A stretch of DNA of 64,000 nucleotides from Ramazzottius varieornatus (taxonomy: Eukaryota > Animalia > Tardigrada): NCBI GenBank assembly GCA_001949185.1, contig BDGG01000006.1:664827-728826 (forward strand). Direction: 5' to 3'. Below the pieces are notes generated by a model. That model had not been told where the DNA came from. It ran no database searches and worked only from the letters and a program-made list of their open reading frames with translations. This document shows positions 1 to 64,000 of this stretch, piece by piece (position 1 is the first letter of the stretch; every line of letters starts with the position of its first letter). The translations under genes were made by a program, and so were the position numbers.

Positions 1-825
1 ACTAATGTTACCGACGGCTTTTATGTCCGTACTGATGACTCGCTGTACGGCACGTGGACGATTCCCACCAAGCTTCCGTCAAATACTCAAGCTGCCATGA
101 GGATTGAACTAAGAATCCAACCTGTGCTGGCACTGCACGAATCGTTCGTTGTGCGATCGGCGCATACCCTCGACGGCTAATTTGGATTTATCATCGCGAG
201 ATTCATCCCGAATGGTCCTGCACTTGCATGCCGGTTGGGACCTACGACTGATAGATTTTGAAGAATCTGAGGAAGCTCCGTTAGGCTTCGACAAATTCTT
301 GATGGAAGACTTATCTGCTGTGTTAATGGATAAGCAGCTGCGGATCAAATGCATTCAGGAGTTGTGTCGTAAATCACGGCAAAATATGTCCGATAGCTTT
401 TTCATCAGCAGCGCCGGCAAGTTTGATTCGCAGTACGGCAGATGGAGGATTCGGACCACACTTCCGTCCAATGTCCAGAGTTTAACGAGGATTGGCCGCA
501 TTAACCTCAATGCGAGCCACCAGGTTGCGTCTGGGACATCGTACAACCAGCGTTTTATATGAGCCTCGATGCGGATCGACCGTCAGTAATCGATCTCGTC
601 CATCCTTACGGAATCTCAGGTGAGACAGAATACAGTATGACGAACAAGCTCCTCACCTATTTCGAATCCTTCCACACGTACGAGTTTCTGTGGACGCCGA
701 ACAGGTTAGAGTGGAGCATCGACGGGAAGGATATTGCCAGCTTTCCGGATCGCAAAAGCTGCAAAAATGACCCACTAACCGGGGAGATTCCTTACGTGGG
801 GTTTATCATATCTCACTTACAGTAG
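1..825 (+). pseudogene. GH16 / beta-glucan-recognition-like fragment, frame-disrupted, 5' end outside window
   Basis: GH16-type motifs YGRWRIRTTLP (ORF 149..562) and FHTYEFLWTPNRLEWSIDG (ORF 559..825) lie in different frames. A second copy of the first motif (DSLYGTWTIPTKLPSNTQ) is at ~37-90. No catalytic EIDxE motif seen. Confidence 0.5.
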
Positions 826-1096
826 CTTCGGTTGCGCCTTCGCGATCTGGGCTACGTACCGGATTGTGTGACGGTTTGTTGGAGATTTGGGAAGATCCGC
901 ACGATTACATGCGATATTCGAGATTTGTCTGTATTCATTCCGTTGGCGGCTAATAACTATACTAGCTACGAAGAGAACATGGCAAATTTGTCAATGCAGA
1001 ATCGCACGGCGAAATTGTCTGCTTTTAGGGCGCGCGGTGGTGACACGTCGCCCGCCGTAACTGAACTGCCGTACCGAGCTGAGTAGGGTTTGCCAG

Positions 1097-1515
1097 TAGA
1101 GCCCTGCAACATGCAGCACGCTCCACACTGCACTGCATTTTACTGCAATGCATTGCAGTTACAGTCGCCGAAGTGGTGAGAAAATGCAGTTGCAGTACAG
1201 TTGTAGTTTTCAAAAAACGAGCATCGGTCGTCGCACTATACTTTTTTTGCCCCAAAACAGTAGTAAAATCAGCATTTTCTGCATTTCCTGGCCGGATTCT
1301 ACGGTTGAATCTCCGTAAAACAACGACGTTTACGATGTGTTCGACATGTTTTCCGTTGGCAGGCAGAAACTCTGAATTTTTAAATGCGGTGCAGGACGGA
1401 TGCAGTTTGGAAAACAGCAGAAAATTGCAGATGCAGTGCAGTTGCAGTTGCAGTTTCTGGAAACCGGATGCAGTGCAGAAGCAGCACTGGTTTCAGCTAC
1501 TGCTGCAGGGTTCTA
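1097..1515. mobile_element. hAT-type MITE
   Basis: 15-bp TIRs TAGAGCCCTGCAACA / TGCTGCAGGGTTCTA. 8-bp TSD TTTGCCAG (1089-1096) / TCTGCCAG (1516-1523). Interior rich in TGCAGT/ACTGCA repeats. Confidence 0.85.
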
Positions 1516-1787
1516 TCTGCCAGTAAACAATTTTGGTCGCCCGGTTCAAGTGGCGCATTTTTTTCTCAGTATAGAGTTTGTGACTTCTGAAAGCTCGAAC
1601 AATCTGATCGTCCAGTGAAATCTCGATAGAATTCTAAGGGCTTCGGTCGGCCTGGGAATGAAGCGACTATTCTCAATCCTTCAGCGAAACGTTAAAGCTT
1701 TGGCTCCCCGCTACTCTCTTTCCATCGAAAAACTTCATGCAAAGTGAACTATGTTTTGGTTTCTAGTCTTCGATCCCTTCGAGCGAA

Positions 1788-2243
1788 ATGTCCCCATACA
1801 TGAGTGCGTTTTGCGGACGAAACCATAGCCAGGTGTTTGATGAAGATAACACCCTAACCATTTCGTCCATTACCTACACTCCGCTTTCCCCCTCAATGCT
1901 CGCCAACCATAATGCGGATTCCACGCCGTGTCCCCTTGATCCGTGGGCTTCCACTACAAGCGCGGGCCCAGCAACGCAAAGTAAAAATACAACAGAGACC
2001 CAAGACGAAGAAAGAACACAGCCGACCGCGCCAGCACGGGATGAGGAGGACAGTGGCGTTCCCATAACAAGTGCCAATGCCACTTCTGCGAGTTCAGCGG
2101 ACTTAGTCGCGGAGCAGATCGAGATCGTTGCAACTGCTCTCAGCAGTATCGATCCCATCAGAAATTATTTGGAGCAACAGAAAACGGTGGACGGCGAACC
2201 TGACACGGGCCAAACTGAAGTACCGACGGTAATTCGACTATAA
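1788..2243 (+). CDS. Small acidic Ser/Thr-rich hypothetical protein
   Basis: 151-aa ATG ORF of low complexity with no recognisable domain. Confidence 0.35.
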   Translation: MSPYMSAFCGRNHSQVFDEDNTLTISSITYTPLSPSMLANHNADSTPCPLDPWASTTSAGPATQSKNTTETQDEERTQPTAPARDEEDSGVPITSANATSASSADLVAEQIEIVATALSSIDPIRNYLEQQKTVDGEPDTGQTEVPTVIRL

Positions 2244-2719
2244 CCTACAGCTTCTTGCTCTGAGAAGCTCTAGCTTCCTCGTTCAATCTTGTTCTTCACT
2301 TTTACCATATACGCTTAAAGAGTAATCATAGCAATTTAAGACGTGCTGTTTTATAGGTCCACGACATGCAATAGATACCTCAGCTTCATTGCGAAACCCA
2401 AATATTATGTATTTCTGAGCTGATGCTGTCATGATTATGGCTGTCCTGAGTTCAAAAAAACTAAGAAAGAAGCTCTCTCGCTCATGAGAGATAACGAACA
2501 GAAATCCTCCGCTATGGTCTCTGGATATGTTGAGCCAAAGGGAAGCACGGAAAGCCGACAATATTTCGTTCTTTTCCAAAGAAACGTTTGCTTTGCCTGA
2601 TTGTGAAATATCTAGTGACTCGTACACGGCCTGCCACTGACTTTTCTCCGAACACTGCCCTCGGCCCCTCGCCAATCCCTTTCAGTAGATGCACTACTTT
2701 CTACACTACTTGTTGGTTA

Positions 2720-3690
2720 GGTGCACAGCCTGGATGCGACTGTTAAAACATAGTGATTTCGAAGGTTGTCGGCGCACTAAAGCACGCATTTTTACGTGTA
2801 GAATTGTGCGTAGTGTAAAAGACGACACACTTTCCAGGACCGGGAAGGGAGATGCCGGGCTAACTTAATCGACCTTTGGATTAACGAGGTAAAAGTAGCG
2901 GACTTGTCCATGCAGAATCGCAAGGGGTACTTGTCCACCCCACGTCCCCTCATCCGGTGATCAAATTTTGTTATTGTTTGGTTTAATTGGATAGGAAAAC
3001 CACCACCTCTTTGTCAAACATGGTAGACACAAAAGAAAAGCGGACTTTCCAGAAACATCTACTGGGAACAGGGCAAGCCAGCATAATAAATGCTAAAAAG
3101 CCTGATTTTGAAAAATGAGCTGATCTTAATCATTCAAGTTACGATACACATGCACGTGTAAAATTTTCAGGGTGGACAGCTTCACCATGCGATTTTACAT
3201 GTAGAAGTCCGCTACCTTTGCCTCGTACTTTGGGTTCGCTATCTTTCATGTGAAAGATACCATCTCTCAAAACCCTAAGTCGTAGCAAACTTCTTCGCTC
3301 AATGGACGAAATTAACATGAGCCGTAAAAAACCACACCGTTCCTCCTTTCGGAGCCCATTGTTGCAAGAGCGTATACCCGCTGGCGAAGTGCAAACGGAA
3401 GACACAGTGTGGATTCGGGTGACGGGTCGCTTTGTGACGGTCCGGGACTAGGCCGTTCAGTGTATGACGTCACCCAAAGGACGAGAGCGGAGTCACACAA
3501 AAACTTTCCATTGAGCAAAGAAGTTTGGTCGTAGCGTCTCTCTTCTTCAGAACGTCTCTGGGTGTACTCTTGCTGTTAAGCTGCCACTCCGAATATGGCG
3601 TTTTCTTGATCCGTAAAAAAATACCCGTTTCCGTGCGCCAACAACCTTTGAAATCACTATGTTTTGAAGGTCGTATCCAGGCCGTGCACC
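2720..3690. mobile_element. Non-autonomous TIR element flanked by TA
   Basis: Imperfect ~60-70 bp inverted repeats GGTGCACAGCCTGGATGCGAC..AAAACATAGTGATTTCGAAGGTTG at the left and its reverse complement at ~3630-3690. TA on both sides. Confidence 0.75.
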
Positions 3691-4076
3691 TACGAGAGTC
3701 GCGGGCAGTGCACGTGGCCTCGACCTTGTACCTAAACAAGCAGAGTCACAACACGATGCTCATTTCTGTACCAATAATTGAAACAACCACAACAACGTTT
3801 ATTTCGTGATTCTTATTGACAAAGATTGTTTGCCTACTCTAACCAAACCCGAAACAAAACAAGTATTCTTTCATCAGTTCCAGAAAGCAGCGTAAACACC
3901 TCTAAGTAACGAGGACGGGCGAAAATTCTTCCTATTGCATTCGGACTCCTTCAAACTTTTGTGGTGCACTAACAGGTAAATATCGGCTATTACGTGGTGC
4001 TAGTCGTTATGTGAAGTTCATCAAATAAATCCAGCGTACAGGCATAGATTGACATTTTCCGAGAAGACTGCACTGT

Positions 4077-4511
4077 TCACGTCGCATTTTTGCCCACTTG
4101 AATTTTGGAGGGTGTCACGGGTAGACCGAGTGGGACTGGTGTTTCTGGCAGCGGCGTGAGGTAGTTCTCCCACTCCGCGTCGAGTGCCTTTTGCTCCTCT
4201 TGCAGAGTCTCTGTTTCTTTGCCAAGACCCGCCAGCTCTTCGTCGATCTCGCCCACTTGCTCTGCTGTCCAGTTCTTCAAAAGCATATGGTTTCTCAGAA
4301 ACTCTACTTGCATATCATCTTGAATGTCTTCCAAAGCCAACCTTGTCAAGCCGTCCGCTAATAAATCAAATACGCCGGAATTGATCAAAAGCTGGAAGAT
4401 CTTCTTGCTCGTCTGATGTTCGCCCAAATAGATGACGAGAATCTTCTCGACGTCCTCGGCGCTGAAAGCAGTTTGTTCTTTGAGTTTTCTCACCTCCATG
4501 TTCTGACACAT
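4077..4511 (-). CDS. Small coiled-coil protein, possibly MYCBP (AMY-1)/Dpy-30-like
   Basis: LINSGVFDLLADGLTRL...VEFLRNHM followed by a heptad coil resembles the MYCBP pattern (SGVLDxLxxxL...DFLKHHL + coil). Recognised from memory only. Confidence 0.45.
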   Translation of the reverse strand: MCQNMEVRKLKEQTAFSAEDVEKILVIYLGEHQTSKKIFQLLINSGVFDLLADGLTRLALEDIQDDMQVEFLRNHMLLKNWTAEQVGEIDEELAGLGKETETLQEEQKALDAEWENYLTPLPETPVPLGLPVTPSKIQVGKNAT

Positions 4512-4939
4512 CTGCCTTCGATCTTGAGGTGAAAAAGCTCAAACGGCTCGCCCAGCGTATCACAGTTGATTCACGGCGCCTTTCTTGCTTCAGTTGCTCA
4601 TCCGTTACTCGGAGACGGATATCCTAAATGAAAAGCTTTGCACCCAGGTCAACGAAAGATACCGAGCACTGTCCCGATATCGGCGTTCCAGATTCATGTC
4701 ATAAGTCCATTCGCCGTCGTCGCTTATCAGAACCCCGTCCTCACGATCACACGTGCACACTACCGGGTGGCGCCCACTAATTCCAAAATGCTTTATCTTC
4801 CCTTACTTTCCAGGGTACTGCGCATGAAGGATCTACGACACACCGTTCAATGGAAAAAACATTGTCTATCTAGGGAGCAGTTTCGGGATACAAGAGTTAT
4901 CACATCTTTCTGATGCTAAAACAAGAAGGTGGTCTCCAC

Positions 4940-5123
4940 CAGCGGTGACAGGGGAAATTCAAGGGTCTCGGGGTCCGATTTAGCGCCCTCTATCGGCCGA
5001 CGGCAGTCTTGTGGCGTCCCATAAGTGGGCAAGTTGATTGCTCGGACTCCACAGGACTACCGTGGGTCGATAGAGGGCGCTAAATCGGACCCCGAGACGC
5101 CTGAATTTCCATTGTCACCGCTG
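4940..5123. mobile_element. Palindromic hAT-type MITE
   Basis: CAGCGGTGACA...TGTCACCGCTG ends with ~80-bp arms. 8-bp TSD GTCTCCAC / ATCTCCAC. Confidence 0.88.
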
Positions 5124-5683
5124 ATCTCCACTCGGCGTACTTCTGGGATCTTCCGTGTCGTACAGTGTGGACAGCTACTTGCAGGATCTCTTCAGCTTGC
5201 CTGATGGGTATGCTTTGATGGACCATACCCTGCCTTTTCCACCTACCGTGCGCAGCAAAAGTTGGCTCAAATTTACTTGATAGTAAAGAAACAAAAATTA
5301 TAGCCTATGGCAGGCAGATTTCTTCAAAACGAAGCTGTTTACGATCAATAAAACCTATTTTTCCACTGCGCCTTCCGGATCGTCAAGCGGAAAACGTCAG
5401 TTATCTCCCGATAGAGGAGTGTTCGGTACTGTTATTAGTGATGGATGAACGTTTATTATAATTTGAACGTTTATTATAATTTTTTGCTCGTTGTTTCCAG
5501 GAATAGCTTTGAGCTCCGTTGTAACCACCGAACATTCGGAGGAAGGAATAAGTTGACAATTGAGCATGAGGCATTGGATGTACAGTAGCTCTGATGGAAA
5601 TCCCACTCGTCAGAATAGATTCGTGCACATTTGAAAAGTAGAAAATTAACACGATCTATCAGTGTTGCTGTACGCTTTCCCAT

Positions 5684-6043
5684 TTATTCAGCATCGATAT
5701 CTGCATGGTGCTCGCTTGAAGGACCGGTAAAAGATGCGTTAAATCCGGCAACCAGACTTAATAAGTTCTGGGGCGTGGGCTTGTTACATTTTGGGAGGTC
5801 GTCGCGGAAAATCCCTTTCTGGAGATCGACGGTAGTGAAACAGTACGGTTTCAGTATGCGATTAAAAGTCCCGTCTATCGTCAGTATCTCTTTAGCAGTC
5901 AGCGAACTGGGATGGACGCGTGTATCAACGTAGACCCGCGGGTCGTCGTAGATGGCCGTCAGGTAGTTGGGAACATCAGCAGTAGATGATCTCAAACCCT
6001 CGCGGTCCGGTGACTTCGTACAGGTAATAGTAGGTACATACAT
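5684..6043 (-). pseudogene. Possible MULE transposase relic
   Basis: LTIDGTFN resembles the first-Asp DG/ST(F/Y) motif of Mutator DDE domains. The rest of the domain is not seen. Confidence 0.25.
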
Positions 6044-6074
6044 TGTAATTGCCGGTATGTTCGTGACTGCACTA

Positions 6075-6219
6075 CGAAGAGCAAGGTCTTACTTTGCGCG
6101 GCCTAAAACTCTGCTCACCATACTTCGCGAGCTACGCACAGGCTTCTTGGGCTTTATGACGTAGACGCGACGTGAAAGAGCAAAGTTGTACGCTGCGCAA
6201 AGTAAGACCTTGCTCCTCG
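6075..6219. mobile_element. Tc1/mariner-type MITE
   Basis: ~28-bp TIR CGAAGAGCAAGGTCTTACTTTGCGCGGC / GCTGCGCAAAGTAAGACCTTGCTCCTCG, flanked by TA on both sides. Confidence 0.8.
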
Positions 6220-6286
6220 TACAACACTACATACAGTGCAAGCCAAAACGTGGTATCAAGTGCACATAAGTGTGTCAGGAGGTGTC

Positions 6287-7209
6287 TAAGCTCCGTTTCA
6301 TGAGTACCGTACTTTTGAATATCGTCTTTTCAAGTTCAGAGAAAATTCTAATCGAGCTAGGACCTTTTCTGCGACTATATTTGTCCATCAGAGCTATCAG
6401 ATGGCCGTTGCAGAAAGTTGGGATCAGCGCTTGATCATTTCGCTACCGGGGAAGATCAGTTGATAAGATCTCTGCTTCCCGTCAATATTTTCCTTGTACG
6501 ATCTCGTACCCGTAAACTAAGCCCGGGTACAGGTGTGCGGCTGGTCCGTCAATCAACGTGTATTTTAAATCAAAANNNNNNNNNNNNNNNNNNNNNNNNN
6601 NNNNNNNNNNNNNNNNNNNNNNNNNNNNNNNNNNNNNNNNNNNNNNNNNNNNNNNNNNNNNNNNNNNNNNNNNNNNNNNNNNNNNNNNNNNNNNNNNNNN
6701 NNNNNNNNNNNNNNNNNNNNNNNNNNNNNNNNNNNNNNNNNNNNNNNNNNNNNNNNNNNNNNNNNNNNNNNNNNNNNNNNNNNNNNNNNNNNNNNNNNNN
6801 NNNNNNNNNNNNNNNNNNNNNNNNNNNNNNNNNNNNNNNNNNNNNNNNNNNNNNNNNNNNNNNNNNNNNNNNNNNNNNNNNNNNNNNNNNNNNNNGATTG
6901 TCCGATCGCAAACATTTCACGTTTTGATTTAAAATTCGCGGTGATTGACGGACCAGCCGCACACCTGTACCCGGGCTTAGTTTACGGGTACGAGATCGTA
7001 CAAGGAAAATATTGACGGGAAGCAGAGATCTTATCAACTGATCTTCCCCGGTAGCGAAATGATCAAGCGCTGATCCCAACTTTCTGCAACGGCCATCTGA
7101 TAGCTCTGATGGACAAATATAGTCGCAGATAAGGTTCCAGCTCGATTGGAATCTTATCTGAACTTAAAGAGACGATATTCAAAAGTACGGACTGATGAAA
7201 CGGAGCTTA
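6287..7209. mobile_element. Foldback element with ~290-bp inverted arms; centre unresolved
   Basis: 6287-6575 is the reverse complement of ~6922-7209. Mirror ORFs 6418(+) and 7079(-) are nearly identical. Confidence 0.85.
6576..6895. other. Assembly gap (320 N)
   Basis: Run of N inside the long inverted repeat. Confidence 1.
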
Positions 7210-7323
7210 CAGAATGGTATTTACATAGCTAAGACCACCGCATGGAAGTCACGATCAGCTGTTCACGAAGTCCGATGTGAGGCAGTTCACCAGCAGATAT
7301 CGCTGGTGTTTCACTGCACCTCG

Positions 7324-8544
7324 ATGGCTCGGCCACCGGTTTTCTCACAGTTACTTCTGATCCTTTTGTCCATAAGTCTGCCATGTATCCCCGGGGTTTC
7401 CTCCTACAGGCCGGTCGTGGTGGTGAGTGATCGCGTGAGCTGCTTTCGAAACAAAGCTATGTACGCGTCACACTTACTCTAGGTGTCGCGGTGTCATCTG
7501 AATTACAGGTTCACGGGATAATGGACAATGCCATGGCGCTGTTTGATCTCCAAGACGCCATCACGACAGCGCATCCGGGTACAGAGGTCTTCTTGATCCC
7601 TATGTTCCAAAGGATGAAGAGCGCTTGGCCCATGTGGACTCAAGTACTGGGATTCGGTCAATCAATCAAGAATATCTCGGATACATACCGAGATACTGGC
7701 ATCAATATTATCGGATACAGCCAAGGCGGACTTATTGCTCGAGGTGTGATACAGGTTTGCTGCCTGTTGGACTTTGTATCGCAGCTTGAGCAGCTTATGT
7801 CCGCATCGTTCGAGAACCAACATTGTTTTTTCCGCTTCTCCAGACGGTGGATGATTTGAACGTTCACACATTCATTTCGCTCAGCTCACCTCAAGGAGGC
7901 CAATACGGAGATACCAGTTATTTGTACGTGGGGAAACTGTCCTCTCATCCCATTTTTTCGCTGGGCTCGAAAACCACGAAGCGGTTGATTTCTTGTCTTT
8001 ACAGGAGATACCTGTTTCCGCATTACTTGAAAGATACTCTATACCGGATACTCTACTCGCGGTTTGGACAAACTTTCAGCGTCGGCGGATACTGTAAGCC
8101 CACACCGTTGACAAAATTGATGTTGCTACTCTGCCGTTATACAGATTTTTCTTTTTGTCTTCAGGGAGAGACCCGCATCATTTAGAGTTGTACAAAACCA
8201 CGACGCAATATCTGTCGTTCCTCAACGCGGAAACTCTGTTACCAAACCCGAACTTGACATCCTACAAGAACAATTTCACCAAGCTGAAAAAGGTGGTGTT
8301 AATTGGTGGGCCAGATGACGGTGTAATAACGCCATGGCAGTCTGCGCATTTTGCCGTGTTCGACGAGAAGGAAATGGTGGTGCCTTTGCATGATCAAGAC
8401 GCCTATAAAAAAGACCTATTTGGACTTAGTACCTTGGAGGAACGGGGTGACTTAGTCTTGTTGACCAAGGCCAATGTTCATCATACCACATGGCATTTTG
8501 ACCCCGATGTTTTCAGAGATTGTATTGAGCCATTTCTGTCGTGA
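7324..8544 (+). CDS. PPT2: Lysosomal thioesterase (palmitoyl-protein thioesterase 2), 5 exons
   Basis: Signal peptide, then YRPVVV|VHG, nucleophile motif [51 protein letters not shown] and HHTTWH. Four GT-AG introns keep the frame. Confidence 0.93.
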
Positions 8545-9269
8545 TTAAACACTCCAAATGTAAATCTCATCTGGTGACTCGTCTGCGTAACTCGCTCAAC
8601 CAAGGTTACTTTCCACCGGAACATTAACTTCAAATCCGAATTTTGAGCAAGGCCGTAGAGCAGATCGCAAGTTGAGGCAAACCGGCTCAATTGTCCCCCA
8701 AACGGAGCGGCATGCGTCTGAGATTGGTTCGGTTGGGAATTAATTGCTCTCAACTATTCCTTACGCTCTGAGCTACGAAATTAAGGGGAACGAACACGGA
8801 AAACGGCTGGTGAAATGGAAGCTTGCATATCGCAAGACTGCCAGCGGAGGTTATTAATTCATAATGAAGAACCACAGAAAATGAGGGGAGGGTGGGCCGA
8901 AAAAATGCGAGGGGCTCGCAGAATGAAGAATGAAAGTAAGGAGACGCTTTGCCATCCGATGGTCATCGTCAAACATGGCTAACTCGTACGTTCGCATCGA
9001 GTGCGTACGAGGGCAAATATGAGAAGGAAACTCGAGGGAGAAGTGGAAGTCCCTCCACAGTTAACGGCGAATAAGCTTGCTTATTTTCTAGTGAAAAGTC
9101 TATTGGTTAACGGACGGAATTCTGCGTTCTGCCATACGGTTATGGTAAGTGGGAATGGGATAAGAGGTCACACAATTTCATTTTCCATGGAAAAAAAGCT
9201 AAACGAGGCTCACTGTTACTCGAAATGACTTTTCAAGGCTGTCGACATCGTCATCAGTTTTCGTTACTC

Positions 9270-10200
9270 TGTTTCGTTGCATTACGAACGTATTAGACAG
9301 TGTGGTACTCCACGATGATGGAAATGAAGGGTGTGGGATGGACTGCAGAATACGGCATCAGATTTGCCTGGATATTGTTAGTCATATTATTGGTCAGCTC
9401 GACAACGGAAGTTACAGCAGGTACGCGCGCGCGCTTCCGCGGCATACAACTCTTGGTTTTGTGCTCTGCACTCTGATGCACTCATATCGAAGCACTGTTG
9501 CAGATGTGACTGACTGCGTGGTTCGCTCCAGTTCCCCACGAAAATACGGTGCGGGACTAAAACTTTTCGACCAGAGAGACTAGACTGCCTCTCGCTTGGC
9601 CCGTCATCGGTTTCGAAATATACAACTGAATGCACCACTCTGCTGTCGCAGTACATTCCGGCAAACAACGTTAGTTGTTGAGTGTCAATTTTCTACGACA
9701 CGGATAATACAACAAGCAAGTCGAGAATGTTGAAAAAGAGAAAGCACGACAAAGCACTCCGTAGCATTAAGTCACCCATCAGGGTCCCGAGCCCAGGGAA
9801 TGGTTTTACCGTTTTGCAGTCGTGGATGTGGTTCGGGATTGTAAAGATATGAAGTTTCTAGAAGATAAGGCCTTTGCCAGCGCAGCGCAGGCTCCTGGAG
9901 GAACCACCGGCTGCCCTACGCCATTCACGTGGTTTGGTGCAACGACATGCGTCTGCACTACCGGAAACAACTGCAACAATGCTACCTTCGATGCAATGTT
10001 TCCGATGATGTCAGCAGCTGTATCTGATCCCGGTCACTCCGACTGGCGGTCAGGACCAGAGACCGGCTGCTGATCTGCAGGTCCGGGCTGATGGTGGTGG
10101 TCAAAGTGCTTCGACTCCCACATCAGACACGACAAAGACAAGCACCAGCACCATTGGGACAACACTCGCCATCACTTTCGTCTGGCTAACTTACTAGCTC
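9270..10200 (+). pseudogene. Ly6/quiver-like Cys-rich, probably GPI-anchored gene, degenerate copy 1
   Basis: Exon 9820-10070 reads VVRDC...CPTP...TCVCTTGNNCN. A hydrophobic tail (TLAITFVWLTY*) follows near 10160-10198. The upstream part is paralogous to 10370-10810 but contains stops. Confidence 0.4.
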
Positions 10201-10369
10201 ATTTCCGCGTTTGGCCCTTATCATCAAATCACTTCGATTCTTCAGTCTAAAAATGTATGAGGAAGATGACTTGCTAACCTCTTCTCTATGAAAACCTAAT
10301 TATTTTAAAAAAGTGCCAATGTTTGAAGATGACTCACTGCTTGAGATTGTCTGATGTATTCTGCCTTAA

Positions 10370-10810
10370 CCACTCTGTTTCGTTGCAGTACGAACGTATC
10401 TGTAAGTGTCGTACTTCACAATAATGGTTATTCAAATCCAAGGGGTGGACTGGAAAACACAGCTTAGCGTTTGCCTGGGAACCTTTTGCTCTATTGTTGG
10501 TCTGGTCGAAAATGGAAGAGGTTGCGGCCGGTAGGCAGTTAGCTGACGCTGATAAATTAAGTTGTGTGCACTCCCCGTTAGTTTACGCAGACACGTTGAA
10601 GGACGCTTTGCAGATATTACCGACTGCATAGTTTGTTCCACATCCGAAATCTACCCAAGTCCATATGTCGGCGGAGATTGCCGGATGAACTCCTACGCGG
10701 TGAGGTATACAAGGAAGTGCAGCACTCGAGACTTTCTAGCCGGTGTTCTGCCGTCCAGAATAGGATGTGAAAAGACCAAGATGTTCCATACGAGTGAAAA
10801 GACATGTACG
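10370..10810 (+). pseudogene. Ly6/quiver-like Cys-rich gene fragment, copy 2
   Basis: DITDCIVCSTSE...YTRKCS...IGCEK...KTCT then a GTAAGT donor. Nucleotide similarity to 9270-9600 (CTCTGTTTCGTTGCA.TACGAACGTAT). Confidence 0.4.
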
Positions 10811-11431
10811 GTAAGTCACCATGTGTCAAAAGTACCGAAGCGGGTGTTTTTGCGTGAAAATCAACCTCCGAAAGTGGGTAGAATGGACAGGCAGAGTCAC
10901 ACCAGATTTTGACCCGTCACGTTTGCCAAGGGGAAAACGGCCTTCTGTGATTGGCTTGGGTCAAAATGACCACACATGTTCATCCAACCTCTTTTTGGAG
11001 CTTAATGTCCGCGTACACTGTATTAGGTTAATCTGGAACAGTGTCGTACTCGGACAACAAGCCTTTCTGCTTTGAAGCCCATACCGTTCGGGATTGCATG
11101 GATATTCAAACGTTAGCTGACTCTCCCATGACAATGCCTTCAACGCCACCATGAAATCAAAGCAATTACCTAGCTATGAATTACACTAAACGCACGAAGG
11201 TAAAATTTGGAGCAGTAAAAAGTTTGGATCAGGCTATTCCGAAACAGCGGAACGAAAGTACTTATGTACGTCTGCAATGCACACCAATGTACTTTTTGGT
11301 GAATTTTCATGAGTGAAGTTTCAGTTGGCCGGCTTTCCAGTCTGATCCAAGCTTTTTACTTCTTGAAACTCTATCTTCGTACGTGTACGCGTTTGATTGT
11401 CATAATTGACATGCGACTGATTAATACCGAC

Positions 11432-11792
11432 CTCGGGCGAACATGACTTGGAACTCCCGTTGCGCTGACATGGAAGAAGAAAACTGCTTGTCGGCGTAGA
11501 GAGAAGCGAGGCTGGTCGCGGCTTCTGCGGCGGCATCTGGGCACGACAGCAATCCAGGTACGAAATGGCGTGTCAAGGAGAGGTTCTGGCAGACGCGAGG
11601 GTACAGCTTCATGCTATGCTCGATGGCCGTATCGTAAGCTGATCCGGCAATCTGGTAGTCCATGTGAACTCGACCAACGCCAGCACCACCAATGACCATC
11701 ATAATAAGGCGGATGTGTACCGCACTGGCAACAGTCAATCCCGAAAGGACTACGGACAGTTCGAAGAACGGTAAGAGTGCTTGAGGCCTCAT
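11432..11792 (-). pseudogene. Orphan first exon of an ANF-receptor-type ectodomain gene (paralog of 16840-17199)
   Basis: Signal peptide + YQIAGSAYDTAIEHSMKLYP...HFVPGLLSCPDAAAEA closely matches ORF 16696..17208. No downstream exons recognised. Confidence 0.6.
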
Positions 11793-11929
11793 AGCTGTGG
11801 AATAGCGACGATTTACTGTGCTTGGGTGTCCCGGTGGCAAAGGGAAACAGTAACCCTATTCAGTACGATAGAAACTTTGATCAAGACTATAGAAAAGTCG
11901 CAAATTTGCCTTCAGCACGCTCGAAGTGA

Positions 11930-12075
11930 AATCATGGGCCGGGCCTTTTCACTGCGGCGGTACGCAGTGGTACGGAAGCACCCTCCGTACGGTACTGATT
12001 CATACTAATACACTTTCTGACTCTTTGCTACGGTCGAATTCCATTTTGCCGTCTTTTCCGCCTGGTCAATAATTT
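11930..12075. mobile_element. MITE, TIR AAT(T/C)ATGG(G/A)CC(A/G)GGC, copy 1
   Basis: Inverted ends; full-length similarity to 13829-13962. Confidence 0.65.
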
Positions 12076-13576
12076 CTCTTCCTGCCTGTACGGTAGTTGC
12101 ATCCGTGTTAGCTCGGACTGCCGTTAATATGTGAGCGTAAAGTACTGTGCTGCAGTCGTGATCAAGAAAATTAGTAACTGGCATGCGGCTGAATAAGGAT
12201 TAAGGAGGACACTGTTACTTACTGCATCAGAGTCAAGAATCAGAAGCTCAGAGGAAAAGTTTGATTGTAAACTGGACCAGAAACTGCGGGGACCTAAGAC
12301 TGTATTTATATGTCATCTTCCTCACACGAGCTCAATGATCAACTAGAAGCGGAACTCAGAATACTCTTCGGCCTCGTCTGCAGAAACGGACAAACCAAGC
12401 ACGCATGGTTTCTAATTACGACTTAACGGCTAGACAAACTAAATTCAATGAAGGTGTGGCGCACTGCGGCGCGTGCTTTCAGCAACGGGGTCACTGCAGA
12501 TGCACGTGACGATCAACATTTTTCCTATCCTTAGAGAAGGACAAATTAGTTACAGTTAGTGTGTCATCTGATATGAATACGACACGTGTCAATTATCAAA
12601 CTAATCAACAGAAAGTATCATGTTCTAGGTTTTGCAGAAGGTGTCCGATTCTCCGTTTATACGGTATACAGCGTACAAAGTCCATCACTACCGGTGTAAA
12701 TTTTTTGAATACTTTATTGGTTTGTAAGTCACACACGGGTACTGCAGTCTCGTCAGGAGAACAACTGCTATTGAAGAAATTGAACCTGCAGGGATGCATT
12801 CTGTACATTGGGTTATTGATGCCCTTTTTGTCATACCGTGCGCAAAGTCCTCTGACTGGACAAAGCCAGATGTAACTGCACCATTTTATGGTATCTTGAG
12901 CAGTGCTATAGCTGCAGTGAAGAATCGCATAAGTCAAGATTTTGTAAGATTAAATAAGATCGGGGATTTGCTCCTTGCTCTTATATTTCATATCCATACA
13001 GTAGGACATTTGGGTATCGGCGACCCAATTTGCAGCCCAACCTTTTCAATTCCGAACGACCCTTTTTCGACATGAAGTTATGGACGATGTCGAAGGGCAC
13101 CACTTGGTTAGTATGCCGTACCTCGCCGTGGCTCAAAGTCTCACAAAACTGTGCCCCCTTTGGGCAGATTTTCCCGCAAATTCCGGGGGTGATTACCAGC
13201 TGAGATAAGCCCCACATGGGGTTTTGCGTCCGAACAGATGCATGCGCCTTCTAACGCTTCATGACGTCACTGGGACACCAAAACTTTTTCATTCACAATT
13301 TCGAGCCCCTTCAGATTTTTTCTCACATAGCCACGTAACCACTGGTCAGACGGCCGAATGAACCCCTGTACTGTACTCCTCGAACTCTGTTACACCAGAT
13401 TGCATCAGCAGTTTAACTTTGCTGTTGGGGCCCCAGAACTTTAAAGTCGATTCCTGAACTATTTGCCTGCAGAGCGCCGATACCCCTTTATCGGCAGCTT
13501 TCGAAATAGCCGAGATGTAAGCAGAGATACAGGAACGACAGTGCAAAATTTTACAGAGCTTCTGTCGTTTCACCAT

Positions 13577-16500
13577 TCATTTCACTGTGAGTATAGAAGC
13601 TTCGGGTATTGTGTTGTGGGTATGGACTGTGTACTCTTTATCCGAGAGGCGACGCTGCTTCTTCTGCTTCATGCCAGCGGTCCTCAAGGAATCATCCAAT
13701 AACCACCAAGGTCCAGTGTTTGTGCCCGCTTTTCTGATGAGAAACCTAGTGGTTTGAGCAACCGTCAAACCTTTATTCCTTTACGGTAATAAGTGTAAAG
13801 ACACGACAAGAAATTATAGGCCAGTCAAAATTATGGACCAGGCTGTCTCACTACGGCGGTACGGAAGCATATACGTACGCGACTAATTCACACTAACACA
13901 ATTTTCGACACTTTTCCACGGTCCAATTTGTATTGTGCCGTCTTTTCTGCCTGGCCCATAATTCGTACTAGCCCCTAATTTCTCGTTGTGCGTATACTGC
14001 TGACCGATTGATGTAGATGGCAGCAGTCAAGATGACAGCCATAACACCGGCTAATGCCCCAATCAATGCAAAGTGCCTCCTATCTGCAGAACCCGCTCGT
14101 TGTTTTCGATACAGGGGATATTTGCCTGGGGCAAAAAGAGGGAGTACCTTGTTCTTGACATAGCTCATGATGGTAGCCGCATACGGGCACGACCGGTGGT
14201 GGGAAGGTTCCTCTTGGCCAAGTCACATTCCGACAGTCGGAACACTGCTCCAGTCGACCGGACAGGGCATCGTACTTTAGTACGGGCTAGCAATTCCAAC
14301 AACGGCTACAATCCAAAGTGAACCAGTAAACCACATAAACCGAGCTATGCGTACAAGAAAGCGTGATGTATCCGGGTCGAACTGTTTGATCCAAATGTGA
14401 GCCACAGGATAGCCCACTTCAGTGGTTTCCCTGTCTCGAGATGGTAGGCGGAAAGTACGGCTCCAGAAGCGCTTGGCGAAGTCTCGTCCGGATAAGTGCT
14501 CGAGTTCTCCGTAGCTCTCATTCAAAACCTAGCAAAGGCTGGACTGATTAATCGCAACAAGCGCGCGGTATGTATTATATATGCTGTGGCGCAGCGGAAA
14601 ACGAGATGCCGTACTCGGCAAACTACCCTGACCGTTTCGTAAGCGGACAGCGACAAGAGATTATGGCGGAACTGAGGATAGATGGTCCAGTTGTAGGCAG
14701 ATATAGCGCGTTGTGCAATTTCATTGACCATTTCTTCCATTGCTGCCCAGTTTACATCAACGAAAGATACAATCAAGCAGTATGGCAAGATAGTCTTCAA
14801 TTCAGCCGAGACCTGCAACTATACTATAAGTTTAAACGCAGGTAAAGTCGCTGACTGTGGCAGATGGCGCTGGCCCCGCCGAGCCGCTCATGCAAGCACA
14901 AACCATGCTGGCCCACATTGGTTTTCCATGGTAGCTCTTCGAACTGGACGAAGACGGTCAGCGGAAGTAAAATGAGCACCTACGATACACCGAAGACACG
15001 ATTCGGCGACTGAAAAACCAGTTCAAACTGAACCCCCAAAAATGATACCCTCCGCGTTGAATTGCTCTACTTTCACAATAAAAGAAAGCGCCGGTAAATT
15101 AAGCATCTTACGTAGTCGCCGGTCGCAAGACCCATGTTTGCCGATACTTCCTGAAATTCATACTGTACTATTTACAGTTGGTGGGGAACCAAAGTTTGTT
15201 CAGTGTGGGTTTGGTACCATCGGACGTTCGCGAACGCTTATAATTATGGTATAATGAATTTGGACGTACCATGGCCGCTTTGTAAGCCGCCGGACTCGTT
15301 GCAAGCGCAATGACTAAATAAATGCCCCAAGTCTAGCAAGCGAATGTAGTCTTGATTGGAATTAGCAAAAGCGCTGAAGGATACGGACGTACTTGAGCTG
15401 TAACCGATGCATTTCTCCAGCATTGGTCGAATGGTTTCGTTTCTGGACGAATCGAACTTGACCACCAACATGTTGATATCCCCAGATCGCATAACTTTCA
15501 GCCGGAAGGACTGTTGGACGGTAAGGCAAAATATGTCGAGGATGAAGGTGATGGGCTCCTTCTTGTTCTCATCACAGACCAAGGTGAATTTGGTCCATCT
15601 GTACAGCTTCATCACTTCGAGCAGGCTCCAGATGATGTTGTCGAACCCGTTAGAGAACCAGGGCACCGTCGTCGGGAACCGCCGCTTGTCATTGTGTAGG
15701 GTCAATGACGACGTGCTGACAGCAACATCTTCTCATTACGCCGTGCACGATGAGGTAAAAGTAGCGGACTTGTCCATGTGGAATCGTATGGGTACTGCCC
15801 ACCTTACATCCTCATCCGCTGACCATATTTCAATATTTTCTGGTTTACGCGATAGGGAACAGACCTTTATTTACCTACGTATTAATGTTGTCAAACATGG
15901 TAGACACGAAAGAAGAGCGGATTTCCTGAGAAACATCTGCTGGCACGAGGGACAGTCATCACAATGTTGAAGAGTCTCTTTTCGAAAACTCCGCCGATTT
16001 TACCATTGTCGACAAAGTGTTGGCAAAATGCCGATCAATCAATCGATACTCGAGGGCGGGCTCAAGAGGTGGTGCAATCAAAAGCCTTGATTGCCGTTTT
16101 CGGTGCGGTCAGCTGTTCGGCTCGTAAGCGACACCAGGTATTTCTTCACTCTGCCGGTTTCTTCCCGTGATATTTCATGCGATAGTTTAGCCACCTTTGT
16201 GGATGTGCTTTTGTAACAGGAGTTCTAGGATGAGACGCGGAACCAGAGTGAGTGACGATGTTGTGAAGGCCGTGAGGAGGATGAGAGATGACAACGTCAG
16301 CTGGACAAAGATCGGGAAATATTTTGGACACTCGCCGGGCTGGGGAATGACGCTGCTCAGCCGTCGGCGTCTGTGATTGTATGGCTGTGATTTCAGTAAA
16401 GTGTAATCAAGGCTTTTGATTGTACCGCCTCATGAGCCCGCCCTCGAGTATCGATTGACTGATTAGCCATTTTCCCAACCATTGGTCGGCAATAGTAATC

Positions 16501-17199
16501 AAATTCAAAATTACGGCACACATGTATGTGTAAAATTTTCAGGACGGACAACTTCATCATGCGATTTTACAAGGACAAGTCCGGCTACTTTGACCTCGTG
16601 CTTCGAAGCTATCATTAACTTTCCGATGAATACCTCAGAAAGACGTTGACGTCTTCTTCTGCAAAATACAAGACAATGCAGGCGCAGAAAGAAAGCTACT
16701 GTAGCAAATTTCGCCGTTGTCGTACCTCGAGCAAAGTCCCCCAAGACGATCCCTTCGAAACCGCATGCTGCGATGAGAGGGAGTACCAAAATGTTAGCAC
16801 AGAGTACGAGCTCGTTCGTCGATAAAGCTGAGTAAAGAGCCCACCTGGCGAAACAATAACTCTGAACCCCTGCAATCCGCCCGTTCTTACGGAGAGGGGT
16901 AGTTTGTCGTCGTAGAGAGCTCCCAAGCTGGTAACGGCCTCGGCGGCGGCCTCTTGACATGTCATCAACCCGGGCACAAAATAATGGGTCACGGTAAAGT
17001 TCTGGAAGATCTGAGGATAAAGCTTTCTGGAATGCTCAAGAGCCACATCGTAAGCTGCTCCAGCAATCTCGTAGCCCATGTTGTGTCGACCTCCGCCCAT
17101 GGCCATCTCGATGAAGTGTATGTTCAGCGCACCCGTAACATTCAATCTAGCCGTAACGACAAACACCAACAATAGAGATAGAAACTCATCATGTCGCAT
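13577..17199 (-). CDS. ANF-receptor/periplasmic-binding-fold single-pass receptor without kinase or cyclase (receptor 1), possibly disrupted
   Basis: Signal peptide; AYDVAL; SPG|CGFEGIVLGDFAR; DKRRFPT; YRWTKFTLVCD; SGRDFAKRFWSRTFRL; WPRGTFPPPVVPVCG; TM FALIGALAGVMAVILTAAIYI; short tail with WWLLDD. A ~0.9-kb insertion lies at or in exon 3. Confidence 0.75.
13829..13962. mobile_element. MITE, copy 2 (in last intron of receptor 1)
   Basis: AATTATGGACCAGGC ... GCCTGGCCCATAATT; interior similar to 11930-12075. Confidence 0.7.
16003..16495. mobile_element. TA-flanked MITE (CCATTG TIR family), nested in an older insertion
   Basis: ~90-bp inverted arms containing ATCGATACTCGAGGGCGGGCTCA and CAATCAAAAGCCTTGATT. 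TA at both ends. Related to 56108-56590. Confidence 0.8.
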
Positions 17200-18299
17200 G
17201 TTTCCCAATTCCCATGCATATGATTACGCGCTATTCGCATACGCTGAAGTCCAGGTGGGAAGAAACTCACGGGAAAGTCTGATCCTGATCGATGCGCATC
17301 AAGGTACGGTTTCCGCTGAGAGCCAACGCCGATCAACTACAGTACTATCCGGCTATCAGGGAACCGACAGCTCTGCAGTAATCCGATTGTTTGATGGGCG
17401 GAAGATACCTGCTAATCTGCTTACAGTGCCTTACGCGGCAAGGCATTAACCCTGAGTTTATTACCTAATTAGCAAGCCTGTGACGAAAGTACTTTACCGT
17501 ACCGCAATTCAGGCTAGATCGACCCGGCTATCTACTACCGCGAGGTACTGTCACTCCCTCGATCAAGTGGATGAGTGTTTCACTGAAGCTGTATCCTCGG
17601 AACTGGCAGGAACAGTCAAACAACCAGATTTCGTTTTTGTCGATGAAGCAAGTAATCCCCTATGAAACCCTCAGTCTTTTCTGGGTCGCGGTGTGCTGTA
17701 AAACGGCGGTGCCCCCCTCCCACTTGCAACCGTAAAATAAAACTCGGGGTCCTCACTCTGTCGAAAGAAACGAAATTTGGTGTCATAGGCAGTTTCACAG
17801 TGTTCTGAAGGAAAAGTTGTGGTCAGAAAGACAGAACGGACATGAGATGTGAAATTGAAGTATAAAATTGAAGTGCCACCTCGATCAACTGAAGTGCCAG
17901 CACGAGGAAGCGTCCGGATGATGACAGGAATGGCCCTACTGTTTCCCCCCATGCCCGTGCCCAAATTCACATCTTACATCCATCATTATTCCATCGTTAT
18001 TGCTTCGCAACGTTTCTGGAAGCTACATCTATCTGAATCAAACTTTGGAAGATAGGAGAGCGTCGCTGGTTTTCTTTTGTACAAGTTCAAAATCCGTTCA
18101 ATTTAGACGATTTACCCTGGACCAACCACGTTTACTTGAATCGCTGAAAGTTTTACAACAGTTTGTAGCAGTGCAATTTTGTTACTATGTGGTTAGACTA
18201 CTCAGCCAACATCAGCAGTCTTTCCTCCGGTGCTCGGTTAACTCGGTATAACGCACGCGATCATCGGTTCGCTTCACGGTATAAGTTTAGTAGCGCTAA

Positions 18300-18570
18300 T
18301 CGCTCCTGCGTTATGTCTTGTCGCGTTGGCCACGACACCTCCCCTGCCTACTACCTCATTAGCACCTGTCTCTCGGACTTGATGCTGGTAATCTGTCAAA
18401 TACTCGCTGTTATCGAGGCCTACTACGGATATTGATCTCAGCGTACTCACCTGCGGCTCTAACCTGTTCACGCTCTTCTGGGCTACTGGAATTCATCCCA
18501 GCGTTTACATGACTGTAATCTCCAGCTGGGCCTTGTTTTTCCCCTTTACACTATCGCTCGCATAAAAGAA
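18300..18570 (+). pseudogene. Possible rhodopsin-family GPCR relic (TM2-TM3)
   Basis: YYLISTCLSDLMLVI resembles TM2 (LxxxD). GIHPSVYMTVIS in another frame resembles TM3. Stops and frameshifts present. Confidence 0.3.
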
Positions 18571-18776
18571 CAAGATGAAAGCGGTCTTTATCACTAAGTG
18601 TGTTTGGACCAATCTACTGCCTCGACTGATGGCAAGCCGCTCGACATGTTTACTTTGGTATAGAACTGACAAGTAAACTCGAATAATTCATTTTTGGTTT
18701 TTACTTGATGGAGCACGTATGCATACGGCATGGGACCTTGACAGAATATTAAAGTACAAGAGGTGATCAAAGTCAG

Positions 18777-21579
18777 CTAGAATATAGCTTTGATACTAGG
18801 TTGGCGTATGAGTGAAAAGTTAGATCTAGGATTGGGTAGTACAGCATCCTTCGGGAAATGGCCGATAAAGTCCTGTAGATGTCGGTGGGGTCCATTGAGC
18901 TATTGTGTTTCGGTATGTCTCTGTCAGTGGCGAACGGGTAAGAATTGACTCACCAAGTCCATTGGAATGGGAAAGATAATGGTCGAGTTCTTTTCGGCGG
19001 AGATGGTGTTGAGTGTCTGCAGGTAGCGCAGCTGCAGCGCCGCCGGTGAATCGGCGATAATGTCAGCGGCCTCTTTCAACGCCCGTGCAGCCTTCTGTTC
19101 ACCTTCCGCGGCGATAACCTACAACAGGCACCCATCACCAGCTCATTCTGCTACACAGGCAGAAAAACCCCAGCACAACATGGCTATAGTGACACCAAAT
19201 AAATGGGGGAGGGGACGCACTTTGGCGCGTGCTTCGCGTCCAGCTTCCGCTTCAGCCGCCATAGCTCGTTGCAGTTGTACAGGTAGTCGAACATCCTTCC
19301 TGTGGGGATAAAATGCACAAATCATGGAGAATTTCTTACGACAACCCGCTTGCGGCGGCCGGTAGGAAGCCTGGAAAAGAAACGTGGAAAGAATGGCGAG
19401 TGGGGCTTACACTTCCACCCGCTCAACCTTGATACCCCACTGCTCGGTGGATTCGTCCAGCGACACGGACACTGCAGCGCTGATGATCTCTCTGAAGGAA
19501 GAAAGGAAGAAAGGCTAGACTTATCACAGCTCTACGACTGGGCAAGATAATCGGGTACCAAACCTCGTCCTACCTGTCCGAGAGTAGTTCGTGCAGCGCC
19601 TTGGTGCCCAAAACATTTCGTAGAGTAGTCTGCAAAAATAAACATTCTTGATCTTTCTTTGCTCGAACGATCATACCGATGTCTGCCAACATTGGACCAT
19701 TTTGTTTCAGTCTGCAAAGTGTGCCTACTTGAGCAAGAAGTCTGGTGGAATGGTGCACGTTCTCCACGTTAGCCACCTGCGAAATGAGAACTGTGTGCTG
19801 ATTGGACCCGGAAGTAGCCCAAATGGTACGTACGGATAAGGCTGCATTGAAGATCCGGTAATAGACCACTGTAAGTAATTACACAGAAATCGTTATATGG
19901 AGTTGAAGAAAACGGTATCGTTTTCACACGAGGAGGAAACGAAGGGCAGTCGTACCGGCATCTACAGACACCGTGACCTACAAGAAAGCAGAAGGGTTGG
20001 GATTCAGTGACAGCAAGGACCTGACTTCATCCCGTTACTAAAATGGATATGTTATTTCGGCGTGATTAAGGTCCTCGGGGAGATCTGCAGATGAAACACT
20101 TACCGAATCTTTTGTCAGGATCTCCTGTGGTGGAATATCAAACAAGGTACTCCTGCAAAATTAACCACTCAGAGTTCTATCGTAGAAAATAGACGAGAAA
20201 AGAAGGAAGTCTACAATTCCTTCGTACCGAATGTCCACTTTGGTATAGTTTTCTGGAAAACAGTAAACTCTAGTCGCCATTTGGTTAAAGAATTTGAAAA
20301 AATATCCAGGGATGAAGATGGTGTGGATCTCTTTTTACCGATGCAAGGCAAGACGAAGAATATTCCGGGTCCTGACAAATTCACGGAAGAAATCTCAGTA
20401 TCGATCACGATAAATCCGAAGCTTAAAAGTTTTTGTCCGCTTAAGCCATCTGAATTAGATTGGTTTTTCTCACCCTTTGAGCCGCCATGTCGTAATCGAC
20501 CCAGTCTGAAAATAACCGCTCGCTCGTACTCTTGAACAACCTGAAACCACGAGAGAAGATAACTGCTAGTCAACCTCAATGAAAACATTGGGTATACTAA
20601 AAATAGCTTCGTTCAGTTTGCTAGCTTCCCGGTTTGCATTACTCAGTGACGCGTGCGCAATGAGACTGTTTTGTCTAAGCCTACTACGATAAATGATTCT
20701 ATTCCTGACAGTTTCCACTGATGAGGTTGTTGGAGATTCGAGTGATGTGAAGGATCAAATGAGCAAACAAAATAAAGGACAGCTGGGAGAATTTTGGCTG
20801 ACGTAAATGTTTCCGTACCTTGAAGCAGATGCACAGCGAGAAGGGTAATGTAGCGAAGACTAGCAACCACGACAAGACCGTCAAGATCATGGCACATATT
20901 CCCTCATCGGCATTCTCTTCATCTGCAACAGCAAGAAGAAATCACAAGCCTTAACGTTGTCTTGTCATTCTCCCACTCTAATCTTCAAGTGCACTATCGA
21001 TCCGCCGGAAAGAAAGCGTGTCACTTGCGATTCCAACTCAAAGTTGTATAGTGAGTGAAACGAAAAACAAAAGACCGGCGAAAAATGATCAGCCATGACA
21101 TTTTTCTACGATATTCCCAAAACGTAATTTTCCACAAGCCTAAGAAATGTCGTAGTGAAATGTCAAGGCTAATCGTTCCATAATTGTTGTTCACAAATGG
21201 AACGTCTGCATTCTTCCAAGTGGCGCAAACTTTCAGCCGATAACAACGTAGACGTGCGCCACTCAAGATGCGTATGACGTTCAGTTCATTTGCCAACGTC
21301 TCAAGTATTCCTAGCTAATCGTGGGCCAAAAACCCTTAATCGTTTAGGAATGTATCTCTCACCTTGTTTGGGGATGTTGATGTCCGGGTTGTAATGTTGC
21401 ATCGACGATCTCTGCGGTGTAGGTCGCAGTTCCATTCTCTCCGACGAGTTATTGTCCATGGCCAAGTCGTGGGGACTCTGATTCTGGCGCGATAAATGTA
21501 GCGCGCCATGTTGTGGATTGAGCATGTGTGTACCTGCGTAGTAATCGCGCTCACGATGTCCGGAATATCCAGGGTCCAT
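18777..21579 (-). CDS. mec-2: Stomatin / MEC-2-like band-7 protein, about 14 exons
   Basis: [117 protein letters not shown]. The last-exon acceptor is uncertain. Confidence 0.93.
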
Positions 21580-22283
21580 ACTAAAATCGTATACGCTACA
21601 CTGCCACCAGTCAACGGAGAAGACAGACGTTCACAAGGCTATCGCGGTGCAAGAGATAATAAAAGCTGGGCCGCACACTGACGAATTCAAACAAGCTTCC
21701 CTGTCGTTCGATAAATAAATCCCCCTTGAGCTTATATGCAACCGCATGTTGTCATAGCTGTGACGCAGACAACTGAACTCTAGCTTGTCGCTGCACACTA
21801 CCGGGATAATATCTCAAAGCTCGACAGAAATGTTCCATCTGGTTCGAGCTGAAGTGGGCCATGTTGCCGCTCTCCCGCGTCATTGCTGCACGATGCCGGG
21901 AATGCAGCGTACATTCCGTGACGAAATCGATTCGCTTATTGGATCCTCTCACAAAGAGCTTGCTATAAGCCCTCCTTCTAAAGAAAATCGGTGTAATTAT
22001 CGCCATATGAGCAAAAGAATGCCACCGGTTCGTCCGGAGCGAATTCAATCTTATCCGTACGTGCCAGACTTCTGAAGTCATAAGAGTGCTGTGAAGTCAT
22101 GTTTCATGAGATCATCTCCACGTATGTCATAAAAGCCGCACAGTTATCCGACCTTGTCGCGACCAACGTCATGTTTGCTGCATAGGCGGTCAGACTGATG
22201 TCAAATGAAGCTTTCTGAACAAAAAAATAAAGACTTTGAGCACTGGGAATTCTTGTAAATTTTTGTTAAAGATCTCTCGTGGT

Positions 22284-23704
22284 CTATTGAATGGAGCATG
22301 CGTCCTCCTTAGGAGCTCGTGGTCCGTCAATACTCGGTGGCCACTCAAAGCCATCAGGATCTCCAAAAAGCCCTTCCATGAACACCCGGTAGCCAATGAC
22401 GTAGCACTCGGGAGTGGGGACATTGCCGCTGTCTTTCTGATGGTGGTACATGTCACGAGTACACATGACGTCCAAGCCGTACTTCCCTTCTGCTCCCGTG
22501 AAGGCTTTGTACGCCACTGTTTCCACCGAAATGATATTGGCCCCGGTAAACGAAGTCCATTTCTCGAGACGTGCCAACAAGTCTTTTTTAGGTTCAAACG
22601 GCGAGCCACGGTTGAAAAAGCCGCGCTGGACCAAGGCTGGTAGGAACAGCTTGCAAGTAATGCGCGGTATCACCGAAGGATACAGCGGTGGGCCATCGTC
22701 CTCGTTCAAGATGGCCGTGAAGAACACTCGTATGAAACGAAGGTGGTAGTGCCCCCATGCTGGTCTTCTGTGGACCTTCTTGTAGGTGGAATGGCAATCA
22801 TACTGGCCATACTCGTCGGTCCTGGTCGAATACGACTTGATGTTGAGAATGCGGGAATTCTCCGGCATCGACTCCTTCTAATGGCAAAAATAACGCGGTT
22901 GGTTTTAGTTTTAATTTAAACTTGATCCAACGTGGCAGTCCAGTGTCAACTGCCATCTCAACTCACCCAACTGTTCACATATTCCATTACTCTGCCATGT
23001 CGTTCCACACTGCCTTTGTGCAATCTCATGTATTCTTTCCCGCTAATGAGGGTCACGCACTTCTCCAGATTCAGTTCCGGCACGAAGGTCGCCAGCCCTA
23101 CCGAAACACGACTCCTTGCCTGGGGGTCGCATTCATACCATACTCTCAAGAAGGTCATGACTGCATCGCTTTGCGGTTTGGGATTTCCAGTGGCCGCATC
23201 GGGATCCAGTAGCTCACAGAGTTTTACACCGCGCACTTCGATGGCCTCCACCGCTAACAATCGTCCAGCCAACGGTTGGCTGGCTAGCTGGTTAGTCAGC
23301 TTCTGTGTCAGGCTGTCCATCGTATCTTGCACCGGCGATTCCTTTCCACACTTCGGCAGGACGTGAAAGTAGCCGATTTGAACGGGCAACGCTTCCTTCG
23401 ATTTCTTGTCATCGTTGGAATTGGATGACGTGAACCAGAGACGTAGACCGTCGACGTAGTACCAGTCAATCTCACTGCCGCTTTGGGTGAAGGACATACA
23501 GTTGGCTTTCATCAGCTGGCCCTTCTTCACACGGTGACGGATGGTCTCGCATGACTTGATGGTGATACTGCGCTTTTCAGCTAGGAAAAAGTTGGCTTTG
23601 CCAACGACAACGCTGAACCGTTCGAAAGTCGGCGCCGTCAAGAAAGAGCCCCGTTCCAGACATTCGGGGATGAAGTCTTGCTGTATCAAGCCAGAGCTCA
23701 TCAT
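22284..23704 (-). CDS. Uncharacterised four-repeat protein with C-terminal CaaX (CSIQ), 2 exons
   Basis: ORFs 22958..23704 and 22284..22868 join in frame across a GTGAGT..TAG intron (22966-22878). Repeated F(I/V/L)P...ET(I/V)...(L/I/Y)R(V/L)(W/F)(F/Y) unit. Confidence 0.8.
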
Positions 23705-24661
23705 ATATGGAAAGTAACAGTAGCAACAACCGTAGCAGATGACTGTGCTAGGTTGAAGCTAGCGTGGAACGTTTTTAGATTTGTGAGCACTACTTCTGAG
23801 TACGAAGTGTGTGATTATAGTCGGTTTTCATGTGAGCTGTCAGCTGTAGGTAAAATAACTCAGATATGACCTATGACGTCAGGCAATTCATTTTATTGAG
23901 AGATCGCGAGCGAGCTCAGCTTTGGCTTCCACGACGTCAAGATTGTGTTTTATTAGTCACCGTCATCTAACTAAAAAAGCGCCGACTGACGACATAATGA
24001 CGTCGGACCTCCACGACGGAGCTCCCCGCAATCGCTCTGCCCACGGCTCGATATCGCTTGATGAGGAGGAAACAATAGCCACCTATCGCAAGCTCATAAA
24101 CAAAGCAAGTCGGATAAAGTTCGAAGCTCGTACCGTCTTAGACAAACATTATGAATTATTATGGGGAGATTAGCAAACGAAAATTGCAAGACTTTCATCC
24201 CAAGTAGCGCAAGGTGTCACTGCAGGTAGCTGGCAACTTGCACCACATGAATTCATCGTCATAAGTGACGCAGAATCTCATTGTTATTGGCTGGATGCGT
24301 GCGCCACTTTAGGTAATGATCTTGCACGTCTCGTTTGCCGGCCTCCCTCTTGTTAGTCTTTGGTTTTATTTCCCGCTCAGGAATATTTGTTCACTCAAAC
24401 ACACAGTAAATAAAACAAAAAAGTTTCGACTGTTGTACATCGGAAAGAAAAAACACTCTGCGAGAAGCTAATAAAAAATTCACACACATCACTGAACTAT
24501 GATTATTTCAGCTTGGTGTGGAAGATAATTTTCATTCACGAAAAAAGCACCGAAACCAGAAAAGACTCTAATTCAGAACTAGCGTTAGCGAAAAACCTCT
24601 TCTGTTCGGCAAGTACAAAAAAGAGAGTTGTAAAACTCACGCACACCTTCCTCCTCTACTG

Positions 24662-27600
24662 TCACGAATGCTCGGTGTCAGTCATGGGGATCTGCCATAC
24701 CGTGAGGTGGCTACGGTCTGTCCGACTGGGTGTCTGTTGAAGATGGCTTCTGCGCGAGTCGATCGAGGCACGATCGCTATCGTCACCGAGATATTCACTA
24801 TCATCTACAAAAACATCAAAAAAAACCATTTCCAGCGGTGAATATTTTTCCTGTGACTTTATGAAAATCCTAGAAAATTTTCAAAAATAACTCTCTTTTT
24901 TATGTATCTTTTTTGCTGAAGTAAAATAGCTTTGCGAATGATGCTTACCGAACCGGAAGTCAATGTAACCTTCACCACCGGACATGAGCAGCGTCATGCC
25001 ACCATCCGCCAGTGGCCCCACTGCCTCGGCAGAGTTCTTTCTGGAGCCAGAGGGCGCAGCTGCCGCGCCGTTCTGGAAGTGGCCCGGCGCACCAGGTACC
25101 GACACGAAGAACTTGACTTCTTCCTTGTGGCCATGGTAGGACACTTGGACCAGACTGGGGCTGCAGAAAGGGACTATGCAGGAGACGCCAGAGCGTCCGG
25201 AAGGAACTAACGAAGTGGCTGTCGCGTCTGGCCCTGGAGAACCATGAAAAAATACTATAAAAAAATACTATAAAAAATAAAAATATGGGAGCTTCGACAA
25301 ACGAACCCGACAAGACTGCCACTCCGCAAGTGGCGCACGCTCTCGAACAATTACACTGAGATTGTGCGCCAGTTGGGAACACGATCTTGTTGATCATGTA
25401 CGCCAAGCTTCCAAAGTTGTTAAAGAAAAAAATCGGAAAAAACGTGTAGAGAACTGCGAATACCGTTTGAGAATGGCGCTGAAAGGACCACGCCGGTGCT
25501 AGTGCCGATCCACAGGCGCATGCAGGAGATGGTCATGGCAGTAATGCGAACTATGGACAGACCAAGCCGGCTTTTGCCTGCAATATAATAGATCCGAATA
25601 TTCAAGCACCGTGGCACCGAAGAGAATATCTAGCCATAATAACTTTGCACATTACTCTACGGTAATTGTGATATGTACCGGTCATCATGGAGGAGAGAGG
25701 TTCAATATTGAGATCCTGCAGGTGCTGATGAGTTCCGGTATGGAAAAGCCGGAGAGTATTGTCAAGTCTGATCGAGACCCAGACGCCTTCGCCGATCCAT
25801 GCCATCTGGCGAATGGCGCTATCCTGCTTCGGAACTGCCTCAAAATTGTCCTGCAATATCGCGTAACGTATCAATAATTGCCTCAAAAACTCTCAGGAAA
25901 ATCCGGGTCGAAATTCTAATTTTAGACGTTCCAAGAAATCCCAAAAAATAACCAGAAAGAAACGGGAGCTCGGCAAAAAAGGTTCTTGCCCAAGTGGCGC
26001 AAACTCCTAGTGTTTTTGGCTGGAAATGTGCGCCACTTGTGAAAACGATCCTTTGATTGTTTCCCCCAAGTGGCTCCCGTTCTATGTGTTACTGGCTAAC
26101 AGGCGTGCGCCAGCTGGGGAAACGGTCTTTACCCAAATGAGACGAGCAAGGAAATGAGGAAGGCGCGGGAAAAGTACCTTGATTTCGAGGGTGACGGGAT
26201 CCACGATGTAGACTTTGTTCTTACAGCCACACCAGACGGCCTCGTTGCGGACCGCCACCATGGAGCGGATGGCGTGGTCGGGCTGACCGAGATTCAGCTG
26301 GTGGTAGTTGGCCGTGTCCCACGCCCCGTCGTTGGTCCGATGGAAGACTGCGATGGTACCGTCGGCCAGCGAAGCGAACACTCGTCCGCGAATATGTCTG
26401 AGAAAACAATCATAACGCAATTATTATTACGTTAAGCAGCCTTATTCGATGCTCATGCCAAAGCCAAATTGCTCATGCCGAAATCTGGAAAGTCAAAACT
26501 ATTCAAATGAATCAGATAATATCATATTAAATCCCAGGTGAAAACTTCAAATCTGTCCCAAATCACTCAGCTTTCTTCTAGGATATTTCCACAACGACAA
26601 AGCGAATAGCCGGTATCTAGTGGCTCCTTACAACCTTACATGATGCAAAGAACGGCGTCCGGAAGAGCTACTTTGTGCATTCGCTTCCTGTAAGACCTCG
26701 TCGCCGAAAAGACAAACAACCTGAAGGAAAACCAAAACACATCCCTGAGCACTTATTCGAAATCAGACTTCGATGAGAAGGATTGAATCTTACCCGCCAC
26801 GCTGGCTGCCGATCCAGACAGTCTTGCCTCGCTCGGCTTCCAACAGCAGCTGTTCTTCCTCGTCCCTCTCCGCAGCCGGTTCTTGTAGTTCATTCTGCAG
26901 GCTGCTGTCTCCACCAGCCGACGTGTCTGTACCGCTGTCCGGCCGGAACATGGGGGAAGACCCTGTGGCACAGGAAACGTACGTAATACTGCCCAAGTCG
27001 GGAACGGCGCTACCTGTCTTGATGGCCGCTTCTCTTTCCGCGGTCAAGATTAGCGAAGAGTGGCGAAGATGGTCGCGCTCTTTGGCTGACGGATAATCTG
27101 CTGTATTCACCGCTGTAAGAAGTCACACGATTTATTCCACAGGAAATAAATGGAGAAGGGAAGCTCGGCAAACACGAGATCACTTTTCCAAGTGGCGCAT
27201 GTTTCCAGCCTATATTAACGAGGCGGTGCGTCACTTGGGAAAGCACGACTTACCGGGTACGCAGGCGATGCAGAGGAGGTGCGACGAGCAGACATTGAAG
27301 GACTCCAAGACGTCGTTGGGCTTACTGGCATCGACTATGGAGATTTTGCCCGCGGAATGCGTCGAGCTGCAAATCCATATCGAAGACAAGGGCGGTGTCT
27401 TTTCGAAAGCTTGCAGCTGTCGTTGCATGGGAGACTGGACTTCGGCGGGAATCGAACCCGGAAGGGACCGCGCAGGTGAAGTGGGGGAAGCGCCTTGGAC
27501 CGCGATGGTCGGTGGCGTCAGATGCGTTACTCCCACCGCACACCATATCTATGATGAAAGCGAGCTAAAAGAAGACCTACCCTTGTGATTAAAAGCTTTC

Positions 27601-30600
27601 GAAACTTACTTTCATGTCGGGGTCTTTTTCAACCAGAGGTCGACAGTACACCGGCAAAGGTATGCCGACTTGGTTGGGCGCGTTTTCTTGAGAAGAAATG
27701 GACGATGGTACGCTCCAGCCGTACGCTTGGACTCTTCCGGCCTGTTCTTGACGCATGATGGTACTGGAAGACGGTAGACTTGGTCCACTATCAGTCCAGG
27801 TTGGTCTACAAAAGAAGCGCAATGTGTAAAATATCACAGGAAAACGCCCTTAGACTCGACTGGTAATCCGCGAGAATATTCAAGCCGCGCACTAAGACAC
27901 GCTATTCGCCCAATAAAATGCGCCACTTCATCCAGAAACTGCACCCCTATTGAACGGCACAATTTCACATGAAGAGCCGAGAAAAAATTGCGCTATTGTA
28001 TCTGGAAAACTGTTCCCATATTTAACTGGCGCTTCGCACCGGAGATTTGAGATGTGAAATTGCGCCACTTATGAAAAACCGTGTATTTTACTCGTGGTTA
28101 TTGCTTTTGATTTCTTACACTGAAATTTCTTGGCTCAAGTCGACAATCTGCGTGATATCCATGGGTTCAGTGTACATCGGTGGTGGGGGAGAGCGCGAAG
28201 GGACGCTTTGCGGAGGAGAAGCAGAGGCAGTCGATCCACTGTCAGTGCCATAACGAACACTGCTGTTATCCCTGCTTTGCGACGTCCCGAAGAGATTGCC
28301 GAAACTGCGAGAAGAAAACAGATCAATACTTATTACGCGCATTTACAAGATCTATTTGCATCTGATTGTCCCCGATTCATCCACCGATTGATGTCAGGAG
28401 AGATCAAGTCAGCCGAACAACTTTCCCATCACAGATGAGATTCCATGTTTTCGACAGCATACTTTTTCTAGATTTCTTTGCGAATTTTATTTCGTTTGTT
28501 CTTCAGACGGATATTTTCGAGGATTATTACTGAGAGAAATCATATTTCCCTAGTTAATTGTCTTACGTTTTCATTTTTCATGAGTATCGCTTTCATTCTA
28601 ACCAGACTTACAATTTCCACAGGCCGGATTTTCGTTGTCGTTCCGGTACTCTTCCCACCGAGATCTGAGCTTGCTTAGAGCGAATGGCTTCGTCTTGGAG
28701 TTCCATCAGTTGTTCCTTGTACTTGTTCTTTTCTTGGACGACGCGCGCCATTTCTAGCCGAGTGAAGCGCTTCTGTTGGCCGTATGGAACATTCTCGTCA
28801 CTTTCACTGGCTTCCACCAACTTCTTCTCGTAAAAGTCGCGCAGCTTCTTCGCGTTGTCCTCCAAGTAAGCGATGCGTTCTTTCAGCTTGTTCTTCATTT
28901 CTTGTATTGAATGAATCTCTTCTTTCAACATGTGCTTTTCCCTGCAAAAATAAAAGAGCCGTGAATAATTAAAGATAATCGGGACGCCGGCAAATATTTT
29001 TACCCAGCTCGTTATCCCAAGTGGCGCAGCTTTGCACTGTTATTGGCTGGGAGCGTGCGCCACTTGGAAAAGCTATCCGGGTAAATCTATCCAGCCGGCG
29101 TCTAAGTTCTGCTTAGCAGAAGGTGCTATCTTACCCGGTTAGCTCGTCCAGTTGAGCAATGAGATCATCTTTGACAATATTCAGCGCGTTTCTGTAAAGC
29201 GAAAAACAACAGCATGTTGATCACGAATAAAGAACGGCGAAGCCTCGGACAGAAATGGAAAATCAACTTACTTGGTGGCAAGAAGGTTGTTGTTTTCGCG
29301 GATGAGTTCCTCGACTTCTCGGCTGATACCTAAAAGGGATACGAAGTTCAAGCGCGAAATTTGAGCAATGCTGAACAGTTAACACATGCAGAAAGGGACA
29401 AGAGGATGTTAGTGAGGTCTTATTTACCACCAAAGCTGGGAAACTTCCCACCGGTGACTGTGAGGAAGACAAACGGGATGTTAGGTCAGCTGTAAGATGT
29501 GTTAAGACGAGGGACACCCAGGACTACCATCACCCATATGGACTAAGACAAACGGCAAACGTCAAGCCAGTCCATGGCTGTCGCACCTTCACCTCCGGCG
29601 CTGGAATTCAACCGGACTTTATCACCATCTCCACCTTCCGCCTCGGAATCCGACTCGTCCTTCCTTTCCATCGAAGATTCTGCAAAGGAAAATGCGAAAT
29701 AGACGCGTTGTTCAGTCTTCCTAGAAAGCAGTAGAAAGTCGTCACCTAAAACGTTATCTTCGTCAGCTTCCATACTCATTTCCGGGTAGGATATATCACT
29801 GGAAAAAACCCCATAAAATTAGTGGCTGAATTCCAGACAAGACACAAGCGAGCAAAAGTAGCCCTGGTTGTCAACATCTAATTTTTATCAGATGAAAAGG
29901 TTTAAGAAATAATGAGCGGAGGACCATAAAAATATATTAATAAATTGGGAGCTCGGCAAACAAATTCGACGAGATGGTCTTCGCAAGTGGTGCATGCTTC
30001 TAGTGTTACTGAGCGAGAAGGCGCGCCACTTGGAAAACCATCTTGGTCGACCTTGTTTGCCCACCATCCAGTTCGAAAGGAGAACCCTTTGCGAGAAACA
30101 CTTGACTACCTGGCGTTTCGAAGCATCTGACTCGCGTAAGGAACTGTCTGGGCATACTGTCGTACGTCGCTGGATTTTTCCACGCGTTGGCCGAAGCGTT
30201 CTTCGGCAGCGGAGAGGACCGCGCGACTCTGTCGCATCAGTCCCTCATATTCTTCCTCCTGTTGTGCGCTCGTGGGTTCAGAACCCTCCCTGTAAAAACA
30301 CACAAACTAGAGTCACGTGACGCCCAAGGAAGGCAAACAGGTCTCAAAGCCGCGGACGTCACCCGAGAAGATGATAGAGATTAGAGAGCTGTTTTACCGT
30401 CTGTTAGCTATCAAACTGCTGAGATCATCAGAATTTCCTCCGCTGTCAAGCAGCATGCGTGTTCGTTCGAGATGCTCCGCGTGCGCTTTGAAAAGCTGTT
30501 AAACATCGCAAACCCACTTTCAGTATGCCGAAAAAGGTCGAGACGACGAAATCGCGTGAATGAATACCTGTGAATATCGCTCGTAAAGCTTTTCATTATC

Positions 30601-31427
30601 CTTCTTCGCCTCGCGTTCTTTATCCTCGAACCGACTTACTAAAATAAGCACACATACCCAATAAGCATCTTTCCATTGCGCGAAACAGCTAACAACGAAG
30701 ATTAAGTCAAGAATATGCAAAAACAGTTTCTTACTTTGGTCTGCAGCATTCTTCGACTTCAGTTCTAATATCCGCACGATAGCTTCCAGGCTTTCGAGTT
30801 TCTCCTGCTGCTTTCGCTTCTCTTCTTCGACAGTGTCTTCAGCTTCCAGCGTTTTCTGAAACAGTACGAGATCAGGTTGAAGCCCGGAAGACTTCGGGTC
30901 CCGAAGTTCGGGAAGCGAACAGAGCAGAAAATCGTATTCGGACCGGAAGTAAATCAATCGTCGACAATCAACCGAACAAACACAGTCTGTTGAATCAACA
31001 GTCAACCGTGACGCCTTCATTTCTGCAATTAACTAGGGAAAAACAAGGATTCATTTTCGTTACTAATTTTTCTTACTCGGTCCAGTTGTTTCCGGAGCTG
31101 TTTTTCCCGTTCGAAATGGACGGCCAGTTGTTCGTTGTCCTCGCGCAGCAGTTCAATCTCCGCTTTATGCTCCTCATTCTCGTTGTAGGTTTGTTCCAGC
31201 ACCTCCAGGACATTGACGACTTGGGGCATCAGTTCCTCCACCACCTTCTCGCCATACTTGACAATCAGCTTCTCGAATTCCGCGTAGACATCCCGCGCGA
31301 GAGCCTGCACCTTTTCCGACATTTCAAAAGCTTCCTGCGAGTGTAACCCAGGCGAGGAAGCACCTGCAGGCTTGACTGAACGTCGATAAGCAGCTGTGGC
31401 AGGCGAGCTGCTGGTTCTACCACTCAT
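24662..31427 (-). CDS. MAPK8IP3: JNK-interacting protein 3/4 (UNC-16 / Sunday driver / SPAG9), multi-exon
   Basis: RH1: [42 protein letters not shown]2: [26 protein letters not shown]. Also [19 protein letters not shown]-like [29 protein letters not shown] and C-terminal RSHLTVWQI. Confidence 0.93.
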
Positions 31428-31945
31428 GGCTGTACAGGCCCTACAGGTACGTATGTTTACGTCATTCCTGCTCACACCTAACAATCATCTCACTCATGCA
31501 TAACCAGTTACACCACGTTCAAAAATGCACCCACATTTCATCCAGGATTTCAGACTCAAAGGGAAGATTCTCGTCAGTATTCAGTATCATTCAGCAACCT
31601 GACACTTGACAAGCTAAATGTTAAAAATGGGCAACAAAACCAGGCATGCAAATAAACAAAATAAAGACTGAAAAGAGCCCATAGTTGTAGATCCTACTCG
31701 GGCCGAAAATACGCTGGTCGGCATTAAAGGTGAAAGTGGACAGCCTACTGTCAAATCCTATATTGATCCGACATCGATCGCTGAAAGATTTTCGAGCACC
31801 AGATGGTTTGCCATGAACTGGTCAAGTCCGCGCCGAGTGTGCTCGCTGAAGGCTGTGCCATTAAGGAAGCGGAACACGAAAGTCCCTTGACAAACTGAAT
31901 CTTCCTCGGGAAAAAACAACAGATAAGATTCCCCAAGTTCTTTTT

Positions 31946-33181
31946 TCAGTGTTGAGGATTGGAAGACAGTCCCAGATTGGACAGCTTCATGACGACGCCT
32001 TCCAGCTCTTTCCCCACGTTCTCAATCAAGTCCTGGACATTCCTCTGGCTGCCATTCTCCGACACAGTTCCACTTCGTCGCGAGTCTCCTGCTCCACCTC
32101 GAGGTAGACTCATCTGCGCTTTTGAATTACTACGCTCCATGGGCGGTGACATAGGCCGAGTTCTTTGCTGTCCACTCATCTGTGGTTCTTCCATCCGTGG
32201 CGCACTGGGTTCCTTCCTCGCCGGAGGGCGACCTTCTTCCGGTCTTGTCGGCAGTCGATGTTCGCTTTGAGGTTTCAACCTACCTTCTCCTGCCAATTTT
32301 TGTCGGATAGCACGGAAACGATCGAGGCGTTCACCCGATGACAAAGCCTTCGATGGTGATTTTTGCGGACCCGGCAGATTGTGACTGGACAAATATGCCA
32401 AAATACGGTCTTCGCGCCGTTGCTCGTCGGCTTTCTTCCTCGCGTAGAACCTCGCCCATTTTTCAGAAGTATCAAGCAGCTGACCTTCTTCGTCTTCTTG
32501 CCCATTTCCTTCCACGTTATTTTCGATAGTTTCCTGAACATCCTCCCGTTCGATTTCCGCCGACTTTCGCACCATACTCGTGTCGGAATGTCGTAGTTTA
32601 CCTTCGGACCCTCTTTCCGTCAATCGCCTTTTCAACGACTTATAAACCTGCGTCCTGAAATCTTTCCAATTTTGCGGTCCACTGTCCGCTTCCGAATCAC
32701 TTTCTTCCTGGTCAGACTGAGGCTGAGGTTGACGTTCCTGGGAAATTTCTTCCCGATGATGAAGATGCGGCTTCCGTCGGTCCGTTCGATGTTTCTCATG
32801 TAACGAACGATCAGACTCACGTCGGAGCGGCAATTTTCGGTCTTCAGATTCACGAGGTTGTGGATTGTCATGACGATCGTCCGGTTGTTCGTCTCGGTAT
32901 GGCAGTGTGGGATGTGACCGAGTTTGTCGTGAACGGCTGGGAGGCTCGGCGACCTGCGCAATCTGGAAGAGCTGGCGTTTCAGACGTTGGTGCTTGCGCT
33001 CCAGCCGGGCATTTTCATCCTGTAAGTGGGCAATGATATCGTTGGCGTACTGAAGGGAAGAGGCGATTTCGTAGTTTATGTTCTCCAGCTCGTCGGTCAG
33101 TTGCACAGAGGGACGCTGCGTCAGTGACGCCCCGTAGCGCTCACGAGCTGTGGCTGGATATTGCCGGGATTCTCTAGGCAT
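31946..33181 (-). CDS. Intronless, highly charged coiled-coil/disordered protein (~411 aa)
   Basis: Long ORF with first ATG at 33181. Coiled coil (ELENINYEI...LKRQL) followed by R/E/S/P/Q-rich hydrophilic sequence. TATA-like TATATA ~55-65 bp upstream. Confidence 0.75.
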   Translation of the reverse strand: MPRESRQYPATARERYGASLTQRPSVQLTDELENINYEIASSLQYANDIIAHLQDENARLERKHQRLKRQLFQIAQVAEPPSRSRQTRSHPTLPYRDEQPDDRHDNPQPRESEDRKLPLRRESDRSLHEKHRTDRRKPHLHHREEISQERQPQPQSDQEESDSEADSGPQNWKDFRTQVYKSLKRRLTERGSEGKLRHSDTSMVRKSAEIEREDVQETIENNVEGNGQEDEEGQLLDTSEKWARFYARKKADEQRREDRILAYLSSHNLPGPQKSPSKALSSGERLDRFRAIRQKLAGEGRLKPQSEHRLPTRPEEGRPPARKEPSAPRMEEPQMSGQQRTRPMSPPMERSNSKAQMSLPRGGAGDSRRSGTVSENGSQRNVQDLIENVGKELEGVVMKLSNLGLSSNPQH

Positions 33182-34832
33182 GTTCACGGCACTTCGAAAA
33201 CACAATGCCGGTCGACCTTTGCGCGCAACCCAGTTCTCTATATATGTATATTCAGACTTCGTTCACGATGAGAGTTGAGATCTGTCAACAAAGGCCACAG
33301 AGTGGACACAATTAGAACAAAGGAGGAACCCGCGTAATTGTCAATTGATGCTGGAGGTTGTCAAGGAGTTTCTCGCACATCCTAGTGGTCTTGGTTCATA
33401 AAGGGGAGGCGAAGTATCAAGAAAATAATTTGAACATGCCAATTGGCGTTCGAAGTATCATTAGCATGCATGGCAAGCTGAGGGTCGACTAACTCAGAGA
33501 TAATTTTTGGACACAAAAACTAAGCTATTTGGTTTTTGTTTCTTATCCCATATTGCGTTCGATCTCATTGTTGCCCTGTAAATCTCACGTTGCCTTTGGT
33601 CATCCGATTTGATGACGTCAAGGTTCCCATGTTGATTTCCTAGGTACTCCCAGGGTAACCATATCGCACATTGAAACCTTGTTGATCCCATGCCGAATTA
33701 ACCATGCCCATCTCATTACGTCACGAGTCCCACATGAAAACCCTTTTGAGAGCCGCATCCAAATCTCCCACATAGAGTACAATGGCGGACCCAGTCTACA
33801 CTGCTGCCACCTGTTGTTCGTGAAGTCATGATTCCACATTGATAAACATGGTCTGGTTTGGCTGTAGAGTCCTACATTTGGGCCACAGTCTTGAACAATT
33901 TGGACCTCTAGCTTGTTTTAGCATTCTTAGTTTGTTTTGAATTGTTGTTAAAGTACCTGTAAATATTCGCTGCGTCCGCCCAGTACGTCATCGTACAAGT
34001 GATGTACAGCCCCGGTCCGGTTTCACGGATCGCGCAACCCCCTACGGGGGTGCATCGTCACGTACGTGTACGCACTGCGTGGATGCAGCGAATATTTACA
34101 GTACCTAACTTGTCTTGTTGTCTAACTTATGTTTGTCGGTTAGACTATTCTCGAGTAAGGTTCTCAGGTGTGCTTCGGGTGAATTTCACTCTTTTCGGAA
34201 TTTTTCTATCGGTAACCTTCTCGGGGTATTTATATCATCAGTTATTCAGTGACAATCCTCACTTCTTTACTACGTCGCCGACAGGGCAGAATAACGGGGA
34301 GTGTGCGGTCAACTTTGAACTCCCCTTTGGAGATTCGAGCAAACGTAGAACAGAACCAAGATGCCGCTTTACAGCCCAGGCAAGTTGTCACGATGATGGT
34401 GTCAGGATGACTTGCACATTTGCGACTTGCAGAACGCAGACTACGCTGTATTCGATTCGACCTTATCTCACAGCCACCATGAAGTAATTCGGAAAAGTAC
34501 TTTAGGGATGTTCCCCGGAGACCTCAGCCGCTCTCCGTTGTGTAGTATTGAATCCAAGTAAATACTGACGTTGTGCTGTTTCCATCGTCGATGAGTGTTA
34601 CGGGCAAACTGATTTGCAATTTCATAAGATTAGTATACCGCATCCGGTACACCTCAAAGTGAAAAACAATCTTGCATTTGTTTGTAGCTCGAGCAGGCTC
34701 TTCAGTAGTTCCCGGAATGGGTAGGAAACCGTAGATGATTGATTTATAGCAACAAGTTACCACACTAGCAGGCGAAAAGACACAATCAAAGAACCGACTT
34801 TACATTACGGAGAAAGCTTGAGGAGTTTACTG

Positions 34833-34993
34833 CAAGGGCGCATTGAGGTCCCTAGAAGGTCCGCAGTTCGGCCTTTTCGCTACGAAGTTTTCATGGAATA
34901 CCAGTCCGGGTTGTGCCAGGCACGGGCCTGACAGGCGACGTCGTAGAAGAAGGGCCAAATTGCGGACGTTTTAGGGACCTCAATACGCCCTTG
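34833..34993. mobile_element. Palindromic hAT-type MITE in the 3' UTR of receptor 2
   Basis: CAAGGGCGCATTGAGGTCCCTA / TAGGGACCTCAATACGCCCTTG with a perfect 8-bp TSD GTTTACTG on both sides. Confidence 0.92.
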
Positions 34994-35009
34994 GTTTACT
35001 GTAAGGCAC

Positions 35010-37461
35010 TTAATTGATCTTCCATCCGGACAAAATTTTGTTCAGAGTTGACGCGCCGGTATTCTGTACCTTTTTCACTTCATCTTCCGCAAGGAGCCAC
35101 CAGGTTAGTCCGTCAAGTTTTCTCCTGAAAAATCATTCATCTATAAATACGAAAAAAACTTCTAGAATTTTCTTAGACTTACGTTCGAAGATAAACGAGG
35201 GAGCCTACGGTCAAGAGCAAGATCAACGCAATCAATGCACCAGCGGCTGCCTCCGTGCGACCACCACCTCCTACCGGAAAATAACAGCACATCATTTTAA
35301 GTTGAGGTGGAGAGAAATCGGTTTACCGGTTTCCCAGCACACTGGGTCCTGTCCGTCGAAGCCGCACTTGGGGCGGTTAGGTGGAGGCCAGATTGGACCT
35401 GGCCAGTGCAGCGGATGCACTTCTCGAATTTCTAATGGCATCACCTGGATCTTCAGAATCAACTGCAAATTGTTGGTCAACGCTCATCAGTAAGTTCATG
35501 ATCGGTTTAGCTCACAAAGCACAAGCAAGTCTTCAGTGGCAGACTGGAGACATCGCAGGTGTTTTGGCGTACCTGGAGAGCATCGTCGGGATAATATTGT
35601 TGTAGAATGGTGTTGGACCCGGCGAGAGTGCCGTATTCATCCAGGCTGAAGTTGCCGGTACGTAAGGTAAACGTTCGACTGTAGAACGCCCGAGCAATAT
35701 TCCTCCCGTCTTCCAGTAAGTGGGGCCGATTACTGTCCAGAAACTCTTGGACGACCTACAGTACCACACCACGGACAGGCAGTAAATAACAGGACGGAAG
35801 ACGCCTTTGCTTTTCACGCGAACCTACCTGCGCGGTCGACAAGAACATGGCATATGCCGCAGTCAAATGAAAGTTCTACAAAATAGTGTCACCAAAAGTT
35901 TTCTTGGCACATTCAGTGAGATACGTGCGCCTCTGGCTGCAACTCACTACAGTATCCGGAGTGTAAGAGATGTTGTATCGTACGCTGCTGGCATTACGCC
36001 ATCGTTCTTTTAAGAAGTACAGATCCGACCCGTAGGGTGGATAATCGTCCACGGTGTCTTTTTCCAGAAATAAAACTGTTCTGTATGCGGCTTTCATCGT
36101 CTGGGAAAAAAGCAAAGTTACAGAAACCCACACCAACGACGATAGCGTCTGCGAGGATTCTTACCACGTCTTCGTTTTCCCCGTACCGCCAGTTGTAGTT
36201 ACCAAATATTGGATGACGGAGTATGATGGAAGAGATGTGGACCTGTGCAGCGAACAAGTGACCATCTAGTTACCGTGTTTTTAAGTAGACTGCCTGGGCC
36301 TGGTACTTACAAAATCTCCTTGCGTCATGTTGGCAGACTGTGCCGCCATCTGTACAATGGGACAAATCAAGCCTCAAGGCCGGTCAGCAGTTTTCTGGAG
36401 CCGTTTCTTACCATAAGCTTCCTCAGCGTTCCGCCGAACACCATGTATATAATCACTGTAAAAGAAATCAGTGAATTGGGTAAAAGGTCAGCGGAAACAC
36501 TGATGCTCGACGTGTTGTGCTACTGCACGGTCTTCTACCACGGGTTTGACGGCGAATTTCCTCCATCACGAAGGTGTAGTTTGTCGTGGTGAAAAACCCA
36601 TCGACTTGAAGTAGGGATACGTTGTATTGAAGTGCCGTGCTCAAGCCGTTCTGGTTGCCAGTGCACCACAGAAGCATGGCAGGATTCCGATTGACGTCAC
36701 AGACCATCAAGACCGTGGTCCAGTTGAAATGCAGCAGGACGTCCCTGAACGTCCGCACAGTCCATATTACGTCCGATTTTCCTCCTGGCCCAGCTTCTAT
36801 ACGCGTTGGCCATTTTTCCTTGTTGTCGATATCACTCACAAAATTCGTGCTGGAAAGCCATGTGTGGCTTTACTTTACTTTCGGCCAACTTTTAGCCGTC
36901 AAAATATTTACCCAATGGTGAGCTTCCGCAGGTTAGTAGCCAAGTAGGCGGTCGCATGACCATCGCAGTCTGGAATATGCAAGTTCAGTGGTCCTGAATT
37001 TTTCCGCACGAAGCTTTCTAAGTGGTTCATACCGAGGCGTCTCAGCACTCACCTGCTTCGTTGGTGAGAAATACAGTAAGATTAGCAGCTCGCCATTTTG
37101 ATAGATTCGAGTAATAGAACTTGGCCAGTACGTCGTCACCGACAGGCATCAAATCGGTGCATTCATTGTATTCCGGACCGGTGATGATATTCTGGGAGAA
37201 GCTCAACCGAGGATAAAATCTGCCGATGTCTTCCAGTGCACTTTCGTAAGCTGGCTCAACCAGGAAGTAACTGCCCATTTCTCCGGCATAATATAAGATG
37301 AGAGTGATCACTTCCACATGGAACAACGGCTGACCGTAGGTGTTACTACTCAAGCTCAAATTATACATGTTTTTTTCCTGTAGGTATTTCCATAAAATTA
37401 CGAGTAATACGAGCCTTCTGCATACTGTCAGCCTTGCTCGTTGGATTCCACATCTCGACAT
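35010..37461 (-). CDS. ANF-receptor-type single-pass receptor without kinase or cyclase (receptor 2)
   Basis: PAYESALEDI; NKEKWPT; HFNWTTVLMVCD; HWPGPIWPPPNRPKCGF; TM AAAGALIALILLLTVGSLVYL; last exon RKLDGLTWWLLAEDEV...GWKIN*. Confidence 0.8.
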
Positions 37462-39764
37462 TTATGAATTAGTGCATGGCTGTTTGCGTCAATTAGCAAA
37501 CCATGCAGAAGATTATACGTCTCACCGACGAGTTTCTCTTTGTACGATTCACAGTAGTTCCCCCAAATCGATAAAGTCCAGCCGAATGAAATTAACTCTG
37601 CTCGAGAATAGCCGTACTTTTTTGCGTTTTTTGCGCCTTCACTGCCTCCTGAAACTGTTGGCATGAATGTCGACTTATGTTACCTGGAGAGAACCAACAA
37701 CTGCTTCGCATTTACGCATATGACACTCAGGATAAGAAAAAAGTTGAGCGGCGGCTTCTAACCGCATCATCAAGCGTCGCATTTGGCTAGGTTTTAAATG
37801 ACTGGCACTTTTTTCTTCTTTTTCTGCCAGCTGTCATCCATGCGAGGGTGACGTGCCTGCAGTTCAACAAGCTTGCGTCGAAGATCCTGAACCTCAGAGC
37901 TTGGTAAGTCCCCGATACGTGTTGACGCATGAAAATACACATAGAAGTGCCAGAAAGATGAAACAGATTGGTGGCGGAAAACTTTCCCCAGTTGTTATGA
38001 CCAAAAATAAACATCCCTCCATGTACCGGGTTGACTTGGAAAATGAGAATTGTACATCATCCCGATACTTCCCAGCCTCTCCTGCCTTTTCGCATATGAG
38101 GATGAAGAACATTAGACCTTTGCCACCCTCCAGTGAAGTTGGTGCAGTACTTTTGTAACAGAGGAAATCCGGAAGCGACCGCGCCAGTGGCGCTATCTTC
38201 GGCTGTCTCGTTACTTCCGGCATACCCAACAGATGCACGCGCAACTGTCGTAAATGCGCAGACTCCTTGATTGTCATTTATAGACCCAGCAGGGTGGACC
38301 GTATTGCCCCAGAACATGTGCCGAAGCTCATTTTGACATGAGGGAAAGTAATGGAATGGTTTCGGTACCAGCTCGAAACGCCCCAATCAAAGGCCGAATT
38401 CATAAACTGGACGAAAATTAGGAACCAACTAATCGGAGGCAGACACGATGTTAGGACCAGAAAAAAATAGTTGGTCCCAGTCACGCCACACTCATGAGCA
38501 GATGAAAGGCACGAAAATAAAGGTCCCGTTTCTTAGTGTTCCGCAAGGAATGCGTTTATGAGTTCCAGATCATTCCTTCTACTGGATAGAAGGCTTAAAA
38601 GCCAATCAAAGTAACGCCGGGTTCGTCGCGGTGACGAAACATTCGACTTGCTCGAACGAGTGGCCGAAGTTGACGAAGATCCCTCGAACGAGCTCGAAAA
38701 ATCACTATAAACGTATAAAGTTACTATAGAGTCCAAAAAAACGAACGAAGGAAACATGGAGTTGCAAAAGCAGCAACGATGGGCGTGGCGGAAGGAGACC
38801 TCAGTGCGCATCCGAAGCGGCAGAAGCCTAGCTATTTCTAGTTTAATGCTCCCAATGGCTCATTTGTAAGACAGTTGGTCAATAGTAAGTTGAGAATAAC
38901 TACGAATGGTTCTTATATAAGGCGTTTTTCAGAAGAGAATGAAGGTGTGATATCTAATCTTGTCGTCAGCAACGAGGTGTGTTTTCCGGGTAAAACACTG
39001 ACGGAATTCCACGTTTTTAGCTCTGGATAATTTAACTTGTGCTGTGTCAGCTAAAGATGTCCGAATATTTAGTGTGCACCCACCTTGGTGACGGATCCTT
39101 GAGAGAAAGCGGCTATGTGCATGAGTTATTACGTTTTTCCACGAGTAATCTACGGAAAGTAACTGTGAGGTGCATGTTGGCTTTATTCATACCGCTTTAC
39201 ATAAATTCGGCTGAAACCAGAACAGGCGCAAAACTCCATTGTCGGTGTAGGAAACTTTCTGTTACGTACAAAGGCACATCTGAATTTGGGTTACTGTGAG
39301 AAACAGATCACAGATATGTCAGAAACGAATATCGATTAAACATTTCTTTCAGTGCGCCAGGCGACACGGGAACTGGGATGCCAAAGAAGTAAACTCAAGA
39401 TGTACGATTACCTCTAAGGTTTCGCGCAGTTCGTGACAGGCCAGTAAATATTGCGTGGCGGGGATAAAAAACTTCACTGCCATCAATCAAAAATTCCTGG
39501 CCAATCAAGCGCAGCAATGTGCCACAATCAAACAATCAGTGATATGAGACCCCGGGTGTAATTCCCTGATCTGTCACGTGACTGCGCGAAACCTTAGAGG
39601 TAATACAGTACATACTGCGAGTCTGCGAGGTCCTCGAAGCAGGTCCAGGCTACTCTTCAGAACTGAAAGCATTTCAAAAGCGTCGAAATCGGACGGACCG
39701 ATCCGAATCATTTATGTACAAATCAAAAGCCAACTGGAGTCGTCATCGTTTTTGATGAAAGCGT

Positions 39765-40935
39765 TCAGTCGACATCGGCAAAGTTTTCGATGTAGGGACT
39801 GCAGCTGACGTCGAACGTCAGTGCGCGTTCGTTGGTGAGTCGTTCCAGTTGAAAGTGAGTCTGTCTACTGAGCGGGTTCTTCTGAAGGTTAATCTGCTTC
39901 AGACTGCGTGAAGCGGACTTTAAATCCGCCGTGTCCACTTCTGTAAAAACACATGGCACAATATGTCATAACAAGTTGTCACTGATGGTCAAGTACTGCG
40001 ATTATCCAAGCTACTGGTCACTCTCTGTCGCGATCGTGTGCGTAGGTGTGTTGTGCTACATTTTGGAGAATCAGTTGAACAAACCTGTTATCTCGTTCTC
40101 TTGAGCAAGAACCACTTGGATTTTTGGCATGTGAATGACGACATGCGGAAAGTCGGTGAAGCGGTTGGCGCTAATGTCCAGAATGCGAAGGTCGCCTATG
40201 CGGCTGACTTCGTCCGGCAGTGAAGTCAGACGGTTGCTCCTCAAATTCAACACTGGAAAAAACCACATCATGCATGGAACGGAAGCAGTGATTCATCGTC
40301 ACGCGGAATAAACAAGGGTATCTTATTTTTAGCCATGCAACGAAACCATGTCATCAGTTTCCAAAGACAAACAAGCCTACGCAGATGCTTCCTGATGAGT
40401 CTGTCATATGACGGAAATTGGAGAAACGGCTGAAGAACGTACCGGTCAGTGCGTTGAAGTTGAAGAAGAACTTTGGAGGGATCTTGGTGATTTGGTTCTG
40501 TTCGAGCATGCAGGAGAGTAGGCGCGTGTTGCGAAGCAGGAAGTACACCGCGTCGGGGAAGGACTTTAGCGTGCACGCCGATAAGTCTGTCAAAATCAAC
40601 AAACCGGTTTCAGATATAAGGAAGCTCTTTCAAGTACCGCTAATGATAAGGTTTGATCGCGAGACAATGGATATCTGACTCGAACTCGAAAACCCCAACA
40701 ATACACCACGTGCTTCCAAAATGTGACAATATCACTGATAATACAGTCATTGAACGACGGGATTGTATTCCCCAGTGGCGAACATGACCACTGGTATTGG
40801 CTAGAGACATGCGCCACTTGGGAAAATGGGCCCGGTTAAGTTTCTTTCCGTCGGTCACTCACCCAGGTTTTGTGACCGTTGTCCTTCATGGCATCGACGA
40901 ACGACCCGGGTAACAGCAACTCCAGCGGCGGCCAT
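39765..40935 (-). CDS. LRRC20: Leucine-rich repeat-containing protein 20, 4 exons
   Basis: MAAAGVAVTRVVRRCHEGQRSQNL|DLSACTLKSFPDAVYFLLRNT...NQITKIPPKF; LNLRSNRLTSLPDEV; LDISANRFTDFP; INLQKNPL. Confidence 0.85.
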
Positions 40936-42418
40936 CCTTCTTTTGTCCCAAGGAAGAATGAACCCGTGTCCTTCGTAGTCTCGGCTTTTCAGGGCCAGTT
41001 GGGCTCTGGGGTTATCCGTAATACAGCCTCAATCACCGACAGTCTTCGTAACCGGCGCAACGATCAAGCAACAATCAGAACAAAACTAGACTTCCAAATG
41101 AATCTTTTCGAGAGCAGTAACAAGACTGTGATTAACCAACGAGTTTACGTCCGTACGGAACTTTACAAAATGCAGAGAGTGGAGACCAGCGAGCTCTTGA
41201 GCGGAAACTGAATGTGTGATCTGTGATGTGGTTCGTTTGTGATAATTCGCGCTGGCTTTTATCAAAGTAGCGAGCGCCAACAAAACTTAGTCAGCTGTCT
41301 TGCTTCTACGTTTGTACGGCAAGTACGAGTGGCGGACGGAATGTGAAGCTTTGCACGATAAGACTTGCTAATGAAAACACCAACACACGCGCTGCAGTTT
41401 GCATCATGTAAGTACGCAGCACAGAAGAAAGAAAAACCCACCCAATGTAACCGAAAGTTTCCTCGCCACTGAAGCATCGATTGCTGCGCAGCTTTTCGAT
41501 GATGTAATTGAATTCTACCACGCTCCAGCGGATAGGGTCGAAACCCTAAGATCCTCTTAGAAAATCGAAGGAGACTCTCTGCCTCTGGACACGGATGAAG
41601 TTACGTAATGGAATTTCTGGAGATTGTCTTGGAACTCGGAACCAGAAATTGAGCTTAACAAGAAAGTTTTGTCTCTTCAATCAAGAAATCAAACGCATGA
41701 CAGACCAGATGTATTTCTGCTACAGTATGTTTCCTCGTCCGTCAAGTTCATGATGTTTACCCGAGAGTGTTTGTATCTAGGAAGGAAGGCGCCCGAAGGT
41801 CGCTAAGCTGGGACCAAAATACCCTTCTCGGCAAACATTTCCGTGCATCGTCGACAGAAAGTTGCTCTTGAAAATCTTTCTCGGAAACTCAGTCCGCCGC
41901 GCGTGCCCACGACGCGCGCGTGACTTTGTTGCTTTTCAAATTCAGGTTGGTTATTTTCGGGTACTTCGCGATCTGAATGAGCAACTCTACGATCAGGCAT
42001 GGGATTCATCACATGCCCGACACATGCAGCCGCTTTGACAAGTTCTCAATCCATCCGCCACCACAAAGAAACACCAACCAGAGCAGTTACCGCTTCTCAC
42101 TCCAAGAAAGGTTACTGCAAAAATCGCAGCGCTAACGAACTTCGAGCTCGTCGTGAATTTTCACCAGAAAGAGAAACTGGTTGAATATCTGGTAAAACCA
42201 AACCTGTACGGGAGCTCGGCAAAAAAACTTAGCAAGACTGTTGTCGTAAGTGGCGCACGCTTTCGAACCTCCTGGCCGGAAGCGCGCGCCACTTGAAAAA
42301 TATGTCTTGTTGAGTTCGTTTTTCCACATTTCGTTCTATCAAGTAATAACAGGAGAAAACCATCTGTGCGCTCTATTGGAGATCCATGTTCCGTATCGAT
42401 AAAAGCCACAAGAAGACA

Positions 42419-45400
42419 TCAACATCGCTCAAAGACGCGATAAAGATTAGGAAGGTCGGCCAGCTGTACAAACGTGCGCCCACTTCGTAATGACTTACTG
42501 GGCAGCAGCATGGTGCGCAAGGCCGGAAAGACAACATGTTCCACATTCCACTTCCAGGCCGTATCTTCTTTGTTCGCTTCCGTCCCGGCGTCCGTCTTGA
42601 AACTGAAGAACTGCGCGGTGATGCGGGCGAAGGAATCGAAACAGGCCTGCTCTTCCGTCCAGTCCACTTCAGTCACCAAACGAGCGACGTAGACCGGCAG
42701 GTAGGACATGAGAGGAACGTAGTTGGCTAGTAAGAGCGGCAAACTGACCAACTGCTTCTCCTGAAATACAAGAAAAACATAAATCCAGAAGAAACGCAGG
42801 AGAGAAAAACTTGTAACAATAGACCGAAAATAAAAGAAAAATTGAATAATCGTACTAGGTCGGAAAATGAGTTCAGTGGTCTATCTTACTTCGTTGATAA
42901 CCACAGAGAAATATTCGGCCATCATATTTCTATTTCCCGTCAGCGTATCTACTGCTTTTCTCGAAATCATTTCGCGTTCTTCGGGGTCGTCGATCACGTT
43001 ATCAGTGAGGGGAAATTCCATCGCCAAGTCCATCAGAGCGGGCAGGTCTAGCGGCTCTGACAGTTTCAGCTGGCCGAAATTCCCGAAATCGTACAAGATT
43101 ATTTGGTAAAACAAATCCTCCCTAAAAACGCGTGAATGGATCCATAGACCGTTGACAACGACCGCAAGCGCGAGCTCGGCAAACATACTCGACAAGGCCT
43201 TTTTCGCGTTTTTCGCGTTCGACAAGGCCGGGTGGCGCATGATCTCAGTGACTAAGGCGTGCGCCACTTTGAGAAACCAATCTGGTCGAATTTGTTTTCC
43301 CAAGTGGCGCACGATGCGAGTCTTATTGGCTGGGAGCGTCCGTCACTTGGAAGTGCGATGTGATCAAGTTTATTTGCCGAGCTCACAAATACGGGCTAAG
43401 AAGCTTACGTTAGTTTTGGGACATCAACAGCATATAGTCTCGTCTGGTGTTGGATCAGCGCGATATCCACATTCGCGCAACCCACGAATTTATGCTCGTA
43501 GATCATGGCTCTGAGTTCCTCATCCAACTCATCTTCCACAACCTGCCTTAGCCTCAACAAACTGGTGAAACTCATTGGTCGAGGCAGCTTTCGACTTCTC
43601 GACGTCAAGGTCGAAGCCGCTACCGAAACTTCAGTCCTACTATCCTCGCCCTCCACTTCCGTTTCAGCCTCCAGGTTCGACCTATCTACAGAAACATTCG
43701 GACGAAGGAAGGAGTCCAGCGTCTGTGCACGGCTGTCTGTCCTCACGAACTTTCTCGGGTCGACTTTCTTCGTTGAAGTCACCTTTGGCTCTGCCTGGAA
43801 TAACTTAAGATTGTAAAATAAATTAGTACAGCGGCAGCCCGGCAGACGATGTGCACAAGATTGTTACTCAGGTGGCGCACACTACCAGCTAGCACGCTGA
43901 AGCCGTGCGCCACTTGGGACATCGATCCCAAGTGGCGCACTCTTCCACTCAACAACAATGGGGCTGTGCGCTACTTGAGGTGACGTTCTTGTACGCTACG
44001 TTTGCCGGGCGGCCCAATAACGGAAAACAATAAACAAAATATTCTCTCACGTAATTTCACATGAACAGACTCACGTGTATGGTCGGTGGTGGCTGGAGGT
44101 GGCTGGGGTCTGTTTGGGTCGGGACTTGGGATAGCATGGAATAGTCGAAGTCGACAGCGGAGGAGCCTTGGGAGAGTGAGCGGGAGAGCGAGGTCTGCAC
44201 CATGAAGGTTCGCGATTCTTGAGAAGTCAGGATGCGTTGTTCGATGGTTTCGTAGATGAAGGCGATGATTTCTTCTTCGAACCGGAAACGAACTTCAGCT
44301 TTGGTCGGGTGGACGTTCACGTCGATCAAACCTGGCGGAAGTTCCAAACTGAAATAATTCCCCAATCAGTGTACACGAAAGTTGAAAGCGGAATGTTGAA
44401 CGCTGTGCCTACCTAAGGTATACGAAAGGGAAGCTGTGCTTGGGAAGGTGGACAGCGTAGAGGAGCTCGACACATTTCTTCAGTTTACTGCAGTCTACAG
44501 CCCTGCCTGCAAAAAGGAATAGTCAGAAGCTCGGCACACTAAGTCGCCTCGAGTGTTTTCTCAAGTGGCGCACCCTTTCAGCCACTGACACTGAGAAGGT
44601 GCGCCACTTGGCAAAAGACAGCGGACCAGATTTTTTTAAGTGGTGCACGCTTCCGCTGTCATGCGCTAAAAGCTTGCGCCACTTGGGAATACTATCTTGT
44701 CGAGTTTTTTCCTTCAGCCACCAATCGAAACACAGTATATTATTTTGTTAGGTGAAACCACGGCTGGGCTTTGTACTGGTCATTTGTAAAGTTTACCGTT
44801 TATGAACAGGAGGAATGTGTATTTCTTCAGAGAGAAGTTGGCGTTGGTGACGTAGCCTTGAACTTGACACTGGTACTTCTCATTCAGACCTTCGATGGAC
44901 AGGAGTTCTCTGGGGAAAATATTACTTTTTCTACAAGACGGTTCTCGGTGATTCATGGGAAGATGGGGAAGCTAGCCATACCTGGCTACTGAGTTGCCGA
45001 AGAATATCTTGCAGTTATCCAACGTGGTCGACTTGCTGGGAGTGCGGATATCCGCCACATGTTCGCCGTGCTTCTTCAAGGAAAAGCCGACGTGGGCGAA
45101 CCTCATGGCGTACTTCGTCACCACTTCCTGAATGCGAATGTATTCTTCACTGGGAGCGTTCAGAATCATTCGACGAGTAGGGTTGTTGTAGAAGAAATCA
45201 TCAACCTGCCAAACTTCCACATGAAGTGAAAGATCAGTGCCAGTGTGTCACAGAACTTTAAACTCTAGAAATGGAGAACGGACTGTTGTGACGTCATCGC
45301 GGCCAGGTGGCAAGCATAGCCGCCGTGACGTCATGAGATCGTTTCAAAATCGATCAGCTGATCACAACAAGCCAAAGTTTATTGATTGACCATTATCGAT

Positions 45401-46070
45401 TGATTGAGCCAGTCTTCGACCGGAAGCATATTCTTCGATTCTTTTACGGGACATCACCTGAAAACAATCGACTTACCATGATTATTGTCCCCATGTTTCC
45501 AGCACAAGGTTTCTCCGGACCTAGCGGTCTTCCCAATCCATATTCCATCTGGAAAGCGCAGACAGAGTCAGCTGTCCGCGCGATGATCTTGACGCGAGCG
45601 ATATAGCTGATGCTGGCTAGAGCTTCGCCTCGAAAGCCAAAGGTCGTTAACGATGTCAAGTCTTCGAAATGATCGATCTTGCTGGTCGTGAATCTCTCAC
45701 ATACGATTCCCAAATCTTCTTTCTGTAAAACACACTCGCTTCAAATTCCAACAAGGAGGTCAACAGAGAAGAAAGTCAAAACTCACTTTGATACCACAAC
45801 CATTGTCTTGAATTTGTATCATTCCCAAACCACCATTCTTCACCGTGATGCTGATTTCCGTCGCTCCAGCATCTAGACTGGAGAAGAAGAGTATAGTGTA
45901 AATTCCAAGGAAAAGAGAGACATATCTACAGACCTGTTTTCCAGCATCTCCTTCACAGCGTTGGCCGGTCGGACGATAATTTCTCCAGCTGCAATCTTGT
46001 TGACTACCGTTTCGTCCAGCTTGTGAATGCGTTTCCCAGTGAAGGACGGAGTACCGTTTACTGCTGCCAT
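42419..46070 (-). CDS. MLH1: DNA mismatch repair protein MLH1, multi-exon
   Basis: [85 protein letters not shown] and C-terminal LYRVFERC. Confidence 0.97.
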
Positions 46071-46342
46071 TTGCCTGACTGTAGACTTTATATCGAACGA
46101 ATTCTTCTGAGGAGAGAAACAGCCAGGAAGATCCTCGGAAAAATGAAAAAAGCAGGAAAAGAATTTGTCTGTTTGGACAATCAACAATCAATAGAAACTG
46201 AGCGTGTAAGAAAACTCCATAGAACTGCGTTGAATTACGTCATAGCGTAGCGTTAGAATTACAGAAGGCCCACTTGTTTTGCCGAACCTGGACCATATGT
46301 CTTATTCTTCCGCGCATTTCCATCAAGAAACGGACTAGAGTT

Positions 46343-48756
46343 CTACCGCGGATCTCCATCGAGCAGCCACCAGCTGAGATTCGCTGACTTCGACCTGTTT
46401 CCAAACAGTGGAATCAGTCGCCACATCGATCCGAAAAACAGATCAAAGTGGAAATGGCACGCGCACGAGGGTCCATACCTTCGAGATACGCAGCTCCAGA
46501 TGATCAACCCGCACAAAATTACTCCGACAACTGTACCCGCTGCTGCACCGATTGTCTGACGAGTTTCTGCATGAAAAAATGTGCAGGTTTGAAGTCACCA
46601 TCTTTTCCCTCATCTTACTCAGAATCCTAAACCTACGGTCGTGCGAATCATTGTCGGAACAGAAGTCTTGCAGAAAACCGCAGACTGGAATATTGGGCGG
46701 AGGAAACCTTCGGCCGTGCCACTGGCCGTACAGCTCCGAAGATACCGGTGATATCTTTTTCTGGAGGGCATCATACTTCCCCGCTGGCTAGAGTTCAGAA
46801 ACAAGAGGATGCAGATCGAAGTACTTTCGCCTTCGAGCGTAAGACGTTCGTTCATATCCATAAGAGGTTATGCTTTGTTATACCTCGAATTGTCTGCTGC
46901 GGTCATTAAAACGCAAGAAGATGGTACTGACTAATCGATACGCATCAGGTCCTATGTCGACACGGCGTGTGTCCAGATCAAATGTTTTGTTGAGGATTGC
47001 GTTCCGTAATGTCTTTCCCGTCACGTTGGCGTAATTTACGTCCAGGTCGGATGTCAAGTCGTGCAGTACCTGTAATCTGTGATCATCAAAGACCTGAACA
47101 CAAATAAAAGTAACCTTCTACGAAACAGACTTTAGATTTCACCAGTGGCAACCAATGAAGTTGTTTACTTGAAAAAAGGAAGCCACCGCTTCGTATGCCG
47201 ACAGAGAGTCGTCGTTCGTCTGGAAGAAACAATCGCAGCAATATCACATCTGACGGAGATTCTCTTCTGGTATTTCCCGATGACAGTAATCTATTATCCA
47301 CCTTTTCGTCTTCTCGATATGTGTAATTGTAAGCGGCCTCAGCTCGTCGTGCAACAGCAGCAAATACTTGTTCGCTCCTAGACCAATCACTGTAGTCAAA
47401 CTGCAGGACAATCAGCGACTCGAATGCTTTCTCCGCGAACTACAAAAATAAAATATTAGCCTAAGAGGCTCCCACATCGTTCACCCTTCATTTCCGAAAG
47501 ACCGGCAGTGAAGCTTATGGCTATGACAAGGAAAAACGAGGCCACACAGAAGATGATTCTGACAATTTCCATACATGGTCGAAGGGCTCATTGGTCGTGT
47601 CTAAAAGGTCCACATACAACGGAAGTCGGTTCGGCTGCGGGAATAGGAAAACCTGAAAGACAAAGGAAACGTATCGGTGAGAAAAATGAAATGAAATGAA
47701 TAAAATAAAATAAGATAAAAGGTATGAGTGGAGGAGGAGTAGCAGTCAAAACCACATCAAGCTTACAAATTCACCCCGCGTCATGTTCAAATGGTGGGCG
47801 GCAACCTGGAATTGATCACAACTAGAAAGTGTTAAATCAATCGGCACGAGAAGGTACGCACCATGATTCTGCGTACGATATCCTCGCGAGTTTCCAGTAC
47901 AATTACACGAGATAGTCTCTTCGCGCGTAGGAGCATCCCACTAAAGTCCGGCTTGCGAACCGAGTCGAAGTCCTGGTAAGACACTGTGAAACTTTGTGAA
48001 GTCATGATCAGGCTCTTGATCGACCGGCATGTCAGTCCGAAGAAGGACGCAACGTTGAGATAATTGAACAGATTTTCGCAAAAGACGGTGATGGTCGTCA
48101 GGGAATGCATCTCCAGGAACATTTTCAAGGCCGGAACTTCGGCGCCACGTCCGGTCGGACCGAATGAGATGAAGGTTGGGTACCGTAGTTTGTTCATGAA
48201 AACGACGTCGGCGGAAGTACTTCAACACAGAAACATTGCGCAGCCTCTAAATTGCAGTTTTAGTCAAGCGACCATTTACTCTGAAGGCAAACCTACCTGC
48301 CAATAAGCGTAACATCCATTTCTGAAGGAAAACACACGTTTGAAGATCTACACGTTCAAAGTTGTTGAATGTAAAATCAAATTGCATGCCTTCGGTACGC
48401 AACTGGCAGATCCTTTGTTTTTGATGTTTGGGCGTACCTCGAGCAAAATCGGCCAGTGCCATGACTTCCAAGCTGCATCCCGGGGAAAGAAGGATGGTAA
48501 TGCCGTCCTGGTCTGTGACGAGGTCGAACATTTTCCCCGCCACGTCCAGCATATCGGAGCCAGCCGACGCACAATCTTTGACGTTCTTTTGGTATAAGAC
48601 TCGTCTGGTCGTTCGGGAGTAGAGTTCTGGGTATTTGAGGGCTGCGCGATCGAATGCGATATCGTACATCGGGGCTGTCGCGTAAAATCCATAATTAACA
48701 TCTTCGCCCAATGTGAGGATGACGAAATTAATCTTGAGTAAGCCGAGACCCGACAT
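46343..48756 (-). CDS. ANF-receptor-type single-pass receptor without kinase or cyclase (receptor 3); start uncertain
   Basis: APMYDIAF; LLSPGCSLEVMALADFAR; NKLRYPT; WHGRRFPPPNIPVCGF; TM IGAAAGTVVGVILCGLIIWSCV; last exon RSKSANLSWWLLDGDPR*. Confidence 0.78.
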
Positions 48757-49650
48757 TTGCGAAGCTCCCAGGCTCGAGAACGACTTATCGATACGAAATC
48801 TATGGTATGGGAACCTCCTCAACCTACGTTGTGAACCTGAACGTAAAGATGTAAGTAAGGGAGGATATATACTGTATAGGGTAACACCTTCCCACCAAAC
48901 TGCCTGTTGGCTTGGCTCCTTCAATAACAGTTAATGTATTGACTATTGCGGAAACTGTTGTCTCCTTTTCCCCCCTTTCCTGTTGGATTGGAGTCGCTAA
49001 TAACCTGGACTGCAGGTGTGGGAGGTGTTTCTGTGTGAGTGGACGTCATTTGCGCAGGCGGTTCTTCCTTGATGATTATCTGTAGCCAATGTGGGGGAAG
49101 GGTGGGGCCTTATTGTTTGGTTCCCTATATAGCTCGTGATCACCTAGTCAATCAAGGAGCAAATGTTTCAGGGAGGAGGGTCCCAATCCCGTTAACATTA
49201 ATGCTGTCAACTAATGTGTGTACATGGGTGCGTGCCGCTGATACTCGGTCTCGGTTTGGCTCATGAAAATCCTAGGGCCAGATGAACAAAAAGAGCCTGA
49301 TTACATGTGTTAACTGTGACCTCCGATCAGGCGGACTTATTATAATTTTATGTTGTGTAATCTTATGTTGTGGTCCATTCATGGTAAATTCCATTCATTG
49401 TGTGATCATTCATGAGAAACGACTGTGAGCACAACGGTCATTTAGACTTTCACCACGGGCAGAGCTAGAGTCTTACAAATCTAAGACAAAAACGAGTATG
49501 TCCCAGTACATTCTCTCAAAGCCACTCGGGAGCCTAGGAGAACCCGAAGCGCATCAAGACGGCGTCGAACATCACCTAACAGGTACGTATACTGCATGCG
49601 GCACGAATAGCGATTACGCAGCAAATGAAGAGCCGGTCAGAGAGCACCGT

Positions 49651-50790
49651 TCATTTTTTGATCAGCAACTTCATTCCGGGATGAATAACGCTGGGATCAG
49701 CGATATTGTTATCGCGGGCTATTTTGTTAGTCCACGCCATATTTCTGTCCAATCGCCTACAAGTAATCCCCTGGCTGCGCGGTATACTCCTGTAGGTCGT
49801 TTCCGCTGTCAGGAGCGCTAACAATGACATGTCCACCTCTCGAACCACCTTGGGGCCCCGAGGCGGCACCATGACTTGCTTTCTTGATGGTCAGCTTCAT
49901 TCCGGGATGTATCACAGTAGGGTTCGCAATGTTATTGGACCTGTTTCGCAAGTCACGTTTCGGCTCAGAATAGAAATTTATACTGTGTCAGTTTCTGTGC
50001 GGAAACCGTTTCGCGGTTTGCTTACTTCCGGCACAGAATATCAGCATAAAGGGATATTAGGCCACGCGAGTTCAGCAGGGCATCGGAATTCGCGGGGCCT
50101 GTGTTTAGCCCTCTACTGGATAAAGCCCAGACTTCTTTCGGTTTTTCTGGCGACAGTTTCAGGAAGACAATTATCTCTTCCTAACTTCAATGCTAGTTTC
50201 GGTCGAAAGCATGATGGGATTTCGAGAAGGGACGAGAGCAGAAGTCAAGTGGCGCAATGTGGGAGAGGCGTGTCGCTCGGATCACTTGACGCGCCAAGTC
50301 CAATTCGCTGATTGCTTTGATCACGCTCCGCTCCACCAGAATTTCAAATTTCGACCAAAGTGGTCAATAGTTCAATCAACTCAGCTTGCACAGAATTTCA
50401 AATTCTGTGCAGCGATATTAGGCAAAACATAAGCCGTGGATAACTGCACGGCATAAAACCTATACTTATGCTGTGCAGGCCGAAAACATGACTTGCGAAA
50501 CAGGTCCATTGTCTCCAGCGATCTGATTGAAGTCAACTCTGAACTTCTGCCCAATGGCCCACAGGTAGGCACCAGGTTGAACCGTGTAAGTCATGTTGCC
50601 ACTTCCTCCCTCACTCCGCGTGGCGTAACCTGAAGAACCTGAACTCGAACCAGATGCCGGATCTCCCTTCGTGATAATCAGCTTCATACCTGGATGAATT
50701 ACGCTTGGGTTGGCAATATTATTGTCCCTCGCTATTTTATTATAATCCACACCGAATTTCTTTCCGATCGCCCACAGATAATCCAGAGGT
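49651..50790 (-). pseudogene. Intronless multi-LysM protein (at least 3 LysM domains), disrupted
   Basis: Three repeats of YTVQPGDYLWAIGQKFGVDxNKIARDNNIANPSVIHPGMKLxIKK with Gly/Ser linkers. Domain 2 is split by a TIR element; domain 3 has TGG>TAG and a frameshift. Confidence 0.88.
49937..50507. mobile_element. Harbinger-type (Tourist-like) MITE inserted in LysM domain 2
   Basis: TIR GGACCTGTTTCGCAAGTCA / TGACTTGCGAAACAGGTCC with 3-bp TSD ATT. Excision restores IAGDN-NIANP. Confidence 0.92.
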
Positions 50791-51093
50791 TGATACGCCA
50801 CTTGATTAGCGCAAGACACTGAATTAGGGCAGGAATGAACCAATCAATATCGACTACGTAGGTGGAGCCGAATCGACTGAACTCACTAATGTGATCGGTG
50901 CTTAATTCCCGAGTAAGACATATGGGCCGTTAATCGGATGCGCAGGAAACTCGCGTAAGAAATCAGCTGTTTCAAACCTAGGTACTGGAATCCTAACTCT
51001 TATGTCCGAGCGAGCAATACGCAGCGGATTATACCCATCGTCTACTTTCCGAACGGATGTGCAAGTCGATCACGGAAATTTGAACGTTTTCAA

Positions 51094-51856
51094 ATGTACA
51101 ATTCTTTTTCTATTACTTTCTGGCATCCTGAGATGGATTCTTCGGACGCTAGCCTAAACTTGTCTGTGGTGGACATCCCCATCGATGATTCCACCAAGCG
51201 CAGGCCTTTCACTCTGGAAGAAGAGATTGCTCTGTGCCACTTGATCGAGGAGAAGGAACCCATGTTCAAGAATGCCCCAGCAGGCTGCAGTTGGAAGGAC
51301 GGCCATGGACGCCACCAATGATTCTGAGCGCGACGGTTGTACCTACAAGGACCACTACCTGAAGCTGCTGCAGAAGTACGTGAAAAAGGACGTCAGAGAT
51401 CGATGGAGTAGTGGTGCGGCGGAACGAGTGACCGCGCTAAAAGCAATCTGGGCCAACCTTCAAGCTCTGCAGCACGATGCAGACATCGACGAAGCCCTGG
51501 CAGAAGACAAAGCTCAGCCGTCCACCTGTGCCAAACCTACTCCGACCCAAGCTGCGAAGAAGCACAGACTTCTCGCTGATAACGTGAAAGGCAAACTGAT
51601 TCGCGAGATAGCCATGAAGGTTTACGGCCAGAAGAAGAAAAGTGGAAAGGAAGACGGCGGATCCAGCTCAGCCGACAGCGACCGGAGTAGTGATCTGGAT
51701 TCTCCCCGTAAGAAGAAGAAGCTGAGCATCGAAGATGCCTTGATGTTGAGGTGGGAACGGGAGGATAAGTTCAAAACAAGAGAGTTGAAATTGAAAGAGC
51801 AGGAGCTGGACGTGCGTCGCAAAGAAGTTGACGTTCGTATGCTTGAACTAAACTAG
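51094..51856 (+). pseudogene. Myb/SANT-like accessory ORF of PIF/Harbinger element (frameshifted or intron-containing)
   Basis: RRPFTLEEEIALCHLI...W..., CKDHY-like TYKDHYLKLL and a basic/acidic coiled-coil tail. Lies next to the transposase. Confidence 0.65.
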
Positions 51857-52325
51857 GGTAAGAAGTTCACGCAAGATATCAGTTGATTGAGGTATGGTCT
51901 GATTCTGCTTTAACTGTACCTTTGTTACTGTACTCTTAACTGCACCGATTCAGACACGTTTTTGTTTCTGAACTGCGGCTTTAACTATGACTATCGAGAC
52001 TTTGTTGGCTTGATCGAATGTCAAACTTTAACTGCCCCTTTGACCGGTACAACCAACTGTGACTTCGAGACAGTCGTCCAGTCGATAACTGCGCTTGTAA
52101 CTGCAGCTTTAAAGAGAATTGGTCGCGTAGAAGGAAATGTGTCTTTAACTGTGGCTTTACATGCTTCACACGACTGCTCCTTTAACTGTGACTTTAAGCA
52201 TCCGTCACATTTTGTACTGCAGGATGAGATTGAGCGGGAAGCTATGTGAGTTGGTTGTATCTGCCTGATCGTTCCCTTGAAGCATCATCGCTTTATTCAG
52301 TCTGAAAGGTATCCGGGTTTTTAAG

Positions 52326-53300
52326 ATGGCTCGTGATCTTGTTTTGGCTGTGTCTTCAGGTGCGATATCGGAACTAGGGTTTCTTCTGCTGAACAGGCAC
52401 AGGAAGCGGCGGCAGACGAAGTGGAACGGTAACAGGTTCAAGCTTTCCCGATTCTCCGATGTTGACTGCATCGAAGTGTTCCGCTTCACCAGGTACGATA
52501 TTCGTCGCATCAGAAGCCTACTGCATTTTCCTCCAAAATTTAAGTTGTGGAATCGGATGGTTGTTCCATCGGAAGAAGTGTTGTGCTTGGTTCTGGCGCG
52601 ACTTTCCTACCCACGTTGGCTGACAGATCTGTGTCCTCTGTTCCTACGGCATCGTACTGTGCTGTCGAACATGTTTAATATTGGGGTGGATTTCATCCAT
52701 GCTCGGACTGCGAATCACCTGTCGTCTCTACAACAGCCATTCATTTCTCCACGACGGCTAGAACTATACGCTGCTAACGTCGACGAGGTTACGGACAGAC
52801 TCACTGGACCCATGAAAGTATGGGCATTCATAGACGGTACAACACGCCCAGTTTGTCGTCCCATTGAGAATCAAAGAATTGTGTACAATGGAAAGGATCG
52901 CGTTCACGCCTTGAAGTTCCAGGCTGTAACCACACCTGGTGGACTGATCATACACCTGGCTGGACCCATCGACGGTGCACGACATGACTCGAAAAAGTCA
53001 ACTTCTGGAACTGGTCGCGGAGAAGATGGCGGCGATTGGGCAAGTTTACAGGCTGTATGGTGATCCGGCTTATTCGTTGAGCGATCATCTGATTACGCCT
53101 TATCGAAACGCCGTAAGACGAAAGCACATCAAGTTCAATGAAATCTTGTCTCAAGTCAGAGTGGCTGTAGAGTGGTCGTTTGGTGAAGTGTTACTGTACT
53201 TTGCTTTTACGGACTTCTCTAAGAACCAAAAATGATGTTACAACCGGTAGCCAAATATTATATTGTTTCTGTCATGCTGACAAATATGCATACATGTGTG
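52326..53300 (+). mobile_element. PIF/Harbinger DDE transposase (HARBI1-like), frameshifted
   Basis: FRFTR; LARLSYP; AFIDGTTRPVCRP; YNGKDRVHALKFQ; GPIDGARHDS; then in the next frame LYGDPAY and FNEILSQVRVAVEWSFG. Confidence 0.92.
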
Positions 53301-56107
53301 TATCAGTCTCTCTGCGGGAAGACTTTCGACATCATGGCGCCAACTCGCGAGGATTAACTAGAAGGAATCCCACTACCCGAGGTATTCTACTTTCAATATT
53401 TGTTACTTCGGATTTGGCTGTTGTTACAACTGTACCTTTTCGATAGGTTATCTACTAACGAACACACTCGAACCTTGACTGCAACATCAACTGCTTCACC
53501 AACTGTAGCTGTGAATGTGGCTAATGCATATTCAACTGTTACTGTGACTGCTACTTAAACTGTGACTTTCGCACACTCTTTGCTTTAGCTTGCCACTGTA
53601 GTTTTCACTGCGACTTCAACTGCGGCTTTAGCAACTGGTTTATCAGCATGCCACTGTGGCTTTAACTGTGGCTTTGCCTGTCCCTGCAATATCCAGCAGT
53701 AAGCCTTTGCGTCGAATTCCTGAGACAGTCAGCCGTCCCTGTAACTGTATCTTCCGCCTACTCTATGCGTAACGAAAATTTCTGGTTACAGTAGACCCAG
53801 AATCTGAATTTAAAGTTTTAGCTTTATTGGACATCATAATACTGGACGGAAACAGATCAGAGGCTGACACTAGTCTATAAAACAACAATCACGGTCGCTG
53901 CAGCATAAACGGTTCCGCGGGAAAATCTGTAAGAACAAAGCAACGGTGACTACACGATAAGTTGGTTGAAGAAGAATAGAATTCTCACGCTGATTCATGA
54001 ATTCCAGAGCTCGGTCTTCAGGACACACGTTCCGAAATACTTTAGGGTTTCCGTTCCCCTTATGCTTAATGCGAGGCGGGTTTGCGCCTGCAGCTTGTGC
54101 TGCCTGGGCAAAGACTTGTCCAGCGTTGTAGCCGAAGGACAGATCTCTAGTCAGAATTGCTCAAAGGTGAGGCGCATCAGAAACCAATTTTTATTTGCTA
54201 AGAAAGTCGCAGTTAAAGACAAAAGGGAATTTAAACAATGGCGAAAGTTACAAATACAGTACTCGTTCTTGATAAATTCAGAGTTAACGTAGCAGTCTTG
54301 CTCCAGTTTTAGAAGCTAAGATTTACTCCCACAGTTACACGGAAATTGTCTTTACCTCTATAACTACCCAAGTCGCAGTTGAGCGTCTGGTTATTACCGC
54401 AGATGGAAATACAATTCAAAACTGCGCTTGAGCGTAAAAGACAGCCAAAAACGCAGTTGGTACTTCGTGGAGTCATTTTGTGATGAAGTCCTGTCCGATG
54501 TACGTCTCACAACAAAGGGCTGTGCCCCATGTACCCCGTGCCGCATCGCACTAAGGCGGCTTCGCCGCCTCCGTGCTCTGGATCTTGCAGTTCGGCCCTT
54601 TTGGACATCGAAGAACCCAAGAGGTTAATGATTTGTACTATATAGACATGTTTCTCGGTGTTTGTTGGACCACGTAATGGCACGTTTCATAACCGACGAA
54701 TATCGCTCGATGTTCGTCCGTATCGCGTGATTTTCCGGTTGGGTGCTGTGCGAGGCTTTTTGTCGGAATCACGGCTTGCTTTGCGTGATCTGAATACTTG
54801 ACCGGTTTTAGTAATTATCACGTTACGCCATGGTCGGACTGGTCCGGGAGGGTGCGCGTTGGATTCAGAGTCAAAGTTACCCCGGACGGCTCATTTTTGT
54901 GTGGTTCGGTGGAATTTCAGGTTTTATCCGTTTTGCTCACGTGATGCTTGATATTCCTGTCCAGGAGCATTTTCATCCCTGAACGTGTATGGCACATTCG
55001 GACGACCGTGTCGAGATCAATAGGATAGTGATATCATTACGACGTTACCTCATATTGATTTTGTTCCCGTCCAACTCATTTATCGACTAACCAAAGTTTC
55101 GAACGAGTTTCTTGGCGCTGGGGTTGCACACGCGCAATGCACTGCAGTCTCCGAGATGCGGACCGCTTGGACGATAAGTTTGTTCTAATATTTGTTTCAA
55201 AGTCTCATTCTACAGTATCTCATTCTTTCTCGCATCGCAGAATCTCGTCAGCGATGTGAGAAAATCTGAAACATCAAATCCAATCGAACAAATGCAACGG
55301 GTAGATTTGAATAATAGAAGGTCCAGAAGCGCTCAGCGTATATCGTCGAATCGGACAATGAAATAAGAGAGAGTCTGAAGGATGGAAGTTGGCGCTCGAC
55401 ACCATCTCACGGTCCAGTTCGGTCGTCAGGGACTAAGATTACAAGGAAAACGTTGTAAACCCGCGTGAATTCGTAAAGATATTCGCAGAAGTAGGCCTCT
55501 CGATAGCACAGTACGACCTCACCAACCCTTCATCCACACGTTCCGTGCAACTTTTGAAGCTGCTTCGACTGAGTTATAATACTTCCTATTGTATTGAGAA
55601 ATAGCTCGAAAAGGTTGAGCAATATGACTTCCGCAGCAGGTAAAATGCCGTCTGCTAAAATTTCCCATTGGAGTTTTCATCCCCAAACTGACGCAAACAG
55701 ACATACAACTGTGTTGGTGGTCACAAAGAATCAAGAAAGAGCAGGAAAGTTCCGAACAAACTTGCCAAACGAATTATCCAGCAATCCGTTGGGCAAGTAT
55801 TATCTAACGAATTACTTGGAGGTATCAAATAGAATGTCAGACCATGACAAAATGATTTCGAAGTGGAACTCGAGTCGAGTCGAGACAGCCTTGATTCAAT
55901 GAGTGGTAGCGAATTGGCTTGGGCGGGCTGTAATCTGAGTAAGCGGACGATTGGATTGCTGTCAGCGTGATATTCGTTCTTCATGCATAGTTACAGGTTT
56001 AGCTTGATTAATTGTCAACATTTTAACAACTCCGTTGATGGTCGAAGGCTGCTGCTGAAATGTATTACCGTATGACGAAAAACCATGAGCAAAAGAAACA
56101 GAGAATA

Positions 56108-56590
56108 CCATTGCGGTCACGAACGTGAGGACATGGCAAATCAGTCAATCGAAACGAAGGCGGAGTTGGGCAGTATATCAATCAAAAGATTGGATCAGCT
56201 TTATTGGTCTGCTGACTGCCCGCAGGCCAGTTACGAGCTTTACGGCAGTGGGCAAGATATCGCAGGGTGTCCTCAAAATGGTCCGAAGTCTTCCGTGGAG
56301 GTCCTTTCTCCTTGGCGACGTTACCACTCAGACGTCGACGCTCCAGGAGATGAAATGCCTTCTCTCGAGCATGTCCGAAGTAACAGAGGTAGCTACGGAC
56401 ATGACAGAAGAGATCACAGGAACTAAAAAGTCAGGAAGACTCCCGGTATCACAAAGGAACACCTGTTACGCCTGAAACAGCTGACTAAACCGGAAACGTT
56501 GATCAAGGCTTTTGATTGCCGTGACGTCACGTCTCACAGTTAGTTTTGATTGACTGATTTGCCATGTCCTCACGTTCGTGACCGCAATGG
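56108..56590. mobile_element. TA-flanked MITE (CCATTG TIR family)
   Basis: Near-perfect ~43-bp TIR CCATTGCGGTCACGAACGTGAGGACATGGCAAATCAGTCAATC with TA on both sides. Confidence 0.9.
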
Positions 56591-56853
56591 TACATCCTAC
56601 ATGGCGGTTATCAACATGATAAAAGCTGTGCGAAAGCTAGCGGACAAGTCAGTCGGCTCTTCGTAAGGGAACGATATCTTCGACTGTCAGATCAACTCAC
56701 ACCCGAATTTTTCACATGGAAGAAAGCTGAAAGCAGGCTCATGAAAGAAAAACAAGCAGTTTTACAAAGTTCGAGCACCCAAGTTTTGCAGCAGGCAACA
56801 GTACCGTTCTGTCCAGCGGGCGGCGGCTGCTGATCCGACCTGTGAAGCCAAAA

Positions 56854-59725
56854 TTAGAAATGAATCTGAACGCGGTGCTTCGCGTCTGATTTCTGTTCGC
56901 TTTTTGGAAGTGCCTGGTCGAGAGGTAGATCAGGTAGCAGGCTTTCTACGGAACCACCACGCGGCCATATCGCCATGCAGAGAACGAATATCATTGAGCC
57001 AAGGTATTCCACTCTCGTCCTGTTCGGGCGAGGTTGAAAATCATCTTCCTGAAGCCGTGTGGTTTCGGCATTCTCGAGTTCTGAGCTGCACGAAGCCGTT
57101 CCGGTTTCATTCTGGAACCTTACTGTAGTGTCTTCATGCCTAAGCATGTGCTGGAGCATCATTCTGTATAAACGGCAATCGCGATCTAATCCACCGCCGC
57201 TCGTCGCGAAACTCTGTTGCAGTACAAATGCCTTCATCTTTCCGTAGAGGCCTTGATACCCATCCTCCACCGCTGAATCCAGGTGATAGCCGTGCATCAC
57301 GACACTCGCCATGCAGATATATTGGTAAGCATGGATGTCGAGGTATTCAAAAGTTTTCGTCGTGGTATTAAACCTGGTTCTCTCGGTTACCGTCGGTGTC
57401 AGTCTCCTTTGCAAAAACTCAATCATTTCGGGATAAGTAGACGAACGAGAGTCTGTTTTCTTATCGACCATCTTGACGCACCGGGACAGCAGATATACCA
57501 TGTCGGCGTATAAAGTGTTTGTGGGACTATAGTCAGTGTTGTTTTCGAGCCAATTCCGTGCAAACTCCGCAATCTTCCTGTGTATATTGGTGATATTGTA
57601 GTCTAAGTCACGCCGATTGAGGTAAGGTCTCCAGTCTTCGTCTCGTCCAACTGAGCTGAGGGCGTTGAAACGTTTGCGAAGTCCATCGTTCAAGCCAACG
57701 GCCGGCTCAGACGACGCGGCATCCCTGGCTTCGGTGGCCTGAACTGGGTTGTTTCCTCCCACTTTTGGTCTAAAAGTTAGCGGACGTCGTCTTTCACGAG
57801 CCTTGACCAGGGTCTTTTCAAACAGTTCATCATTGATGTCCGGCTCGCAGGCTAAATCGTAATCGAAGAAGGCGTCGGGCTTGTCATTTGTGACAGTACT
57901 TTCCGAAAGGAATGGATCGGTTTCATCGGAACTGTTGTCGGAGCCACCAAATGATGCTTCAGCGATTTCGTGTATGGTTTTCCGCCATTCGGAGCGTAAC
58001 TGACTTCTGAAACGGGAATTTAGATAGCGACGGATACGTCGCTTACGAGATCCTGTGCAGCAGAAAGTCAGCAGTCCAATCACGACCATCGTCGCTCCGT
58101 AAAACAGATCCTTTAATGCTGGCTCCCATAGTGTTTGCACTGGCGCTGGCGCTGCTACTGTGGATCGATGAAGCTTTAGACCAATACTGGCATCTATGGC
58201 GCAAAGGTTAGTCTTGCTAGATTTTGAGTACCTGTTTCGGGCTTGTTGCAGCCATACAGAGAGTTTATCTTTTCGAAATCTCCGGGAGTAGTGGCTCGGT
58301 CAACTCTTATTGTACAGTGTCCTCTCGGTAAAAAGGTCGGTTTGTCCGGGTCCATAGCGGTCTCGTTCCACGCGTAATGCTAGATAGTACCATAAGGTAG
58401 GAACGAGACTTTGCGGAAAGTACTCAGAAATAGTGAAGGTGTATTCAAAAATTTCCAGCTAATTCGGCGCTTTGACCATGGCCAACTTCTTTGTAGCCAA
58501 CTAATTTAGCTCGGTTTAGACAACTGGGTTTTCAGTTGACTAAATGAAGTCTTCACTAATATACCTGATTTAGTTATTTCTAGCTGGTATTTAAAGCGCT
58601 AAATTAGCTGGGCCGATTTTCAGCTTTCCCATCAGCAACCTTCTAACACAAGGAACATGGATGATACGTGAATGAGATATTACCATTATGGAATTACAGT
58701 CGTATGGCCATGGGGGATTATAATGGCTTTTGATCTTGAACTGACTCCACATGACTACAAACAGAACAAGGTTTGTTAGTGTACGCGGTATTGCTGTGAA
58801 CAACACTATGCATGCCTTCTGGTATGTTGTCCCACTGGATCTCAACATGTTCATCCCGGTCGCTTCGTTGATGCTCATGATCGACTCCCAACGAATGAAT
58901 AATTTCGTGAATGATAGTGTCCTCGTCCATACAGTCTAGCCCAAGATGGATTTTGTTCACAACACCCATTTCCATTCTCCCAACGTCCGAATAGCAACTA
59001 CAGGTATGCTGAGCAAGATGATGATATTGCCGCGCAGGGTATAGTGCGCGCTGAAGGTGTACTTCAGCCGATTACTCTTACTTGTAGTTTCCTTTGAGAC
59101 GACTGAAATAAACATATTGTTGGTTGTCCGGATCACCATAAATGAACTTCACGCAGGTTTCATTCATTATCCGTTGTATGGCTTTCTTGATTTTGGCCTT
59201 CTCCGTACGGTTATCTGTAATAAAGGTATCGAGATACGGCTTTTCTACAACGAACGACTGCGAGGCTGGGCGATGTCATTTCTACTAACAAGGCTGTCGC
59301 GGAGATAGTCAGTTGCACAGCTGCTGTGAACTGGACTAAAACATTTGCAATGAAACTTACTGAAAGCAGAACTAAACCGATAGTAGACAATCGCACCTTC
59401 CCAGAGAACGATTGTAGCCTACAAAACCGAATATAAGTGGCTGCTACAGCGTGGAGAGACGCAGGAGTTGTACAAATGCGGATTTCGGTGAAATCAGGAA
59501 TAAAAGCTCAAAGCCGCCAAAACGTTCTACCTACAGTACATTGTCATCAGACGTAACATAGTCGGCTACTTGCTGGTCGTTCCATGGTAGACCAACTGTC
59601 TGCGAATCAAACCACGCCACCGACAATCCAAAGATGAGGTACAATTCAATCAAACAGGCAGACAGGCGTTGTCGCTTTAATTTCACAGAATTCGGTAGCC
59701 GCAGTCTGGACAGGCGTGGACACAT
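56854..59725 (-). CDS. Astacin (M12A) metalloprotease predicted to be fused to a TM helix and a large unknown cytoplasmic domain
   Basis: LWEGAIVYY; IKKAIQRIMNETCVKF; CYSDVGR; HEIIHSLGVDHEHQRSDRD; Met-turn SIM|HY; FEKINSLYGC. A 74-nt GT-AG intron (58231-58158) joins this in frame to ORF 56854..58140. The astacin call is strong; the start and the fusion are predicted. Confidence 0.78.
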
Positions 59726-60731
59726 GATACCCAGACTGTCGTAGTTGTAGAAGGTGAGAGGCCAGCGCCGTGTTCCTGACAGCTTAACCTCCCATTATGC
59801 TCGACCAAATGGTAGGATACGTAGTTGCAGCCAGCTGTTTTTTCAGCAAAACTGTTTATCAGGACTGTCTGATAATTCAACCGACAATACGCAGAGATCT
59901 CCGTGGTTTATACGGAACACTCTAGGGTTATTCGGATAGCAGCTTCAGTTAACAAAAGCTTAACAAGAAAGAAAACCTCTCTTCCCGAGTTTGCTCTAGC
60001 GGGCTCGCGATGGCTTTAGTCACATTAGTCGAAACGTTGCGAGTTGACTAAAAACGATCGTGTTCGTACATCGCACGGTTACCAGACGTTGGTGACTGTT
60101 CCTCATAAACGATGTTCTTTTCGCTGACTCAACCGTGTTTTCAAGCTGGTACGCCCGAAGGCCCTAGGTTTGAACGCGAAGCCGGAGCTGATCAGCATCA
60201 GGCAAAAACGATCTTGGATTCTTTCGACTGTATTCTGTGAATGAATCAGCAGGCGACTGATACTGTTCTTTTTTGATACACAAGTGGCCATGACTAATAC
60301 GGCGAAAGTAAAGGAAAAACGCAGTGCAGCAGGCCTGATGACAAAGAAACCAGAGACGGAGAGCAAAGAACGAGAAGGAAATCTGAAGGACGAGAAGAGC
60401 GGAACGTCCGACGACGCGAGTGGTACCAAGTTGACAACCACAATTCAGGGGACGCTTCCGATGAGGCCGGTAACACTGATCAAGATAATGAAAGTGATGC
60501 CGACAACAACGACACCAAACGCCAAACTGAATGCTGCGACAAGGACAAAGACGATATTCCCAGAGGAAACTTGCAAATGACTTCAGTCCGGCCGAGATGT
60601 ACCAGAGTACCCGCAACACGTATCGGCGGACTCCTTTCGATTCCCGGACCTTCGACAGAGCTCATGAATATGCAAGTACATATGGTACGACTGACGATAT
60701 CTTGAGCAGTAGTTTGTAATTCTTCAAGGTA

Positions 60732-61538
60732 CACTGAGCCACATAATTATCTGTCCACCCCTAGTTTTGTTCAAAAATTCATCACTTATTTTGACTAACC
60801 CAATTTTGATATTTAGAACGTATTTATAGAGATCAGTGTTTGATCTTTACGACCACGTGACTACCGTATGAATCAATCAGCAAATCAACTGGCAGTATCA
60901 TTCCTACAAACACCTAAAACTGCCCTGTTTTCGGCTCCGAGTTGCGGGTGCTAGCCAGCAGATAGCACATCCTGCTTGTTACTATTATGTAGCCCCAACA
61001 GTAAGCTTTCAAGTAAGCCCATGTGAGAAATTTTGCAGATATGCAGAAGAAGCTCTGTCGTCGTGTCAACCAGGAAGTATTCTCGGTTATTTTCTGTGGT
61101 GCATATTCACGACGCCTCGTCTTCCACATCCTTGCTGCCAAGCTACGTTTAAATGGTGACACGTTTCTTAAAGATAATCAGGCTTTGTAGTTTGAGTCAT
61201 TCGGTCAGTCGAAACGGAAGATATCGAAAGGTAACCATGAGATAGCGCGTTCCGAAAACAAGTCAGTTTTGTGCTATCTGCTGGCTAGCACCCGCCGGAT
61301 GTGCTATCTGCTGGCTAGCACCCGCAACTCGGAGCCGAAAACAGGGCAGTTTTAGGTGTTTGTAGGAATGATACTGCCAGTTGATTTGCTGATTGGTTCA
61401 CACGGAAGTCACGTTGTCGTAAAGATCAAGCACTGATCTCTATAAAGACGTTCTAAAGATGAAAATCGGGTTAGTGCAAAATAAGTTATGAAGTTTTGAA
61501 CGAAGATGGGGGTGGACGGATGAATATTGGACTCAGGG
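60732..61538. mobile_element. TA-flanked foldback element with ~240-bp inverted arms
   Basis: 60732-60972 is the reverse complement of ~61297-61538. TA on both flanks. An internal tandem duplication of TGTGCTATCTGCTGGCTAGCACCCGC is at 61270-61326. Confidence 0.88.
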
Positions 61539-64000
61539 TATCCTCTGACAAGGGAACGGTTTCTGAGATAAACTAAAATCTTTGAATTTTGCTCTTTTAA
61601 AGGACACATCAGACCCTTTTGCAACTTCCATCAGGCAGAAGACCCGGCGGAATATCACTCTTTACCCTTGGAGAATTCCGAGATGAACGGCGTCCACTGT
61701 ATCCATTACAACAGCCTTCTTCCCAGTCACGGGCGCACGTCCCCCTGATAACCAGGTCTGACCACAGAGAAGACTGCCGACAACGGGACTGTTCCAGAAA
61801 AACCTCAGGAAGCTTCTGCTGTTTCAAATCGACAAAAAAGACATTACGGGCTTACAAAGATAGATCACGCCGCTGGTGGAATTACAACGCTGGTGTAATT
61901 TGCTATACGCACATCCTTACGATTGGCCTATTCATTCCACCAGACATTACACTTTCGGTGTAATTACGAGTCGCTCCGGAACGACTCGTAATTAGACAAG
62001 ACTTGACCAACATCCCGAGTGCGCTGTGCTCCCCTCCAAACTATCAAATGTCACTTCCATGACGAAGTTTCTCGCTACTCGTCCTACTGGTGAGTGCATG
62101 GTGGTTCCTCCTACATCAAAGATCTCATAATCCTCCAATCGTACTCACCTACAGTGCGGGGACTTCAAAGCGAGCCGGTACACCGCTTTCCTAACTGGTC
62201 AACAAACATTTCTAGGCGTATCCATCAAAGTAGCTGGTGTAATTATACCACGAAGCCAGCTTAGTCTTTGTAATCCCTTTTTTTGAATTTTTTCCGAACT
62301 CTCGTGGTGAGGTCTGTACCGCCGAACAATAGTATCATCGGCAATTTCTAGAAAACTTCGACATACGTTGGGGGTTCAATAAGTTTTAGAGCTGTGTTCA
62401 CCAGAAAATTGCAGTTTTTCGCAAGAGGTGAAAGCAACTTATGAGCATTACGGCAGAGTTAGAGGCGAGGTTGAAAAGTCATTCGCTGAAAACAGGTTTG
62501 TAAAATACAAGGGAGGTTTCTGGAGTGCTTAACGGTCTTGAAGAAATGTAAGTTTGAGTTTGACTTCAGCACTGGATAGAAGAGGTAAGTCTGGTGGCTG
62601 GTCTGGGCAAAATGAAGTCAAACCTGACGGCTGTCAAGGCTCGAAGAAAATCTCAGTTCTACACGAAATCACAGTGCGCAATAAAACGGGGTGAAACTAG
62701 CTGCGCTATCGATCACCAGCCGGATTTTTGAAATTTTTCTGTTTTCTCCTCCGCGTTCCATTTAGAACAAGAGTTCGCCTTTACTCTATATTCCCTTCAG
62801 ACTTTGATTGTCGGAGCCATACCTAGACTAAGGCCGGGAATGCCGCGAACATTCCTACCCATACGAGTCCAGAATTGCAGTAGAGGGAAAATCCCGCCCA
62901 AACATTAACCCCCGGGAACGTCCGCCTGGGAAGACCGAAATCGCTAATCGCGGTGGGAATTACAATTGATACCAGTAATAAGCATAAAAATATAAGGCCG
63001 AACATAAGTGTATCCACCGACTTCCAGTTCTCGAGAATGTCTTTCTGATACAGCGGTAGTGTTTTCTAGCGTGACTAGAATTTTTCCGTTTTCGTACTGA
63101 TTCATGTTGGGTCGCGTGGCACTCTGGACCCTCGGTCTATAAGGGCGTACTTCTTCCTTAATTGTTGATTCTAACTACGCAGTCCGAGCGTGCTCGAGAC
63201 ACCGTACGACATGACAGATACCACAGCTCAGTTTTTCCGCAAACACATTACGTCAGTTACCACGCTCTCACTACGCTTTAGGCATCAGGTTGTATATACG
63301 TTCATACGCTTCTTCTAATGCTTTCATTGCTCTGTACACGCGCGATGGGTAATTAAAAGACAGTAAAGTTTATGGGACAGGCGGAAAGGACGGTAAAATG
63401 GAACTTCAACCGTGGAAAGTGGTGAAAAGTACATTAGTATATTAGATGTATTGGAAATGCTGTTCAATAAGACGATCAATGATCGGAACAACAACCAAAG
63501 CGGTTACATAGTCGCTATCCTTGCATGTTCCAGTCCTCATCAAAACCAGGTGCGTAAATTGCGGCACGCATCATTTTTCTTTCGGATCGTGTGAGTGATC
63601 AGTCAAGTAATTCTCTCTGTTTTGTCGTGCTTTTCCCATGTCGCCGAAAGTAAGTACTGAACGTATTTTGAATTTTTTTAAAGTCAGAAATTTAGAAAAT
63701 TTCGCCGGCATCCTTTCTCTATTTGCAGTTCGAGTGATACTGGAAGTGCTCCTTCTTTTGTTTCAGAAGTCGCCAGATTCTGAAATAATCTACCTTTATC
63801 CTTTCACTTTTTTTGGCTGAATGTAACTATGGGATGATCCTGTGGAATTTTTAGCCTGTGTTTTAATTACGTTCTCGTATACCGTAATTTGAAAAGACTG
63901 ATTCAATAAATAACTCAAATAATTAATAGATTTAGGAATTAAATAATTACGTTCCCAGGCCAAGTCAGACCCCCAGCACACCCTTGGTCGAAGCGCTAAA

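What the first reader, a model, noticed from the sequence alone, without database searches (positions are those of the whole stretch)
56854..59725. Receptor-like astacin: protease ectodomain + TM helix + ~390-aa unknown intracellular domain
Seen: an intact astacin zinc motif (HEIIHSLGVDHE) and Met-turn (SIMHY). The last protease exon ends ...LYGCNKPET-G|GTACTC. An acceptor at 58158 (CCACAG, 74-nt intron) puts it in frame with the 428-codon ORF, which has no ATG until its hydrophobic segment. That ORF gives a short Ala/Pro stalk, a 19-aa hydrophobic helix (LFYGATMVVIGLLTFCCTG), a strongly basic stop-transfer (SRKRRIRRY), an acidic linker and a long, probably helical domain. Known: most astacins are secreted, and meprins are membrane-anchored with only very short tails. 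Inference: a type-I membrane protease with an intracellular signalling or scaffold module. Retaining the intron gives a stop (…LTFAP*), so a secreted isoform is also possible.
Basis: partly seen in the sequence, partly recalled or inferred. Interest (0 to 1): 0.85.

Follow-up and report, generated by a model that had tools for sequence, protein, structure and literature searches.

The report
Membrane-anchored tardigrade astacin, orphan tail
A tardigrade (Ramazzottius varieornatus) gene really does splice a complete astacin zinc-protease onto a membrane helix and a 389-residue inner tail that resembles no known protein, but the tail evolves almost freely, so it is an unusual variant of a known protease and no signalling role is shown.

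Summary
**Observation: confirmed.** The window is Ramazzottius varieornatus.

**One transcript.**
- Spliced RNA contigs from four studies show all six introns.
- The 74-nt intron (58158-58231) appears in three studies.
- Single contigs link the tail frame to the astacin exons.
- The RNA also adds three upstream exons that the public model lacks. The coding sequence becomes 693 codons, with a hydrophobic N-terminus.
- One intron is GC-AG, not the GT-AG a reading by eye suggests.

**The protease looks active.** It has the zinc motif, the Met-turn and PF01400 at 70 bits. It sits about 22 residues from a transmembrane helix (Kyte-Doolittle 1.79) followed by a polybasic stretch.

**The tail is an orphan.**
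- No Pfam family, no PDB match and no paralogue in the genome.
- No hit among 5.8 billion word-indexed proteins or 1.84 billion HMMER-scanned ones.
- The structure models are unusable (pLDDT 34 and 40).

**Constraint on the tail is weak.**
- Against a diverged strain it shows 15 nonsynonymous and 5 synonymous changes (dN/dS about 0.8; below 0.3 is excluded).
- The frame stays open, and codon usage marks the true frame.

**Verdict.** This is a new variant of membrane-tethered astacin. The "signalling or scaffold module" reading is unsupported. A regulated secreted isoform has no specific support.

The parts
59540..60035 (-). Exon 1. The 5'UTR starts at about 60001-60035 and holds a 3-codon upstream ORF at 59795-59784. 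The coding part is 59725-59540 (62 codons). It has a basic N-region, a hydrophobic segment (LSACLIELYLIFGLSVAWF) and a short acidic pro-segment.
   Evidence: Contigs cover 59545-60035 (X9), 59620-60001 (X2) and 59642-59847 (X4). The joint 59418|59540 is seen in X1. The ORF starts at ATG 59725. The Kyte-Doolittle mean is 1.91.
59361..59418 (-). Exon 2. It encodes the start of the mature astacin domain (ATIVLWEGAIVYYRFSSAF).
   Evidence: Joints 59214|59361 (4 runs) and 59418|59540 (X1). Translation.
59082..59214 (-). Exon 3, astacin domain, Pfam profile positions 18-56. It includes the first conserved Cys (…NETCVKF…).
   Evidence: PF01400 at E 1.8e-4. Joints 58997|59082 (X2) and 59214|59361.
58816..58997 (-). 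Exon 4, the catalytic core. The zinc motif HEIIHSLGVDHE lies at 58909-58874 and is followed by RSDRD. The public model's start codon (MEMGVV) lies inside this exon.
   Evidence: PF01400 at E 2.2e-19, 70.3 bits. P0001. Alignment to the hatching enzyme 3lqb.
58755..58815 (-). A 61-nt GC-AG intron between exons 4 and 5.
   Evidence: Joint 58754|58816, with ends CT..GC on the + strand, in X2, X4 and X9. The public model uses the same junction.
58684..58754 (-). Exon 5. It ends in the first three residues of the Met-turn (SIM, 58692-58684).
   Evidence: Joints 58754|58816 and 58379|58684. Sequence.
58232..58379 (-). Exon 6. It starts with HY of the Met-turn (58379-58374), holds the C-terminal part of the catalytic domain up to LYGC, and ends …NKPET-G.
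   Evidence: Joints 58379|58684 (4 runs) and 58157|58232 (3 runs). Alignment up to LYGC.
58158..58231 (-). Intron 6, the last intron (74 nt, GT-AG, with a CTAAC branch-like site). If it is kept, the frame stops after 13 more codons, giving a soluble protease.
   Evidence: The joint is in X1, X2 and X9. One unspliced 130-nt contig (58132-58261) is in X1. ORF 58194-58355.
58108..58157 (-). Extracellular stalk after the catalytic domain (V-AAPAPVQTLWEPALKD).
   Evidence: Translation and P0001.
58051..58107 (-). Transmembrane helix LFYGATMVVIGLLTFCCTG (tail-frame residues 17-35).
   Evidence: The 19-residue Kyte-Doolittle mean of 1.79 is the highest in the frame.
57976..58050 (-). Polybasic segment next to the membrane (SRKRRIRRY…; 11 Arg/Lys in 25 residues). 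It is modelled as a helix.
   Evidence: Charge count. Helix 2-25 in the low-confidence model.
56857..57975 (-). Orphan cytoplasmic region. It has an acidic, Ser/Thr-rich linker (tail residues about 61-175) and then a part predicted to be mostly helical (about 176-433). A buried-type hydrophobic patch lies at residues 385-397 (Kyte-Doolittle 1.37).
   Evidence: No Pfam family, no paralogue and no homologue. Not recognised by the Atlas. pLDDT 34 and 40. dN/dS about 0.8. Codon usage marks this frame.
56501..56856 (-). Stop codon (56856-56854) and a 3'UTR of about 350 nt.
   Evidence: Contig ends at 56501 (X9), 56563 (X1), 56593 (X2) and 56605 (X4).

Best explanation
This is one gene of the tardigrade Ramazzottius varieornatus, RvY_11270, extended here to 7 exons and 693 codons. 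It encodes a single-pass type I membrane astacin.

**Proposed working.**
- The N-terminal hydrophobic segment takes the chain into the secretory pathway.
- A short pro-segment is removed.
- A catalytic domain with every active-site feature is held about 22 residues above the outer face of the membrane by one helix.
- The protease therefore most likely acts in cis or close to the cell surface, on membrane proteins or nascent cuticle and matrix.

**The intracellular part.** The 389 residues inside the cell are lineage-restricted and fast-evolving. They comprise a polybasic helix next to the membrane, an acidic and probably disordered linker, and a helical region. This part most likely serves sorting, retention or regulation of the protease. 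It is not a conserved signalling domain.

**Shown:**
- the exon structure and the fusion in RNA;
- astacin membership;
- the hydrophobic helix and the charge asymmetry around it;
- the lack of detectable relatives of the tail;
- relaxed constraint on the tail.

**Inferred:**
- the topology;
- catalytic activity;
- cleavage of the signal and pro-segment;
- any role of the tail.
For: **Organism and gene.** There is a 100% match to NCBI RvY_11270 over all 433 tail residues. The genome has 55.8 Mb in 200 contigs.

**One transcript.**
- Six joints with GT-AG or GC-AG ends were found in RNA contigs of four studies.
- A 729-nt contig joins the tail to exons 6-3.
- An 1818-nt contig joins exon 6 to the whole tail and the 3'UTR.

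**Astacin membership.**
- PF01400 at 70.3 bits.
- PDB matches to hatching enzymes (1.8e-14), meprins (about 4e-11) and astacin (1.2e-9).
- The zinc motif, RSDRD, the Met-turn and LYGC are all present.

**Membrane helix and charge.** Kyte-Doolittle 1.79 for the helix and 1.91 for the N-terminal segment. There are 11 basic residues in the 25 that follow the helix.

**The tail is real coding sequence.**
- Chance of such an open frame is 1.5e-10.
- Codon-usage log-odds are +0.01 in the true frame, against -0.32 and -0.36 in the other two frames and -0.2 to -0.7 in the UTR and introns.
- The diverged strain X9 has no frameshift in the coding sequence. Its only indel there is a 3-nt insertion. Its 3'UTR diverges 2.5 times faster than the coding sequence (p 0.0036).

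**The tail is an orphan.**
Against: - No topology predictor, proteomics or activity data were available. The N-terminal segment has an unusually long basic N-region and a 19-residue hydrophobic core, so it could be an uncleaved signal anchor.
- The tail holds six N-x-S/T sequons. That would fit a lumenal location better than a cytoplasmic one, but the count is not decisive.
- The tail shows 15 nonsynonymous and 5 synonymous changes, spread 6/9/5 over codon positions. This cannot be told apart from neutral evolution, so the tail may have no specific function.
- The protein language model does not recognise the tail (recognition 1730 and 1311, in the range of shuffled sequences).
- All RNA evidence comes from assembled contigs, not raw reads, so isoform ratios are unknown.
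Confidence: 0.6

Rival explanations
1. The tail is a young extension with no real function. A gene fusion or splice capture added a membrane helix and a long open frame to an ordinary secreted astacin. Only the anchoring, if anything, is under selection. The rest drifts and will decay.
For: - dN/dS is about 0.8, and neutrality is not rejected (p 0.78). Changes are spread evenly over codon positions.
- No homologue exists anywhere, and no paralogue in the genome.
- The language model does not recognise it.
- GC3 (0.53) and the codon-usage score are lower than in reference astacin exons (0.64 and +0.21).
Against: - A 433-codon frame is very unlikely to stay open without selection.
- The frame is kept in a lineage 2-5% diverged, whose only coding indel is in frame.
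- The coding sequence diverges 2.5 times more slowly than the 3'UTR.
- The true frame is clearly marked by codon usage.
- The composition is rich in Asp and Glu, as in real proteins.
Confidence: 0.25
2. The gene is a two-isoform switch. Regulated retention of the last intron gives a soluble secreted astacin that ends …LTFAP. Splicing gives the membrane form.
For: - Retention gives an in-frame stop after 13 codons.
- A 130-nt contig in X1 spans the whole intron at a depth of 3.4, like the spliced joint at 3.7.
- It is the last intron. By the general rule for nonsense-mediated decay (my own knowledge), the retained form would not carry a downstream exon junction.
Against: - Introns 5, 3 and 1 are also found unspliced in X1 or X9, so the signal looks like general pre-mRNA or DNA carry-over.
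- Three studies show the spliced form, and only one run shows the retained form.
- Contigs cannot give ratios.
Confidence: 0.12
3. The zymogen is tethered at both ends. The N-terminal segment is an uncleaved signal anchor, so the pro-enzyme spans the membrane twice with the catalytic domain in the outer loop. Removing the pro-segment frees the N-terminus and leaves the C-terminal anchor.
For: - The N-region is 20 residues long with 6 Arg/Lys, and the hydrophobic core is 19 residues with a Kyte-Doolittle mean of 1.91. This is longer than a typical cleaved signal (and my own knowledge of signal peptides).
Against: - A small-residue site after …LSVA fits the -3/-1 rule for signal peptidase (read from the sequence).
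- No predictor was run.
- All characterised astacins have cleaved signals (PMC9848320).
Confidence: 0.1
4. These are two separate genes, or the fusion is an assembly or chimera artefact, so the astacin and the tail are not one protein.
For: - The tail has no relatives.
- The public model lacks the N-terminal exons, which shows the annotation here is imperfect.
Against: - The same canonical GT-AG joint is seen in three independent studies.
- Long contigs cross the joint, with 137 and 149 nt on the shorter side.
- The frame has no start codon before the helix.
- No contig suggests a separate start.
Confidence: 0.03

Closest known systems
Meprin beta (and meprin alpha), the vertebrate membrane-bound astacins
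   Same: It has an astacin catalytic domain outside the cell on a type I single-pass anchor. PDB matches to meprin chains reach E of about 4e-11. It may act as a surface sheddase.
   Different: - There are no MAM, TRAF or EGF domains. Only about 22 residues separate the catalytic domain from the helix.
- The cytoplasmic part is 389 residues. Meprin tails are a few to a few tens of residues (my own knowledge; the review PMC9848320 lists only a 'cytoplasmic tail' element).
- It is not an orthologue. The catalytic core is equally close to fish hatching enzymes.
ADAM family (M12B metzincins)
   Same: Both are type I membrane zinc metalloproteases with sizeable cytoplasmic tails. ADAM tails are poorly conserved and rich in short motifs that govern trafficking and regulation (PMC6232257; my own knowledge). 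This is the nearest analogue for how the protein may work.
   Different: - The catalytic family is different. Reprolysin profiles score only below threshold (E 0.06-0.2).
- There are no disintegrin or cysteine-rich domains.
- The tail is longer than most ADAM tails and carries a single PxxP.
Ovastacin, an astacin with a C-terminal disordered domain of unknown function
   Same: An astacin catalytic domain is followed by a lineage-specific C-terminal region that has no recognisable domain and is linked to membrane association (PMC9848320).
   Different: Ovastacin's region has no clear membrane helix and stays outside the cell. Here a clear helix and a positive-inside signal place the region in the cytoplasm.
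Other astacins of the same genome (about 69 exon matches to PF01400; closest at C6:1.16-1.17 Mb)
   Same: They belong to the same family, have the same short-intron gene style, and are 45-48% identical in the catalytic-core exon.
   Different: The closest paralogues continue into Cys-rich and LysM-type secreted domains, the architecture that PMC9848320 shows as 'LysM RAMVA'. None carries a sequence like this tail.

Membership tests
Astacin family (MEROPS M12A, Pfam PF01400) | Match to the family profile above the curated cut-off | tested here: met
   Exon 4 alone scores 70.3 bits against a cut-off of 22.5 (E 2.2e-19). Exon 3 scores 21.7 bits. PDB astacin-family chains match at E 1.8e-14 to 2e-8.
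Astacin family (MEROPS M12A, Pfam PF01400) | Extended zinc motif HExxHxxGxxHExxRxDRD | tested here: met
   HEIIHSLGVDHEHQRSDRD at 58909-58853. It aligns to the same motif in 3lqb. Phe is replaced by Val after the Gly.
Astacin family (MEROPS M12A, Pfam PF01400) | Met-turn SxMHY with the Tyr zinc ligand | tested here: met
   SIMHY lies across the exon 5/6 joint. RNA contigs and P0001 confirm it, and it aligns to SLMHY of 3lqb.
Astacin family (MEROPS M12A, Pfam PF01400) | Four conserved cysteines of the catalytic domain | tested here: inconclusive
   Cys residues stand at the expected places (…ETCVKF…, N-CYSDVG, LDCMDE, LYGC). Only the last two are covered by a tool alignment. Pairing was not modelled.
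Astacin family (MEROPS M12A, Pfam PF01400) | Signal peptide and pro-segment in front of the catalytic domain | tested here: inconclusive
   A hydrophobic N-terminal segment (Kyte-Doolittle 1.91) is followed by a 23-residue acidic stretch. No signal-peptide predictor was available, and the usual FxGD pro-motif is not seen.
Astacin family (MEROPS M12A, Pfam PF01400) | Zinc-dependent endopeptidase activity | not testable with these tools
   This needs the recombinant ectodomain and a peptide or protein substrate assay.
Meprin subfamily | MAM, TRAF (MATH) and EGF domains between the catalytic domain and the membrane helix | tested here: not met
   Only about 22 residues lie between LYGC and the helix. 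The Pfam scan of the 433-residue frame finds none of these domains.
Meprin subfamily | Type I membrane anchor with a short cytoplasmic tail | tested here: not met
   The helix is present (Kyte-Doolittle 1.79), but the tail is 389 residues.
ADAM / reprolysin (M12B) | Reprolysin-type catalytic domain plus a disintegrin domain | tested here: not met
   Reprolysin_3 and Reprolysin_4 score only at E 0.06-0.2, below their cut-offs. There is no disintegrin match.
   A six-frame search of the whole genome finds only the locus itself. No Pfam family matches at E up to 1 except a chance-level CASP_dom hit.

The most novel reading that the evidence does not exclude
The tail is a tardigrade-born intracellular domain, possibly of de novo origin, that makes the protease a two-way device. 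Either intracellular partners gate where and when the surface protease acts, or cleavage of the anchored protein releases the tail as a signal. It would then be a receptor-like astacin with no counterpart in other animals.
Probability: 0.1. Interest if true: 0.7.

Novelty: new variant of a known kind. Interest (0 to 1): 0.35.

Why it matters
The family review (PMC9848320) describes astacins as extracellular proteins. In what I read and know, the meprins are the only characterised membrane-anchored members, and their tails are short.

This gene shows that an astacin can be tethered directly to the membrane by a minimal stalk and can carry a large intracellular region. It also offers a clean case of a long orphan coding extension fused to an old enzyme. 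That can be used to ask how new protein sequence is born and kept.

In practice, the public model of RvY_11270 should be extended by 133 residues at its N-terminus. As it stands it lacks the secretion signal and a third of the catalytic domain.

The value is limited for three reasons. The tail has no inferable function, it evolves almost freely, and it is known from one species only.

Tried and rejected
- **Sequence searches for the tail.**
  - Pfam: only a chance-level CASP_dom hit at E 0.032.
  - Six-frame search of the own genome: only the locus itself.
  - Word-indexed search of 5.8 billion proteins: only the public model itself.
  - Full HMMER scan of 1.84 billion representatives: no hit, not even the protein itself, so that library may not hold this species.
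  - PDB sequences: nothing beyond the astacin part.
- **ESM Atlas.** Queried with the whole tail and with its helical part. Best scores were 0.85 and 0.76, recognition was low, and the families were unrelated (polysaccharide lyase, restriction enzyme). I treat these as chance.
- **AlphaFold2 on a single sequence.**
  - Run on the 389-residue tail and on its last 260 residues.
  - pLDDT was 34 and 40.
  - I ran no fold search, because matches to such models are meaningless.
- **Closest relatives of the protease part.** Region 1-127 of the public protein gave only four word-sharing candidates and no hit but itself. Shorter relatives were out of reach because of the length window.
- **My own first splice guess.** I put a GT donor at 58806 between exons 4 and 5. 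RNA shows a GC donor at 58815 instead.
- **Internal repeats and short motifs.** No internal repeats were found. The short motifs are several YxxΦ, one PxxP and one di-Leu, which is too common a pattern to argue from.
- **Literature.** No paper mentions RvY_11270. Searches for "astacin" with "tardigrade" found nothing on this gene.
- **Joined spliced model.** Exons were used one by one by reference. The only joined sequence used was the public protein P0001, which covers exons 4-7.
Full report
**What the window is.** The tail frame matches, at 100% over all 433 residues, the NCBI protein "hypothetical protein RvY_11270 [Ramazzottius varieornatus]". UniRef names it Metalloendopeptidase; it is 560 aa and carries PF01400. 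The assembly has 55.8 Mb in 200 contigs, and the window is contig 6, 664827-728826. So this is a tardigrade nuclear gene on the minus strand, with short introns.

**Checking the observation.**
- The zinc motif HEIIHSLGVDHE lies at 58909-58874.
- The Met-turn SIMHY is split over two exons.
- The last protease exon ends …LYGCNKPET plus one G at 58232.
- A GT…AG intron of 74 nt spans 58158-58231.
- An open frame of 433 codons runs from 58155 to 56857. Its first ATG lies inside the hydrophobic helix.
- With the intron kept, the reading stops after …LTFAP.
- Pfam gives Astacin at E 2.2e-19 for exon 4 alone and 1.8e-4 for exon 3.

**Is it one transcript?** I laid contigs of four runs from four studies on 56000-60800. 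The runs are not on record as RNA, but the contigs carry intron-sized skips with splice-site ends, so they are RNA.

The six joints are:

| Joint | Intron length | Type | Seen in |
|---|---|---|---|
| 58157\|58232 | 74 nt | GT-AG | X1, X2, X9 |
| 58379\|58684 | 304 nt | GT-AG | all four runs |
| 58754\|58816 | 61 nt | GC-AG | three runs |
| 58997\|59082 | 84 nt | GT-AG | X2 |
| 59214\|59361 | 146 nt | GT-AG | four runs |
| 59418\|59540 | 121 nt | GT-AG | X1 only |

- One 729-nt contig (X2) runs from inside the tail frame (58021) through exons 6, 5, 4 and 3.
- One 1818-nt contig (X9) holds the 3'UTR, the whole tail frame and exon 6.
- Transcript ends lie near 60001-60035 and 56501-56605.
- The exon lengths give a coding sequence of 186+58+133+182+71+148+1301 nt, which is 693 codons.
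- I checked frame continuity by arithmetic and by translating each exon by reference. Exons 4-7 agree with the public protein.
It starts at an internal Met in exon 4, so it lacks 133 N-terminal residues, including the hydrophobic signal segment.
- My own first guess of a GT donor between exons 4 and 5 was wrong. The RNA and the public model use a GC donor.

**The protease part.**
- The domain has the full extended zinc motif followed by RSDRD, the Met-turn with its Tyr, and Cys residues at the four expected places.
- It aligns to solved hatching enzymes (E 1.8e-14), meprins (about 4e-11), crayfish astacin (1.2e-9) and BMP1 (2e-8).
- It is a divergent member. The nearest paralogues in a genome with at least 69 astacin exon matches are 45-48% identical in the core exon.
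- Those paralogues continue into Cys-rich and LysM-type secreted domains, not into a helix and tail.

**The membrane helix and topology.**
- The segment LFYGATMVVIGLLTFCCTG has the highest 19-residue Kyte-Doolittle mean in the frame (1.79).
- The N-terminal segment of exon 1 scores 1.91.
- A second patch near the C-terminus scores 1.37, which is more like a buried helix than a membrane span.
- The 25 residues after the helix hold 11 Arg/Lys and one acidic residue.
- By the positive-inside rule (my own knowledge), the tail is placed in the cytoplasm and the protease outside. Only about 22 residues lie between the end of the catalytic domain and the membrane.
- Two caveats apply. The N-terminal segment is long enough to be an uncleaved anchor. 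The tail holds six N-x-S/T sequons.

**The tail.** No method finds a relative.
- Pfam gives nothing.
- The six-frame search of the own genome finds only the locus itself, so the tail is not a repeat or transposon.
- 5.8 billion word-indexed proteins yield only the public model.
- A full HMMER pass over 1.84 billion representatives yields nothing.
- PDB sequences yield nothing.
- The language-model atlas gives low recognition and unrelated best hits.
- Single-sequence AlphaFold2 models are unusable (pLDDT 34 and 40). They suggest a mostly helical region after an unstructured acidic linker.

**Is the tail real coding sequence, and is it constrained?**
- An open frame this long has a chance of 1.5e-10 per position. 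About 0.02 are expected in the genome.
- I built codon-usage log-odds against 20 astacin exons from elsewhere in the genome. The true frame scores +0.01. The other frames score -0.32 and -0.36. The UTR and introns score -0.2 to -0.7. The reference exons score +0.21. GC by codon position shows the usual dip at position 2.
- Run X9 carries a lineage that differs from the reference by 48 letters over the 1818-nt contig. That is 19 of 353 in the 3'UTR and 29 of 1304 in the coding part, a ratio of 2.5 (p 0.0036).
- The only indels are a 9-nt insertion in the UTR and a 3-nt in-frame insertion in the tail.
- Of the 20 listed coding differences (codons 155-433), 15 change the residue and 5 do not. They are spread 6/9/5 over codon positions.
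- dN/dS is about 0.82. Neutrality is not rejected (p 0.78), but values below 0.3 are (p 0.03).
- The tail is therefore translated sequence that keeps its frame, with weak constraint on its residues. Eight further differences in the tail and those in the catalytic exons were not listed, so I could not compare the two halves of the gene.

**Secreted isoform.** One 130-nt contig in X1 crosses intron 6 unspliced. Other introns (5, 3 and 1) are also seen unspliced in X1 or X9. This fits general pre-mRNA or DNA carry-over. Because intron 6 is the last intron, a retained form could be stable, so the idea stays open but has no specific support.

**How it most likely works.**
- It is a membrane-tethered astacin whose active site sits close to the cell surface, so it suits cleavage of neighbouring membrane or matrix proteins.
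- The polybasic helix next to the membrane may lie on acidic lipids.
- The long, fast-changing tail more probably carries sorting or regulatory contacts, as ADAM tails do, than a conserved signalling fold.
- All of this is inference. The shown facts are the transcript structure, family membership, the helix and charge pattern, orphan status and relaxed constraint.

**Comparison with known systems.**
- It is a member of the astacin family.
- It is not a meprin. It has no MAM, TRAF or EGF domains, and its tail is long.
- It is not an ADAM.
- The family review describes astacins as extracellular, and its only cytoplasmic-tail element belongs to the meprin-type architecture. It describes an unrelated disordered C-terminal domain in ovastacin (PMC9848320).
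- I found no paper on this gene.

**Verdict.**
- It is a new variant of a known kind.
- Interest is moderate to low. The fused model is already public in truncated form, and the tail offers no mechanism and shows little constraint.

Noticed in passing
window 58755-58815 (-): A GC-AG intron of 61 nt, confirmed by RNA contigs of three runs. A GT eight bases downstream would also keep the frame, and it misled my reading by eye.
   Followed up: yes
window 59540-59725 and 59082-59418 (-): The public protein model RvY_11270 starts inside exon 4. RNA joints add three upstream exons (133 residues), which include the secretion signal and the first third of the catalytic domain.
   Followed up: yes
window 59784-59795 (-): A three-codon upstream ORF (ATG GGA GGT TAA) lies in the 5'UTR, 70 nt before the start codon.
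   Followed up: no
window 56501-60035, run X9: Run X9 (2022) carries the same organism label but differs from the reference by about 2% in coding sequence and 5% in the 3'UTR, with two small insertions. This is a second strain or a close species, and it is useful for tests of selection across this genome.
   Followed up: partly
L003 203-1120 (-) and L005 495-860 (-) (G000:C6, about 1.16-1.17 Mb): Three tandem astacin paralogues continue into repeated Cys-rich modules (…W.GNWA..CDFPG.DL…) and, in L005, a LysM-like end. This is the 'LysM' tardigrade astacin type shown in PMC9848320.
   Followed up: partly
window 52326-53063 (+): An open frame of 245 codons has a weak DDE_Tnp_4 (Harbinger-type transposase) match at E 6e-5, just under the Pfam cut-off. 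It is probably a transposon remnant.
   Followed up: no
window 56085-56475 (+): Open frames on the other strand converge on the 3' end of the gene. An X2 contig reaches 56438 and then continues with 166 letters unlike the window. It is probably a neighbouring gene, spliced or variant.
   Followed up: no
window 31946-33205 (-): This is the only other open frame above 400 codons in the window (419 codons). It has no Pfam family at E 0.001.
   Followed up: no
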